Shown: piece after piece, positions 1 through 64,000 of the stretch | Layout: each line of letters begins with the position of its first letter | How positions within the stretch are numbered: the first letter of the stretch is position 1 | From: Ascidiella aspersa | Taxonomy: Eukaryota | NCBI GenBank assembly: GCA_963924565.1 | Contig: OZ004615.1 | Span: forward strand, 20,460,001-20,524,000 | Reading direction: 5' to 3' | Length of the DNA: 64,000 nucleotides | Notes under the pieces: model-generated | Seen by the model: the letters and a program-made list of their open reading frames with translations, nothing else | Told to the model about the DNA's origin: nothing | The model's database searches: none | Program-made: the position numbers and the translations under genes

Positions 1-526
1 GTGCAAAATCAGCACATTGAGCTATTTTTTAAAAACTGGATTTTCATTTGTCTGTATTACACCTAGTCAGAGCGAAACGCGAAAAGTAACAGCAATCAGT
101 TTCTACATTCGAGAATAAAATAGAGCAGCTAAAAATATTTGGACATGGGGAATTATAATTACGTTCTACATTTTATACTTTTTTACTGAACCCTTGCCTA
201 CAATGATTCGTCGCACAGACATGTAGTGTAGGCCTATATTTTTGTTTTTTAGTAAAGTTACCGGTGTTACTTGTGTAAGCGTAAACTGAGCTGATTGTTT
301 TAAAAGCGTTTGTGGCGGCATGCTTTTACTTCACTAAAAGTGGGAGCAAAATAATTTTTTATTGGCATAGCAATATCAAGACTCGAAATTGTAGTGTGAC
401 ATTACTGTACCTTTTTTATATCAAATTTAAAAAATGATTTTAATCACCTTAAATAAACATCTGTTTCTGAAATACATATACAATCAACTTCAAATGATCT
501 TTTAACGTTCATATTGCTCAAAACAA

Positions 527-3500
527 TTACATGCGTACTTCCAATTTAACTTTACACTCTCTTGGCGCCACTACGGTGGAAACGATTGGGTCCATTGATG
601 GCAATTCTTCGGTCGCGCAACGAATGGTGAACCTTTGGATAATCTTCACAAAGAAAATGAAGATCTCAACGCGGGCCAAGCTCTCTCCTAAGCAAAACCG
701 AGGTCCGATAGAAAACGGGATAATCTTGTTGGAGGCAACGAACTTTCCCTCTTCGTCTATGTGCCTGTGTGGGTCAAACTTTTCCGGATCAGGCCAGGTC
801 TCTGGGTCCATATGCGCTCCGTCCAAATTCGCCATTACCTGTAGTAAATGTGAAATAGTTATTTAGTAGGCCTACCAGTTGAATTGATAAGTAGCTTGGT
901 GAACCGCAGTTATGCATGTCAACTATACCCTTTGGTGGACTTTAAAATTTGAGTTTGTTACTATGTGATAAAACCTTTTGTAGGTTGCAGGCAGTGACTT
1001 TATCTCAACTATTACCCGCGCGAGACGGGTCATGTTTGGTGGGATTGCGACTAACACAGGTTGTTGTTGATTTGTTCATTTATTTATCATTTGTAAGCGA
1101 ACAGTAAGAAAGCTTGAATATAGGATTACTCTACGAGCAGTCAAGCACTTACAATGGTGCCTTTTGGCAGTACGTAGCCTTCCAATTCAACTTCGGCCGA
1201 AGTGCAGTGCTGGACGCCGAATGGGGTGATGGTTTTTATTCTCATCACTTCTTGTATAAACGCGCACGTTATAGGCATGTGAAGCCTATTCGACATTGAA
1301 GGTATTCCAGACGTTCCTATAACACATAAAACCTGGACATACTGATTTGCGTTGTCAATTAGGTCGTCTTTGATTTTTAGTAGAGCTGTTGCTGTGGCGT
1401 ATTCCACAAAAATCCGGTATTCCGGAATTTTATTTCCGGTATTTTTACAAAAATACTCAGTTGAGACGGCGTGTCACAGAGGGGGCGTAACTAACGTAAG
1501 TAAAACTGTAAAATACCCTAAAACAGCAATACATTCTTACCTAAAATTTCTTCGATTTCATGGTCGATTTGCTTCTGGTAGTCTGGATAGTGGAGGGAAA
1601 AAACGAACAGCCAAGCCAGAGTGGTGCTGGTAGTTTCTGAGCCCGCCGCAAAAAAATCACGGCATACGGTTATCAGCTGGGTGTCCTGCATTGTAACTGA
1701 TTGATAACACTTGTTTGAATTGGAATATGATATTTTGGAGCATAATGACTGGAGGTTGTAGTAAGACGTAATAAGAATATCAAAGCCACATAGCTATGTT
1801 GAAAATGAATAAAGAGTTGATCGAAACGTTCAAAATGATACCTACTTCTGTATGGGCTTTGATATTCTTATTACGAAATGTGATATGTTACACCTTTGTT
1901 GTTGTTAAGACAAATTACCCTACACGTACTAATTCAGCAGTTTACTTGCTTTGTCACATTAAAAATCGATTGCCTTTTAAGTAACATTGAAAATCGACGA
2001 GAACGCAAAACTCCCTCGTTAACTGCGCGGTAATTAGTTTTTTATTTCAAACTGTTTGGTATATGGCTAATGCCTTCTTGGAGTTTCTGCTTGGTCGGCC
2101 ACTTACAATGAATCCGGATTGTTTTGGTGTCTTTCCGTTTCGTTGTTCGTAAATAAACGCATCGATATAATCGTCCACGTTGTCAGGATCGAATCGCTTT
2201 CTGTGTTCTTCCACTTGCACGTTTATGAAACCTACAAAAAAGCGTTTTATTCGCAAGAATGTAAAACGGTGTTTATCAAGCGGATTTCAGAAAACCGCAT
2301 AACCCGTGCAAATCTTGTAGGTACAGGTGTTTTCAAGCGATAGGACACGTTTCATGCTGAGAGCCTTTTTGTTCCAAAACTGATAGCCGTGCAAGAAATA
2401 TAGATCTTTAACACTTTTCGCCTGTCGTTGAGTTTTATATGTTAAACAATATTTTTTTAATCTGTTCTGTAAAACTTGTGCTTTTTATTTACAGCTCAAA
2501 TTACAAGGCTTATATTTAGACCTTACCTAATATCTCACGCAACCTTTCTCCGAATACCCTTACAGCTTCTGCAAATGGCGGAAATCTTGCCAGAAAACCA
2601 ATACCGAACACCAACGATAGTCTTTTCGCATATTTAGGGTCCGAAAATCTGCCGAGAAAGAATGATTTAGTTTTCATAAAAAATAACACACAAAAATGAG
2701 CCTAATATAATTTTGGCATACGAACAGCATTGTGAGCTTGTTGAGTAGATTTCTGAAAGTCTCATCCCCGTAATCGTAGTGCTTTCCAAATGCAGTTTGC
2801 ATAATGACGTTCGACGTTAACAAGTAGAAGTATTCCTTTAAAAAAGAAAGTTTTAAAACAATGTATTCCAGCTGTTGCGCTGAATTACCGATAGATGTAT
2901 ACGTTTAAATGATGGAAACAAAATGCGTTGTGCATATAAACGTTTTATAAAAATCTATTGTTGTTGTTTTCTTGTCAACGGTCATTAGAAAGTAAGCAGG
3001 CCAATCCGAAGAAAAGCTTCTCGAAATATGTTGTAGCATATTGTTTGCGAAACATATATTTTGCTGAAACTATGTCATTTTCGTTTACCCATTTGTCAAA
3101 AGGTTAGTGAAAGTAGTTTGTTGCCAAATGGTCGCATATATTTTCACATACTTTGCAGCCTTGATTCACGTGTTAGTTAAGAATTTATTGCTAAAAACAT
3201 TCAAGTAACGCTCGGCAAATAAGTAAGTCCTAAACAAATAAATACAAAATGTTATCCCATTTATAAAAAAATAATTTACCTTTAAATTCACTGTATCGTC
3301 CGGTTTGTGTTTGTCTTTTAAAAAATTAACCAATCGATCTCCTTCGTCGTTTATCAACGCTTCGAACGTTTTCTTGCCCAAACCTTTTCTGCATAAAAAA
3401 TAGAAAAAAGTAAATATACCCTTGTTTACGGCGACCAGCCGTCATAACGATTTTATCAAATTTCGGTAAAAATATCAAGGTCATAATATTCGATAAAATC

Positions 3501-5160
3501 GACATTTTACAATCAACAGACGTTCAGGCAATTAACTCATGCCATCATCAGTATAAAAATCAAGTGAAGACAAAATAAAACTTAAAACGAAAGGAAATGG
3601 CATGAGTTATTGCTGAAACGTCTGTAAATTGCGAAATGTCGATTTTATCGAATAATATGTCTTTGATATTTTTTACTGAAATTACTAAAAAACGTGTATT
3701 GTGTTTCACATTTTTCAAAATTCGTGAGATTCTCCAAACCCATATATCTTTTTTTTCTAAGAAAAGTGGCTGTCTAAATACGGCCAGTCAAGCACTCACT
3801 CTCGAAAATATTTCAAGGCGAAATGCTTTTGTGTCTTGAATTTCTCGTCGTATTTCTGGAAAACTATACCGCCATGTCCGGATTCTCGGCAGAAGAGAGC
3901 ATGCCAAGCACGGTCAGAGAACATACTTCCTTTCTTGACAAAAGCCTAAACAATTTAATAACAAGAATTTAATTTCTGAAAGCGTTATTGTGCAATGTAC
4001 AACGGGTCACATTATAAGGCCCATAAACAATTCATAAACCTATATGTAATTCATAGTAAACTATAATATTGTCTTTAATGGGTTTTATGTAATGGTAGCT
4101 AATGTGTGTATGTGTATGTGTTGTAAGCAGTGTTGTAAACAATTAAGTACCAGTAAAGTCATTTGTAAAACACCTTCCAAGTTAAGTCCAAAAATTACAA
4201 GTCAAGTCCTAGTCAAGTCATAATTAGAGCAAGTCAATTCCTAGTAAAACCTTCTCAAAAAAATTAAATGTAAAAAATCAAACTTTTTAAAGTTAGTAAA
4301 CTCTTTCGATTACGAGCAATACCTCAACTAACGTAAACGCAACATATTCCAAGCAAATTGTTTTAGGTACAAAAATTAGGACAAATAACTCAATTTAAAA
4401 AATACGCTTAATGAAAACACTTCATTTCAACCCAAGTCATTTGTCCTAAAGCAGGGGTTGTTAAACTTTTTTGCCGCTAAATTTTTTTTGACATCGTGTG
4501 GATCACGAAAGGCAAAATTAAAAAAAAATGACGTCACAAACTGACGTCGCAATACAAATAAACTCTATAGATCTGTAGATTTCGGTCTAAAAAATGTTGA
4601 ACTGTTTAAGAACCCTTGTCCTAAAGACTTGAATAAATTAGGTCATTTGTCTAAAAGACTTAGCCTAACACAACTCACGTAATATTGCCCTAAAGACTGA
4701 AGTTAAGTAAAGTCACGTCATTTAAAAACAGTGACTTAAGTGCACTTAAGTCAAGTTATTGTCGTTGCAACACTGGTTGTAAGCACTTTAGTATTGCCGG
4801 TGAACGGCCCTGTTTGGAATAAAAATATGAATATGATATATGTGATAAAAATACTTAAATGTCTACCTTGTTTATCGCTTCAAACGTGTTTAAAACAACC
4901 ACAGACTTTATCCCCATGCGCGCCGACATAATAGGTCCGTACTGTTCGAGACTCCATTTCTTGAAAACCTTTGCTGGTGATTTAGACAAGTGAGGCAGCA
5001 CTCCAACAATAGGAAAGCCGATTGGCCCTGGCGGGAATTTAGCGTGAGGTCGTGATCTCCAGTAAAAATACAACAGAAATACAACAAGACTGAACCAAGT
5101 GAAGCTGTTTAGGTTTGACAACAAACCGACTACCTCTTGCAGAATTGCGTGTACCTTCAT
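527..5160 (-). CDS. Cytochrome P450, clan 2 (CYP2-like), gene G1; 9 exons, ~508 aa
   Basis: Exons 5160-4867, 3945-3800, 3388-3280, 2835-2726, 2648-2527, 2231-2107, 1685-1541, 1316-1153, 838-527 splice in frame with GT-AG ends. Motifs: TM anchor plus PPGP, I-helix AGSETT, K-helix EVMR, PEKFDP, heme FSIGPRFCLG. Confidence 0.93.
3447..3695. mobile_element. Inverted Penelope-like pLTR pair (foldback) in G1 intron 2
   Basis: ~100-bp arms at 3447-3545 and 3597-3695. The consensus of the two arms reconstructs tttata-CTGATGA-T-ggca(..)tgcc-GAAAC-GTC-tgtaaa. Confidence 0.65.
4128..4775. mobile_element. hAT-type MITE with a nested second hAT MITE (4452-4618), G1 intron 1
   Basis: Outer: TIR cagtgttgtaaac/gttgcaacactg with perfect 8-bp TSD gttgtaag. 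Inner: caggggttgttaaac...gtttaagaacccttg with perfect TSD tcctaaag. Confidence 0.85.
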
Positions 5161-7591
5161 TCTTTAAATGCTCTCAGCAACATTCGTTCTACCCAGGTTA
5201 ATTGTTAACTTATGTAACTAGTTATGAACTATACATTATAAAAGCAACTTAAATTATTCAGCTATAGTTTCCATTTCAAGTCATGTCTATATGCCTTTAA
5301 GTTAAGTCAATGTAAGTCGCTTTTGCAGCATTGACTTCATAGCCATCGCAACACTTTCTCTATTCAAGCAAATGATTAACGCACATAGCGTTATAGGAAA
5401 CATATTGGGCGAGCTTCCTTTTAATAGAAAACACTGTTTAATGTTAAAATAGAAACACTGTTTAATGTTAAGTCCGCGTTTTTTCACTTTAGTGTAGAAT
5501 ACAAAATTTTTCTTGCGCTTCAAACGTTTCCAACAAGTTGATTTAATTACTTTTAACTGCTTCTATATTACCGTAGTTATACGTCCTCATGCACTAAAGT
5601 CCAATCCAAAAACAACGAGTTGAGTGAAGGTACAGCTTTATACTATTACAACTGAACCAGCTCAAACGTTAAGATTTGACATAAAACCTATCTGAAACTT
5701 TCAGACTGAAAGCGTTTATTTGCTGATAAGCTCTGAGCGATCCAAGTCTGGGTTAGTTGCATCCTGCCTTTTTCTCACTTAAATTCTGTAACGCTGGTGG
5801 CTATAGCCAGGAAGCAATGTTAGTAACCAGTGCATATTTCAATTGGGGTACATGACTGCCGTGTGATCTAACTCCATCAAGTCGAAACTTAACAAACTGC
5901 CTAAAACTACAAATCAAAGTGCATATTGTGAGATCGCTGGTGTATTCTACATTTCCGAAATCGACATAACTGCGCTTTTAATGAATACAGTTCACAACAG
6001 CGCAGCACAAACACGTTCCACAAACACGTTCTCGAAAGTATGGCGCTCAAATCGTTGTGTCAAGCTCAGTTTTTCCAGCAGCCGCTGTAAACTTTGTAGC
6101 ACAAGAGCGACTGCCTTGGGGATTAGCATCCGTTCCCGACTCGATTTGCCAGCCGGCTTAGCAAGGAAAGAGTAAAGTAGAACGTTTAAAACTTCAGCAT
6201 CAATCGGATATGCTGTAATAATTTTCACAGACATGCAGGTCCCCTACAGCATCATTTAAAACAAGCTTTACTCGAATCTTCAAGTAGGGCTACAACTATT
6301 GCCTGTGCAGACACCATTTTTCTGCTTTGAAGCAAGTTCTTTCAAACACTTACAGTAGGCGTAGTGCCAAAACGAAATGTTCATGTCTAATAAAATACAG
6401 TAGTTATTAGACAAAAAACATTGCTCGACAGAAACCGTTAAACCTCTTGTTAAATTGCGAGGAGTTTTTTTATTAACAAGTTTGTTTGCTAATCCGATTT
6501 GAGCAATCTAGCAACTTGTGTTTGTTAACGATTAGCTCAACATTCCTGATTACCGGTACCGCGTCATACCTTTGATCCAATAACTAGCATAAATGAGTTG
6601 TTTAATACAACCTGTGAAGGATAGTTTAGTATAGCGTTTCTTTATTGTTTTACTTTACGGCGCACCTGTAGTCCTTTTTTCTGATTAGACAGATATTTCT
6701 CTTGAAATCCTTGTAAATTTGTATTTTAAAAGGCCTCATATAATTACCTACCTTTAACTAGCTCTGGGGTGAATGATCTAAGCAAAAAGAGAAAGTAAAA
6801 ATTATGAAAAACCCTGAGGTTTTAGGATTTTTTTGGCTTGCCCGCGGCACACCTGAGAATGTTTCATGGCACACCAATGCGCCGTGGCGCACCGGTTAAG
6901 AAGCGCTGGTTTAGTATATACCTTCTAGCTTTAAATGTTTGCATTTCTAATTACGTTTTAATAACCAAGGTAAAATAGCAAATTAATAGATCCCGTAGAT
7001 TAAACATGCAAATTGATAACGACTTGAGATTTTAGTTGTACGAGGGGTGAATCCTCTACTTCTACTTAACCAAAACGGTGTTACACTTACGTTAATATTG
7101 GTATTTTTTTTAATTAGAAGTGGTGTTGCGTGCGATGCTATATTGCAAATCAGGTGTAGATTCACAAAAACTCAAAAAAATCTGAAGAATATCTCTTTGG
7201 AAAGACGAGACGTTATTGGCTATGGATACATAGAAAATAAACTAGTCTAGGGAAGCGATAAATTTGAATATCTAGGTTAAATTACAAAAGAAAAATGTGA
7301 ATTGTAAAAACATCATTTGTTGGTACCGGGGAGGATTGAGTGTTTGCTACATGAAGTTAATACTTGGCCCTATTCAATTGTTTAACACAAACTTTACCTT
7401 CTCTGTCTTCTTTTTCTTAAACTTATATTGTTAGCTGTTTCTGCGTCAATGCTGTTACCTATCGGAGAGTTTATGTCAACTAAAAAGTAGGACAAAAAGT
7501 AGGACAAAATAGTTTGTAGCAGCATAGATTAATGACGCCGGTCTTATCCAGTAAGCTTCTCAAAATACAAAAGTAAACGTCTCGGTAAACT

Positions 7592-10366
7592 ACAGTGGTG
7601 CCTTTTGCCAGGACAAAGTCTTTCCAATTCCACTTTAACTTTTCTTATGGTTAAATTGGTTGGATAACTGGCCTTGGAACAGCAATTGTTTGAGATAATG
7701 TACGCAACTATTTAGGCTCCTTTTCGGCGTTCAGAAATATGCGCCGTTTTGCCGTAGTTTGTTGAGGTTACTGAAACCCATACCTGTTGTACTGATCTAG
7801 CGTCCACAACGTTCTAAGCAAGCGTTATAACTTGAGTAGTTAGTGTGACGTTTTATCGGTGCACCAAAGCGTTTATGTCCCGCTTTAAAACCACATGGGG
7901 TGTGGCAAGGTAAATTTACGTGGCCACTTTGCAAATTGCTCGTTCAATTTGAATCGTGTCGCACCATGTGACTCGTTACGTTTTTCTAACATGACGATTT
8001 TCGAAAAGAAACTGTTTTCCTGATTTATTTTTATTGTTACGCTTTACACGCACAACAGATGTTGAATATCTGATGGAAAACTAGGCAACTTAACAGAGTT
8101 TTACGTACTTGGTTAAACTGGCTTACCTGCTTTGTTTTCTAAAACACGTATCTCCGTTTTATGTCACAAAATGTTTATTGTAACGCCTACTGTCTTCAAA
8201 ACAGTCGGAGCGAATGTATAGCACAAATCAACCACCAGCAGCAAACCGCAAACCTTGCCTTCAAGGCATAGCATAATTTCAGGTTGTACAACGGAGAAGA
8301 TCCAAAAAATTCTCGGCCGTAGCATATACAACGGTCTCAAATGTTTGGTCGCGTTGCTACATGCTAGTCTACTCTACAGCATTTCCACCGCAATTCGCTG
8401 ATTTTAAAATCCACAATTGTAAAGGGTATTCATGTATGGGAAGTTAACGTCAAATGGTAGACGAATGCCGTCTAACGACCATTAAAACAACTTCGTTTTC
8501 GAAACATGTTCACACGCTTCAATTGTTCAACCCACATTTCAGGAAGCTTTGACGATTCTGTTGTTAACATATGCGGCAAATTGGTAATTGACACAGCCGG
8601 AAAATAAGCTACCAACCAAACTATAGAACTAAATTAAAGACAGACTGGTCGCATTTTAGCAGCTGAAGCGGTTTGAAACATGTAGGATTGCACCATGACC
8701 CATAGGACGGATGAACTTGTCGTTATCTGGTTAAAGTTAGATAACCTGCAAATTTTAAAAAGGGCGGGGTGGATTAGCCAGATCTAAGGATTAGCATAGA
8801 GCTTAAATGTAAATTATCCTAACTATAAGTAAACGTTGAGTTTGTAGAGCCAATCTGGCAGTTTTATGCTTTTTATTTCTGCTGTATATAAATACGTCAC
8901 ATGAAATATTTAGGTTAACAAGATTTTTTCGGGATTCTATGGTTTTCAATGTGGGTTTGTCTCTGTTAACAGGCGTACACGTTCTTAACTTGAAGTTATC
9001 ATTATAAAACAGGCAATATTCCTTCGTCCCACAAGTCTTTAAAACAATTGGAAACGATATTGCTTAGTGTCTTGTTTATTTTGCTTTGTCAGTTCGGACG
9101 TCGTAATGTACTATATTTACTAAGTGTCTGTGAAGGCGCACAGACATAGTTAAGGCAAACCGGAACAACACGAATTTGATGGCAGCAAGCCGAAGTTAAT
9201 GGTTCACGTTTACATGCACTTTCTGTGATAAACGAATTGGTGTCGACCGATTATAAACGTCCCATCTACTTAGAGATCATACAAATAGTTGTCATTTTAT
9301 CAAGTGTGAATTTAGAAGTTATTTTAAATAGTGTTTTGTCAATTTCCTCTTTGATTTTCTTCTGATATATAGCCTTTATAATGAAGGCAATAACTCTGGT
9401 CAACAAATTTTCACTTTTTTGTATTTCTTTTTTTTTCGAATATACCTTCTCTAGCACATCACATTTTTAAAGTATCGTCAAATTTAAATTTATCCAAAAA
9501 CGCATTTAAAACAACGCACAACTGTTATACATGGCCCGTGAAAACGTCTGTCATAAAAATACACATAACTCAAGTCATCACCATAGAACTTTTATGATGG
9601 AATTTTCAACTATTTCCTTCTTCTAAAATCCTTGGTGACAGGGTTTCATTACTTAAAATGACGTTTCGTCACTAACTGGACCAAGGTTTTCTGTAAAAAA
9701 GTTCAGCACAGTGTGCAGAAAATGCACTTTGAGTGACATACATAACCCATCTATATGCTAAGCTAAGCAGAATACCGAACGGAAAATAATGCAATTTTTT
9801 ACAGCCACAAATGCCAGACAAGCGCGTAATTACACCTTTTTACAATGTACATTCTTTGGAATTTTAGTAATATTTTGTTCCAGTAAGATTCCTTTCGTTT
9901 TGATCAGCTCAGTAGTGGCACTCTTTTGTAGAGAAATGCTAAACATAGAACCCCACTTTACTATTTCTGGAGCAAGAAAATTTTTTAAGAGGCGTAAGCT
10001 ATAACGTTTGTGATATCAGCCACTTACGGTTCTCTTATAGGCTTACAGTCTCTTCGTAATGTAGTTGGTAGCACGGCTGTTGTAGCAAAAGGACCATCTA
10101 CTGTAGGTTGTCTAAGTTAGATTTCCGTTTTGTCTTATTACCACATCAATCTTAACCAAATTGTTTTATTTTAATCCGTGATTTATTACCAAAACCACTG
10201 ACATAATGGGCACGCACCGTTCGAAGCTCCATTTTATTAATTCCTTCGTTGATGATATTTTAGACAAGTAGGGTGATATCCCACCAATAGAATAGCCGAT
10301 TTGAAATAATTTCCTGCTCTCATGCCAATTTCTATACAGAAGATAATCCTGTAGAGAACCATTCAT
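7592..10366 (-). pseudogene. Highly degraded CYP2-like ghost gene between G1 and G2
   Basis: Three relics in the correct order and strand: exon 1 at ~10166-10366 (IGYSIGGISPYLSK...KWSFERCVPIMSV), exon 7 end plus intron 7 at ~9243-9368 (YQKKIKEEIDKT, resembles G2 12893-13022), and exon 8 end at ~7592-7635 (gtgccttttgccaggacaaagtctttccaattc). Confidence 0.6.
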
Positions 10367-11583
10367 AAACCGATAGAAGTTGTTTGCAACTCGTTAATTT
10401 GTATAGCCTTCTTGTTTGGTTGGGTTTATAAGTACTTCTCTTTTTAAAATCTTCTTACGTTTCTTCCTCGTCTTGAATAACTTACCCATCTCTTTTCTGC
10501 ATAAATCGGAGTCCCTCTTATTTGCTTATTACCGCGGGAGTCGCATAATATTAAAAAACTTGTGCAGGGTAAAAGTACACAATTAACGGACAAAGGTTGC
10601 AGGAAAAAAAATGGCAAAAAAGAACAAGGACAATACATAATAATAGGAAAGTCATCATGCAGCCAACGATCGTTTAATTTTGTATATCGGCATACTTCCT
10701 CTTTTTAAATCTGAATATCGCTGGGAAGTTCGAACAGAAGATAATATCGCGAAAAAAGGTAACATAGCCTGGGCTCTCGGCATATTAACATTGATAATTA
10801 ACATACCTTGCACATAGAATGACAAAATTCTGCAATTTTTTGCACGGTTTAATTGTGCACTTCGAAGAGTAACTGCTTGGGGAAAATACGCGTTATTCGT
10901 ATAGTTTCATACCTAACCATGCGCTCACGTTATTTCTGTATAAAGACGTCACGGGGCACAAGTAAAACAAAGGGTATACGGTTTCCGTTGCGTTATTGCA
11001 AAAAGTACATTGTCTTGATTCTATTTTACCAAACGAATAAAGGCAATTATTGGTTACAATTGCACCCGAGAAACTAAATCTGGAAGCTTTTTAGTTTGTT
11101 TTTAATTGTTGAATTGTACAGGTTTGGATAAATGCTTTTCCATGGCAGACGTGCATCCCCCGCAACTTAAGGTCCGGTGCCAATCTAATTGAACTATATG
11201 TGAAAAAAGGACTGTTGTTTGTAAACTGTTTTGGTGGAGTTGCACTGGTGAATAAATACTTTATTTCGGTTCTAGATGATCGTGAATTTGGTTTGGAACC
11301 CGAATCCCACTCTTATTTGACAAAATCTTTGTTGTCTATGGAAAGTTAATTTTATTTGCCAATGCATCATATTAAAGGTACTCGCCATTTAATTTAAAAA
11401 AAATCTGTGTTGTTCGATGGAAAGTTAAATTTATTTGCCAATGCGTCATACATTAGGTATACTCGCCATTTATTTTCAGCAGTCCTGGTGAGAAAACTTT
11501 TGTATTTACGGAAAAGTTAAAATGAGAAGGTCACTAAGTGCCATTAAGCGGTAAAATATTTATTTTCATTGAAACATAATAAA

Positions 11584-12021
11584 TAGGGCGATCATTTTTT
11601 GACTTGTCACAAAACGTCAAAATTTTGTCAAAATTCACACGTTAGGTCAAAATTTGTCAATTGTTTTTTAAGTTAAAATCGAATAAAAATGTACATAAAT
11701 CGTTTACAAAAAAAAACAAACTATAGTCAGCTTTTTGAAATTGGTCGTTTAGTTTTTTTTTAATTTATCGTTCAATTTAAAAAAAAATTAGTTTTTATTT
11801 ATATTTATTTATAAGTCATTTTAACCGTATTATATCTTCATTAGAGCAATATACTGTATAAAAAACGTGCGAATAACGACGCCCTGGTTATTTAAATCAA
11901 TGTATTACTAACAGGTCAAAATTTTGTCAAAATAAACTATTTTTAGGTCAAAATTTGTCAAAATTTTCACTTTTCAGGTCAAAATTTCTTAATTTTTTGG
12001 TCAAAAAAAATATTCGCCCTA
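11584..12021. mobile_element. hAT-type MITE (TAGGG ends)
   Basis: TIR tagggcga/tcgcccta, perfect TSD ataataaa, many gtcaaaattt subterminal repeats. Truncated relatives start at ~18429 and ~20302. Confidence 0.85.
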
Positions 12022-12127
12022 ATAATAAATAAATCTTGTGAATTTTACAATAGGATGAAAATGTTTAGAATTAGATTTCAGTTGACAAGGCGTTCGTTTT
12101 TTAACTTACCCTCATACAGCCCTTCGT

Positions 12128-15100
12128 TTATCTGCGAAGTTCTAATTTAACCTTGCACTCTCTCGGCACGACTAACGTGGAAACAATAGCGTCCAATGGT
12201 GGCAATTTACCGTTTGCGGAACGGATATTAAAGTTTTGAATAATCTTTACAAAAAAGAAGAAGATCTCAACGCGGGCCAAGCTCTCTCCGAGGCAAAACC
12301 GGGGTCCGATGGAAAACGGAATAATCTTGTTGGAGGCAACGAACTTTCCCTCTTCGTCTATGTGCCTGTGCGGATCGAACCTTTCCGGATCAGGCCAGGT
12401 CTCCGGGTCCATATTTGCCCCATCTAGGTTAGATATAACCTGCAAGTAAATATGAAGATATAATTTTATATCGAATTGCTCTGCTCAATTATTTAATCCT
12501 TGATGGGACATTAGAAGTCATCTTCAACGTATAGTTTGCTTATAAAACTTACACGAGTGCCTTTTGGCATTACAAAGCCTTCCAATTCGACTTGTGAAGA
12601 TGTGCAGTGGTCGACGCCCATGTGTACAATGGTTTTAATCCTCATCACCTCTTGTATAAAGGCGCACGTAACTGGCAGGTCGAGCCTCTTTGACATTAAA
12701 GGAGTCCCCGACGTCCCTATATGGTACACATGGATGTATATTGTAGTTTGTTTAAAAGTTTGAAGATAACATTTGTTGTGTGTTGCTTTTTTATAAAGAC
12801 CTTATGATTTTTTATGCCCCATATTACCTTAGGTTTTCTCGAGAGGAAAGTTAACCACACAGAAGCACGGGGCTTGACGTGGCCGTTTTGCTATCGACCG
12901 ATTATATAAGTCTAATGTATTTACTGATCATTCAAAAAAAAATTGCCATTTTGTCAAGTGTACAACCAAAGAATTTATTTTACCAAAAGTTTTATCGATT
13001 TCGTCTTTGATTTGCTTCTGGTAGTCCGGAAAATGAAGGTAATGGATAAACAACCACGTCAATGTTGTACTTGAGGTTTCTGAGCCTGCCACAAAGAGAT
13101 CACGACATGTGGCTACCAACTGTGCATCCTAAACAGCACAGTTGTATTTAACTTTAAAATATAAAAGCAAAAACGTTAATATCTTTGCATTGATATTAAA
13201 AAGGAACTTCGTATAGATCTTTAAATATAGTAATTCCATGAATAAACTGTTGCTACCAGGCATAGTAACGGTCAAAAGCAGTTCCGCTGGTAATTGTAAC
13301 TGCAGAGGAGCAATACTTATGGTTATTAATAGTATTCTCTTATTAAACGATATTCCGACATATTCGCTAAGTATATATTAAATGCTTTTAATTGTGCTGC
13401 TGGTAGTGCTTAAAATCAGTTAAACATTTTTTTCGAAATCTAATTTCAATCAAGCCCTGCTGCTTACCGTGAATCTTGACTGTTGTGGTGTTATTCCGTT
13501 CTTTTGCTCGTAAATGAATGCGTCGATATAATCGTGAATATTGTCACGATCAAAGCGATTTTTATGTTCCTCGATGCGATTTTTCATGAAACCTTAGAAA
13601 GGAAAGAGAGCTTCGTAGCATTAATGGCACTGAAAAGTGTTTTTAGCTACACATTTATTTCAATAGCATTTAATTGTCGGTACCAAACAAATTCGAGAAA
13701 ACAAAAAGGTCGAGATAAACAAATGCCATATAGTGACAAATTGGCAAATGCTAAGCAGTATAGGGATTTATGGCATGCCTTCGGTGGTATTCCAGCATAA
13801 AAATACGGCTGGCCAGTGGGCAATTGTATTTGTTTAGCATATACTTATACTTAAATGTATACGAACAAGGTAAATCAAGACCTAAACTAAACAAAATAGT
13901 TCAACATCATTTAGTAAGGGTTCATGGCTGTCACCGAGAAAACAATTATACAGCTCAAGAAAACGTTCTAATAACTTTGTCAAAATATTTTCACGACACG
14001 AGAAGTCCAATGGTGCGATGCTGCGCCACATTACCTTCTAGATTAAATTAAAGTTTAATCCAAAACTCTTAAATTTACTGGCCACGTAAATACTAGTCGC
14101 AAACCTTGTCGTAAATAGTAATTAGAAATTACCTAATATGTCCAGCATCCTCATCCCAAATACCCTTGTAGCTTCTGAAAATGGCGGAATTCTTGCCAGA
14201 AAACCAATAAAACTTAACATCGTTAATTTCTTTGCGTGTTTTGGATCGGCAAATCTGTCGGGAGAATGTTCGTGGTTTAGTTTAAATCATGAAAAAATGG
14301 AATAATCAAGGTTTAATTACACTTACAGCATTTCAAGCGTGTTAAGCAGCTTTATGAAGTCTTCATCTGTGTAATCATGGCGCTTTCCAAACGCAATTTG
14401 CATGATGACGTTTGACGTTAGCAAGTATAAGTATTCCTTTAAATAATATTAAATTATGGATTGCCTACTTAAACTAGAAGTCGTGTTACTCTAACTATTT
14501 TGTATTGCCCTAATTAACAGTTAAGTTAATGGCTGACGTACAGCAGGGGTTGTATTACTTTTTTAAAGTACACACTTTTTTTTTGGTTTAACATTGGCTT
14601 AAATGTTACAGTCCTAAATGTAGTATGACACATTAATTGCATCGAAAAAAAAAAACGCAACAGCATAAGTATAACACTTTAGCGTTTCCAAATTAAGATA
14701 ATACATTTAGTGTATTTGTTACGATAAAGCCATTATCTGTTTTTGGTAAATCTACTGTGAAATGATTCTTTGGAGTAGCACGACTGCAAATGGCCAAACT
14801 GCAAACGATAATAAAAAACATTGCGATTTATGAAGCACCTTTAAAAAGCGGTTATGTCAACGAATTGCGGAAACGATCATCGTTGCAAAATAACTATACT
14901 GTAAAATGACATTGCCGCAACACACACAACAGCAAATATACAGAGCCGCCACTTTAACCTGCATTCGTAAAAAGACGGCTTTTTGGTGCATTAGTATCAG
15001 ACATATAAACCTAAAACCATTAACATCTTCATCCTAAGTTTTTTCTTGGGTGCCTTTAACCACACACTTTTGGCAAACAGATCTCAAATTTTGTAGAAGT

Positions 15101-16394
15101 ATGAGAATAAGCTAACCTTAAAATCAAAGGTATCATCTGACTTTTGTATGTTTTTTAAATGTTCGATAAATCGATTCCCTTCTTCGTTTATCATCGATTC
15201 GAACCTTGGTCGGCCTAAACCTTTCCTGCAAAAATAAAAATCCCGGATTTTTTCCAGTTTTTGAACAAATGGCATCAGAGCGTTGTCATTTTATGAGGGA
15301 AGGTTTTTTTACTTTTAATTTTTTAGGAAAAACGTTACGACCGTATAGAAAAGTTTGAGGTTGCTCAAAACTCTGTGTTATCTCCAACAACTACTATTGT
15401 TGTTACGTGGTAAGTTAGCTTTTTTACTATGTTAAAGAACCTGATAAAACGTTATTCTACCTCATCCTTATAATATTACCTTGGTTCAACATTGTTTTCT
15501 TGTATGCAAAACGTCAGATAAAATTTTACGGCAATACGTGCGTTTATACGTTTCCGACAGAAATTCATACAAGATACTCACTCTCGAAAGAATTTCAAGG
15601 CAAAATGCTTTTGGGTTTTGAAGTTTTCGTCGTACTTTCTAAAAATTATGCCGTCGTATCCAGTGTTCCTGTAGATTAACTCATTCCGAGCACGGTCGGA
15701 AAACTTGTTGCCTTGCTTCACGAACGCCTAAACATTTGTATCATGAGCATAGAAGCCGTAGAACAACAGAACTATAATAATGTGTTTGTTTCACACAAGA
15801 TAGATTCGGAGCTTGATCACAGAACTACACATTGTGTCTTGTTTTAGTTGTGTTTCAACTGTTTAACCTTTAAAGCACACGCATGTCAGACAAACGTTTT
15901 ACAAAGGGGTTTGCAGACTGTGGCTGCTAATGGAATGTCAAAGGTTGCCTTTATGCCTCAATTGCTTTTATGTTTAACTGGTTTGCAGTCTAAAAGTCAA
16001 CTAGCGAGTGAGTTTTCATCTGTCGGCAAGTGTGTGGCATAATACACTAAAGTTTGCTTGAAAAATTAAAACAATGAAGTTTATCTGCGAAGCATCTTAC
16101 CTTATAAATAACGTCGTAGGTGTTTAAAACCACTACTTCGTTCATTCCCAAGCGCACTGACATAACAGGTCCGTACAGTTCGAGGCTCCATTTTTTAAAA
16201 TCCTTTGTTGGTGATTTCGATAAGTTAGGCAGCACTCCAACAATAGGAAAGCCGATTGGACCTGGCGGAAATTTTGCGTGCGGTCGTAATCTCCAGTAAA
16301 AATACAAAAGAAACACAACCAGACTTATCCAAGTCCAGAAGTTTATATTTGCGAAAAAATTAATGGTACTTAGCGCAATCTCCTGTAGGCTCAT
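12128..16394 (-). CDS. Cytochrome P450, clan 2 (CYP2-like), gene G2; 9 exons, ~508 aa
   Basis: Exons 16394-16101, 15727-15582, 15225-15117, 14436-14327, 14254-14133, 13592-13468, 13128-12984, 12716-12553, 12439-12128. Motifs AGSETS, EVMR, PERFDP, FSIGPRFCLG. An alternative in-frame ATG lies at 16406. Confidence 0.93.
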
Positions 16395-18915
16395 TTTGAT
16401 TAACATATCCACAGTAATATTTTATTAAAATTATACCCAGCAGGTATAATTTTACCTTTGTTAAAAATAAGGTTAATTGCAAAAAATATACTGTATGCAA
16501 TTTAAGCGGTTGCAGGTTTGGCGTAGAAAAGTATTTCCTGCTCTTATGTTGATTTCTGTAGACAAGCCTAAACTCCCATAAACCAATGGCAGTTATTTTT
16601 CTAACTTGTTACGTTTCAATCTTGCCACTGTTAACTTACAACTAGTTTACTATTGATGACGTTAACTGGTCTGATACAACAAAGTTTATATGATATGAGC
16701 TACTTGCTTGTGCACTTCTAATTCGTAACTCTTACCACGCATTCAAGCGAAACACTCGTTTAGCGTCACGCTTTGTGGCTGCCCAGTAAAAGTCAACTTT
16801 TCATTACATCGGTCATTCTCGCATCACACCATAGGTCAACCATTGGGCCTTACGGAATATGTGCAACAATCCTGGCGTAATATGATCCGATACGATATTT
16901 TAAGTCTTTGTTTTTGATACAGAATTATCCTGGACTTGTTATGACAACAGTCCGAGTCGTCGGGTAATTACGAACCTTAACAAACAAATGTTATGTTAGA
17001 AATGTTAGCTACAACTTTTACGGTACTAATCGGATATTTTAAGAACTGTCAATTAAGAAATGAAAAGCGGCTAGCAGAAAGGCGTGTGCCTTCTTACATC
17101 CAAGTCTCGTTATCTATTATTAATTGTTCATACATTTTTCGCAGTTATTATAGTTTTAAGCCCTTGCATTTGTACCTTAGTTTAACCTGGTTAAGTTGCC
17201 TTGGGCTACACTGTCACATCTTGTAAGTTCAGGGCCAACTATGCTAAAACAAAACGTAAACAGTCAGTAGTAGGCACCAAAAGATGTTCCGATTTCGGTG
17301 ACGTTGTTTTAACATTTCACTTGATATCACACTAAATGCTAGTATTATAATTATGACGTGCTTGTGCTCGTCTTGTTGTTTATTTCGACTTTGATGTTGT
17401 TCTAATTTTCGTATTTTTGCCGTTCTCCCAAGAGTTATGATTACAATTTTTTATAATAAGATTTTAGTGTAATTAATTACTTCCTAGGCAGGAATGCAGT
17501 CTTTTTAAAAGACAGGAAAATCTCTTTTTTAGTTTCGCTTTTTGAACATCTATAGATGCTTTTTTTACAGAAAAAAATAAATAGGTTCGAATAAACAGTT
17601 AATTCTTTGCTTGACAAAATATTGTTTTCTGTGACGTTAGGGTGTTGTGAGAACAATAAAGTAGATGTCAGACTATTTTTAATCCTAGTCTTGGGCGTAC
17701 CACGAAAGCATAGTCTAAAAACAAACAGAAAAGTTTTGCAAATTTCTCTCTTACGACATAGGTTGTATATTATTGTGCATATTTCAACAAAGAAATATTT
17801 GACCACAGTACTACCTGACTCCACTAAATTAAAACCTAACAAACTGCTGTCTAGACATTTGAACGTGTTTATTTTTAGATTGCGACATTTATTTAACATT
17901 ACAATTAACCTAGCTAAGCATTTAATGAGTTTAATTAATATGCTTGTTTCGACGGTGTTGCAATCGTACATGGCAGGCTTCGGCAGCATAGTTGCCAGAC
18001 CAAAATTGACTGCGAGGGGGATTATATCTGTCACGATTCTATAAATTGGTCAGTCGGACACGTTTTTCGATTTTGTAGGCCTATTACGTAGGCATCTTTT
18101 TCGTGTTATTTGGCGCAGCAAACACATTAATTACACGCAATGAAAGATAACATGTCGTTACTACTGGTCGGTAGAGCAGCATATTTAAGCATTTTTGTGA
18201 TTCAATAAAAAAAAACGATCAGCCATAAGTTGCATGTTGAAACATAAAAGTCACGCATTTTTTATTAACGCGTCGCTTTATTTTATATGCCCATATATTT
18301 TACAGAAATTACATGATGCGTACCCATTAATATTACCAAGTGATTATATTGTTGTATGATTTATTTGTTAATTACAATGATGTGACATTTAACTTTAAAG
18401 ATACTTAATGAATTGATTGAGTTAGCAATAGGGCGATTATTGTTTTACTTAGAAAATCTAAATTTTGTCAAAACTTATACGTCGTTGGGTCAAAATGTGC
18501 CAAAATTATTTCCAGTCAAGGCTTAGGTAAATAAATTAGGATGATTGACTTTGTGGTAGAAGGTAGATTAATTTACAGTAATTGTTCATTAACACTACAA
18601 TGCGTTTACATCAACTATGTAAAAATCAGATTACAAACAAAGTGCTTCATTATAAAATTAAGTTTTGCACTTAAAAACATTTTTCTTGCGATATGTTAGA
18701 ATTTTGTTAATTCTTACAAAAGGATATTTTTCAAAATCGGACTAATTTACCGAATTTAAAGGTTTAACGTTTGTTTTAAGGACAACGACTTGGCTTTAAA
18801 TTGAATTGCTTTTATTATGACTTGACAGGGACTTGACTTGTCATTCATTCAAAATGACATAAAAATCCCAGGTACATAATGACGTGCTAAAATTATTTTT
18901 GATACTATCAGTAAT

Positions 18916-20270
18916 TTATTTTCGAGCTTCCGATTTTACTTTGCACTCTTTCGGCACGGCTATGGTTGAAACTATCGGGTCCAGTGATGGCAATTCTTCG
19001 TTTGCGCAACGAATGGTGAAATTTTGGATTATCTTTACAAAGAAAATTAATAGTTCAACGCGTGCCAAGCTCTCTCCGAGGCAAAACCGGGGTCCGATTA
19101 AAAACGGAATAATCTTGTGGGAGGCAACGAACTTTCCGTCTTCGTCTATGTGCCTGAACGGGTCGAACTTTTCTGGATTAGGCCACGTCTCAGGGACCAT
19201 ATTTGCCCCATCCAAGTTTGCCAGGACCTACAGAAAAATGCGCATGCACTTAAATGGACAACCTGTATATTAAGTAAGATCCTGATATTTGTGACGTTAT
19301 TTTAAAAGTCACGAGTTTAATATGATCTGACTAGTTATGTTGTAGAATTAATTATAGTGCTTGCTAATTTGTGGTAAACATACTGCTATAGTGGTACGCG
19401 ACTTTAATTAAAACACTTACGATTGTTCCTTTTGGAATCACAAAACCTTCCAACTCTACTTGTTCTGATGTGCAGTGCGCAATACCGAAGGGTACAACAG
19501 TCCTCACTCTTAGAACCTCTTGAATGAAGGCACATGTAACTGGCATGTCACGTCTGTTTGACATTGTAGGAATCCCCGAATGGCCTATATGTAATGATGT
19601 ATGTGATTAAATAAATCTCAAGAAGTTCTGTTTGGAAATGATTTGTTTTGCCTTGTGGCATAACAGACCCGATAGGACATTGCTAAATAAATCGCGAACA
19701 GTCATAATCTGACACACTAAGTAAGGGCCAGCAATTAAACAGTGAATAAAACCGTTCTTACCCAATTGTTCATCGATTTCATTTGCGATTTTATCCTGGT
19801 AGTTGGGATAGTTGAGGTAGTGCACGAACAACCAAGCCAACGTTGTACTGGTAGTTTCTGAACCTGCTACCGAAAGATCTCCACAGGTCGTCGTCAGCTG
19901 TTTGTTCTGAATAAGACTATAACTGGTAATTCCAAAGCTCTTAAATTCACTTAAATTTTACAGATAACACCAATTTATGGTTTTCCCCAAGGACGCAATA
20001 TTAAGGAAAAACTATATTCCATCTTAGTTGGAAATGTACTTTCATAATCTTTTGAAATTATAACTAAACAAAAATCACTTGGGCCTTTTATGCTTGAAAT
20101 GCATCATGAATTTTGTTATTATTTCCGTCATGCAGCTTTGCTCACAGTGAATCCTAACTTTTGTGATCTATTTCTGTTTCTTTGCTCATAAATAAACGCG
20201 TCGATATAATCGTTCACGTTGTCAGGATCAAACCGTTTTCTATGTTCTTCGACGCAATCATTCGTAAAAT
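18916..20270 (-). pseudogene. Orphan 3' half of a CYP2-like gene (exons 6-9 only); pseudogene fragment or alternative 3' module of G3
   Basis: Exons 20270-20146, 19906-19762, 19584-19421, 19227-18916 have canonical sizes (125/145/164/312), GT-AG sites and no stops. Motifs AGSETT, EVLR, PEKFDP, FLIGPRFCLG. No exons 1-5 are visible in the 1.5 kb before the G3 stop codon. Confidence 0.8.
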
Positions 20271-21772
20271 CTGAAAAAGTCATTGTTGGAAGAGTTACTA
20301 TTAGGGCGATTAATTTTTGACTGGGCACCTTAAGTCAAAATTTTGTTAAAATCGTTTACACAATTGACAAAACTGTTGTTAGTTTTTTAAATTGCACAAA
20401 TTTTATACAAATTAGGTTCGAAATACAAAAACATTTATACTGTGGGATATCTTTATATAGAAGCAACAGAGAATTAACCCCAGGCCAGGTGCAGCGCGTT
20501 TGCAACATTATGCCTGACAGCTATATCTTATTTTGTATAAAAGCATGTCTGGAAAAGTTCTAAACGTTTTCAAAAAATCTAAATTTTTTGAAATAAGACG
20601 TAAAACACTATCGAGAGGCTATGGGCCGATTGGTCGCCGCCGTTGGGTTAGGGGTGGGGTTTAGGGTTAGGTCAAAGGTAGTTTAAATTTCGTTATGACA
20701 TTTTAGTTCTGAAGTCGCATAAAAAGCCAAACATTTTATTAAAATCGGAACGCAAACTGTTAAAACGGGATTTGTATGTGTATAAAGAATGTCATTAAAT
20801 TAGGTAGTTTTTAGTCTCATTACGCAAACAACATGAAACCTCGCCCGTGAACTGAACATATTAATAAGGCCATTTGAGTAACCTGACGCAAAACAAGTTT
20901 GCCTGGTCACCACTCTAAAACTGTAGCTACTTATGTAAGATTTATAGCTTTATATAGCAACTATAGTAAATTAAAGTAGGCTGATAAATGAAGGTAAAAA
21001 GTACCTTAAACTCAAACTAATTGCAACAGACGATTTTTTTGTTGATTTATTATGGGAAGGTGCCACCAACCCTAATATTAACTTTATTTTCATGCTGTGT
21101 TTAAAACGAAAAATATATAAATTCACGAAAGAATATATTTTATTATCAATTTAAGGGTTTTATTGGAAACATCCGAGAAAAAACAGCCAGGTGCGGGCAA
21201 ACTTTCAATTCGGGTAACAAATGAGAGCATTATGGATGTTTGGTATGATTTGATTCTTGCACAAAATGCGATGTTACATCACAGGGCAATCTAATTTAAT
21301 AACGGTAAACATTGATAAAACACTGGTTCGTTGCGGATGTCACATTAAACATTATACAGGTTAATTATTCATGGCGAACTATTACAACCACCACGAACAA
21401 GCGCACCTCTATCATTTTTAACCCCGGAAAATATGTTTCTCTATTAATAAACAATTTATACAATAACGTTAACATGCTTAATAGCTGCAGTCTTAACTAA
21501 ATCCGTCAAGTATATTGACACATGCAACTATGATAATTGCGTTTGGAATAATGTCTACACTAGTGTTAACACTGTAGGTTAGTATTTGATGCTTAGCGAC
21601 CTGGGTAAAGCAGCATATTATATGAAACTATATACATTTGGTAGAACAATTCGACGGGTTATAAGATTGCCCAGACAAATGAAAGGCATTACTTTTGTTG
21701 TTACACGTAATTGCTTTATTTCTGATGCAAAAGCTTGCAGAGTGATGCCTCTAATTTCTAACATTGTGCCAG

Positions 21773-24700
21773 TCAACTGCGAACGTTTAGTTTAACTTTG
21801 CACTCTCTGGGCACCACTAAAGTTGAAATACTCGAATCCAGTGGCAAAAATTTCTCATTGGCGCAAGTAATGGTAAACTTTTGAATTATTTTGACAAAAA
21901 AGACGAAGATTTCAACTCGGGCCAAGCTCTCTCCGAGGCAAAACCGAGGTCCGATAGAAAACGTGATAACATTGTTTGAGGCAACGAACTTTCCCTCTTC
22001 GTCTATGTGCCTGTGTGGGTCGAACTTTTCAGGATCAGGCCAGGTCTCCGGGTCCATATTTGCCCCATCCAAATTAGCAAGAACCTACAAGAACAATAGT
22101 AAAAATATATTAATAGTAAATATTTCGTATTCTGAAAAAATATTTAACTGGCATTTTTGTTTGATAACTCTTGCTTGTGTTTATAGATTGCCTCTCAAAC
22201 CCTAATTCTAGGCCCTAACAATGCTATATCCGGACCCCCGTTTGTATTTGGCTTTATTATGTAGCTAGTTTGAATACTGATATTATAGATAATTCTTCGT
22301 TATATATTGTTGCTCTACACGTCCTATTGTAAGTTTCCTTTTAGACTGAGGCACGAATATAACACAAATAACACACCAATGATTCCAAGGGCACTTACAG
22401 TTGTGCCTTTTGGCAGCACGAATCCTTCAAACTCGACTTCAGTCGAAGTGCAGTGCTCGGCGCCCAAAGGTGCAATGGATCTAACCCTCAGCACCTCTTG
22501 TATGAAGGCACATGTTACTGGCATGTCGAGTCTCTTCGACATAGTAGGAGTCCCCGACGTTCCTACGTTGTATATCATATTCAGATATTTTACAATTGAT
22601 TGCGTTCACGCCCGCGAAATATAGACTCGTAAGGTTGACTAAGGTTTCCCGTAGTACCTCAACATTTCACGGAAAAATTGATACAGTTTTAGAAGATCAA
22701 AAATGCCATGCAAGTGTTTTAACATAAAAAGCTAATCTTACCCAGAATTTCGTGAATTTCGTCTTTAATTTGCTGTTGATAATCCTTGTAGATGAGGTAA
22801 TGCGCAACCAACCACGTGAGCATTGTGCTTGAAGTTTCTGAGCCTGCCAAGAAAATATCTCGACAAGCGGCGATAAGCTGTGCGTCCTACAATACGTTTA
22901 AAACCATACCAAGTTATAAACTATTGCTACCAGGCATAGTAATATTAATCAAAAACAGCTCTTCTGGTAATTTTAATTCTTAACCAACGTTTTAGCAACC
23001 TATGTAAATCGCCTTAGTCAGTGTTCCCTGGTCGGTATTTTAGATTACCATAACATGTTAGTTTACATAAATTAACTTACAAGGTATACCTTATCACATT
23101 TGAAGACCCAAAATAGAAATAAATAAAGTAATTTATATAATTAATCCTAAAGCATAAGTTGGATGTAAAGTTGGCGCAGTAAGAATAAAACGATAAGTAT
23201 GTCAGATTTGGTAATTTCGATTAAAATCGTAATAACTTTGTGAAATGTTTACGTCAGAAAAAATAAATAGGAATCCCTATAGGATATTGTGTTACGCTTA
23301 CTGTGGACTTTTTCGATTTGACTCCGTTTCTTTGCTCGTATATATACGCGTCGATGTAATCGTCAACATTGTCGGGGTCGAAGTTTTTTTTATTCTCTTC
23401 GATTCTGTCTCTCATAAAACCTTAGAATTAAATAAAGATCGTTCGTATATTTCTCACTGATGCCATAAAGATATGTCAATCAGGCGCGGCCAGACCGGGG
23501 GTGGTTCCAGGTAATTCTTTGGGATCACCTCGTTTTTGTATAGAAATATGTGTGATATTTGTAAAGTAGGTAACTTATAAAACACCATGCTAAAATCGCC
23601 TTTAACAAAGCTTGGGATTGCTGGCATGAATTTACTTCACTTGCATCCACTGCCATAGCTTAATCGACCGCTTTAGTAAATGAAAGTATACACTGCTTAC
23701 TCAGCCCGACACTTATTATTACGTCCATATCTCGCGTCAGTATTCGTCCGTCTTTATAGTTTTATAACATCCAACTAATAGTTTAAAACATCCAACTAAT
23801 AGTCGAATAAAGTGTTTATTTCGAATTTACCTATTATGTCTTGCATCCTCTTCTCAAACATTTTGACAGCTTCTGAAAATGGAGGACAATTTGCCAGAAA
23901 ACCGAGACCGAATACCACCGACAATTTTTTCTCGTATTTCGGGTCAGCAAATCTAAAGTAGACAACATTGTTTAGGAGCAAACAAGTATAACACACTACA
24001 TCGAAAATTGTTTGTATACTTACAACATTTCAAGCGTGTTAAGTATTTTTGTAAAGTCTTCATCTGTGTATTCATAGTGCTTTCCAAATGCGATTTGCAT
24101 GACGACGTTTGACGTTAGCAAGTAAAAGTATTCCTATGAACAACAAACAATTGCCTACTTTTCTTATCACAAAGGTGACATAACACTACCATTTTACTTT
24201 TGCAATACACTACAATTCTCCTTGTAAGGTATAGTGATTTTCAAACTGTTTGCCGGAGATTGTTAAGTGTGCCGCAAACTTTTGAAATTTCACAAATTGC
24301 CTATTTTAATTAACAAATCTATGCAGACAAGCATACAAGACATTATTGTACGCTATCATTTAACTTTTATAGTATTATGTTACGGGTGATTTTGAAGTTA
24401 TACGGTATTATTGTTTTGTAGAGTTTAGGAAGCACTGGTCTAAGGGATCACATTCCCAGCTAATTGTTAAATCTTTATGGGGTTTTGTGCAATTTTTTTG
24501 GTGTTCCGAACCCCGCGGTTTAGCTTTTTTGTGTACTCTGCGGTTAGATTTGAAGCAAATTGTACAAAAGACAAGAACTGGATAAATTTAGTTTCACAAA
24601 ACAATAACTAAATGCATGTAAACATTATTTTACTGGTAAGTGTCTCATATGTCGTGTATTACTGAAGACCGATCACGAGTTTACATACAAAAGAGCTTTC

Positions 24701-26101
24701 AAAAGAAGAACAGCTTTTTTAAGCAGCCCACCCGGTCACATAACATATTCAGCATCCATGTTATAAAGATTAGTATACAAACCTATACCTTTAAGTCTAT
24801 CGTATCGTCTGGTTTGTGTTTGTTTTTCAAATGTTCGATCAGTAGATCCCCTTCTTCATTTATCAATGTTTCAAACTTTTTCTTGCCCAAGCCTTTCCTG
24901 TGGAAATTGTATGTGGAATAAAAAGACGAAGGTTAACTTTATATAACATTTTACATAAACCTTATCAAGGTTATTTGCATAAATAGAGGAATCAGGTGTC
25001 ACTATGTAAAACAAATTGTATTGAATTCTCAACAAGTTTTAATACTACCATGCTTTCAGGTTAAAGTATAAAGTCAATGTATTATTTTATACGTTGACCT
25101 GATGAAGTACGGTTGTGCGAAAGCTTGTCGAGAATTCAATAAAATTTGTCTTTACATAGTGGCACCTGATTCGTCTAATTAGAATTAGGCAAATACGGCG
25201 ATTTACAAAGATTTGCATGAATGTTATCATTTGTTATTTGGTAAAAAAATTATTAACTTGAATTTAAGAACTCGACATTTAGATTTGGTTTGCCTAGAAT
25301 TCCTTTCTGATATTGTAAAATACCATTTTACCCAGTTTAAAATTGCGTACAAAAATGGAAAATAAGGCAAAAAGCGACCATACCCCCCACGAAAACGATT
25401 ATTCTGACAATGGTCATTGAAACACTTACTCTCGAAAATACTTTAACGCGAAATGCTTCTCAGATTTAAAGTCCTCGTCGTACTTTTTAAAAATAAAACC
25501 GTCGTGTCCGGTTGTTCGGCAGAATAGGACATTCCAGGGACGATCAGAAAAGGCATTTCCCTGCTTTACGAAAGCCTAAACAATTTTACAGTTAGCCAAC
25601 AAAGTATATTAGTAAGTCATCAGCCAAAGAGTAAAGGAATAAACACACTTAAAATGGTATAAGCAGGTTTAATCACAATGATTACTTTTCTTATAGTACT
25701 TAAAGGTGTCAAATGAGCCTTATCGATTTACAGTATAGGAAGCGGCAAACAGGCTTTAACTAACCTTGTATTATAAAACACAAAGTTTTGTATGAACATG
25801 TTACCTTGTTAATGACGTCAAATGTGTTTAAAACCACCATTTCGTTCATTCCCATTCGCACTGACATGATAGGTCCGTATCGTTCGAGACTCCATTTCTT
25901 GAATATCTTAGCCGGAGGTGATTTGGCAAGGTAAGGCAGCACTCCAACAATAGGAAAACCGATCGGACCTGGCGGGAATTTAGCGTGAGGTCGTGACCTC
26001 CAGTAAAAATACAACAGAAACAAAACAAAACTGATCCAAGTCCAGGAGTTTAAACTTTGCACGAATCCGACGACGTTTTGTATAATTTCCCGCGGTAGCA
26101 T
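21773..26101 (-). CDS. Cytochrome P450, clan 2 (CYP2-like), gene G3; 9 exons, ~507 aa
   Basis: Exons 26101-25805, 25575-25430, 24897-24789, 24133-24024, 23952-23831, 23420-23302, 22886-22742, 22562-22399, 22084-21773. Motifs AGSETS, EVLR, FSIGPRFCLG. Confidence 0.93.
24989..25170. mobile_element. Inverted Penelope-like pLTR pair (foldback) in G3 intron 2
   Basis: Arm 24989-25072 is the reverse complement of 25086-25170, with a hammerhead core in each arm (one intact, one broken). Confidence 0.7.
25094..25131 (+). ncRNA. Minimal (Penelope-type) hammerhead ribozyme, antisense within G3 intron 2
   Basis: ttgac-CTGATGA-A-gtac(ggtt)gtgc-GAAA-GC-TT-gtcga: stem I ttgac/gtcga, stem II gtac/gtgc, palindromic AAGCTT stem III, then AATAAA. 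Confidence 0.7.
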
Positions 26102-28427
26102 GTTCACACAGCCTTAAATTTGTCGTTTTAGCCAAACTTTGTGGAAAAAATAGCCGCCTTTTGAAGAACAAGACATACGTTACTTCATGAAACTGTAAAT
26201 TAATAATTGATGATTTTATCCAATGCCAAACTTCGGTTTTCAATTGATATTTCATTATATTGTGAATATAAGCCTATAGTTTCTACATCACTTTTTTATT
26301 TTACAAAACAGCTTTACAAAGGCATTGCTTCAGTGCAAATGATATGTGGGAACATCCGACTTTGGTTTTCTAACTATTATAACCACTTTATGATGCTGCC
26401 ATTATGGTAAATAAAAAGGCTGTAAAAAACCGTTGGGTTTACATTTTTCAACCAGCAATACTTTTCAACTTCAGCTGAAGTTCGGAGTATTTTTGCAGCA
26501 ACAATAAACCACGCAAGGAAAAACGCGTCGTTTCAGTGCGTTTTAGGTCTGATTAGTCACTCAACTGTAACACTAACCTTAAAAAAAAAACGCTTAACTG
26601 CGAAGAGAAAATGCCAAATCAACGAAATGGGAAGTCTGTCTTTAAATTTGTTTTTGCCTATTTAACACTACTGATGTGTGAACTGCGGATGGAATGAAGA
26701 GCTTAGATAACATCAAAATAGTCAATTTATTAGGCCTCCAGGCTGCCGGCTAAATATCTTTAACCCAGTTTTGCTTAACGAAATGGTTGATGTAGTGTAT
26801 TTATACAGCATATCAACAAAACATATACAGTTTTAATCTTGTCCACTATGTAATAACATTTCCGACACATTACTTCAATTTAGAGTCAGTGCGGACTTTT
26901 ATTGTAAAACGCACATTTTATCAACACCATATAAATTTATAGTAGGAGTCAGTTTCTTTATTTGTGAACTTTTTGTAAGTTGTTGGTATTATTTTCAAAA
27001 TTGAAGATATATCTTACTCAACTACAACTCATTAAATATTACACAATAGTTACATCAACATTAGAAGCGGTTTGCAAAAATATTTTCGTGTTGTCGCCGT
27101 AGTTCAATTTTGCGTTTTGCAGGCTACACTGCCTAGGATCTGTTGTAGCTTTTCTGGGGGCACTGCCAGCTACAGCGGAAAGAAATTTCTCGCAAAACAA
27201 GCGAGTGTCTGTTCTTCATATGCGTTTTAGGCTAGCCGCATTTGCACAGGAGCAAGAAGTTTTTACAAACAACATTTATAATCCCTCGACGCTCGTCCAC
27301 TAAACATAATGTGGGCATTTATCTGCTGGGTTGATCTTTACCAGCTGAGATTTTAACCAGAGGGTGTATCCATTTCGCTAAGCTATAGTTTTGGTTTTCA
27401 TTAGCCAATTCAACTGAGTGTAAGTTAGCAGGAAAATTTTTTTTAAATTTACCACAGATTAGACATTAAGATCGACTGTAGCCAAAAAACATACGGTTTT
27501 CTTGAGTTATATCTTTAGGACTCGCTTCCAACAAATTACCTGGAAAACTATTTAATTACGAAACAAACATTTGCTCGTATTAACGTCCGTCACATGATTC
27601 GGATTGAAATTCCAAATCATCGATTTGATAGAGTTAAAATTACTAAATGTTTAAAAGGCATGGGCGCTGGTGTTATCACGTTATGACTGTTTATTTTTTT
27701 GTTACTATATAATTGCGTAACTGTACTTCAGCCTAACATCCCTAAGGCTAATGAGTAAAAAACAAGTCAAACTTTGTCTTTGTCAGCAAAACGTATAGGC
27801 CCCTATAGCTTTTGAGTTCAAGCGGAGTTTCATTCTGCCATTTACTTTCGTTTTCGACACGAAAACGTGACTGCTATACACACTTAAATGCGAAACCTCT
27901 ATTATAAGGATAGACCAGAAACGCTTAACAAGGTGTCAAGGTGACTCAAACATTACCAAAAATGGACTAACGGCCTAAACATTTTGTTTTTCAACCATTT
28001 GTTCATTTTTTGAGCTTCGGGTAATCAGTCAGATGTCCTAAAAAATTACCATTTATCAAATTCCAAAGGCAATTATATATATTTGTTACCAATTCTATTA
28101 TTTGCAACCTCAGACAGAATACTAGTTAGCGACGTAGAGCTTTCTGGTTTAAATTCATACTTCAACGTTCTTATCTAAAACGTTTACTGCTCAGTAACAA
28201 CACATGGCATATTCTAAACTGCAAATGTTGCAGACAGCATTGCTTGCATGAACCTCGGTTACTGAACACTAGACGGGTCACGGTTTTGTTTCACGTTCAT
28301 TACTTCGCGAACACGCCATTTGTCACGCGCTGGTTCAACCCTTGTTTTTGGTGGCCTTTTGTCATTTTGTACATAGAATGTTTCACTACCATGTGCTAAA
28401 CTCCTGCAGCTAACGATCTTCATACAG

Positions 28428-28557
28428 AATAGGTTCTCTCTGGCATATATTTCTTCTACCAACGTCCTGTTGGCTAAGTGTGTCAGTCCCTGACGAAGGG
28501 TTGCCGTATAGTAAGCCGAAACCTTGGTTGAAAAAATATATGCCAGAAGAACCTATT
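28428..28557. mobile_element. Inverted Penelope-like remnant with a degenerate hammerhead core, intergenic
   Basis: Arms 28428-28465 and 28520-28557 are reverse complements; the centre reads CTGACGA-A-gggttgc(cgtata)gtaagcc-GAAAC. Confidence 0.55.
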
Positions 28558-29924
28558 TTAAATATACTATGCCTGGTAACAACAGCATATTGACCTTGAT
28601 AAAGGCGCAGCACCTCAAGCTTGCGGATTAACGGATTTTTAAATGAAAAAAAACAGCGATAGATTAACATCACTTTCCTGCGAACGTTTATGCCGAAACA
28701 TCATCGGGTAAAACGCTAAACAATCCTGCTTCGAATAGTTAGGTTGTCAGTCAGTTACGTATATGCAGCCCCCTAGTTGACAATATTGAATAGTTGCACA
28801 TGACTTAAAATTACACAAATAAAAACGTTTGTTCTAGTAATACTTTCAACGCTGTTGTTGTGAAAACATATTGAATAATGTTGGTGCCAGGGCATTTTAG
28901 GGCTTTACACAGATTACCTTTATTGAAATTCAACCTTTACATCTTCAAATTTTAATTGATGTACATGCATTTGTGCCGTGCTTGACATATTCTTAGAGAA
29001 ACTTCGGCTTCTTTTAATATTAAAAATATACCCTTAAATCCACCCCAAATTCGATGCTTGCAGATAGGTGAGAACCTAAAACAACGGTAGCCAAAATAAC
29101 AAATTTTTGAGAAAAAGGGTGTATTTATATTTATGTTCATACTGCACACTTAGTTTTTTCTAGTGTGTTACACGCCAAACTTTAGGATTATCCAGACGAA
29201 AACACTAACACTAACAATAAGAAAGACAACGATTGCGTTAATAATAAAAAAATAAATTTCATTTGGCATACGATTTAGGAAAAGGTATGGTTGTCCTTTC
29301 TGTATCCGATACTAAGCATAAGTGCCTTATTTCCTTTATCTGCTCAAGAGAACGTTGCAATATGGATTTGTTAATTTGTCTAATTGAACTCATAACCTAA
29401 TCAGGTGCGCTATTCTCCATTGGTGTGGCTGCGTTTAACGAACAATCAAAGAGAATGGAGGACTGAGCAAAAATAAACTTTAAATATATGTAAGACTAAT
29501 AATTTGATTTAGTAGGTTTAAACACTATAGATAGAGCATAGACAGACTAAACCTTAAAGCCGTTGGGAGTGAAATCATTTACAAGTGTGAAAGAAAACAT
29601 TTACAAGCACAGTTCATAAAGTGCTACGAAAATAAAAACGAAATAACATAAATGTGTTGAAAATGCAACGAAATATCTTTATTCTTCGCTTTTTGGCGAA
29701 AACCAGACCCTGAACGATGTGTTTAACAAATTGAAAGAAAACATCTTAAGCAGAGGCAAAAAACTCATTAACAAACAATTTGTGAGGAAGAAATATATAC
29801 GGCAAAAAGTTCTGTAAAAAAACATTTTTATTACGAGGACCAAGTCATACCATATTTATAAAACAAAGCGCTTACGTTTTACATCAACGACTTATTACCT
29901 CCTACTTTGGAATAACTTAACTTC

Positions 29925-32900
29925 TTAATTGCGAGTTTTCAACTTTACTTTGCAATCTTTCGGCATGACTAAAACTGAAACAGTTGAATCCAGTGTTGGC
30001 AATTTACCGTTTGCAGAACGAATTGTGAAATTTTGGATTATCTTTACAAAGAAGACGAAGATTTCAACGCGTGCCAAGCTCTCTCCGAGGCAAAACCGGG
30101 GTCCGATTGAAAACGGAATAATCTTGTTGGAGGCAACGAACTTTCCCTCTTCGTCTATGTGCCTGTGTGGGTTGAACTTTTCTGGATTAGGCCAGGTCTC
30201 CGGGTCCATATTTGCCCCATATAAATTACCGAGAACCTACAGGAATAATGAAGATATATTAATGCGATTAATAAAATAGTTAACCCTCGATCCAAAGTTG
30301 CCCTTATGTTGTTTGGTCGTTATTTTCGGGGAAATCAGGACTTCCGCTGTTTAATTTAGAAAAAAACAAAAGCACTCACAGTTGTGCCTTTAGGCAGGAC
30401 GAAGCCTTCCAGTTCGACTTGGGCTGAAGTGTAGTGTTCAACTAAAGGTAATATAGTCCTCACTCTCATTACTTCTTGTATGAAGGCGCATGTGACAGGC
30501 ATGTCGAGTCTCTTTGCCATCGTTGGAATGCCTGATGTTCCTTTAGGAAACATATGTGTGTCATTTGTGATCTATGTCCTTGACTTCTTTGTTGTCGAGT
30601 TTAAGAACCTCACGTTGTCTAATTCAGTGTTTTTAAACAGGTGAATGGAAATTTTTTTTGCAGGGGTGAACCAAAAAAGGGTGAATGAGAATGAACCGTC
30701 AGAAATGGTTGATAGCTCTGCAGTAAATCGATTACTGAACTATTGTTTTTTGGTGTTTTTTTGCTTATTGTAATAGTGAAGTTGGTTTGCACTGAGTGTA
30801 TAAGTACAAAAATTTTGTGACTGTCTTTTGTGTTTTTGTAGTTTTATATTTCTGGACTCGAGAAATTGTAGATTTGCAATGGTAAAACTTGGCTTGAGTT
30901 GATCTTAACAAAAATCGAAACAACCTAAGTCATTTTGTGCTGTTATAGATAGACGAGATAGTTTTATCATATCATTAGACAAGGGTGAATAGAATCTGGA
31001 GATAGATGCTAGGGGTGAACGAAACTAAAAAAGTTTAAAAAGCACTGGTCTAATTTATATAACGTGGCTTGCTTGCAGGACGATTCGTGTGTAATCGACT
31101 AATTTCGGTTAGTCAGGTAAAGGTTCATGATGAGTCTTACAGCTTAATTGTGCTTAGTTTTAAATTCTTCAGGAAGTGTCGGAAAACTATTAGACAAACA
31201 AAGATTTACTTACCCAAAATATTATCAATTTCGTCGTTAATTGACTTTTGATAGTTGGGAAAGTTGAGGTAATAAACAATTAACCACGTCAGTATTGTAC
31301 TGGAAGTTTCCGAGCCCGCCAGGAAAATATCTCTACAGGCGGCTATCATCTGTGCATCCTGAATTAAACAACATACAGGTCGGTTTGCTTGGAACACTTA
31401 GCAAAAAATAGGCATGGTTCTATTTGAGTATAAAGATGGAATGCGTGTACACTAGAAATCGAAATACGCGTCAATTAAGAGTATCTCAATCAATAAGCCT
31501 GTTTATATGCACGTTTAAGCCGGATCGTTTTGGCGCTGGAATGAATTAAGTTCTCTCGTTTCCTAATCGGCCAAAAGGAGTGGTTTTCAATCCGTTCGCC
31601 GCTTAATCTGTTCGTTTCGCGGACGGCCGAAATTGTTTAATGTATAGAATGACCTGCTTTAACGCAGTAAACATCACGCCACTTTTGGGGCATTATGACG
31701 TAACACGAACGGCTAGTCGTAAACAAAACAACAAGTTTAGCGCATAAGGAAAGAATAATACACACACTCGTTAGGTACTAATTTGTGACAGAAGCGCTGG
31801 TCTAAAATCCACAAATTAGAAGATCATTATTCTAGGCCAGTGCCAAATACAGTTTTCATTAGTCATGTTTGGTACATCTCATCACCTTCTTTTGTCCACT
31901 CTGCCTTGTATATAGCGTTCACCAGCACACATAAGCTTAAATTTCCTGCACTTACATTCTGTGTGCCAGGTAAACTGAAGTACTATATACAGTCAAAAAC
32001 GTACTTAATCGGCAAACCTAAAAGTAATTCTTGTTTTTTCTCAAGTAATTCTTGTTTTTTTTTTATCAATTTTAGGTTAATAAAAACGAACAAGCAGCAA
32101 TAGATTGCTACCGCAAGGAGTAGCCTAAACCGAAAAATCGGTTGTGCGTCAGAGGTTTACTGAAATATTACGTGATAATGCATATCAGTGCGGTTTGTAC
32201 ACTCAAGCTGGCTTGAATTTCGCGCCATGTAATTATGACGCTGGAACGGATTACTTTACAATCCGGATTGAACCTTAATCTAATCTTCCCGCGAAAGATG
32301 CATATAAACGGGCTTAGTGATTTCGAATCTGGGCGCTGCGGCTAATTCGGACCACTTCCCCAGCTCAAGGGTTCCAAAATATTTTTAGATTCATTCTAAA
32401 TTTCATTGGCAAGCTTCTTGTTACAGTTGTTGTTTTCGATTGTAGGGCAATCAACCAAAAAATCATTTTTCCAAGTGTTAATTGCGTACAGTCGAGTGTT
32501 TTGTTTCAATTACGTTGAACTAACATCGAAGTATATAAAACCACTTTTCGCAGATCCGAGGTAAGACGCCTTAACGTATTTCTGTTTTTGTAGGGTGCCC
32601 CAAAACCAAAAGATTTGGAACCACTGGTCTACTGGAGGTTGTAGTACGACATAGGTCATTTTTTGCACGATTTAAATACCTTTTCGAACAAATTAAAAAA
32701 AAGTGGTACTTAGGCTAAAATTATATTGGTTGTATATTGGCTTTAATATTTCTACTTCACATGGTAGGCCTAGTGGTTTACTTCTTCTAAATGTTATACT
32801 TACTTCTGACTTTTGGGGTTTCATTCCGTTTCTTTGCTTGTTAAGACAAGAGTCAATATAGTCGTCCACATTGTCGGGATCGAATCTTTTTCTTCGTTCT

Positions 32901-35900
32901 TGGATGCGATCTTTTATAAAACCTGTTGATTAAAAAAAAACAAGAGTCGATTAAAGAGATTCCCTATATCACGTGTGGCATTGATGAATCGGGCATTAAA
33001 AGCCTTGTTTATTACAAGCTTTAGTTTTTGAGCAGCTGTTACGCAGTCTGTTTTTCGCACTCTATATTATTTTTATGATTGTCCATTACTTTGACGCGCA
33101 GATTTTTTTTAGGTCTTATAAATCGGTTGAACAAGGCTTATTTGCTTTAATGTTTTTTACCTGACAAGATGTGTAACAACAAAAATTAAACAGGAAATGC
33201 CTCAAAATCTCGTTTCCATAGTTCATTTTGATCGGATTAAAACAGGCTTTACTGGTCGGTGCATACCAAGTGCCTCAAAGGATTAAACTAGGTTCCGTTT
33301 ATCAAATTTTGATCTTATCCATGATGGTACATTCGGCCCTTAAGGTTCGAAAGCCCTAATAGCTTGACATATTGTTAAAAAATCAACACCGGGAACAGAG
33401 AAACAAATTACGCCTAACGTGGCAGAGTTGTCAAAACCTTTTTTTTAATGAATCCATGGCCCATACCATGCTATATAGTCATAGTCATACAAACCGTGGG
33501 TTAATGGTTTCTCAAGATTTATTTAAAACACTAGATTTCCTTACCATGTCAACATTTATGAAAATATAAAAAACAAACTGGGAGTAGAAACACGACTTAT
33601 TTTACCCTTCATTTGCCCCTGGAATGAAAACACCCATATAAATAAATGTTTAACCAGCAAAAAAAAAACAAAAAAAAAACGCAAAATAAAAAAAACTCCG
33701 GAAATATTTTATCCATTTCCTAGTTGTAGTTATATTCGCCCAAAATGTTTAGGACCTTCTTTAGTTAGAAGTTACCTAGTATGACCAGCATTTTTTTTTC
33801 AAACGCTTTGACAGCTCCTGAAAATGGTGGAAATCCTGCCAAAAAACCAAGTCCGACAACCATCGATAATTTCTTTGAGTGTTTCGGGTCTGCAACTCTG
33901 GAAAACAACGGAAGGCTGTTACTTCAGGCAAAATTTTTGGGCCGAATATAAGAGCGTATACCACTTTTCCAGATCTAAATTAATTAATTTACTTTATTTG
34001 TTTAACATGAATTAACTCCTGTTTTCGCAAGTATACTTCTTGCGTATACTTACAACATTTCGACCGTTTTAAGTATTTTTCCGAATTCTTTATCGGAGTA
34101 ATCATAGTGCTTTCCGAAGGCTGTTTGCATTATGACGTTGGACGTTAGCCAGCAGAAATGTTCCTACAACATTTATTTTATTAAATACTTATTGCGCATA
34201 TAGGATGTATTTTTTAGCATTTCCACGTTTCCTATACTACATTGTATTTGCAGTGCAAAAGTGACCAAAACTATTTTTTTTAAAACTTTAGTATGCATTA
34301 ACATACGTCTAAACAGACTATAGGTTTTACTTTTGTCCAAAATCCTGTTCGATATATATGCAACACGATAAAGGCAGAAATAGCATTTGGTAAATTAACA
34401 AATTTTGTTGGAGTTTTTAAAACGAAAAAAAAACAATAGCGAATTTTATTTAACTCGCACTGCAAAGCATTTACCGGCAACATTGCTACAGTTGTATCTA
34501 ATTCCGTACCTTTAAATTAATTGTATCGTCCGGCTTATAGTGGTCTTGTAACAACTCGACTAAGCGATCCCCTTCCTCGTTTATCAACGTTTCAAACTTT
34601 TTCTTGCCCAAGCCTTTTCTGTAAAGATTGTAAGGGAAAAAAAACAAACTAAAGTTGAATAAAAAAAATGGAAAAAAGTACTACTATGTAAAAAGTCCTA
34701 CGTATCTTTACGTTTACTAGTTTTTGAAGGCAACAACTATAATCATTACGAATTAGTTTGTTGAAAACAAATGGAACAGCTGCAAAATCGATATTCCATG
34801 AAAACTGGACCAACACTTACTCTCGAAAATATTTTAAGGCGAAATGCTTCTCAGATTTGAAGTCATCATCATACTTTTTAAAAATAAAACCGTCGTGTCC
34901 CGTTTTTCTGCAGAATAGAATATTCCAAGCACGGTCAGAAAACGCGCTGCCTTGCTTTACGAAGGCCTGTAGATATACACAAGGTTTACTTTACCTAAAG
35001 GAACTGACGTTGCCAGTATAGGCGAAACATTTATTCCTTAAAAAAATTCTGATCCTGCTTTCACTCTGTTTTTCTTGGAGTTTTTTGTTTATATACGCGT
35101 CAGCGGAACAGTGGTCGACAACAGAAATCGGCTGCCAATGGTTTTCGATTCCATAAAGATACGCCCTTCTATATACACAAGATAGCACTAGGTCACAAAA
35201 CCAGTAGAAACATATGATTGTCGCAAAGTCTTTAAATCTTTGAAAATCTCTAAATGTCTTTGAATTGATTTGCGTATTGAAAAACCTTCGAAAACCCCGT
35301 GTTTGGCCTCATAAGGGGAGTTATAATACAGAGTTATCAGAGTCGTTGAATCTTTGAAAGTCTGTAAATGTCTTTGAAGTGTTCTACGTATTTAAAAGGC
35401 ATCGAAAAGTCTTTTAATACGCTTTGATTTGGTTTTATGTTTAGCCCAAGGTATGTGTTAAGCGAATGCGTTAATAGAGAAACAGTTTTTTAACTATATT
35501 CTTATTGTGTTGTTCGTGACATTAATACTGTTTTGTTTTCAAGCAATTTTATTTTACTTTTTTGTTTTCACATATGTTTAAATAAACGTCGGGCGATCCA
35601 ATTTTAGGTCTTTGCAATACTATAAATATATTCTTTAAAAACTCTTTTAAAACAGCGTGGCAACCCTGTAATAAGACATCAAGTATTACCAAAAACTTTA
35701 CAATATTATATAAGCGGGTTAGACCGTTAAATAGGTTTAATTTAAAAAATAAAATGTAAAGCGTTTACCTCGTGAATAACATCAAACGTGTTTAGAACCA
35801 CCACTTCATTTAACCCCATGCGAACCGACATGATTGGTCCGTACTTTTGTAGGCTCCATTTCTTAAAATCTTTCGCAGGCGATTTGGTAAAGTAAGGTAT

Positions 35901-36062
35901 TACTCCAACAATAGGAAAGCCGATTGGACCGGGTGGGAATTTAGCGTGCGGTCGTGATCTCCAGTAAAAATAACAAAAAAACACAACCAGACTTAACCAA
36001 GTGAAGCTGTTTAGGTTCGACAAGTATTTGAAGCCAGAATGTAGATGTTCCTGTTGGCTCAT
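29925..36062 (-). CDS. Cytochrome P450, clan 2 (CYP2-like), gene G4; 9 exons, ~505 aa
   Basis: Exons 36062-35769, 34966-34821, 34618-34510, 34163-34054, 33897-33776, 32922-32804, 31358-31214, 30540-30380 (161 bp, 1-codon deletion), 30236-29925. Motifs AGSETS, EVMR, FSIGPRFCLG. Confidence 0.9.
30625..31047. mobile_element. hAT-type MITE, G4 intron 7
   Basis: TIR cagtgtttttaaac/gtttaaaaagcactg; perfect TSD gtctaatt. Confidence 0.85.
31497..32313. mobile_element. PIF/Harbinger-like MITE, G4 intron 6
   Basis: TIR gcctgtttatatgca/tgcatataaacgggc flanked by TAA/TTA (TWA-type target). Confidence 0.65.
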
Positions 36063-37618
36063 TTTTTTTGTTTTAAACCGTTCAACTTCTTAATCGCTTC
36101 AATGTTTTAATTACGCAAAGCAAAATATCTAATAAAGATAAACGTTTAAACCTATCAATATATGGTTACCAAAGTATTTTACACAAAAGACTTTTCTTTT
36201 ACGCATATTTAAACAAACATTATCAAAATATAAACGCATGAGCAAAATCGTCTTTCGATTTTCTACATCAAAATGTCAGTTAACGTTGGTTATTTTTTTT
36301 TAAATACAAAAAGTTATTCAACATTTTGTTTTAATTTTTCATTAAATGTTACAGAAACAAGCTAAATACAAGGACCGCCACATTTTTTATGAACTCAGCT
36401 TTTTTTTATACCTAAATGTAAAAAAGTTTGAGCTTCGCGCGAATCTTATTTACACATCTAGTATGTTTGCGTTTTGAGAGAGCATTTTCAGCTTAATTTT
36501 GCCTAACCTGGGACCATTAGCAAAAAAAAAGTTTCGCCACTTTAGTATATCTGAAGGCGTTTAGTTGTGCTTCGCACAAGTCCTTGGGTCTTTTAAATAA
36601 GAACATAATATCAAGAGTTTAACTGTTCTGTTCAAATTACACCATAAACTAGATCGACAAATAAATTTTTCACGTTTCGCAAGTATTTTTATTACACCTT
36701 TCTAATGTGATCATGGATGAAGCTGTGCTGAGTCGATTTTAAACCAAATAAAGGCAAATGTTTTTTCTTTAAATGTAGGTTAAATTAGAGCCATTTCAAA
36801 TGCAAAAAGTCCTAGGTGCGCCCTCCTTAACAAATGCGCTTAAAACTACACGTTTTAATAGACAAAATCAGTTAAAATGTGTTACATCCCGCATATACCC
36901 TTCTTGAGTTTGGTTCAGGCCCGCGACTATAGGAAAAGTCTGCAGGCCCCTGCACTATAAGCTGCACTGTAAAATGCCAAATGCAGTCAAGTTTATTGCT
37001 TTAAAATCGCTGAATTATGTTTGCTACTTTACGATTAGGGTTTTTCTAACGAGAAAACGTCAAGTTCTTTTAATTGTTTTTCGTGCTTTTATTGCTTTGT
37101 GTTGAAAGACTTTAAAACCACGAACAGCATATTACACGAAAAGCCACACTGCCGCATAATGGAAACACGATTTATGCGCGTATAATAAATGCTGTGCAAA
37201 AATTTTATCATGCAACAACCACTTGGCAAAGTACGGAAAATTCCTCATCACCCCGTTTTTGTTTCATTTAATTTCACTTTAAACCTTTAAAAATTTTCCG
37301 GGTCGGTTTCTGTTTTTCGCCCTGTCTTAAGTCATACTTTTGACAAACTAAGCTATATTGAGTTTTTTATTGTTGTTTTTAATATTTGAAAGCAACTTTG
37401 AGCAAAAAAAGGAGTATGTAAAACGTTTTTTGCATGTGGTACAAAATTATGTCACCGTTTTAAACTAACATTTTTCGTTTCTTAATTGGTACAAGGCAGT
37501 ATTAGTTAGTTCATAAATATCGTGTTGTTGTTTACGATGCGTGTTTAAATCTGTTTGTAAGTTCGTGAATAGAGGACAAGGTAATTACGGCAACAGATAG
37601 TGAGCTTTTCGATTAAAT

Positions 37619-37789
37619 TTACAAAGACAACAAAAATATAGGAAAGCCGATTGGACCGGGTGGGAATTTAGCGTGCGGTCGTGACCGCCAGTAAAAATAA
37701 CAAAGAAACACAACCAGACTTAACCAAGTGAAGCTGTTTAGGTTCGACAAGTATTTGAAGGCAGAATGTAGATGTTCCTGTGGGCTCAT
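37619..37789 (-). pseudogene. Duplicated, truncated copy of G4 exon 1 forming a 56-aa ORF (P450 membrane anchor plus PPGP only)
   Basis: ATG at 37789; reads MSPQEHLHSAFKYLSNLNSFTWLSLVVFLCYFYWRSRPHAKFPPGPIGFPIFLLSL*. It runs across the duplication junction at ~37637 into a TAA. Confidence 0.75.
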
Positions 37790-39289
37790 TTTTTTTTGTT
37801 TTTAACCAAATTTATGTTGACCAGTTTAATTTCTTTATTGCTTCAATGTTTTAATTACGCAAAGCAAAAGATCTAATAAGGAAATACGTTTAAACCTATC
37901 CATATATGGTTACCAAAAGTATTCTTTGCAAAATACTTTTTTTGTTTTTTTTAAATACAAATAGTTATTCAACATTTTGTTTTAATTTTTCATTAAATGT
38001 TTCAGAAACAAGCTAAATACAAGGCCCGCCACACTTTTTATGAACTCGGCATGAGGCCATTCCCCATTTTTGTCGTTTATTTTTTATACATAAATGTAAA
38101 AAACAGTTTGAGCTTCGCGCTAATCTTATTTACACATCTAGTACGTTTGCGTTTGGAAAGAACATTTTCAGCTAAATTTTGCATAACCTGGAACCATTAG
38201 TAAAATAAGTTTCGCCACTTTAATATATCTGAAGGAGTTTAATTGTGCTGCGCACGAGTCCTTGGGTCTTTTAAATACGAAAATAATATCAAGAGTTTAA
38301 CTGTTCTGTTCAAATTACACCATAAACTTGTTCGACAAATAAATTTATCGCGTTTTCCTAAAGTATTTTTATCACACTTTTCTTATGTGATCATAAATGA
38401 CGCTTTGTTGACTCGATTTACGAACCAAACAACGGCAAATGTTTTTTCTTTAAATATAGATTAATGAGAGCCATTTTAAATGCAAAAAATTCTAGGTACG
38501 CCCCTCCCTAACAAACGCTATATTAAACTGCTTACAACTCCTCGTTTTAATAGATAAAATCAGCTAAAATGTGGACATCCCGCATAAAGCCTTCTTGAGT
38601 TTGGTTCAGGCCCGCGACTATAGGAAAAGTCTGCGGACCCCTGCACTATAAGCTGCACTGTAAAATGCCAAATGCAGTCAAGTTTATTGCTTTAAAATCG
38701 CTGAATTATGTTTGCTACTTTACGATAGGGGTTTTTCTAACGAGAAAACGTCAAGTTCTTTTAATTGTTTTTCGTGCTTTTATTGCTTTGTGTTGAAAGA
38801 CTTTAAAACCACGAACAGCATATTAGCACGAAAAGCAACACTACCGCATACTGGAAACACGATTAATGCGCGTATAATAAATGCTGTGCAAAAATCTTAT
38901 CATGCAACAACCACTTGGCAAAGTACGGAAAATTCCTCATCACCCCGTTTTTGTTTCATTTAATTTCACTTTAAACCTTTAAAAATATTCCGGGTCGGTT
39001 TCTGTTTTTCGCCCTGTCTTAAGTCATACTTTTGACAAACTAAGCTATATTGAGTTTTTTATTGTTGTTTTTAATATTTGACTCTGTTTATCAAAGCAAC
39101 TTTGAGTAAAAAAAGGGGTATATCAAACGTTTTTTTGCATGTGTTACAAAGTTCTGTCACCGTTGTATAACAAACCAAACTAACATTTTTCCTGTCGCAC
39201 GTTTCTTAATTGGTACGAGGCAGTATTAGTTACTTTCATAAATATCGTGTTGTTGTTTACGATGCGTGTTTAAATCTGTTTGTAAGTTC

Positions 39290-39410
39290 GTGAATAGAGG
39301 ACAAGGTAATTACGGCAACAGATAGTGAGCTTTTCGATTATCTTTACAAAGACAACAAAAATCTCAACACGATTCGAGCATTCTCCAAAGCAAAACCGGG
39401 GTTCGATACA
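39290..39410 (-). pseudogene. Degenerate relic of CYP exon 9 (heme-binding region)
   Basis: attatctttacaaagacaacaaaaatctcaacacgattcgagcattctccaaagcaaaaccggggttcgata aligns by eye to exon-9 sequence attatctttacaaagaagacgaagatttcaacgcgtgccaagctctctccgaggcaaaaccggggtccgat. Confidence 0.65.
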
Positions 39411-40234
39411 GACACATTTTTTATGAACTCAGCATGAGGCCATTCCCCATTTGGTTCGTCTACTTTATATACCTAAATGTAAAACAAAGTTCCAGCTTCA
39501 CACGAATTTAAATTACACATCTAGTATTTTTGCGTTTTAAGCAAACCTTTTCAGATTAATTTTGCATTAGTAAAAGAAGTTTCGCCACTTTAGTATGTCT
39601 AAAGGCGTTCAGTTGTGCTGCGCTCAGTTCTTGCGTCTTTCAAATGATAACTGTTCTGTTAAAATTACACCATAAACTAAATCGACAAATAATTTTTTCA
39701 CGTTTCGTATTTTTATCAGTATTTTCATTACACCTTTCTAATGTGATCGTGGATGAAGCTGTGCTGAGTCGATTTTAAACCAAACAAAGGCAAATGTTTT
39801 TTCTTTAAATGTAGGTTAAATTAGAGCCATTTCAAATGCAAAAAATCCTAGGTGCGCCCCTCCTTGTGCTTACACTAGCAACAGATAATGAAATAGCTTG
39901 TAGGGATTAGCTAACTATAGAGGTTGTTACAGACGAAACAAATTAGTTTTTAAGACCCAAGAGATGATGTTTGCAAGTTTAGTGGTACAGAAGAAGTCAA
40001 TTAACGAAGGTTTTCAAACGTAGGAATGTTGGACGAAGATTGGGTTAATTAAACATAAATGTGATCACATTGCTGGAGTAGAAATGTTTGATGCGCACCT
40101 ACGTACCTGTGCGGATAGATTTTATGTATTACAGCATAGTATACGTTGTACAACCAAGTGGTTAGGTTTGGCCTACAATTTGTTTCAACATACATTAAAT
40201 TTGGTTTTAGTTAGTAAAGTTTAAATTTGACCTT

Positions 40235-43200
40235 TTAATTGCGAACTTGTAATTTTACTTTGCAATCTTTCGGCACGACCAAAGTTGACACAATTGCGTC
40301 CAGTGATGGCAATTCCACGTTTGCCGAACGAATAGTGAAATTTTGAATTAACTTCACAAAGAAGACGAAGATCTCAACGCGAGCCAAGCTCTCTCCTAAG
40401 CAAAACCGTGGCCCGATAGAAAACGTGATAATCTTGTTTGAGGCAACGAACTTTCCCTTTTCGTCTATGTGCCTGTGTGGGTCGAACCTTTCCGGATCAG
40501 GCCAGGTATCCGGGTCCATATTTGCCCCATCCAAATTTGCCAATACCTACAGCAAATATACAGATATATCGAAATATTAATTAATACGTTAAACGACTTA
40601 TGCTGACGATTTGTTTTATATAGATCCTATCTTAGTTTGTCTTTGGAACTTAAATCATTTTAAAACCACATCTTCCCAGAAAACAACAAAAGTACTCACA
40701 GTTGTGCCTTTTGGTAGAACGAAGCCTTCCAGTTCAACTTGGGCTGATGTGCAGTGTTCGGCGCCCAACGGCGCTATTGTCCTCACTCTTATTACTTCTT
40801 GTATGAAGGCGCATGTAACGGGCATTTCGAGTCTTTTTGACATCGTGGGAACGCCTGATGTTCCTTTATGATAAATAAGACTATTTGCCGTGTTTTTATA
40901 GCAGCGTTAATCACATTCTAAAGGATGTCGAAATATCTGGACAAAAAATGAATATCTCACAATAACTACAATAATGCAATAAAACGTTAAACACGTTTGA
41001 TATACCCCTTCAAGGCCGATATGGTCTTGAGTTCCAAGCTGATTGCAGATTAAGTTTTCTATCCGGGCCTTACTTGCACGAATATTAGTCAGTTGACTCA
41101 GGCCCTTTAAGGCCACTGGTGTATGTTATGATAAGATTGATTGTTTTAGATTTTACATATAAATGTCATTAACCTATTAAAGTTGAACTTACCCAAAACT
41201 TCATTAATTTCGTCATTAATTTGCTTTTGGTAGTTTGGGAAGTGGAGATAATGAATAAATAACCACGTCAGCATTGTACTGGAGGTTTCTGAGCCGGCCA
41301 GGAAAATATCTCGACAGGCGGCTATCATCTGTGCATCCTAAATAGTTGTAACAACATACAGGTCGGTTCACTTGAAACACTTCGCAACAACAACACTTCT
41401 AGTACGTATAAAATAATAAAATATGTGTACTTTTTTTCAATCTACTTTTTATTGATTTTGTCCTGCCACTTTGTTGCTCGGTTCGTTGAAGAACAAGCAA
41501 CCTGTTCAGGTTATAAATCTTATGCACTTTGAGAATATAGGTTTAACGAGGCTTGCACACCCGAGTTTGATTTCCAGTAATTCAGAAAAAACTACTGCGC
41601 TTGAATATTCTGAATGTTTCGTTCGAGATCCGAAGCCCACGGTTGTTATACTTACGCCTGACTGTTTAGGCGTAATTCTGTTTCTTTGCTCATTAAGACA
41701 CAAATCGATATAGTCATCCACATTGTCAGGATCGAAACTCTTTTTATGCTCTTCGATGCGATCTTTTATAAAATCTGTGAATTGAGGAAAACTTCTCGTC
41801 ATCAAAATTTCGACCACTTTCCGTTATTTTAATCCTACATTTCCCTACACAGTCTACTAACCCAGTGGTTCCCAACACGTTTTTAAGGCGACCCATTTTG
41901 AAAAAAAATTTAATTAGGTATAATCTTGCGACCCAAGAAAATACAAGATTGCAAACAAACTACAAAAGCAGTTACTTTTTCCGAAAATAATATGTTTATC
42001 AAATCAATAATGAGATAGTTGTTCTCGCTTGCTCTCAGTGAGTTTTTAAAATCGAGGCGTTATTTTGCTTGAGCATATAGAATCAGGCATGTCAGCTTTA
42101 ACTTCAAGCCGGTTTCGCTGTTTAGTTTTCATATTTTGTGATTATGATTTCCAGTTTTGTGAAAAGATACAATATACCTGAAAAAGAAAAGACCCCCAAA
42201 ATAATCAGGCAACCCAACTTTGGGTCGCGACCCATGCGTTGCGAACCACTGTACTAGCCGACCGAATAAATAAATGTTTAGTTCTAATAGAAAATATGAA
42301 CAATCGCAAAATCTCATCAATTTCTTACTTATGGCAACTTTTGCTAAAAATGATTATGATTGTTATAATTTTCAAACGCCAGTTTTAGTAAGACGATACC
42401 TAGTATTTCCAGCATTCTTTTTTCAACTACTTTGATAGCTTCTGAAAATGGTGGAAAAACTGCCAGAAAACCAAGTCCAAATACCATCGATAATTTCTTA
42501 GCGTGTTTGGGGTCTGCAAATCTGTAAAAAAAAACGGATGGCTGTTGATCAAGCATTTTTGTTTGTTTTGCAAAAGAGAAAAAACACACCAATTATACAA
42601 CTTAAATTATAAATCAAATTTCCCAATTCCTGTATAGCATTAGCGCTTCTGATGGTAAAACCAAATAGTTTATTAGTTCTTCGTGTTGACGTTTTGCAAT
42701 CATGCCGTGATGTATTCCTTGTAACAATAAATTACCAGTAAACAGTACCGCTAGTTTTAAATCCTGATTGCCACAACCTAAAACGGTTAATATACACTGG
42801 TTTGTACTATACAACGACATCACGGTTTGCCTGTACAGTTTATATATACTTACAACATTTCGAGCGTGTGAAGAATTTCTTTAAAATCTTTATCAGTGTA
42901 ATCGTAGTGTTTCCCAAATGCAGTTTGCATGATGACGTTTGACGTAAGTAAGTAGAAATATTCCTTTTTAATAATAAATTAGGTATAATTATACGAGCAT
43001 ACAAAAAGTAAATAATTATTAAATTGAGTATAACCACGTAGCGACACGGAATTAAACGGGTTAACATTCACGCGCGCATTTGGCTGTCGTACGATTAAAC
43101 TGTTGCCATGTTCTTGTATTTATTTTACGGTAAAAATTCGTTCCCAACACCCTCATGATGCATGCCATTACAAGGCATTACATTTATGAACGACGAAACA

Positions 43201-44823
43201 GATATAAAAGAGTTTTTATTTTAATGCGAAACTGCTATATCTATAGAACACCCGGTCGGCATTTGCTCTATTCATTAGTACGGTTACCTTTGATACGTTT
43301 TTTGCCTACCTTTTAATTAATTGCATCGTCCGGTTTGTATTTTTGTGATTAGTACGGTTACCCTTTGACTTTCCTACCTTTAAATTAATTGTATCCTCCG
43401 GGTTGAATTTGTGTCTCAAAAAATCGACCAACCGATCCCCTTCCTCGTTTATCAATGTTTCAAACTTTTTCTTGCCCAAGCCTTTCCTGTAAAGTTTGTA
43501 ATAAAAAAGAAAAATGAACTTGGGAAGAAAATCAAAATATCAACACCAAAAAATGTAGAATACTTATTTTACTTTTAATATAGTTGTTGCGACTGGTAAA
43601 AAAATAAAGGAGGCTTTAAAGGCAAGCTATTTCAGAATTGACCGGGTTAAAACTTACTCTCGAAAATACTTTAACGCGAAGTGCTTCTCAGATTTGAAGT
43701 CATCGTCGTACTTTTTCATAATTAAGCCGTCATGTCCCGTTAATCTGAACATTACATTCCAAGGACGATCGGAAAAGGCGTGTCCCTTCTTTACGAAGGC
43801 CTACACAACATAACAGTAGGTCATAAACAGAACGCTAGGTCACGCAACATAACAGTATAGGTCACAAATCTAGTAAAAACAACACGTCGGAAAAGCGTAT
43901 AGCACAAGGTGCCTCTATAGCGGCTTATCGAAATCAGTTGGTGTAATCAGAATTTTCGTGCAAGCTAGAAAAACACTTAGCCATCAGTGGGATTGGAATA
44001 CAAGTTTTTTTGACTAAAGCGGGACCGTCTCTCTACCAACTGATCGACAAGGGCTCGGTTTAGGACTGTAGGTGTCATGAACGACCATAACACCGTTGTC
44101 GTTGCCAAATGCGTACTTTATATTGTGTGCCGCTTATAGTTGGTCAGGACAACTCCCTGAGTGCTTGATCACAGAAAATATACGCATTAAGTATACCAGT
44201 AATTTCAGAACAAAAGAAGATGTAATAAACTACAACCATGTAAGGTTAACAATTGTTATTTTACAGAACGCGCTAACATTCAAAATAAAATAGTAAACAC
44301 TTGTTCAATTTAAAATTTAACACAGTAATTGGCTGGTTGCATTTGGCGAGAAATGCGATCTATTAACGAAATGCTAAACATGGAAAGATAAATCGATCAC
44401 CAAGCTAAGGAAGTTTTCTTATCGTTCGAATTATAAATCGTTAATCTGCAAAATTAAAAATGGCAACATTACTGTTATCCTAAAACTGCAGGGATTCACA
44501 TAATAAATTAAAAATTAGAAAAGGGTTACCTTGTTGATTACGTCATATGTGTTGAGAATTACTACTTCGTTCATTCCCATGCGCACTGACATGATAGGTC
44601 CGTATCTTTCCAAACTCCATTTCTTTAAAACCTTGACTGGTGATTTGGCAAGGTAAGGCAGCACTCCCACGATAGGAAAACCGATAGGACCTGGTGGGAA
44701 TTTGGCGTGGGGTCGTGACCTCCAGTAAAAATACAACAGAAACAAAACAAAACTGATCCATGTCCACCAGTTTAGATTTTGCAGAATGCCGACGACATTT
44801 TTAAAAATCTCCCCTAGACTCAT
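40235..44823 (-). CDS. Cytochrome P450, clan 2 (CYP2-like), gene G5; 9 exons, ~505 aa
   Basis: Exons 44823-44530, 43800-43658 (143 bp, 1-codon deletion), 43486-43378, 42963-42854, 42521-42400, 41774-41656, 41337-41193, 40863-40700, 40546-40235. Motifs AGSETS, EVIR, PERFDP, FSIGPRFCLG. Confidence 0.92.
41863..42251. mobile_element. hAT-type MITE, G5 intron 5
   Basis: TIR cagtggttcccaac/gttgcgaaccactg; TSD tactaacc/tactagcc; gcgaccca motifs. Confidence 0.85.
43274..43410 (-). repeat. Tandem ~70-bp duplication of the exon 3 end, donor and intron start in G5
   Basis: attagtacggttacc...cctacctttt/taaattaattg(c/t)atc occurs twice; the second donor is 68 nt downstream, at 43310. Confidence 0.8.
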
Positions 44824-46774
44824 TTTTACATTATCCAGGGGAAGTTTTATCTTGAACCGAGTTTGGGTGGATCCAGTTCCTTTGCAAGAACAAGACAAAC
44901 ATCTACAGATTTCAACTATTAACATATTACAACATTAAAATTGTAATATTTATACAATGAGGCATTTAATTCATCATAATCAATATATGTGACATATGGT
45001 TTTCAACAAAGATTTCACTGATCTTCATTTTTTTCGCGGTGCTTGGACACTACTTCCAAAGCAGGTTATTTTAAGCATAACACTAAGCTGTACCTTGATT
45101 GAATTAAACGGCTTTAAAAATAGTTAAAACAACTTTTTTTACCTAGCCATAATCCCATTTTTAATTAGATATCTGATGCGGCCTGAAATGCGAAATGGCT
45201 TAATAACATTTCACTATACCCCTACCCAAAAAGCAGCAACATTACATTTAAACAACGCACAGAGCCAGAGAATGTTGTCCGCTTTTTGTGCTCTTTGCTC
45301 TGATTAACCTCTCAACCGTGACGCTTTGTGATGAACGCTGACTAGGCGCACATCACGAATTACGACTGCAACCTCACTATAACGAATCCCATTTTTCGCA
45401 TTGTCAAATTGCAAGGTATGATCAACTCTCTACCTGTCTTCGTTTTCTCTAAGCACTATCATGTACAGAACCTCAATGAGGAGCATATTCGCTGCTTGCT
45501 ATATATCTGCAACCCCGTTTTGCTCAAAAAAACGTTTGCGCTAAACGTCGTAAAGGTTCATTCATGCCTTGAGGGCATCCGCTCAACTGGAACCTTGCCA
45601 GCTACAACGCAAATTTTTTTCTGCATGACAAGCAAGTTCTGTTCGCTTGCAACCTCTTTAGAGTTATCAATAAATCGCAAATAAATATGATTAAAAACAT
45701 TTCCCAAAAAAAAATTCTGCTTCGACTACGGCAGGTTTTATTGTGTAAGAAACAAAATATAAACTTTCGAGCCTATTTTCAGGCATCTTTAAAGAGTTCC
45801 ACGGCGGACACTATTACAAGATATCGAATATTTTTTCATTGTTAAAATGATTGACAAGGATGTGCTCCGGTCAACAAATTTTTTCATGTGTTTAAAATAT
45901 GTTGCTCAGACCTCTGGAAACTTTCTAATTGACCCCAGTTTAAGAAACAATGTGCTGTAGTTTGTCTGGCATTTTGTCGTTGACTGTCGATAAAACTTCG
46001 CATTCTCTATTTTTGTACAAACTCATATTAGATGCCTCCATGAGAAACAAACTGAAGAAAAAAACAAAACAAAAAACAATCAGGCCCGGGCTGAAACTTG
46101 TCAAGCCGACAAAGTCATTTTCGCTACTCCGCCTTAATGTTGTAAGTTTTTAGTACAACTTTTGTTGATCAACGGTATATCCTAAAACTAACGACTTATA
46201 ATGCAAACAATGGCGATTGGCTTGCTTGTCAAAGACTTTTTGCTTCTCGACTTGCATCAAAATAAAATGGGGGTCCAGTGACCGAATGTAGTATTTCCCA
46301 CAACTTGTAAGAAGACTGGTTAAATGCAAAGAGCTTACTCATTTTTTTTAGTTCTATCATTTTTTGACCGAAATAATTTATAGATCGTGCGAACGTACAT
46401 AAATGTACTTCTGTTCAAAAGGGGCGGAATACTATCGATATCAAATATAAAACGGGCCTAAAACGAGTTTATGCTTTCACGAGAATAATCTACCGCTCAC
46501 TAAATAACATCTACCACTTCTAAAACACTCAAAATGTAGCGACATTAAATGCATGTAACTTCAAAGATTGACCTGAATAGGTCACGCCTTAGTTAGTTTT
46601 GCATCACGACTAATACTCCTTATCAGAAAAAATACGCGAGGTTGTAACACCCATCATGATTTCGTGATATTTTTGCGTGTTTATCTTTTCTGGAATAATG
46701 TGTGGTTTAGAATGATATACATGGTTCTTTTTAGGTTTGAGAAAATGACTCCCTAAACCCTTTCAACTTTTCGA

Positions 46775-46945
46775 AAAATTAGGCAGCACTTAAACAATAG
46801 GAAGGCTGATTGGACCTAGCGGGAATTTAGCGTGCGTTCGTTATATCCAGTAAAACTACAACAGAACACACAACCAGACTGAACCAGGTCCAGGAGTTTA
46901 AACTTTGCAGAAAGCTGAAAAAAATTTCAATAATTTTCTGCAGTT
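46775..46945 (-). pseudogene. Degenerate orphan copy of CYP exon 1 (G1-G5 subfamily)
   Basis: ggcagcacttaaacaataggaaggctgattggacctagcgggaatttagcgtgc...ccaggtccaggagtttaaactttgca matches exon 1 of G3/G2. It carries a frameshift and has no intact donor end. Confidence 0.8.
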
Positions 46946-47380
46946 TTTAATTCAACCTTAGTAACCAAATCAATCTTATAACCATTTCAAAGCATGTTGT
47001 TTCCTTGTCAACTAGTTCAATTGCCGGTTTAGTATAGCCTACATTACATCGTTCTGTTATATCACCCCAATACATGCTATTCGAGTACAACAATAACAGT
47101 CATTTCGTTCACCGTGATGAGGCACTACACTATCTAAATTGAACTGAAACATAAAAGAAAGGCGATGATTTCACGAGCGAAATCTGCTACTCAACAAAGA
47201 AAAGCAATTTGTTTCTAACGCTTAAATGTCGCACATAGCACATTGACCCGCCCTGCGCCCGTTTTAGTTTAAGTACATCCTGTGAACAAATTATCTTGCA
47301 AACGTGATGTCAACTATTTTTTTAACCTATGTTTTCGTGCTTCTTTTTTCATTTTGTAAACAAAATGCTATCAATTAAAC

Positions 47381-47662
47381 CCGTGATTCCCAACCTTTTT
47401 AAGTTTGCGACCCACCTTTAATGTATGTTTTATTAGGCGATCCTCAATGAGATAAGACCAAACAAACAAAGTTACATAAAACCTGCATCTTTACTACTGG
47501 CGTACGTACTGAAATAGTTAATGCCACAAAACACATCTAGTTGTCACGTATTTGTGATGTTGCTGCATAAATGTTTCGTAATGATAATGCAAAAAATTCC
47601 CAATCTAATAAAAAACTATAACATTTAGAAATGGGTCGCGACCCACTGGTTGGCTAGCACTG
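47381..47662. mobile_element. hAT-type MITE (gcgaccca family)
   Basis: Ends ccgtgattcccaacc/ggttggctagcactg; TSD aattaaac/atttaaac. Confidence 0.75.
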
Positions 47663-48400
47663 ATTTAAACAACATGCCATCACTTCTAAACTAAATATGC
47701 TAAACTTCATCTACTGGATGACTGACTATCTTGTATTCACTCGATTACGTTCAAGACCACTTACAGTTAGTTTCATTTTTATTTTTAGTGTCTATATATA
47801 GCATACTAAACAATAAAGGTCATGCTTTTTCATACCAACGATTTGTATGTGCAACCGAATGGCGACAAAAAATGAATAAAAGTTTGGCAAGAAATAAATT
47901 TTAGGCTAAATAAATTAATCCAGAAAAACCTCGTGTGGGTAATATTTCGCATTACTACCATACGTAGCAAATTACCCAGCTGTAAATCTAAAAAAAGGTT
48001 TCGTGCATGCACTATTTTTTCTATGCAAGTAGGGTAGAACATTTTTCTTGGTTATAATTTGATCAAAACTAACAAACAAACAAACGTTAAATAGAACTTT
48101 AAATGGACCTTTAAATTCGAGTTTAAAATGCTTAAAGTTGATCAACGAGCAACAACTAGCCCAATCTTCCCCAAGTTTCCGTTACAACTTGTATGATTTT
48201 GTTAGCGATTTTTGTACACCTTGTTCAGAAGAGTTCACTAACTAACCAAGCCGTAAGAAAACCCTAAGTTGTAAACACTTATTAAGAAACTGTACCAGAA
48301 AGCCACAACATTATTAGCCGCAGATTTGGACTCGCATGATAAAACATATTTCCGACCGGCGTTGGTCAAATTAAAACCTTGGTCACAGATAACTTCGTGG

Positions 48401-51400
48401 CTAATTGCGAAGCTCGAGCCTAACCAAGCATTCTTGTGGGGATACAACGGTTGATACCTTCTCGTTACCAAGCGGAGGCAATTGCGGGGTGCCGCATCGA
48501 ACGTGAAACTTCTGAACGATTTTCACGAATACGATAAAGAACTCAATCCGGGCAATGCTTTCGCCGACGCAGTAGCGCGAACCGATCGAAAAAGGAATGA
48601 TCTTGTTCGAGTTGACGAACTTGCCTTCATCGTCGATGTGGCGCCGAGGGTCGAACCTGTGCGGCTCCGGCCAAGTCTCAGGGTCCATGTGCGCTCCGTA
48701 GATGTTTGGCATCACCTTCAAAACATAATTCCAATCAGCATCAAATGTATGATCTACTGACGCTTCAGTAGTCCGTAAAGTTTGAAAAACATCAAGTTGG
48801 GAATTAAATCAAATTCGAAACAAGACCAAGGTTGCGTTATGAATATTCATGTGCAGTTGGTTTGTATTTGAAGTCCTAATACGACTCTAATATATATTAC
48901 TATACTCTCTCTGTATATAGATCTTATTGTGTTCGCCAAATAAGAAAGTATATGCGACAAATATAGATCTGTCGACAAATACATCCTTAAGTATGGTTTT
49001 TAAACATTGGCATAGGTAACAGCTAGATGTTAAATGGTGCGTTTCACCCCCATTAAGCTCTCATTGGAAGAATCACTCTAGAAATCGTTTCAACATTTAA
49101 CAAAGCATGCTATGTACTTCAGGCTTGTATCTTTTACCCAACAAAGTTGGAGTCAACGAGTGATTTAGTGTATCTGAAAACTCGCCACTAAAAAATTAAT
49201 AAAAAAACTTCAGAGAAAAATATATAGAGAGATATTTCTCACAGGGGTTCCTTTGGGAATCACAAAGCCATTAATTTCGACCTCTGCGCCCGTCATGTGC
49301 TGAACGGCAAGCGGAACCACGGTCTGGTGTCTTTGCACTTCTAGAATGAAGGCGCGGGTAAAAGGCATCTCCGACCGCTTTGCCATGATCGGTATACCTG
49401 AAGATCCTGCGTAACAGCGATGCTGGTTTTTAAAATGAATGTAAAACAGCTAAAACACATATTTGATATATGCAACAACAGTTATCATTTACTAAAGTGA
49501 TACGCCAGCATTAAAACGGACCAAGGTCGCTTTCCTTTTTCATACATTTTTATATGCATTTAATTTTACTAGAAACTCCAAAGACTGTGGGATATTTTCA
49601 CAGAAACCCTTTGCGACGATTTTCGGACCCTAATAAGTTAACAAGGTTGCTTTAACTTTTTCAGCCACAAACGTGTGCATTTTCTGTGCGGAAACATAGG
49701 TATTTATCATTCTATCTATATCTCGCGCATTATGGCGCTGTTTTACAACCGTTGGTAAATATCATCTCGGGCGGCGGCACGCTCCGACATTCGATGCCTT
49801 GGTTCGTTTGTTGCTTAAAAGTACCCCTTTGTACTCGATTTACATCAATATTGAAATTACAACACGCGACAATTTTGCGTTAATTACGTGGAACGAAACC
49901 AGGTTTCTCGTTCTAAGCCAGTGATTCTAAACTTTTTGAAAAAGCGCCCTCCTTTTACAATTTAACAAAACTCTCGCCCCACCTTTTCGAGGTAACTTGC
50001 ATCAATGCGAAGGATGTTACTGTTTTTTGGTATACCAAATGTTTAATTCGAGTATTAGAAGCAGGGAAATATCATTTCGCCTTAATGTTTAGTCTTAATC
50101 ACACAGAGTTTGTCAATTTCTCGCGCCCCCCTTGTAAACCTCACACGCCCCCCAGTTTAAGAACCACTGTTCTTAGCCATCTATACAAGCCATTTACAAG
50201 CTGAGCGCTCCAGGCCTTACAGTACATTTATAAAACCATATAAGAATGCAACCCACATCCCCTAAAACCGTCGTGTTTTCCTGCTGTTCGGCAAATCGTA
50301 ATGTCGACGTGAAACTCACAGCAGCTTACCAAGCACGGTCAACACTTCCCGTTCAATCAGTCTCGCGTACTCGGGGTAGTTGAGCATGTAGACGATAAAC
50401 CAGGCCAGCGACGTCGCTACAGTGTCAGTTCCCGCCACGAACAGGTCCCGGCATACGGTCACCAACTGGATGTCCTGTGGAAAATTAAGTGTTTTGCATA
50501 TTAATCACCCATGCTGGCAATTTTGTGCGTCCATTAAATGCTGAATATATGGTCACAATACTATATAATAACCAAGCTAGCGATCTCGGTTTCATGTTTG
50601 TATCAAGTTAATAAACGTTTGTGTTGTTAATATCAGATAGGCATTTGTTAAACGCAGATATCAAATATATAGTACAAACGTTTGGCTGTCTACAGATCGT
50701 AAGCTTAATTAACTTCTGGTTTTACTTTCTGGTCATCCAATCGCAAGTATGGTGTGTGTTATTTTCTAAGGCGTGCACATAAAAAAACTTGAATATTTAC
50801 ACTTAATCGAATTCCAAACAAGTTGCGTCTATATGAACAACGGTTCGATATTGGTTGTTTTCGGAAATCATTTGTTTGGAGCATGCTTTGGTGATTTATC
50901 AAATGGACTCCGAAATGCAGAGGTTACGTGGGGCTTCTTTATGTGCAGTTATGGGAAGTCGAAAATCAGTAAATAAACATGTTAGGGTGTGTAACAAAAA
51001 GTGTAAAAATCACGTACTGTAAATCCCTGTTCCTTGGTTCTATTGCCGTGCTTTTGCTCGTAGAGAAACGCGTCGATAAAATCTCCGATGTATTTTGGGT
51101 CGAATCGCTTTTCGTGATCCGCTATCTCTTCTCTAATAACGTCTGCAAAAAAACGCATCAAAAACAGTTCCAATTACGAAAGCGTTATAATTGTAAAATT
51201 GTTCTTCCGACTAAAGGTAATTAAAGTACCAACGTTTCGACCAACACCTATATTTGCCCGAATAGGTGGGCAAAACGTTGGCATTTTGCTAAAATTTTGC
51301 CGGAAGAACAATTTTACAATTGAAACAATTCCAGGCAGCAACAGTAGATTCATTGCTATAATGTTATAATTTCATTTCAAAGTTCTTTAAAACTCCTCAT

Positions 51401-54400
51401 TAACATAGTGGCCGTGTCCAATCTTTTAAAACGAACGCGCTAATCATTTAGTTTAACATTGGTACAAAATAGTCATGCTTACCCATGATATAGCTCATTC
51501 TCTTGTTAGACAAATGCAATGCCCCTGAAAAAGGGGGGACGTTTGCTAGAGAGCTAAATACGTTGATCATGGCAAGTTTGTTGCCGTAAGCTGGATCTGA
51601 AAGGCTGACAAACAATTTGATTTAATCAACGTATTAATCAAACGACCTAAACATTTATGCGGCAACAAAGACGACCGACTTATAAAAATAAGTTGCCGGG
51701 TAATAAGAACGTGCAGACAATTTAAGTTCTAGTGTTAATTTCAATTTATATTATATGTAGGACCATATACTTAATTTGTCGTACAACAAAAATAAGTTTA
51801 TTCTAGGAAAAAAAATCAAACTGGTGAAACATTGTCGTTGGCCTATACTTACACAAGGTTCATGGCGTCTATCAGCTTATTGAAGCGTTCGTCTCCATAC
51901 TCAAAACTCCTTCCGAAAGCTGTTTGTGACACTACGTTCGCAGTTACACAATTGAAGGCTTCCTGAACGAAATCATTATTTTAGATAAATCTCGAAGATC
52001 GTATTATTGATTGTCGTGTAAAGATTATATTGTGGCCCTTTATTTGAACAACTGTAGAGAATACTTTAGCAAAGCTAGCAATTAAGGTTATGGACACCAT
52101 GGAAATATTTTAAAAGATATACATATTTCGCCAGCTAGGCATCTTTAGTATATCTTAATTGAATATTCTGCAGTTACTGATAAGGAATTAAGGTGGATAT
52201 TTATCTTGCAGGGGTTCAAGGTGATTTCCAGTATCACACTTTTAATCCAACAAGTGCGATTAAATAATTCAAACCGTGATGGGCTTAAATACATTATATT
52301 TTCTTTAATTACACTTGTCAGGGACTTACCTTCAAATCGATGACTTGTCCGGAAGTACTTAAATCGTTCAGATGCGAAACAAACGCGTCTGCTTCGTTGT
52401 TTACGATCGATTCCATTTTGGTTTTTCCCAGCGTTTGTCTTCGGTGAAATTAAAACAGAAACCAGTTATTGGAATGCTTCGTTCATATTAATGATAGGCT
52501 ACTATAATAAATGTGTAACGTCAAGGTTGCACATCTTAAATTGTGGCGAGTTATTCTGTGCAATCCGTGGCGCAAAATACGGCGGGGTATCTTCACAGTA
52601 TAGGGATGTCCGATAATATCGGATCGAAGCCGATACCCGATTCCAAGTAGTAGCATTGGTCGTCCGATACTAGGTTGGTATCGGTGCCGATCCGATGCCG
52701 AATTAACATAAAATATGTGGACTTGTAATCCAATCAGCGATTTTATAAATTTATTAAATAATCTTAGGTTAACAACTAAACGTAACTAACCTAATATCAA
52801 TGAAACAAAAAATTCGACATATTAACCTGTAAAACATTACCTCTGAACGATTTAATTTCATCTATTTTCCTTTTTAGGTATCGCATTAAATTACATTGTA
52901 CTTACTCTTTTATAAATTTAACGGCAAACGCTTTGTGCGTCTTGTATTGGTCGCCGTACGGTTTGAAGATGATTCCGACATATTTCGTCAGTTTACTTAC
53001 TCTTTACTTACTCTTTGATAAATTTCAAAGCAAACGCCTTGTGTGCCTTGTACGCTTCGCCATATCGCTTAAAGATGATTCCGTCGTGTTTCGTCAGTGT
53101 GCAAAATAGTGCGATCCAAGGACGGTCAGAAAACGTGACGCCTTGCTTGACGAAAGCCTGCGAACACATATGTTTAACTCGATCGTGTTGTATATGTAAC
53201 GTTTAATCGACACGCAGTTTTTCCCCAAATACTTCTGCCGATACGTGTGTCGTTTATGTTGAGTAATTAAATTAAGTAACGCCCAAGGCCTCGGATATCC
53301 CAAATAAGCCTGAGCTATTTCTCCAGCAATTGATTAGGTTCACACAATGCTGTAAACACGTGAATTACAATGCTTTATCGGGAACACACAGTAAGGCCTA
53401 TAGCGCCACATAAAGCATAACACTAAGGCAAACGACATAATAAAGCCAAATACGCAGAATATCCACGGCAAAATAAACTCCGAAATCGTCTGAATATAAG
53501 ATCTGTTGGAGTAAGTGCTAAAACAATCGAAATAAGGCCTAAGAAAAATTGTGGGGAGGGATATGGGAAGATCTGACATAGGCCGTTTTCGACGTTTGGG
53601 CGCCTTAGTTTAAATGGCGTCGTTAGGGCGACGCTTTTTGGCACCGGACTGTTTACCCTGTTTGGGGTTAGTGGTGCGACTAATAGGTAGGGTTAGAATT
53701 TGGGTTAAGGTAGTAATTATAGGAGTTAGTAATGAAGGGTTGAGTTCGGGGTTAACTATAAGGTTTTATTGACCTTGTTCTTGGCTATTTAGGTCTTATT
53801 CCGTCGGGTTTATGACTTATTCGGAATACTACGTTATTACAACTATTACCCTCGATAAACTGTATAAACGCGTGTAACTTTGCAATGTAGCTGCATACCG
53901 CCTTTTCGCTGAACTTATTTTGCATTTATTGAAGCCTAAAAACATATCAAACAATCTTTTCCAGGGCTAGCCGGATATTCCAGATTATACGTCGATATAA
54001 TATCGCAAAGATAGAATATACTGTGTTGATAAGCCACTAAACCAGTGATTCTCAACCGCGGCTCTGAGAGCCGCATGCGGCTCTCACTAACGGAGTGAAA
54101 AATTAGTTAGTAGTAGCAGAATTGCAAAAAGGAAGTAAGAGAAATCAAGAATTAATGAATTGCATCAGAAAGGATCCCGAGTACGAAGTACTGATGTTAC
54201 TCCCGGGTACGAAGTACTAAAGTTAGCGGGTTACTTCCGTCCTGCTGTTTAAAATAATTTTGTGGTTTGTGACAAGGTGTCTAAATACATTCAGTGCAAA
54301 TCCGTTTTATTTTTAATCAAACTGTTTTCTTTAAAAAAATAATTACCTCGTAAGTATGCACTAATATTTCAATTAGACCTTCATGGACCCCCTAAAACTA

Positions 54401-54963
54401 GTTCACGCACCCCCAAGGGGTCCATGGACCCCAGTTTAAGAACCCCTGAGCTATGGCAGTAAGAAATAGGTATTTCAACAGTGTTAATTAGTTAGCCCAG
54501 GCTCACGTAATGTAGATTAGTTGTTTTCTTGTTGCTTTCTTACTGTTTTTTAATTATATGCCTACTGTTGTTTTTTATGCGGCTCCTTGCAAACCTTAGG
54601 TTTGAAATGCGGCTCTGGCACAAAAAAAGGTTGAGAATCACTGCACTAAACCCTATGTTAGCTTCTCACGTTGTTGATGGCGTCGAACGTGTTGAGAATA
54701 ACCATGTCAGTGAATCCCAGCCGAACCGACATCACAGGACCGTACCTCGAAAGGCTCCACTTCTTGAAGTCTTTGTGCGGATAGTCAGACATGGAAGGGG
54801 CGATCCCGAAAACGGGAAGTCCCCTGGGGCCGGGAGGGAACCGCGGGTGGGGCCTGCGGCGCCAAATCAGAAACAGGAGCCCGGCGAAAACGCACAGCCA
54901 CGTCCAAAAGTTTACCATAGATATCTGGCTGGCCACGTATTGCACTATTCCCCAGGTTACCAT
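48401..54963 (-). CDS. Cytochrome P450, clan 2 (CYP2-like, second subfamily), gene G6; 9 exons, ~509 aa
   Basis: Exons 54963-54670, 53157-53012, 52438-52330, 51962-51853, 51604-51483, 51142-51018, 50474-50330, 49406-49243, 48715-48401. Motifs AGTDTV, EVQR, PHRFDP, FSIGSRYCVG. Confidence 0.92.
49919..50169. mobile_element. hAT-type MITE, G6 intron 7
   Basis: TIR cagtgattctaaac/gtttaagaaccactg; TSD ttctaagc/ttcttagc. Confidence 0.8.
51189..51321. mobile_element. Foldback hairpin, probably an inverted Penelope-like pLTR remnant, in G6 intron 5
   Basis: Perfect 21-bp outer arms aattgtaaaattgttcttccg/cggaagaacaattttacaatt; inner arms carry (G)AAACGTTGG hammerhead 3' halves. Confidence 0.6.
52601..52705. 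mobile_element. 5' end of a TAGGGATG-type hAT element with ccgat subterminal repeats
   Basis: tagggatgtccgataatatcgg...ccgatac...atcggtgccgatccgatgccg; no matching other end was seen. Confidence 0.5.
52906..52992 (-). pseudogene. Second, divergent copy of the 3' half of exon 2, inside G6 intron 2
   Basis: Encodes LTKYVGIIFKPYGDQYKTHKAFAVKFIKE followed by its own GTAAGT donor; the main exon reads LTKHDGIIFKRYGEAYKAHKAFALKFIKE. Confidence 0.85.
54043..54643. mobile_element. Young hAT-type MITE in G6 intron 1, with a nested partial element (~54380-54448)
   Basis: Perfect 15-bp TIR cagtgattctcaacc/ggttgagaatcactg; perfect TSD cactaaac. Confidence 0.9.
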
Positions 54964-55816
54964 GTTTGATGGGTTTTACTGCACAAACCTAAGCTTTAGT
55001 TGTTTTGCTGTGTTGAACCTAAATTTTAGTTGCCTAATTCTAAAACAACAAAGTGTAAGTCACCGTTGACAAACAAATATTCAGTTTTGAAATGACGGAC
55101 TTTTCGCATAATGGTTCCTTGGTTGTCAGTATTCATTTCATCTTGTAAAAGGTTTACCCTACTTGCAATCATGTAAATCTTCTACAAACCTGTTTTATTG
55201 TTTCCCTTATCCAATTTGTTATTGCCTTTTAATTTCCAGTCGATATATTTAGCAAGTACAGCTACTACACCTGGTTTAGGCTATGAATGGTAGCCATTAG
55301 GTAATTATTCATTAGAAAGTACACCGGCGCGTTACTTACTTACAAACCAACTTGTTTTTGCGCAAATCAAGCAAAAAGTCGAAATTGATGGTCGATTTCA
55401 CAGCATCTGTGTAGCTAAAGCTCAAATTTCCTAATTCACATCAGTGTGTTGAACGTGTTATTTCGACACAGGTTCTTGTTTAAAACAATTCAGCATTGAG
55501 CTTAAGCAATCATTCATTTTAAAAACAGCGTCGCCCCTATATATAATTTCTTTGTCGATTTCAGCTCGAAAGATATTGATTTATTTTTATTTGACATGTA
55601 ATGTAAACAAACCCCCCAAAAAATTAAATAATAAAAACAATATTTTAACGAAACATTATAGCGTTTGTTGAAATAATTTTCGAAATATAAATCGTTCCAA
55701 ACTACAAACTTGAATGAAATATACGCAGACATATGTGTCCAACAACTGTGATCCAATCCTTATGGAGCTGCTTTTTTGCCACCGATTACGGCTTACGTAT
55801 GAAAAATACACTGATC

Positions 55817-55910
55817 GCAGGCTAAGCGAATTTGTCGATCAATGATGCATGCAAGGCAGGCTAAAAAAACAAACAGACTGCAGTGACGTTCAAACTCACG
55901 ACCTTCGGTC
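55817..55910 (-). mobile_element. 5'-truncated copy of the same tRNA-derived SINE, ~0.9 kb upstream of G6
   Basis: atcaatgatgca...caggcta...actgcagtga..ttc.aactcacgaccttcg is shared with 63817-63902. Confidence 0.65.
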
Positions 55911-58900
55911 ATAACTTTAAACTTAATATGGTGTCTAATCTCTATTTAACACATTCTAAATATATGACTATTGAAAGAAATACTAATCAATCGTTATAGT
56001 TTTAACACGGTATACTTATCTGCTGCTCACCACAAAGCGTCTGCTTAACGTCATACGCAACCAAGACCAGCTTACTAAAAGCGGTATTTGTGTTAGCTCC
56101 GTTTCTAGAATTGCACCTTGTGGCCTAACCTTCGCGAAATCGTTTAATTCGCTTTATTAAACACTGAACTGTGTCGATTTTTACAAAAGTTTACGAACAC
56201 GTTATGAACACAATTAGCATGATGAAAACTAGACAAATACCACCCTTTTAGCTTTCTAATATCGTCAAACTTCAAGAAAACGAAATATAACCCTTAAGGG
56301 TGATCTGTTAGATTGTTAGAACACGAACACCGGGCAATATACAAACATACAAGCATGTAAAACTATATTACCCCTCAATTATGCCGTCAATTAGGACCTC
56401 TCAACGTTGGCGAAAATTGTCTAACTTTCTGCAAATTCACACGGTGTTTTACCACCGATGCATCTTCCGCATAATAGTTTACCTGACCGCGTGACATGCC
56501 ATGCAAGTATAAACTTCCACCGAAAGTAAAGGAAGAGCAAGCGATTCTTCACCGCATTTATCGAGATACGAGTCACTTCCTACGACGACTATGCCTTGCA
56601 TATAGTATTTACTTACATTCGGGCAAGCCGTATACAGTAGTATTACGTAGTACTTTTAGCGACTTCCTGTTAATCTCAAAAACAGTCAACAAACAAAGAG
56701 CGCCGCCCGCATTAAGGATTTACTGGCTGCTAAAAAATACCACTTTTGTATAACTCTATAGCATAACTAGAAATCAGCAAATAACCACTGAGTAGTAATC
56801 TTTGAAATAAAGAACTTGCATGTTCGCTTTTTTAACGCAAAGACCATGTACTTAATAGGCACATTTACATGTTAGCCCTGCGCGTGCTAAAAAATCGTGA
56901 CCGCTCATTATTGTGGAGACAAATGAGCTGCATGGTTGAAACGTACATTTTAGGTTGCGTGTCGCGCTAAACCAGTGTGTAACAGCAAACTAAACATTAG
57001 CAGGAAAAAAGCACACAGCTTATCTGTAAACTATACTTTTGTATCAGGGTTTCATTCTAAATCTAAACGAATAACAGAATGCTCAGATTTGATGTGTGAG
57101 ACGTTATTAATATATATTTATTTAGCTTTTGTGGCACCTGATATTATCGCTGATTTTCCGTCTCATTGCTCTTTAGCTTTTACTAACCTATTAGCAGACC
57201 GTGTTCACGAAAATCATTCGCTCCTTTTTGACTCTAATGTAATAAATTAGGCATTTTAACTTTGCTTTCAAGATGACAGAAAGCATTCAAAATAGCTATG
57301 ACTTAAAATCCCAACAAACAAGCCGCTATTGTGTCCTTTTTTACTCTAATCAGTTGTGATTTATACTTTATTTTTAGTTTGAAAAAAAATATTTGGATTG
57401 CGCTAACTTAAATCAAATCGTTCTCATTTGCATAAGTGCATTCCAGTAGTTTTATTTAAATGTTGATTGATTTGAAACGTTAAATTCCCTTTAATGCACT
57501 ACATTCGCAGAATGAAATAGGCAGATGTGACTTGTTTCTCCCCGGTCCGTTTTTAGTCATAGTAGCTCATTCAGGAGAGCGACAACCCTTGAATGGCCAA
57601 GGTCGTACATTCTAATCTAACTCAAGCTATAGCTATTCTTCCAACACCTGGCTTGAAAGTAAACTCCTTCACGTCAACTGATTTGGGTTCTAACACTAAT
57701 TTTGCGATGTGTTGTTTGAATAGGCTAATTAGGTGACCCTACACCAGTTGTTCAGCGGAAAAGTGATGCCCCTCATTTGGACTACACATTTGAGTTTAAC
57801 AGTTGAAAAATAAAAATTCTTTAGGAGCTTGGCCCCCAAAAGACTGTTCCGGCCCCCCCCAGGAAAGTCAAGGGCCATGGTTGAAAAACCCTACCTTATC
57901 CCCCACGTCAATCAATCCAGCAAAACCTAATTAAAATGGCTTGTTACGCACTGCGTACCTCGTCACGCGCATGTATCTCGTTACGGTAAACGTTTTTTTA
58001 TTTCTTATGCATGCCTGGCTGTAGTAGCTAAACGGTCTAATTTTGTTGGTTTGTTTATTTTGGTATTTATTTCACAAAATTCAACTGGGTTGAGTAGCCA
58101 GAATTTTTACACATTTTGATGTATTATTATGGTTTGGTGTCATCCATGCATTTCTGCCTAGTTTGTTAGCTGCGACAAGTTGGACCAACGTTTCTTGAAG
58201 CGAATACCTTAAATCTCATACCGGGCGTTTTAGGCTGCATTCTCTTATAAGTAAAGCTTGTATTTTGTTATTAACTAGTTTCATAATCGACAACCGTCTA
58301 TCCTTTACAGAAAAGCTAACCTGATTCGAGCAATACACTTCAACCACCTTGTTATATCTTTGGCACACCGTCTCTGATTGTTATTCAGTCGACCGTCTCC
58401 GATTGTTATTCAGTCAACTCTTTACAATTTATTGAAACTCAACGAATCGTCGAAATTTGTCCTGGAGATAAAGCTAGGCAAAACAGTGTCTGAATTGCGA
58501 GTGCACAATCCCTCTCTAAATGTTTATGTTTTAAAGATAGGAATGTTGATCTAATTATAATCCGTCATAATTACTTTGACAGCACCGAGACAATGCGACA
58601 CGCTTAGTCAAAGTGTTTCTATAGTTTTGTAAAAAAAATATATGAGGAGACCTTCTATACGCATTGTATTATTCTAAATACCCCATTTTGCGCCAATATA
58701 GAATTTTATTGCAAACAAAGAATAGCTTTGTTCGATGTGGAAACGACGTTCATACACTTCCGGTTTTTAACCTGACAAATAAGTGGTGAAGACATAGAAA
58801 ACTAAGGTAATTGGATATGGACCGAGTAACGAGTATAGATTACAAGAAAAAAGTTAAAAATTCATGGTAAAGGAAAACAATCAGGCTACACATTCGACCC

Positions 58901-59301
58901 AATTTAGAAAGCGTATTACAGCATATAGTGCAGTGGTTCTAAACCTTGTTATTGTGTTGTATTGATTTTGATTAACCTCTTCGTAAAAGTATAACGTTAT
59001 GACATGCAATCAACAAGAAAAACAAGCCAAACTAGAATAACCCTTATAAGTGCATTCAAATGAACATAAACACTGATAACACAAATGGCGGATACTAATT
59101 TTGGCATTCAGCGGTTCAATTTAGAATCTCATCTCAAATTGCCACAATAATTCCGTCAAACTTGAAAATTTCCACACTGGGAGTAAAACCAGCAGGTCAA
59201 AAACCACTAGCAAAGCGTAAAGGTACAGTAGAGAGCAATAACACATTCAAAATGTCCTGCTATGGTGCAAGGAAAATTCGTGTCGAGGCACAGTTTCCAA
59301 G

Positions 59302-62300
59302 TTAATTTCGAATCTCGAGCCTGACGAGGCATTCGTGCGGCGAAACAACCGCCGAAACGTTCTCGTTATCGAGAGGAGGCAAGTGCGGATTGGCACTTCG
59401 GACGTGAAACTTCTGCACTATCTTGACAAATACCATGAAGAACTCGATCCGGGCAACGCTGTCGCCGACGCAGTAGCGAGAACCTATCGAGAAAGGAATG
59501 ATCTTGTTGGAGTTGACGAACTTGCCTTCGTCGTCGATGTGGCGCCGAGGGTCGAACCTGTGCGGCTCCGGCCAAGTCTCAGGGTCCATGTGTGCTCCGT
59601 AGATGTTCGGCATCACCTTTAAGAGACCATAGTCGGTATTATTTACCGATGGCTTGTAAACTTAAAAACACTACAATGTTGATCATGAAGCGTGAACATA
59701 ATGGACTGATCCAATGCGCCGTTTGTTCCTTTTTCGCCAATTAAACATTATTGATCTTGTTACAAATGAAGCGGCAAGCTCGCGATTTATGAAATGTTAT
59801 CCTAATAATGGCCAACCATGAAACCTCGTGAAAAAACAGATGGTGAACAGTCTTTTAATGCTAAAAATTTCGGATCAACATGACTCATCTTGGGCCTAAG
59901 ATACGCGAAAGGCTAGAAAGGACATAATAGACTATATAATTATGTACTTGAGTTGGTCAAACAAGCGGTTCAGTCGCCCAATAATGCCAGCACATACGGT
60001 GAAGGGACACTCTATCGTGTCACGGCAATAGTGTCCGAAAACACCCAAGAACATTAAAAGGCATCCAGCTTACAGGGGTTCCTTTTGGAATCACGAATCC
60101 GTTGATCTCAACCTCGGCAAGCGTCATGTGTTGAACAGCAAGCGGCACCATGGCCTGGACTCTTTGCACTTCGAGGATAAAGGCGCAGGTAAAGGGCATC
60201 TCCGACCGCTTCGACATGCTCGGGATACCCGAAGATCCTGCGTAACAGCAGGTTAACACCGAACGTATATAAATTAATATCGGTTGAATAAGACTTTTAT
60301 GACAGGTTCATTGAAGATGTTTGCGGCCAAATATTCGTATGGATTTTTAATCTAAATACAACACTGTGACGAAATCTACCATATTTCAGCATTATGCATG
60401 TTCTGTTGCCTTTCATTAGCAAGACCTTCTTTTTGACCTCTTGTATCTTTTGTAGAGATGCTTTAAAATCAGTTAACTTTAGTGTCTTCTTATTTGTTTT
60501 CTCGGGTTATATGCGCCGACACCGCGGGATCAATTGGTTCAGTTAACTGCGGTTTTGCGCCAAAATTTCAAGATTAAATGACAATTTCGGATGACAACAG
60601 TCTCTCTAGTTCAGGGGCCGGGAACCTTATTAGCTCAGGGAGCACTAAAAGCCAAATATTCCTGGTTGTGTTTCCATGGGAGCCATATAATACTATTAAC
60701 ATCTAGTTATAGGTTGGCAAAAATAGTAAATTGAAAAGGGAAGTTTTATTTGTTCTCATTTAAAGGGCAGAACATGAACTAGCTAAGTTTGCACAATTTT
60801 AAAACGGAGTTCCGTTAAAAGAATAGGGCCTTTTGAATATTAAGAGATTCCTTCAAACGGGATAGCAGTTTAAAAAATAAACAGGATTAGCGCGAAGCGC
60901 CGAAAATGTGCTACTATATGTAATTAAAAAGGAAATATAAAATTAGGAAAGCGGCCATGGTCGCGTGCAGTTTTATTTAGATCATGCTGTGAAATGATAG
61001 CTTAGATTTATTTGCAAGCAAGATTATTTAATCAAAAGAGCCATATTGCGTCACAAAAAGAGCCATATATGGCGTCACAAAAAGAGCCATATATGGCGTC
61101 ATAAAAAGAGTCATATATAGAACCCTAAGTTCCCGAACCCTGCTCTAGTTCTGTGCCATTTACAAGCGTTGGTTTGTTTGTAGGGTCGCCTGAAAAATCA
61201 CCGTTATTTCCCTGCCGGCTGAATAACTGTGCAGTTAAAGTTTACACGTAGTAGCTTACCAAGCACGCTCAGCACTTCCTGTTCAATTTGCTTTTCGAAT
61301 TCTGGGTAGTTGAGCATGTAGACAAACAGCCAGGCAATCTCCATCGCTGTGGTGTCAGTTCCTGCCACGAACATGTCACGGCAAGTGGTCACCAACTGGA
61401 TGTCCTGCGTTAAGTTGAAATGTTTTGCATTGTTTTTGCATTGTAAATTAATTTCCTATGCAAAGGTTAAATGATGGCGATATAGCGAACTAAACAAACT
61501 AATGGCAAATCGGTTACACGTATTTATACTGTAAAACGGAAAGAACTATTGTGTTTGTTGTTATGCATCAACCGGTACGGCCCGAGGTTTAGGGACTCCA
61601 GATGCTGGTTATGCGGGAACGTCATTTCTACAAATAAAGATAACCATCGCAGAGAAACTTGTTCGAGTAGAAAACAGGATTTTTTGTGGTTCTGACAGCA
61701 TACTTCTCCTCGATTTTGCTCTACTGTCATATTCGAAATAATAGGCTGTATAGTATTGTACTTTAATTTTGTTTTTTTTATTTCGTTGTTTTGCATCACG
61801 CGGGTTTGACAATCCTTTGTTTAAATTAAGACAAAAATAAGGTCAACAAGGGTACCTGCCTTTCGTTATATACAATATTCAGAAAACTCTGTTATCACTT
61901 GTATTTAAAACCATTAAACACCTACTGTAAATCCGTGTTCCTTGGTTCTATTGCCGTGCTTTTGCTCGTAGAGAAACGCATCGATATAATCTCCGATGTG
62001 TTTTGGGTCGAATCGCTTCTCGTGTTCCGCTATCTCTTCTCTAATAACGTCTGCAAGAAGTCATATGTGAAGCCTGTAACAGTTTAACCTCTGTCTAACA
62101 AGAAACGTTTTTAAATACATTTTGTTTACTGCATTCCAAAGCCATTGTAGGTCGTTAATACTTCAAAAAAGAAATTGGAGACAAATTCATTTTGAACCGT
62201 ACTACAAATATAATTTCTCTTTATTTCGAAAGTTAAGGAACATCAGGGTGGCTAGGCAAATCAACGGTTGACTTAACTGATAGAAAGTTAGAATAAGTAA

Positions 62301-63757
62301 AGGCAAAGTATATAGGTAATGGTTGTAGCTGTTTCTTTACATTGGCCGAAAGTGGTGGTGTCGGGGATGTCTGAACGACTCAGATACATAGGTAACCGAC
62401 CTTTGGCGTCATTTACGGCATACGTTTATAATCGACAACCATCTACTGCAGCGGTTCTTAAAGTGGGCGACCGCCCCTTTTGGGCGAAAGAGATATAAAT
62501 GAGGGATAAAACCTTGACCGGGGTGATAGGGGTGTGTGTGTGTGAGGGGGGAGTGCATATAAGTTTGACACTGGTCTATCACTTTGTGTTGGAACTATAT
62601 AGAACTGTTAGTTGTAGCTGTTCCGAAATGCATCGAGACAGTTAAGGAACTACTTAACTATACTATATAGAAAGAGTGGGCAACTTACGGCTCGCGGGCC
62701 AGATCCGGCCCGCCAACGCAAATCATCCGACCCGCGATCTATTTTACAAACTGGGCACGAGTCCTTTGTTCATATTTTTTGGCTATTTTAACCACGAAAA
62801 AGCAAATATATTTTTGCGCTTTGTTAATCTTGTTCCTCCATCGGGTGTAAATTGAAAAATACCATAGTTTTATTGCTGGTGTTATAACAAGATGCGTAAC
62901 TCTACACAGTTAACATCTGACAGCCCGCGGAGACCTTTTTAAGATTGGTTTTGGCCCGCGAATAGAAAATGTTGCCCCCCTGCTATATAGCATAAAAGGA
63001 TTTTTCGTTTTGCTTACCCATGATATAGCTCATCCTCTTGTTAGATAGGGATAACGCGCCGGAAAAAGGTGGGACGTTTGACAGGAAGCTAAACACGTTG
63101 ATCATGGCAAGTTTGTTTCCGTAAGCGGGATCTGAAAGCCTAAAGAAAGCAATTCCATGTATCAATATTAGGTTAATTACACGTGCTGATGGAACGTTAA
63201 ATTAGGCAGTGGATAATAATAACATGCAGACTATTTAATGTTTAACATTATTTTTGTTTAATAGCATGTCGAGTGAATTACGGTAGATTTATTTAGTCGT
63301 TCACCAGTACGGAACTTATTGCTTCTGTAGGCCTAATGATCTCAATAGAAAATGCTAAGATGAAACTGACGGCAAAAATGAGAACTTATGTAATTTGTAG
63401 TAAATGTTTGTTTACTTACACATTATACACGGCGTCTATAAGTTTGTTGAAGCTTTCGTCGCCATACTCGAATCTCCTTCCAAAAGCCGTTTGTGCCACT
63501 ATGTTCGCAGTTACACAATTGAGCGATTTCTAAAAAAATAGTTTTGGAAAAAATGTCAATTACTCATTAAACTGATGCCTTGACCCTGCATAAATATGTG
63601 TGATCAATAATTCAAAATTTCAAACTAATATTTATCTAGCGCCTATACCTTGAAGTCGATAGCTTCCCCGTTTGCACTTAGATCCTTAAGGTACGAAACA
63701 AATGTATCTCCTTCGTGGTTTACCAACGACTCCATTCTGGATTTGCCGAGCGTTTGT
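59302..63757 (-). CDS. Cytochrome P450, clan 2 (second subfamily), gene G7; 5'-partial (exons 3-9, exons 1-2 beyond the window)
   Basis: Exons 63757-63649, 63529-63420, 63139-63018, 62050-61926, 61404-61260, 60237-60074, 59616-59302. Motifs AGTDTT, EVQR, FSIGSRYCVG. Confidence 0.9.
60612..61142. mobile_element. hAT-type MITE, G7 intron 7
   Basis: Ends caggggccgggaac/gttcccgaaccctg; perfect TSD ctctagtt; internal aaaagagccatatatggcgtcac tandem units at ~61034-61117. Confidence 0.85.
62671..62982. mobile_element. hAT-type MITE, G7 intron 5
   Basis: Ends gtgggcaac...gttgcccccctg; ggcccgc motifs; perfect TSD ctatatag. Confidence 0.8.
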
Positions 63758-63816
63758 CTTAAGTAAAAATAAGAGAGCAATCAGCTGTTGAAATTCTAGT
63801 ACACCGAAAGGCCATC

Positions 63817-63943
63817 GCAGACTCACCGAATCTGTCCATCAATGATGCAAGCAAATCAGGCTAGAAAAACAACTGCAGTGAGATTCGAACTCACGACCTT
63901 CGACAATACCGGAATCGTCGCTCTACAAACGGAGCTACATAGG
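63817..63943 (-). mobile_element. tRNA-derived SINE
   Basis: Minus strand gtagctccgtttgtagagc (A-box-like) ... gtgagttcgaatctcac (B box with T-arm hairpin), followed by a tail shared with 55817-55910. Confidence 0.7.
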
Positions 63944-64000
63944 CTTAAAGGGGATCCATTTAAGAAACAATCATAGGCCAATGCTTGCTACATTCTGTTA

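What the first reader, a model, noticed from the sequence alone, without database searches (positions are those of the whole stretch)
18916..23952. Orphan, fully open exon 6-9 module behind G3: possible swappable C-terminal half of a P450
Seen: exons 6-9 at 18916-20270 keep canonical lengths, all seven splice sites and an open frame over 746 nt, yet have no exons 1-5 of their own. The module lies 1.5 kb downstream of G3. The G3 exon-5 donor (23831, phase 1) fits the orphan exon-6 acceptor (20270), giving 784+746=1530 nt, an intact 509-aa P450. That protein would pair G3's SRS1-3 with a different I-helix and SRS5 (TVVPFGIAH vs SIAPLGAEH). Inference: mutually exclusive 3' modules, competing with G3's AATAAA near 21715, could give two enzymes from one promoter. 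Against: non-conservative changes (RDxF->GDLS, FSIG->FLIG, KLE->KSE) also fit a young pseudogene.
Basis: partly seen in the sequence, partly recalled or inferred. Interest (0 to 1): 0.8.

Follow-up and report, generated by a model that had tools for sequence, protein, structure and literature searches.

The report
Headless P450 remnant spliced onto neighbour
A leftover back half of an old cytochrome P450 gene sits just behind an intact sister gene, and in one RNA data set its last three exons are spliced onto that neighbour's transcripts, a known kind of read-through chimera rather than a tidy swappable enzyme half.

Summary
Four minus-strand P450 exons (20270-20146, 19906-19762, 19584-19421, 19227-18916; 746 nt) are open, keep all seven splice sites, lie 1,502 nt behind G3's stop, and have no exons 1-5 in between.

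The module is not a young copy. It is 73-76% nt identical to its window paralogs, no closer copy exists in the 308-Mb genome, and it is not sister to G3's own 3' half. Orphan-branch dN/dS is 0.28, against 0.16 background (p=0.04) and below 1 (p=6e-5).

It is transcribed in one data set. In run X3 (spliced contigs), one contig joins orphan 3'UTR, e9, e8 and e7 directly to the G3 exon-8 donor (19906 to 22399, GT..AG). Its depth of 7.2 is similar to the G3 e8-e9 junction at 7.85.

The observed mRNA is in frame (404 + 206 codons) but repeats the exon 7-8 segment, so it does not encode a canonical P450.

Best reading: the decapitated relic of an old paralog, captured by read-through splicing from G3, as with human CYP3A7-CYP3AP1. 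The RNA evidence rests on one run. A second, thinly sampled RNA run showed no orphan reads.

The parts
20146..20270 (-). Orphan exon 6 (125 nt; AG acceptor, GT donor; open). Not covered by the spliced contigs of X3.
   Evidence: coordinates, frame. (X3 depth 0 in bin 20028-20218). (exon 6 alone: orphan-branch omega at the upper bound, not different from 1, p=0.53).
19762..19906 (-). Orphan exon 7 (145 nt; I-helix, AGSETT). Its acceptor is the one joined to the G3 exon-8 donor.
   Evidence: PF00067 positions 261-305. (joint 19906 to 22399, CT..AC on the + strand, X3 depth 7.2).
19421..19584 (-). Orphan exon 8 (164 nt; K-helix ExxR, SRS5 TVVPFGIAH).
   Evidence: PF00067 positions 313-361. (X3 joints 19583-19761 and 19225-19419).
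18916..19227 (-). Orphan exon 9 (312 nt with stop; PERF-like region and Cys pocket F-L/S-IGPRFCLG). Two non-synonymous variants at 18932 and 19100.
   Evidence: PF00067 positions 363-447, 77.6 bits. (S243L and L187S in X2 and X3).
18500..18915 (-). Orphan 3' UTR. The X3 contig runs through it and about 424 nt beyond 18500. It contains a high-copy repeat at about 18691-18881.
   Evidence: record 9: record positions 425-1150 lie on 18500-19225; X2 word depth 38,717 in bin 18691-18881.
20271..21772 (-). Spacer between the G3 stop and orphan exon 6. It holds G3's 3' UTR to about 21117, no relic of exons 1-5, and a degenerate CCCTAA-like run near 20650-20720.
   Evidence: no exon 1-5 hit. (X3 record 10 on 21117-22007; X2 DNA contigs collinear). 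(AATAAA at 21720, 21164, 21144, 21088, 21051). (sequence).
22399..22562 (-). G3 exon 8, whose donor (GT at 22398-22397) is used with two acceptors: G3 exon 9 and orphan exon 7.
   Evidence: joints 22082 to 22397 at depth 7.85 and 19906 to 22399 at depth 7.2; X3 record 11 at depth 16.3 ends exactly at 22399. (last 30-mer unique in the window).
21773..22084 (-). G3 exon 9, the regular terminal exon, skipped in the chimeric form.
21773..26101 (-). G3, an intact 9-exon, 507-aa CYP2-clan P450 and the upstream partner.
   Evidence: model. (X3 record 11 joins exons 8-7-6-5-4 at the modelled borders).

Best explanation
The orphan is the surviving 3' part (exons 6-9) of a once complete, anciently diverged member of this tandem CYP2-clan P450 cluster. 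It has lost its promoter and exons 1-5.

It has no start of its own, so it is expressed only as a passenger of the gene in front. Some G3 transcripts read through G3's poly(A) site near 21117. In these, the G3 exon-8 donor is spliced to the orphan exon-7 acceptor instead of to G3 exon 9. That 2,492-nt intron removes G3 exon 9, the spacer and orphan exon 6.

This is the usual pattern of cis-splicing between adjacent genes, second-to-last exon to second exon. It also happens to be the in-frame choice, phase 0 to phase 0. A join of G3 exon 8 to orphan exon 6 would shift the frame and hit a stop inside exon 6.

The resulting mRNA encodes 404 G3 codons plus 206 orphan codons, with the exon 7-8 segment (Pfam p450 positions about 261-361) present twice. 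I infer that this is not a working P450. I also infer that the orphan's open frame mostly reflects its long earlier life as a complete gene, followed by a fairly recent and still mild relaxation.

Shown: the anatomy, the age, the junction in one run, and dN/dS. Inferred: the order of events, the read-through mechanism, a role for nonsense-mediated decay in hiding exon-6 forms, and non-function of the product.
For: Cluster context:
- The window holds 7 other P450 genes on the same strand, all open, plus four further fragments: exon-1-like at 46949-46766, 37789-37637 and 10345-10178, and exon-9-like at 39410-39309.
- Relics of partial genes are therefore common here.

Age and origin:
- The orphan shares 67-73% aa and 73-76% nt with the five nearest paralogs (GC, GD, G3, GE, GF). 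A whole-genome DNA search found nothing closer.
- It branches between GF and (GE,(G3,(GC,GD))) with 82-95% bootstrap support for its exclusion from that clade in the nt and aa trees (80% in the codon tree).
- G3's 5' half also sits with GC/GD. The orphan is therefore not G3's former or duplicated tail.

Selection:
- Orphan-branch omega is 0.284. That is below 1 (LRT 15.96, p=6.5e-5) and slightly above the background of 0.158 (LRT 4.15, p=0.042).
- The orphan has the most changes at positions invariant in the other 7 copies: 9, against 2-7 for the others. Within the 6-gene ingroup it has 15, against 2-9.
- The reference allele carries two derived radical replacements (S for L at codon 243, L for S in FSIG). 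X2 and X3 lack both.

Expression:
- X3 record 9 (1,491 nt, depth 7.2) runs 3'UTR-e9-e8-e7, then 30 nt of the G3 exon-8 end, with exact GT..AG borders.
- X3 record 11 (G3 e8-e4, depth 16.3) stops exactly at 22399, as expected at a fork in a k=31 graph.
- The e8-e9 branch has depth 7.85, so 7.2 + 7.85 is close to 16.3.
- X3 differs from the reference at 18932 and 19100, so it is not the reference haplotype.

Frame: G3 exons 1-8 total 1,212 nt, and orphan exons 7-9 total 621 nt open in frame 0.

Known precedents:
- The '2-2' rule of cis-SAGe (PMC4450057, abstract and passages).
- CYP3A7 spliced to the pseudogene CYP3AP1 (one passage and reference 74 in PMC9305658).
Against: - The RNA evidence is one contig in one run whose kind is not on record. 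I call X3 RNA only because its contigs are spliced and its intron and spacer bins are empty.
- The raw-read RNA run X5 (about 6% of it read) gave about 1x on G3 exon 9 and its UTR, and no read on the orphan exons. The chimera is therefore not seen everywhere.
- The 30-nt side could also fit the exon-8 ends of GC or GD at exactly 90% (3 of 30 differ). I assign it to G3 from the fork at 22399, the depth sum and adjacency.
- A share of roughly two fifths to a half is high for transcriptional noise.
- Omega of 0.25 on exons 7-9, with exon 6 looking unconstrained, is what lasting selection on the captured exons would also give. That contrast is not significant (p=0.11).
- GD, an intact gene, has a similar branch omega of 0.33. 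The orphan's rise is therefore not distinctive.
- The time of the 5' loss is not dated by anything here.
Confidence: 0.6

Rival explanations
1. The orphan is a maintained alternative 3' cassette. G3 exons 1-5 (or 1-6) are spliced to orphan exons 6-9 (or 7-9), giving a second, canonical-length P450 with a different I-helix, SRS5 and Cys pocket from one promoter.
For: - The phases fit: exon-5 donor phase 1 to exon-6 acceptor, and exon-6 donor phase 0 to exon-7 acceptor.
- All orphan splice sites score in the normal range.
- Orphan-branch omega is 0.28, well below 1.
- The I-helix AGSETT, the ExxR and the Cys-pocket motifs are present.
- The orphan is joined to G3 transcripts, so read-through does reach it.
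- X2 and X3 alleles carry canonical FSIG and KVKL.
Against: - No joint 23831 to 20270 or 23302 to 19906 appears in any of the 4 runs laid.
- X3 has no cover on exon 6 in bin 20028-20218.
- X3 record 11 passes the exon-5 and exon-6 donors without a fork, and record 9 passes the exon-7 acceptor into G3 exon 8 without a fork.
- The orphan carries changes at positions fixed in all 7 paralogs (CRD to CGD, F to S in the I-helix, NMD to NMV).
- Contigs drop rare forms, so absence is weak evidence.
Confidence: 0.1
2. The exon 8 to exon 7' chimera is itself the selected product. Either it is an alternative last-exon switch that tunes how much normal G3 enzyme is made, or it encodes a P450-like protein with a duplicated I-to-K segment and the orphan's haem-binding end that has some use.
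For: - Its depth is similar to that of the normal exon 8-9 form in X3 (7.2 against 7.85).
- It is in frame.
- Exons 7-9 have omega 0.25, significantly below 1, while the skipped exon 6 shows omega not different from 1.
- It is absent in the X5 sample, which would fit regulated use.
Against: - The frame match follows from the shared exon phases of the family, not from adaptation.
- The exon 6 against exons 7-9 contrast is not significant (p=0.11).
- Two I-helices cannot both sit over one haem. This is general knowledge of the P450 fold and was not tested here.
- The reference allele carries two damaging-looking replacements in exon 9.
- There is only one run.
Confidence: 0.15
3. Artefact. The orphan is silent, and the junction is an assembly or library chimera, or the genome assembly has dropped the orphan's real exons 1-5.
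For: - There is a single contig with only 30 nt on the G3 side.
- X3's library type is not on record.
- X5 shows no orphan reads.
Against: - The joint sits exactly on a GT donor and an AG acceptor of two annotated exons, and it agrees with the fork and the depths of the neighbouring contigs.
- Two further X3 joints reproduce the orphan's introns 7 and 8 exactly.
- DNA run X2 (about 90x) gives contigs collinear with the reference over 18500-24200.
- The window has no N.
- No contig bridges the whole spacer. The breaks are at 20663-20741, 21293-21319 and 21753-22040.
Confidence: 0.05

Closest known systems
Human CYP3A7.1L: CYP3A7 mRNA spliced to exons of the downstream pseudogene CYP3AP1 (Rodriguez-Antona et al. 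2005, J Biol Chem 280:28324). I saw only one sentence and the reference in PMC9305658. [quoted passage not shown]
   Same: A P450 gene in a tandem cluster reads through into a partial pseudogene lying behind it on the same strand. The pseudogene's exons are spliced on, which changes the C-terminal end of the reading frame.
   Different: Here three exons (206 codons, including the whole haem-binding region) are added after the penultimate exon, so a 103-codon segment is present twice. How much of CYP3A7 is replaced I know only from memory, not from a call. I did not read either original paper.
[quoted passage not shown] 2015, PMC4450057, abstract and passages; Prakash et al. 2010, PMC2953495, search listing and start of abstract only).
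   Same: Same-strand neighbours 1.5 kb apart, well under 30 kb. The intergenic region is removed as an intron with exact exon borders. [quoted passage not shown]
   Different: The 3' partner is not a gene but a headless paralog of the 5' gene, so the chimera repeats part of the same domain. The apparent share of transcripts (about 37-48% by contig depth) is high. It was seen in one run only.
Unprocessed (duplicated) pseudogenes and gene relics in birth-and-death P450 clusters.
   Same: A partial copy without promoter or 5' exons inside a tandem array that also holds four more fragments. There is a mild rise of dN/dS and replacements at otherwise invariant sites.
   Different: No stop, no frameshift and no lost splice site over 746 nt, despite about 25% nt divergence from every paralog. 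It is also present in spliced RNA.
Genes with arrays of alternative cassette exons sharing common exons (for example the UGT1A type of organisation; recalled, not looked up).
   Different: The junctions that such a system needs were not observed here. The observed junction adds the second module to the first instead of replacing it.

Membership tests
Cytochrome P450 (Pfam PF00067), CYP2 clan | Significant match to the p450 profile | tested here: met
   Orphan exons 7, 8 and 9 searched singly gave 43.5, 49.1 and 77.6 bits against the 22.8 cut-off, on profile positions 261-447 of 462. Exon 6 alone gave no hit. The nearest solved chains for exon 9 are CYP2R1, CYP17 and CYP2C (E 1e-15 to 3e-14).
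Cytochrome P450 (Pfam PF00067), CYP2 clan | Cys-pocket FxxGxRxCxG, K-helix ExxR, I-helix (A/G)Gx(D/E)T(T/S). The motif names are recalled. | tested here: met
   F(L/S)IGPRFCLG, QEVLR and AGSETT are visible in the translation. The x2 position is L in the reference and S in X2 and X3.
Cytochrome P450 (Pfam PF00067), CYP2 clan | A complete domain, with the N-terminal anchor and helices A-H encoded by exons 1-5 | tested here: not met
   No exon 1-5 similarity in 20271-21772 (34 queries, best E 0.035). No unpaired ingroup-type exon 1 nearby in the genome.
cis-SAGe / conjoined (read-through) transcript | Same-strand neighbours less than 30 kb apart | tested here: met
   Both are on the minus strand, with 1,502 nt from the G3 stop to orphan exon 6.
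cis-SAGe / conjoined (read-through) transcript | Exact exon-exon junction with canonical intron ends between the two units | tested here: met
   Joint 19906 to 22399, skipping 2,492 nt, with ends CT..AC on the + strand (GT..AG on the minus strand). X3 depth 7.2, one contig, 30 nt on the shorter side.
cis-SAGe / conjoined (read-through) transcript | [quoted passage not shown] | tested here: met
   G3 exon 8 of 9 joined to orphan exon 7, the second of its four exons. The rule comes from PMC4450057.
cis-SAGe / conjoined (read-through) transcript | Recurrence in independent RNA samples | tested here: inconclusive
Seen in 1 of 2 RNA-type runs laid. X5 (6% of the run read, about 1x on G3 exon 9) had no orphan read.
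   No such joint in 4 of 4 runs laid. The X3 contigs show no fork at those sites. Contigs can drop rare forms.
   The branch omega of 0.28 averages the time before and after the loss. No ortholog from another species could be fetched: the exon-9 search gave 2 proteins of 57-58% identity.
Unprocessed pseudogene | Loss of promoter and start, or another disabling lesion | tested here: met
   Exons 1-5 are absent. There is no lesion inside exons 6-9.
Unprocessed pseudogene | Neutral evolution (dN/dS near 1) | tested here: not met
   Omega is 0.284, and omega=1 is rejected (p=6.5e-5). If background omega applied before and omega=1 after, a neutral final stretch of about 15% of the branch would fit. 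That figure is my inference.

The most novel reading that the evidence does not exclude
The headless module is kept by selection as a second 3' end of G3. The skipped exon 6 drifts, while exons 7-9 (omega 0.25) stay constrained because the chimeric message matters. It could matter through minor canonical-length isoforms (G3 exon 6 to orphan exon 7) that contigs hide, or through the abundant in-frame form with a duplicated I-to-K segment. Other unverified notes of this scan mention further headless P450s and P450s with several candidate terminal exons in this genome. If those hold up, modular reuse of P450 3' halves could be a habit of this genome's very large P450 complement.
Probability: 0.12. 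Interest if true: 0.8.

Novelty: new member of a known kind. Interest (0 to 1): 0.42.

Why it matters
This shows, in an invertebrate-style P450 array, the same route seen at the human CYP3A locus. A decapitated paralog does not fall silent. It is picked up by the gene in front and can take a large share of that gene's transcripts.

For annotation, automatic models here may report a 610-codon 'P450' or a truncated one, and neither should be counted as an enzyme.

For evolution, the locus is a concrete, testable case of how a new C-terminal half could be tried out by an existing gene. It only matters beyond that if the capture proves old and selected, which the present data do not show.

Tried and rejected
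- **Orphan as a young copy of a nearby or distant gene: rejected.** The best non-self DNA matches in the whole genome are the window's own paralogs at 73-85% per exon.
- **Orphan as G3's original or duplicated tail: rejected.** In the 3' tree the orphan lies outside (GE,(G3,(GC,GD))). In the 5' tree G3 sits with GC and GD.
- **Hidden exons 1-5 in the spacer: none found.** tblastn with 34 peptides and blastn against the window found only a 51-nt match of 20352-20302 to 11634-11584 and a 26-nt palindrome.
- **A lost 5' half elsewhere: not found.** 112 exon-1-like hits in the genome include no unpaired ingroup-type exon 1 near the orphan.
- **Orthologs in other species by exon 9: nothing useful.** 2 proteins among 2 candidates, at 57-58% identity.
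- **NCBIfam: nothing useful.** Only far sub-threshold bacterial P450 families for exon 9, and none for G3 exon 1.
- **Exon 6 against exons 7-9 as evidence of selective upkeep: a trend only.** p=0.11.
- **Polymorphism contrast: too few variants to test.** Orphan 2 non-synonymous and 0 synonymous; G3 exons 1 and 4. By hand this gives p=0.14, and one search left 10 differences unlisted.
- **Splice-site strength does not explain why exon 7' is used and exon 6' is not.** Both acceptors score 6.6. The frame shift with a stop in exon 6 is my proposed reason (frame 0).
- **Joined models: not searched or folded.** The claim that the chimera cannot fold as a P450 is therefore untested.
- **Supplementary files of papers were not consulted.** The two original CYP3A papers were not read.

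Full report
**What is in the window**

The 64-kb window has no N and about 35-40% G+C. It is a tandem array of P450 genes, all on the minus strand. tblastn and tblastx with G3's exons found eight copies of the exon 6-9 part but only six full sets of exons 1-5. A seventh gene, GA, is cut by the window's end. After fixing the borders by eye and by phase the models are:
- GA (exons 3-9, 63757-59302)
- GB (54963-48401)
- GC (44823-40235)
- GD (36062-29925)
- G3 (26101-21773)
- the orphan (20270-18916)
- GE (16394-12128)
- GF (5160-527)

All seven other genes are open with canonical splice sites. There are four further fragments: exon-1-like pieces at 46949-46766, 37789-37637 and 10345-10178, and an exon-9-like piece at 39410-39309. 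Searched exon by exon, the orphan's exons 7, 8 and 9 each match Pfam p450. Exon 9 is nearest to CYP2R1, CYP17 and CYP2C among solved structures. This is a CYP2-clan array.

The whole assembly is 308.6 Mb in 75 contigs, and the window is C9:20460001-20524000. A search with G3 exon 1 gave 112 exon-1-like hits across the genome, so the P450 complement is very large.

**The observation**

It is correct in every checked detail.
- The orphan exons are 125, 145, 164 and 312 nt (746 nt). They have 4 AG acceptors and 3 GT donors, and one frame is open for 247 codons plus TAA.
- G3 is an intact 507-aa gene.
- The 1,502-nt spacer holds no relic of exons 1-5.
- The orphan's splice sites score in the normal range of the array.
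- If the whole terminal branch (0.186 substitutions per site, about 138 changes) had been neutral, an open frame with intact splice dinucleotides would be expected about once in a thousand, before counting indels.

**Age and origin**

The module is not a young copy.
- It shares 67-73% aa and 73-76% nt identity with GC, GD, G3, GE and GF. Nothing closer exists anywhere in the genome.
- In nucleotide, protein and codon trees of exons 6-9 it branches after GF and before (GE,(G3,(GC,GD))).
- G3's exons 1-5 also group with GC and GD. G3's two halves therefore share a history, and the orphan is neither G3's old tail nor a copy of it.
- The simplest origin is a separate, old member of the array that later lost its 5' half. 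That order of events is inference. Nothing here dates the loss.

**Selection**

I wrote a Goldman-Yang branch model (F3x4, fixed tree, 8 sequences, 248 codon columns).
- It gives omega 0.284 on the orphan branch against 0.158 elsewhere. Equality is weakly rejected (LRT 4.15, p=0.042) and omega=1 is clearly rejected (LRT 15.96, p=6.5e-5).
- Run the same way, the intact genes give 0.10-0.33. GD at 0.33 is also above background (p=0.03), so the orphan's rise is not unique.
- Split by exon, exon 6 (41 codons) gives omega at the upper bound, not different from 1. Exons 7-9 (207 codons) give 0.25 (p=2.7e-5 against 1). The difference between the two parts is not significant (LRT 2.57, p=0.11).
- The orphan has the most replacements at positions invariant in all other copies: 9, against 2-7. 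They include CRD to CGD and F to S at the start of the I-helix, and NMD to NMV.

**Reads**

One search for runs with the orphan stretch (18850-20300) gave five rows. The first four are Logan contig sets whose kind is not on record; X1-X3 belong to one study, X4 to another.
- X1: holds 0.99 of the sampled words.
- X2: holds 0.90.
- X3: holds 0.36.
- X4: holds 0.22 and is labelled as another organism.
- X5: a raw-read RNA run of the same species label as X1.

I laid X5, X4, X3 and X2 on 18500-24200 at 90% likeness.
- **X2** behaves as genomic DNA. All 30 bins are covered at about 75-140, and its contigs are collinear with the reference. They break only at 20663-20741, 21293-21319 and 21753-22040 and at two high-copy repeats.
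- **X4** gives short, low-depth pieces over exons and introns alike, with 0-1 differences. The orphan's DNA is therefore present in a second study.
- **X3** behaves as RNA. Intron and spacer bins are empty or nearly so, and its contigs are spliced.
  - Record 11 (760 nt, depth 16.3) joins G3 exons 8-7-6-5 and on to exon 4 at exactly the modelled borders. It ends exactly at 22399, the last base of exon 8.
  - Record 10 (depth 12.1) covers 21117-22007.
  - A further contig joins exon 8 to exon 9 (22082 to 22397, depth 7.85). One X5 read shows the same joint.
  - Record 9 (1,491 nt, depth 7.2) starts about 424 nt beyond 18500. It covers the orphan 3' UTR and exon 9, skips intron 8 (19225 to 19419), covers exon 8, skips intron 7 (19583 to 19761) and covers exon 7. 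It then continues without extra letters into 30 nt at 22399-22428, the end of G3 exon 8, skipping 2,492 nt that begin and end with the complement of AG and GT.

Two contigs that each carry about 30 nt of the exon-8 end (30 and 32 by the tool's count), and a third contig that stops at that point, are what a k=31 graph gives at a real fork. The depths add up (7.2 + 7.85 against 16.3).

The 30-mer is unique in the window. The exon-8 ends of GC and GD differ from it at 3 of 30 positions, which the 90% threshold alone would not exclude. The fork in the G3 contig and the adjacency make G3 the partner.

By depth, the orphan form is about 37-48% of G3 transcripts in X3 (7.2 against 7.85-12.1). Contig depths are rough.

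Results against the reading:
- X5, of which about 6% was read, has roughly 1x on G3 exon 9 and its UTR (about five reads by my estimate from the bin depths). It has none on the orphan exons.
- No joint to orphan exon 6 was reported in any run.
- X3 has depth 0 in 20028-20218 but 1.62 in 20219-20409. I cannot explain the latter.

**What the junction means**

G3 exons 1-8 are 1,212 nt (404 codons), and orphan exons 7-9 are 621 nt, open from their first base. The message is therefore in frame. It encodes 610 residues in which the segment of Pfam positions about 261-361 (I-helix to the strand after the K-helix) occurs twice, followed by the orphan's haem-binding end.

The frame match follows from the exon phases shared by the family. 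A join of exon 8 to orphan exon 6 would be out of frame and meets a stop within exon 6 (frame 0). I suggest that such forms, if made, are removed by nonsense-mediated decay. This is inference.

The configuration is the one reported as typical for cis-splicing of adjacent genes: same strand, short distance, second-to-last exon to second exon (PMC4450057, abstract and passages).

G3's main 3' end is probably near 21117, about 25 nt past an AATAAA at 21144. Transcripts run through that hexamer, and in X2 it is altered by the variant at 21715.

**Polymorphism**

X2 and X3 both differ from the reference at 18932 and 19100. Both differences are non-synonymous. They change the reference's S243 to L and L187 to S, which are the residues found in all seven paralogs (KVKL, FSIG).

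In G3's exons the listed X2 differences are 4 synonymous and 1 non-synonymous. The numbers are too small for a test, and 10 differences were not listed. The direction fits relaxed constraint on the orphan today.

**Verdict**

The best-supported account is a decapitated old paralog whose last three exons are captured by read-through transcripts of G3.

The closest known case is the human CYP3A7 message spliced to the pseudogene CYP3AP1. I saw this only as one sentence and a reference in PMC9305658. [quoted passage not shown]

I put about 0.6 on this account.

Earlier notes of this scan mention other headless P450s and P450s with several candidate terminal exons in this genome. I did not test them.

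Noticed in passing
window 22893-23083 (G3 intron 6) and 18691-18881 (orphan 3' UTR): Two unrelated high-copy repeats. X2 word depth is 86,590 and 38,717, against about 90 elsewhere. Both are also present in the RNA reads of X5 on both strands, with many loose ends. Each has only a short second match in the window (13242-13268 and 4239-4193).
   Followed up: partly
window about 20650-20720 (minus strand), in the G3-orphan spacer: A degenerate CCCTAA-like (telomere-type) run. X2 depth in bin 20601-20791 rises to 598, and the DNA contigs break there. It could mark an old break-and-repair site at the place where the 5' half was lost. Not tested.
   Followed up: no
window 39410-39309, 37789-37637, 46949-46766, 10345-10178: Four further P450 fragments between the intact genes: one exon-9-like piece (34 aa, 68% to G3) and three exon-1-like pieces. 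The piece at 46.8 kb carries 4 stops in the genome search.
   Followed up: partly
window 53157-53012 and 52997-52908 (GB): A second, diverged copy of the exon-2 end directly behind GB's exon 2 (37% over 30 aa, with a GT after it).
   Followed up: no
window 30540-30380 (GD exon 8): GD's exon 8 is 161 nt instead of 164, a one-codon deletion in the SRS5 stretch (PL-VEH). GD's branch omega is 0.33, the highest of the intact genes.
   Followed up: partly
GC, GD and G3, 5' against 3' halves: Exons 1-5 group G3 with GC (96% support), while exons 6-9 group GC with GD (99%). This suggests gene conversion or an old crossover among these three genes.
   Followed up: partly
X2 has T>A at 21715 and an extra T behind 21718. 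X3, with the reference allele, still transcribes through it.
   Followed up: partly
window 20352-20302 and 11634-11584: A 51-nt stretch just upstream of orphan exon 6 matches, at 82%, a stretch about 500 nt behind GE's stop. Its meaning is unknown. X3 shows a small unexplained depth (1.62) in bin 20219-20409.
   Followed up: no
G000:C9:20525372-20525650 (1.4-1.7 kb beyond the window's end): An exon-1-like hit (52% to G3 exon 1) that is probably GA's exon 1. The array continues past the window.
   Followed up: no
window 21174-21364: X5 RNA reads pile up here (depth 5, against about 1 on the rest of G3's 3' UTR). They carry four fixed differences (21196, 21197, 21294, 21318) that X2 and X3 lack. 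This may be another allele or a related copy elsewhere.
   Followed up: no

Follow-up and report, generated by a model that had tools for sequence, protein, structure and literature searches.

When two copies of a ribozyme lie on opposite strands of one intron and only the sense copy is broken, has the host disabled the copy that could cut its pre-mRNA, or has one copy simply decayed further than the other? The question is raised by a cytochrome P450 gene of Ascidiella aspersa, located in a stretch of 64,000 nucleotides that we analysed as a whole and refer to as the window. A sequence-only reading had described in this gene an intact minimal hammerhead ribozyme and a broken mirror copy. It proposed that the sense copy had been selectively disabled, while its antisense partner could still cleave antisense transcripts. 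The features on which the question turns are the following.

21773..26101, minus strand: host cytochrome P450 gene, nine exons, member of a tandem cluster
24898..25429, minus strand: intron 2 of the host gene (GT/AG borders and tblastn with paralogs)
24981-25212: whole insertion of a Penelope-like element (PLE), 232 nt, a 5'-truncated stub without an ORF, in intron 2
24973..24980, plus strand: left target-site duplication, ATTTGCAT, an 8-mer repeated at 25211-25218
24981..25072, minus strand: inverted pLTR arm without tail, sense to the P450 pre-mRNA (blastn against the tailed arm)
25029..25064, minus strand: broken hammerhead copy (family alignment)
25073..25085, no strand: head-to-head junction, a short AT-rich filler (sequence; other pairs have similar fillers)
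25086..25212, plus strand: tailed pLTR arm, the 3' end of the PLE, antisense to the P450 gene (family alignment)
25094-25131, plus strand: minimal type I hammerhead with complete core (sequence and fold), predicted to cut after 25126 if it ever dimerised
25181..25212, plus strand: PLE 'tail', 32 nt, in the tailed arm only
25211..25218, plus strand: right target-site duplication, whose AT is common to the duplication and the element end

The host gene belongs to a minus-strand tandem cluster (window 500-63800) of about eight 9-exon P450 genes plus partial copies, which include exon 1 fragments at 46940, 37792 and 10345 and an exon 9 fragment at 39410. The first exons of the gene ending at 18916 had no matches. 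Pfam p450 was matched in four of the nine exon pieces of the host gene. Its splice between exons 3 and 4 is crossed by four RNA reads, with a first-mate orientation that fits minus-strand RNA, and none of the reads listed spans the intron 2 junction. Since the host gene lies on the minus strand, the broken arm is the sense copy and the complete arm the antisense copy. Elsewhere in the window, a hammerhead-like pattern at 59321 falls within a P450 exon 9, on the strand opposite to the gene, and was put down to chance. A tRNA-like match at 63870-63944 (minus strand, 27.5 bits, E 0.16, below the Rfam gathering score) is possibly a SINE head or a pseudogene.

The inverted pair that had been placed at 24989..25170 is present there, within a longer element (24981-25212) that includes the tail and is flanked by a target-site duplication of 8 bp (24973-24980 and 25211-25218). 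The two arms share 82% identity across 96 alignment columns (blastn), and the inverted arm stops about 32 nt before the 3' end of the family, as do other inverted arms. The insertion was found in one of the six P450 paralogs that have intron 2 inside the window. A run of another study contains a 134-nt contig that covers the junction together with the broken arm and shows a single difference, and DNA reads of a further study (~5x) have no differences at these positions among those listed. No empty-site allele is listed in ~6x DNA reads, a depth too shallow to call the insertion fixed.

On the plus strand, every sequence detail that had been claimed for the core was recovered. Stem I is ttgac/gtcga (5 bp), CUGAUGA (25099-25105) is followed by one extra A, and stem II is gtac/gtgc (4 bp including a G-U pair) with the loop ggtt. 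GAAA at 25119-25122 precedes a 2-nt palindromic insert and then UU; the order GC-UU after GAAA places U17 at 25126. The plus arm thus has the complete core, the extra base after A9, the G10.1-C11.1 pair and the palindromic 15.2-16.2, all of which the minus arm fails to match. The word 'intact' holds for the completeness of this motif but does not imply cutting: loop III has only 2 nt, stem III is absent, and a search with the Rfam covariance models gave no hammerhead match at E<=1 within the window. The description of the inverted arm as broken and in sense orientation is also borne out, with nine events in 38 positions. N7-G8 (2 nt) are deleted from CUGAUGA, G12 is changed and the loop-III palindrome is lost. 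A loop-II pseudoknot was considered and is not supported here, as loop II has only 4 nt and its sole candidate partner, directly 3' of stem I, belongs to the most variable stretches of the family.

The plus-strand motif is not a chance occurrence, for a whole repeat family has it as its conserved end. Searching the genome with the right arm gave 56 matches scored out of 1466 first-look candidates, and reads at 92% likeness cover the motif ~180 times as deeply as they cover the genome on average (1113 vs ~6.3 expected). The exact 23-nt motif downstream of the hammerhead has 139 genome matches (control, 0), so the related repeat family whose existence the sequence-only reading had made a check does exist. 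Walking upstream via longer copies led to a GIY-YIG frame and then to a 488-aa frame with RVT_1 and GIY-YIG. In L094 this frame (RVT_1 E 3e-10, GIY-YIG E 2.3e-7, Pfam) lies upstream of the same hammerhead end. The end matching the tailed arm sits downstream of the RT/GIY-YIG ORF in L092-L098, and the frames of L092-L100 carry a C-x4-C-x2-C linker between RT and EN. By these predicted domains, the family is an endonuclease-positive PLE with the linker described for Neptune/Nematis. A tailed and a tail-less arm are combined in 27 of the 28 loci that have two opposite full-hammerhead arms. The proposed origin, a Penelope-like pLTR minimal hammerhead present as an inverted pair, therefore stands on the upstream RT/GIY-YIG, the tail, the target-site duplication and the layout. 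In the search for a full-length copy between direct pLTRs, the longest among ten fetched copies were 5'-truncated or frameshifted.

The left, broken arm has no close relative elsewhere in the genome (best other match 85%), and its damage therefore likely arose in place. A 'broken subfamily' as its source was rejected on the same match and on a damage pattern common to no other copy. Likewise rejected was a general tendency of tail-less arms to decay faster (0.040 vs 0.048 per site). Across the family, G8-to-A is a frequent core change (for example in L071, L072, L081, L083, L205 and the first unit of L245-L250). In some pairs it is common to both arms, which suggests that catalytically dead parents may still have been copied, or that arms converted each other. 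Two young insertions lie in other surroundings: an inverted pair adjoins a Vanabin-2 exon (L028:2845-3099, minus strand), a Pfam match that marks the host as an ascidian, and one copy lies within LTR-retrotransposon pol-like frames (L099).

For a comparison between strands, arms were sampled blind to ribozyme state, via the exact 23-nt motif downstream of the hammerhead. The sampling frame was the 100 matches listed among the 139 to this motif, with 7 kb fetched around 87 places in 86 regions. Six places were omitted as tandem or paralogous duplicates, the paralog duplicates L140 and L206 were also dropped before counting, and the count excludes truncated arms as well as arms whose alignment ran into their own mirror. 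Fourteen extra pair loci from earlier searches are reported apart from the unbiased sample. The host strand was taken from a score of codons and splice sites for which this genome served as training set, with a Pfam check on 252 frames; these strands are predictions (exon predictor and Pfam) and not annotation. The unbiased sample comprises 99 full-hammerhead arms, 31 of them sense and 26 antisense, with 42 left uncalled. The exact 23-nt anchor biases flank divergence in this sample downwards.

In predicted introns, the hammerhead sites of sense and antisense arms have changed at the same rate (111/1175 and 93/988, 0.094 each), with a sense/antisense decay ratio of 1.00 (bootstrap 95% CI 0.71-1.46). 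Among the arms with a called strand, neither orientation was conserved or had decayed more than the family rate would give. The core is intact in 12 of 31 sense and 12 of 26 antisense arms (p=0.60), and the arm numbers themselves have no strand bias (31 vs 26, p=0.60). Arms of the old subfamily alone carry 3.77 sense and 3.79 antisense events per arm. In 16 genic pairs, the hammerhead changes confined to one arm number 38 on the sense and 47 on the antisense side (one plus arm of L227 is counted twice); the sense arm alone is disabled in three pairs and the antisense arm alone in five. The 11 unbiased pairs have 29 sense and 39 antisense private changes (hand sum), with only the sense arm disabled in three and only the antisense arm in two. 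Mirror images of the focal case exist: L171, in a gene with an EF-G domain, has one sense and seven antisense events, and L205, in a fatty acyl-CoA reductase gene, has one and eight. At least nine events are found in 4 of the 99 arms (L142 and L205 antisense, L162 and L189 sense). Non-CpG changes are alike in core (94/990) and non-core positions (210/2164). Taken alone, the nine events against one in the focal pair give a binomial p=0.02; this gap is the widest among 35 pairs, at a locus chosen for looking so. The sequence-only reading had named beforehand, as an outcome that would count against it, that both arms decay equally throughout the family, and the 99-arm sample gave this outcome. 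The selective disabling of the sense copy is not upheld, because the family copies in introns decay equally on both strands, and the damage is likely ordinary decay.

Predicted folding suggests that there was little for the host to disable. The pair would have been formed with identical arms by one insertion event, as three old-subfamily letters common to both arms suggest, and each arm would then have drifted by ~9%. In either direction of transcription, the hammerhead is predicted to emerge after its own complement and to be locked in a long hairpin. The hammerhead fold alone has a predicted probability of 0.11, and within the whole focal pair the plus-strand hammerhead shape costs +30 kcal/mol (an equilibrium folding prediction only); on both strands of five young pairs the same type of prediction gives +62 to +69 kcal/mol. 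A freed focal hammerhead, having no stem III, would need a second same-strand copy, and the locus has none: the window carries two opposite-strand arms only, and no tandem same-strand retrozyme units. A trans-dimer is also not favoured (computed -11.9 vs -12.8 kcal/mol for two monomers). With the hairpin predicted to mask the motif, no stem III and no same-strand partner, selection probably had nothing to act against. On this prediction both focal motifs are idle: the sense copy probably never put the pre-mRNA at risk, and its antisense counterpart probably has no activity at present. The suggestion that the latter could still cut antisense transcripts is accordingly at odds with the prediction, as the complementary arm is made first and the fold lies 30 kcal/mol uphill. 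Cleavage by a single minimal hammerhead of S. mansoni was undetectable and multimers had low activity (PMC4209133). In an anole PLE, cleavage required the element's protein and was not needed for insertion in vitro (PMC11167929).

We therefore regard it as very probable that the focal stub is a 5'-truncated PLE insertion with head-to-head hammerhead ends, both predicted to be idle, and that the heavier damage on the sense side is likely neutral decay. A local mutational event, in which CpG decay and clustered repair struck one arm of a hairpin-forming inverted repeat, is an unlikely addition to this account. It would explain why the changes of the broken arm, including three adjacent substitutions and a 2-nt deletion, are concentrated in the 38-nt hammerhead while the flank of the same arm has 2 in 38. 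The broken arm has changes at each of its three CpG sites and the other arm at none, and CpG positions of the family change about twice as fast as the rest (109/594 vs ~0.096). Between-arm differences over the 34 other pairs are however not overdispersed (chi2 39.7, 31 df, p=0.14), and at a single locus such an event is indistinguishable from chance. It is also neutral and so is compatible with neutral decay as the main reading.

Weak selection that purges cleavage-competent hammerheads from the sense strand of introns, with the focal locus as one case, is considerably less probable. The nine events against one, with both core segments struck, would fit it. A smaller share of sense than of antisense arms has a fully competent motif, to a non-significant degree: 7/31 vs 11/26 overall (p=0.15), 2/19 vs 6/15 when the count is limited to Pfam-supported genes (p=0.10), and 5/26 vs 7/19 in the old subfamily (p=0.31). 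Tandem retrozymes, counted without distinction of strand, are reported as depleted from Xenopus introns (bioRxiv 10.64898/2026.07.22.740005). Against this, per-site decay is equal, mirror cases exist and arm numbers have no strand bias. Competent sense copies persist in introns with same-strand Pfam support (for example L171 and L184), as do young core-intact sense arms beside Pfam exons (L013 and L025). One hit would suffice for selection, so that nine are not needed, and according to the folding prediction the motif has been masked by the hairpin ever since it inserted. The ratio of core hits is 1.16 with an interval (0.63-2.3) that still holds a twofold excess or a modest effect. As a genome-wide proposition detached from the focal pair, the purging of cleavage-competent PLE mini-hammerheads from the intron sense strand, with a modest effect and most plausibly in solo arms without a mirror, is only marginally less doubtful. 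The least credible proposal, to which we give almost no weight, is that selection kept the plus-strand hammerhead for cutting antisense transcripts of the P450 cluster. That its 38 nt hold a single change and the 81 nt of its own flank hold 8 speaks for such constraint, but 19 of the 99 arms have at most one change and five of the six paralogs with intron 2 in the window lack the insertion. The motif is also predicted to be masked by the upstream arm and has no dimer partner. No RNA data set is listed as containing the stretch. One raw RNA run (a fragmented library) yielded 80 reads, most of which came from other copies of the family, and is uninformative on cleavage; at this low depth neither a pile of RNA ends nor antisense RNA at the locus was seen.

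The useful result is a negative one: a pair with an intact antisense and a broken sense copy is expected occasionally under neutral decay, and so is its mirror case. As found, the focal stub is one among hundreds of stubs of a known element class and of little significance. Purging of sense copies, if true, would be population-genetic evidence that weak PLE ribozymes cut pre-mRNA in vivo, and on a genome-wide scale it would bear on whether PLE minimal hammerheads cut in cells.

Two other arrangements of hammerheads were observed. In L245-L250, the hammerhead of the PLE family forms two to five tandem 46-nt units, with 14 exact junctions spread over six regions, at sites including G000:C2:20504150-20504330, 20512700-20512880 and G000:C7:6568250-6568520. 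These units sit in the long inverted arms of a ~10-kb fold-back element with no frame of at least 200 aa, and their number differs among the copies. Because the mirror arm opposite them is only ~61 nt and has no hammerhead, the units are unmasked and could dimerise in cis; they are a more testable object than the focal pair. A second hammerhead repeat family is represented at window 28463-28560 (plus strand), with a short inverted partner at 28428-28465 (minus strand). It has a 7-bp stem II and 53 matches from 360 candidates, many of them inverted pairs, and is probably another PLE end. The copy in the window has lost the family palindrome after GAAA and one stem II pair.

Within the partial coverage of our literature search, we found no account of strand bias of PLE ribozymes in introns or of Penelope hammerheads in ascidians, and supplements of the cited papers may list tunicate motifs. 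The insertion layout and opposite-strand pairs of minimal hammerheads are already known. Insertion units of endonuclease-positive PLEs have an inverted 5'-truncated pLTR, a 30-40-bp tail and a target-site duplication (PMC8557442, PMC3846280), and the focal insertion resembles them in its head-to-head inverted arm, its 32-nt tail at one end and its 8-bp duplication. It differs from the units described in being very short (232 nt), with no ORF left, and in its ascidian host. The Neptune and Nematis clades carry a CX2-5CxxC motif in the RT-EN linker (PMC8557442), and the family ORF is like theirs in its RT, C-terminal GIY-YIG and C-x4-C-x2-C linker. Opposite-strand minimal hammerhead pairs, 100-700 bp apart, have been published (PMC4209133). 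The focal motif shares with published minimal hammerheads the conserved core, the extra nucleotide between A9 and G10.1, the G10.1-C11.1 pair, a 5-bp stem I and the palindromic 15.2-16.2. Its stem II has 4 bp, against 7-8 bp in the S. mansoni examples, and its 2-nt palindromic insert matches the D. virilis variant. The animal non-LTR retrozymes (bioRxiv 10.64898/2026.07.22.740005) likewise have a type I hammerhead derived from PLE ends; unlike them, the focal locus has no tandem same-strand units, which occur elsewhere in this genome. Finally, hammerheads are conserved in amniote introns (reviewed in PMC6765202), and the focal motif similarly lies within a host intron. In contrast to the amniote motifs, it is a recent repeat in antisense orientation, is absent from the paralogs and is conserved no more than the family rate.

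Follow-up and report, generated by a model that had tools for sequence, protein, structure and literature searches.

The window analysed here, a stretch of 64,000 nucleotides (C9:20460001-20524000), contains P450 genes of nine exons each, arranged in tandem as a cluster on its minus strand. The gene of primary interest, G6 (54963-48401, minus strand), has an intact frame of 509 aa with no internal stop, and the 509-aa frame of G7, whose exons 3-9 lie within the window and exons 1-2 just past its edge, is likewise intact. The open reading frame of G6 shows the heme-binding FxxGxRxCxG, the ExxR and the I-helix AGxDT sequences, which we take to be P450 motifs, and the Pfam model PF00067 (p450) scored above its cut-off for exons 1 and 9, while exon 2 alone gave no match. 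By domain, motifs and frame, G6 is a cytochrome P450. Its best match in the PDB was CYP2R1 (E 6e-19), with CYP17 and CYP2s next, and four of the five clusters looked up for its relatives bear tunicate names ('2U1/2L1/2C-like' or '18a1-like'); these matches and names would place it in the CYP2 clan. When exon 9 was compared with protein representatives, tunicate relatives were found at 50-59% aa identity, the nearest named single-domain matches being CYP2-clan P450s of Clavelina ('CYP2U1-like', '18a1-like') and Ciona ('2C31-like'), all automatic names; going by these relatives, the DNA likely comes from an ascidian. In comparison with these named proteins, the intron positions of G6 and G7 are those of the family expansion in their own genome. 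G6 and G7 form a subclade of their own with no third member in the assembly (308 Mb; tree of 20 models), the nearest matches outside it being 54% (exon 1) and 68% (exon 9) identical in amino acids, and a protein search with exon 9, covering longer candidates and representatives, found no ortholog of either gene. Because this subclade has only two members, exon-by-exon trees cannot reveal incongruence within it.

The features upon which the analysis is based are as follows (window positions unless indicated otherwise).

54670-54963, minus strand: G6 exon 1, 294 nt; pS of 0.26 to G7 exon 1, with 12 identical nt into intron 1; Pfam p450 match
53012-53157, minus strand: G6 exon 2, working copy, 146 nt; of G7 type, with 94.5% of nucleotides and 47/48 amino acids identical to G7 exon 2
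52992-53016, minus strand: perfect period-11 repeat spanning the exon end and donor
52992-53011, minus strand: spacer of 20 nt with donor 1 (GT at 53011) and donor 2 (GT at 53000); in-frame TAA on read-through
52906-52991, minus strand: relic, a diverged 86-nt 3' half of exon 2 (C-terminal part of SRS1, helix C); likely former G6 sequence, untranslatable
52886-52905, minus strand: donor 3 and the intron start behind the relic, 15/20 identical to the spacer
48401-52438, minus strand: G6 exons 3-9 (52438-52330, 51962-51853, 51604-51483, 51142-51018, 50474-50330, 49406-49243, 48715-48401)
59302-63757, minus strand: G7 exons 3-9; exons 1 and 2 are outside the window at G000:C9:20525662-20525369 and 20524590-20524445 (exon 2 is the likely donor)

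Elsewhere in the window, an extra set of exons 6-9 (20270-18922) lies behind those of G3 (23415-21776) and is either a partial duplicate or an alternative 3' half, and orphan fragments, three of exon 1 and one of exon 9, lie between the cluster genes (37759-37634, 46879-46766, 10345-10178 and 39410-39315). Intron 1 of G6 contains a short, presumably hAT-like element (54643-54043) that has inverted repeats at its termini and a target duplication of 8 bp, and within which a second repeat is nested.

Anatomy of G6 exon 2 and its coding capacity

In a BLAST comparison of the window with itself, the relic matched exon 2 at 78.4% identity over 102 nt (E 2e-19) and outscored every other match in the window. 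The initial annotation had described a second exon-2 3' half with its own donor behind the exon; this half is present, 86 nt long (87 if one shared A is included), with its donor at 52905, and a codon comparison reproduced the 6 synonymous and 7 replacement codons by which it was said to differ from G6 exon 2, with no stop and no indel. The duplication of about 10 nt reported for the exon end and donor also exists, but its period is 11 and it runs from 53016 to 52992 with 14 nt perfectly matched, and the second donor follows base 53001 and not 53002. All three donors consist of one identical 9-mer and donor scoring could not separate them. A perfect repeat of the period-11 kind was found near the donor in none of the 279 other family intron starts, one poly-T run aside.

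Use of donor 1 preserves the 509-aa frame, whereas splicing at donor 2 or donor 3 brings in a stop at codon 148. Judged by this stop and by its want of an acceptor, the relic cannot be expected to add anything to the protein. A role for it as an alternative, mutually exclusive exon was rejected, as the nearest AG falls inside the 20-nt spacer with none directly before the relic, and as the stop at codon 148 would follow. In the RNA run X7, of which 6% was read, depth was 0-0.11 over exon 2 and the relic and about 1 over exon 9. The two additional identical donors could cut the output of G6 through mis-splicing.

In alignment with CYP2R1, G6 exon 2 falls on the corresponding region, and we take it to cover B'-C/SRS1. 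In vertebrate CYP2s, helix C carries WxxxR; in exon 2 of all 29 family members that were aligned it reads F/Y-K-x-Q/H/E-K.

Exon-limited exchange between G6 and G7

The pS values between G6 and G7 for exons 1-9 are 0.26, 0.19, 0.51, 0.40, 0.53, 0.09, 0.38, 0.49 and 0.41, and they are heterogeneous across exons (chi-square P 0.003). Against the other six exons, exon 6 (P 0.0007), exon 2 (P 0.007) and exon 1 (P 0.011) stand out. Exon 6, the closest of all (51142-51018 in G6, 62050-61926 in G7), has 2 synonymous differences in 23 sites between unalignable flanking introns and is by this measure the exon that was probably homogenised last. The introns of the two genes do not align, apart from one repeat within intron 1 and a brief segment of intron 4. 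Reference values for intron divergence were obtained from 35 gene models with 280 introns, kept out of about 47 close family members after one duplicate chain and one model with a stop, and then three incomplete and three stop-containing models, had been dropped and two loci had given no model. Of the 595 family pairs, 48 passed the similarity filter, and those with pS up to 0.5 (14 pairs) were considered further. In 11 pairs with pS up to 0.20, which are drawn from 5 clusters and are not independent, 86 of the 88 intron pairs align, whereas in three pairs at pS 0.31-0.43 intron alignment survives in scraps only.

Because pS differs among exons while the introns do not align, exchange limited to exons is indicated for G6 and G7, which thus carry tracts of raised identity within otherwise older paralogs, as would be expected from ectopic conversion. 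An inverted paralog pair on C2 (about 25.586 and 25.575 Mb), with pS of 0.05 for exon 1, 0.13 for exon 9 and 0.36-0.57 elsewhere and with no alignable intron, appears to be a case of exon-limited conversion elsewhere in the family. Such exchange, seen independently in exon 6 and in the C2 pair, would suffice here, and G6 is better described as a probable mosaic of conversion tracts common with G7 (exons 1, 2 and 6) than as a two-part chimera.

As regards function, the earlier proposal that the B-C loop (SRS1) had been swapped holds in so far as the exon covers the B'/B-C loop/C-helix region; however, the transfer gave G6 no new SRS1, and it is likely that through the exchange the SRS1 of G6 came to resemble that of G7 (47/48 residues). 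The functional stakes look small, as some three residues would have been shifted towards G7 and the relic is untranslatable.

The relic and the order of events

The identity of the relic to exon 2 is about 78% for G6 and G7 alike, and the relic sequence was found in no other gene of the assembly, the best others reaching 63%. From G6 exon 2 it differs by 10.5 synonymous differences in 17.3 sites and 8.5 replacement differences in 66.7 sites. When the G6 exon was mutated neutrally to 19 differences (10,000 runs, six mutation settings), the synonymous count of the relic was reached with P 0.0005-0.012. On this excess, simple neutral decay of a copy of the gene's own exon can be rejected, and the relic likely diverged as coding sequence, mostly as the initial annotation had proposed. 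The absence of a stop is uninformative on its coding history, because 44-61% of the neutral simulations with 19 changes were also free of stops. Between the 3' halves, G6 and G7 exon 2 differ at 5/84 nt and the relic and G6 exon 2 at 19/84 (Fisher P 0.003); the pS between relic and exon, 0.61, resembles that of the unconverted exons 3, 5 and 8 (0.49-0.53).

At the 16 sites where G6 and G7 exon 2 agree with each other and differ from the relic, the relic has the base of the C5 outgroup at 6 (P 0.002-0.009) and that of the majority of 27 sequences at 5, for which the retention of outgroup states has P 0.02-0.04; the two exons match C5 at 6 of these sites and the majority at 7. Three of the replacements in the relic (Pro, Asp, Thr) are the C5 state, whereas Tyr, Val, Gln and Val look derived in the relic or are ambiguous, one of them at a Leu that is fixed in 27/27 outgroups. 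The amino acid is kept at 8 of the 9 near-invariant codons. In a maximum likelihood tree, the relic branched outside a clade of G6 and G7 exon 2 (UFBoot 91, SH-aLRT 55), but the AU test with 2000 replicates rejected neither alternative topology (p 0.48 for the relic with G6 exon 2, 0.12 for the other), and the branching by itself does not decide the origin of the relic. The grouping of the relic with G7 exon 2 that had been put forward as a check was not recovered, the exons of G6 and G7 pairing together instead, and it is the working exon 2 of G6 that proved to be of another paralog's type, namely that of G7. The substitution pattern suggests that the relic likely evolved as the coding sequence of a separate gene and decayed afterwards.

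The spacer bears upon how the two halves came to lie in tandem. Its first 10 nt equal the start of G7 intron 2, and AAAG at intron positions +7 to +10 occurs in 2 of the 280 family introns, namely G7 intron 2 and the G6 spacer; from this match and from the position of the relic, the direction of transfer was likely G7 to G6. The spacer is also 15/20 identical to the intron start behind the relic, with 9/14 matches beyond the donor consensus, a level that one of the 279 other intron starts attains; this suggests that the duplicated unit would be G6's own 106 nt. The period-11 repeat may be due either to slippage or to templated synthesis. The microhomology of 1 nt and this repeat (0/279 controls) would fit an end-joining duplication, but the filler is also 15/20 identical to the old intron start, and the initial description of it as a templated insertion is one of two readings. 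Besides G6, exon-end copies were found in two of the 280 introns of the 35 models, both repeating their own intron start. Intron 3 of G5 (43377-43270) holds a diverged tandem duplication of the self type, in which the final 37 nt of exon 3 (84%) recur together with about 31 nt of intron start and a second donor; in intron 1 of a C6 gene (G000:C6 about 23308810-23308980, L071), the final 35 nt of exon 1 recur (89%) and the intron start is repeated.

The history that we favour, held on an even balance of confidence, is a single event in which a one-ended conversion from G7 was finished by end joining and the old exon half of G6 was left behind. A break would have occurred about 60 nt into G6 exon 2; its upstream end would have invaded G7 exon 2 and been extended through the rest of that exon and some 10 nt into the G7 intron, where homology stops; synthesis may then have slipped or switched template for 10 further nt; and the copied end would have been sealed, through a microhomology of 1 nt, to the opposite side of the break, which bore the old G6 3' half, its donor and intron 2. 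The relic, now behind the first donor, would have decayed as intron from then on. A spliced-RNA template was rejected, since all introns are retained and the shared sequence includes bases of an intron. With at most 4 replacements derived in the relic, its decay comes to roughly 0.07-0.13 changes per site, to which half of the exon-2 dS of 0.22 is close, an estimate resting on small counts (6 synonymous and about 4 replacement changes). We favour a single event mainly because of this agreement, which a history of two events must match by chance. Against it, the 15/20 match of the spacer would then have to be due to chance or to a template switch that returned to G6 in register, and both other exon-end duplications among the 280 introns are of the self type.

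These two objections are the strength of a possible, if not probable, history in two steps, in which the 106 nt of G6 (the exon-2 3' half and 20 nt of intron already with the 11-nt slippage repeat) were duplicated in tandem and a separate, exon-limited conversion from G7 followed later. The relic would still be old G6 sequence and the filler old intron instead of a templated insertion, which we consider conceivable to the same limited degree. The 9/14 spacer match (1/279 controls), the like anatomy with shared intron starts in G5 and the C6 gene, and the recurrence of conversion between G6 and G7 all agree with this order of events. However, all 5 spacer differences must then lie on the downstream copy, a decay of 5/20 that exceeds the 5-8 changes at 67 replacement sites of the relic (Fisher P 0.05-0.17), and the duplication and conversion must have been near in time. 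Under the single event and under the two-step history alike, the relic is likely former G6 sequence and the working exon came from G7.

A less probable account, close to the one first proposed for this locus, holds that a copy of the 5' part of G7, from the promoter through exon 2 with intron 1 included, was joined en bloc and out of register to exons 3-9 of another paralog through a non-homologous junction. Exons 1 and 2 together are indeed closer than exons 3-9 (pS 0.24 and 0.41, P 0.004), intron 1 begins with 12 identical nt, and a 110-nt element 1.5 kb upstream of G6 (56582-56473), which ends in a donor-like motif, has a counterpart of 75% identity lying 0.6 kb upstream of G7 and is carried only by these two genes in the 579 kb examined. 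This element, possibly a non-coding first exon or promoter, is either a point for the en-bloc account or merely a constrained piece of promoter, and it makes up all that aligns upstream (110 of 2500 nt, against 428-1102 of 1200 nt in C5 controls and 160 and 0 in C6 controls). Intron 1, which should have been carried along, is not shared: with repeats removed it scores 37, a value reached by 3 of 200 shuffles (which score up to 40), against 147-162 for three C5 pairs at pS 0.2. The repeat common to both introns was rejected as a sign of homology, as it lies within a further element in G6 but by itself in G7, with more copies nearby. As exon 6 is moreover closer than exons 1-2, a join of exons 1-2 to foreign exons 3-9 is disfavoured and we regard it as unlikely, although the calibration has no pair at pS 0.21-0.30, where exons 1 and 2 of G6 and G7 (0.24) fall. 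A crossover hybrid of the CYP2A6*12 type, that is a contiguous block with its introns and a single breakpoint, is disfavoured on the same two grounds, the unshared intron 1 and the closer exon 6, and with the same gap in the calibration.

It is very unlikely that the relic simply duplicates the present G6 exon 2 and decayed neutrally, without a contribution from any paralog: the AU test does not reject a grouping of the relic with G6 exon 2 (p 0.48) and the spacer resembles the intron start behind the relic, but the synonymous excess (P 0.0005-0.012), the retention of outgroup states (P below 0.01 for C5, 0.02-0.04 for the majority) and the amino acids kept at 8/9 near-invariant codons argue against it. 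An assembly artefact joining two haplotypes or paralogs is scarcely credible, since, although the junction is spanned by one possibly non-independent run only, a short-read contig of that run, X1, covers 52670-53062, and with it the relic, the spacer and the adjoining 51 nt of exon 2, showing 0 differences and a depth of 75 similar to that of the flanks (X1 may be the assembled sample, so the contig checks the assembly and not the population), the relic sequence is at no other locus, and a divergence of 22% is not allelic.

Related systems and significance

The processes likely to have acted on G6 are known, and no new one need be invoked. According to the portion of the C. elegans report drawn upon here, end joining of failed SDSA intermediates by Pol theta (helq-1/brc-1) yields tandem duplications of the copied stretch and templated insertions (PMC8654963), and the structure in G6 is similar in its head-to-tail arrangement of about 100 nt, short microhomology and locally repeated junction filler. 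It differs in that the copies described there are identical and made from the sister template, whereas in G6 the template was likely a paralog with a divergence of about 20%, and what remains is a natural allele of old standing. In mouse cells, homologous recombination that terminates without second-end homology uses microhomology or nucleotide addition, sometimes after template switching, as stated in the part of that study used here (PMC5104497). G6 resembles such termination in that synthesis would have entered non-homologous sequence and been closed by microhomology or added nucleotides, but the tracts of the mouse reporter, copied from a sister template, are of kilobase length, in contrast to about 150 nt from an ectopic template in G6, as deduced from its sequence. 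Exchange between tandem CYP2 paralogs is also described for human CYP2A7 and CYP2A6, where, within the section consulted, CYP2A6*12 (exons 1-2 of CYP2A7 and exons 3-9 of CYP2A6) is a crossover hybrid and CYP2A6*1B a 58-bp conversion (PMC5748630). The layout of *12 is that of the chimera first envisaged for G6, but in G6 intron 1 is unshared, the exchange has affected exons in patches and half an exon is left as a relic. Parts of three further reports served as background only (PMC4888836, PMC9299229, PMC4419802). No description of a natural half-exon relic from paralog conversion, or of this P450 cluster, was found in titles and the starts of abstracts, which provide a weak test.

Gene conversion usually erases the sequence that it replaces; in G6 the replaced half-exon likely survives, and the direction, the approximate age and the earlier SRS1 and helix C residues are therefore readable and testable. 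We suggest, tentatively, that the locus is a frozen single repair event in which the exon taken from the donor and the sequence displaced by it are both kept, and that it points to a general route in which, after the introns of paralogs have diverged, conversion runs out of homology where exons end, end joining finishes the repair, substrate-recognition exons are swapped singly and half-exon relics record overwritten enzymes (3 exon-end copies in 280 family introns). A caution follows for old P450 clusters, where exon trees can be reshuffled exon by exon without homology of the introns. The relic shows little sign of function, and its value is that of a fossil preserving an overwritten sequence.
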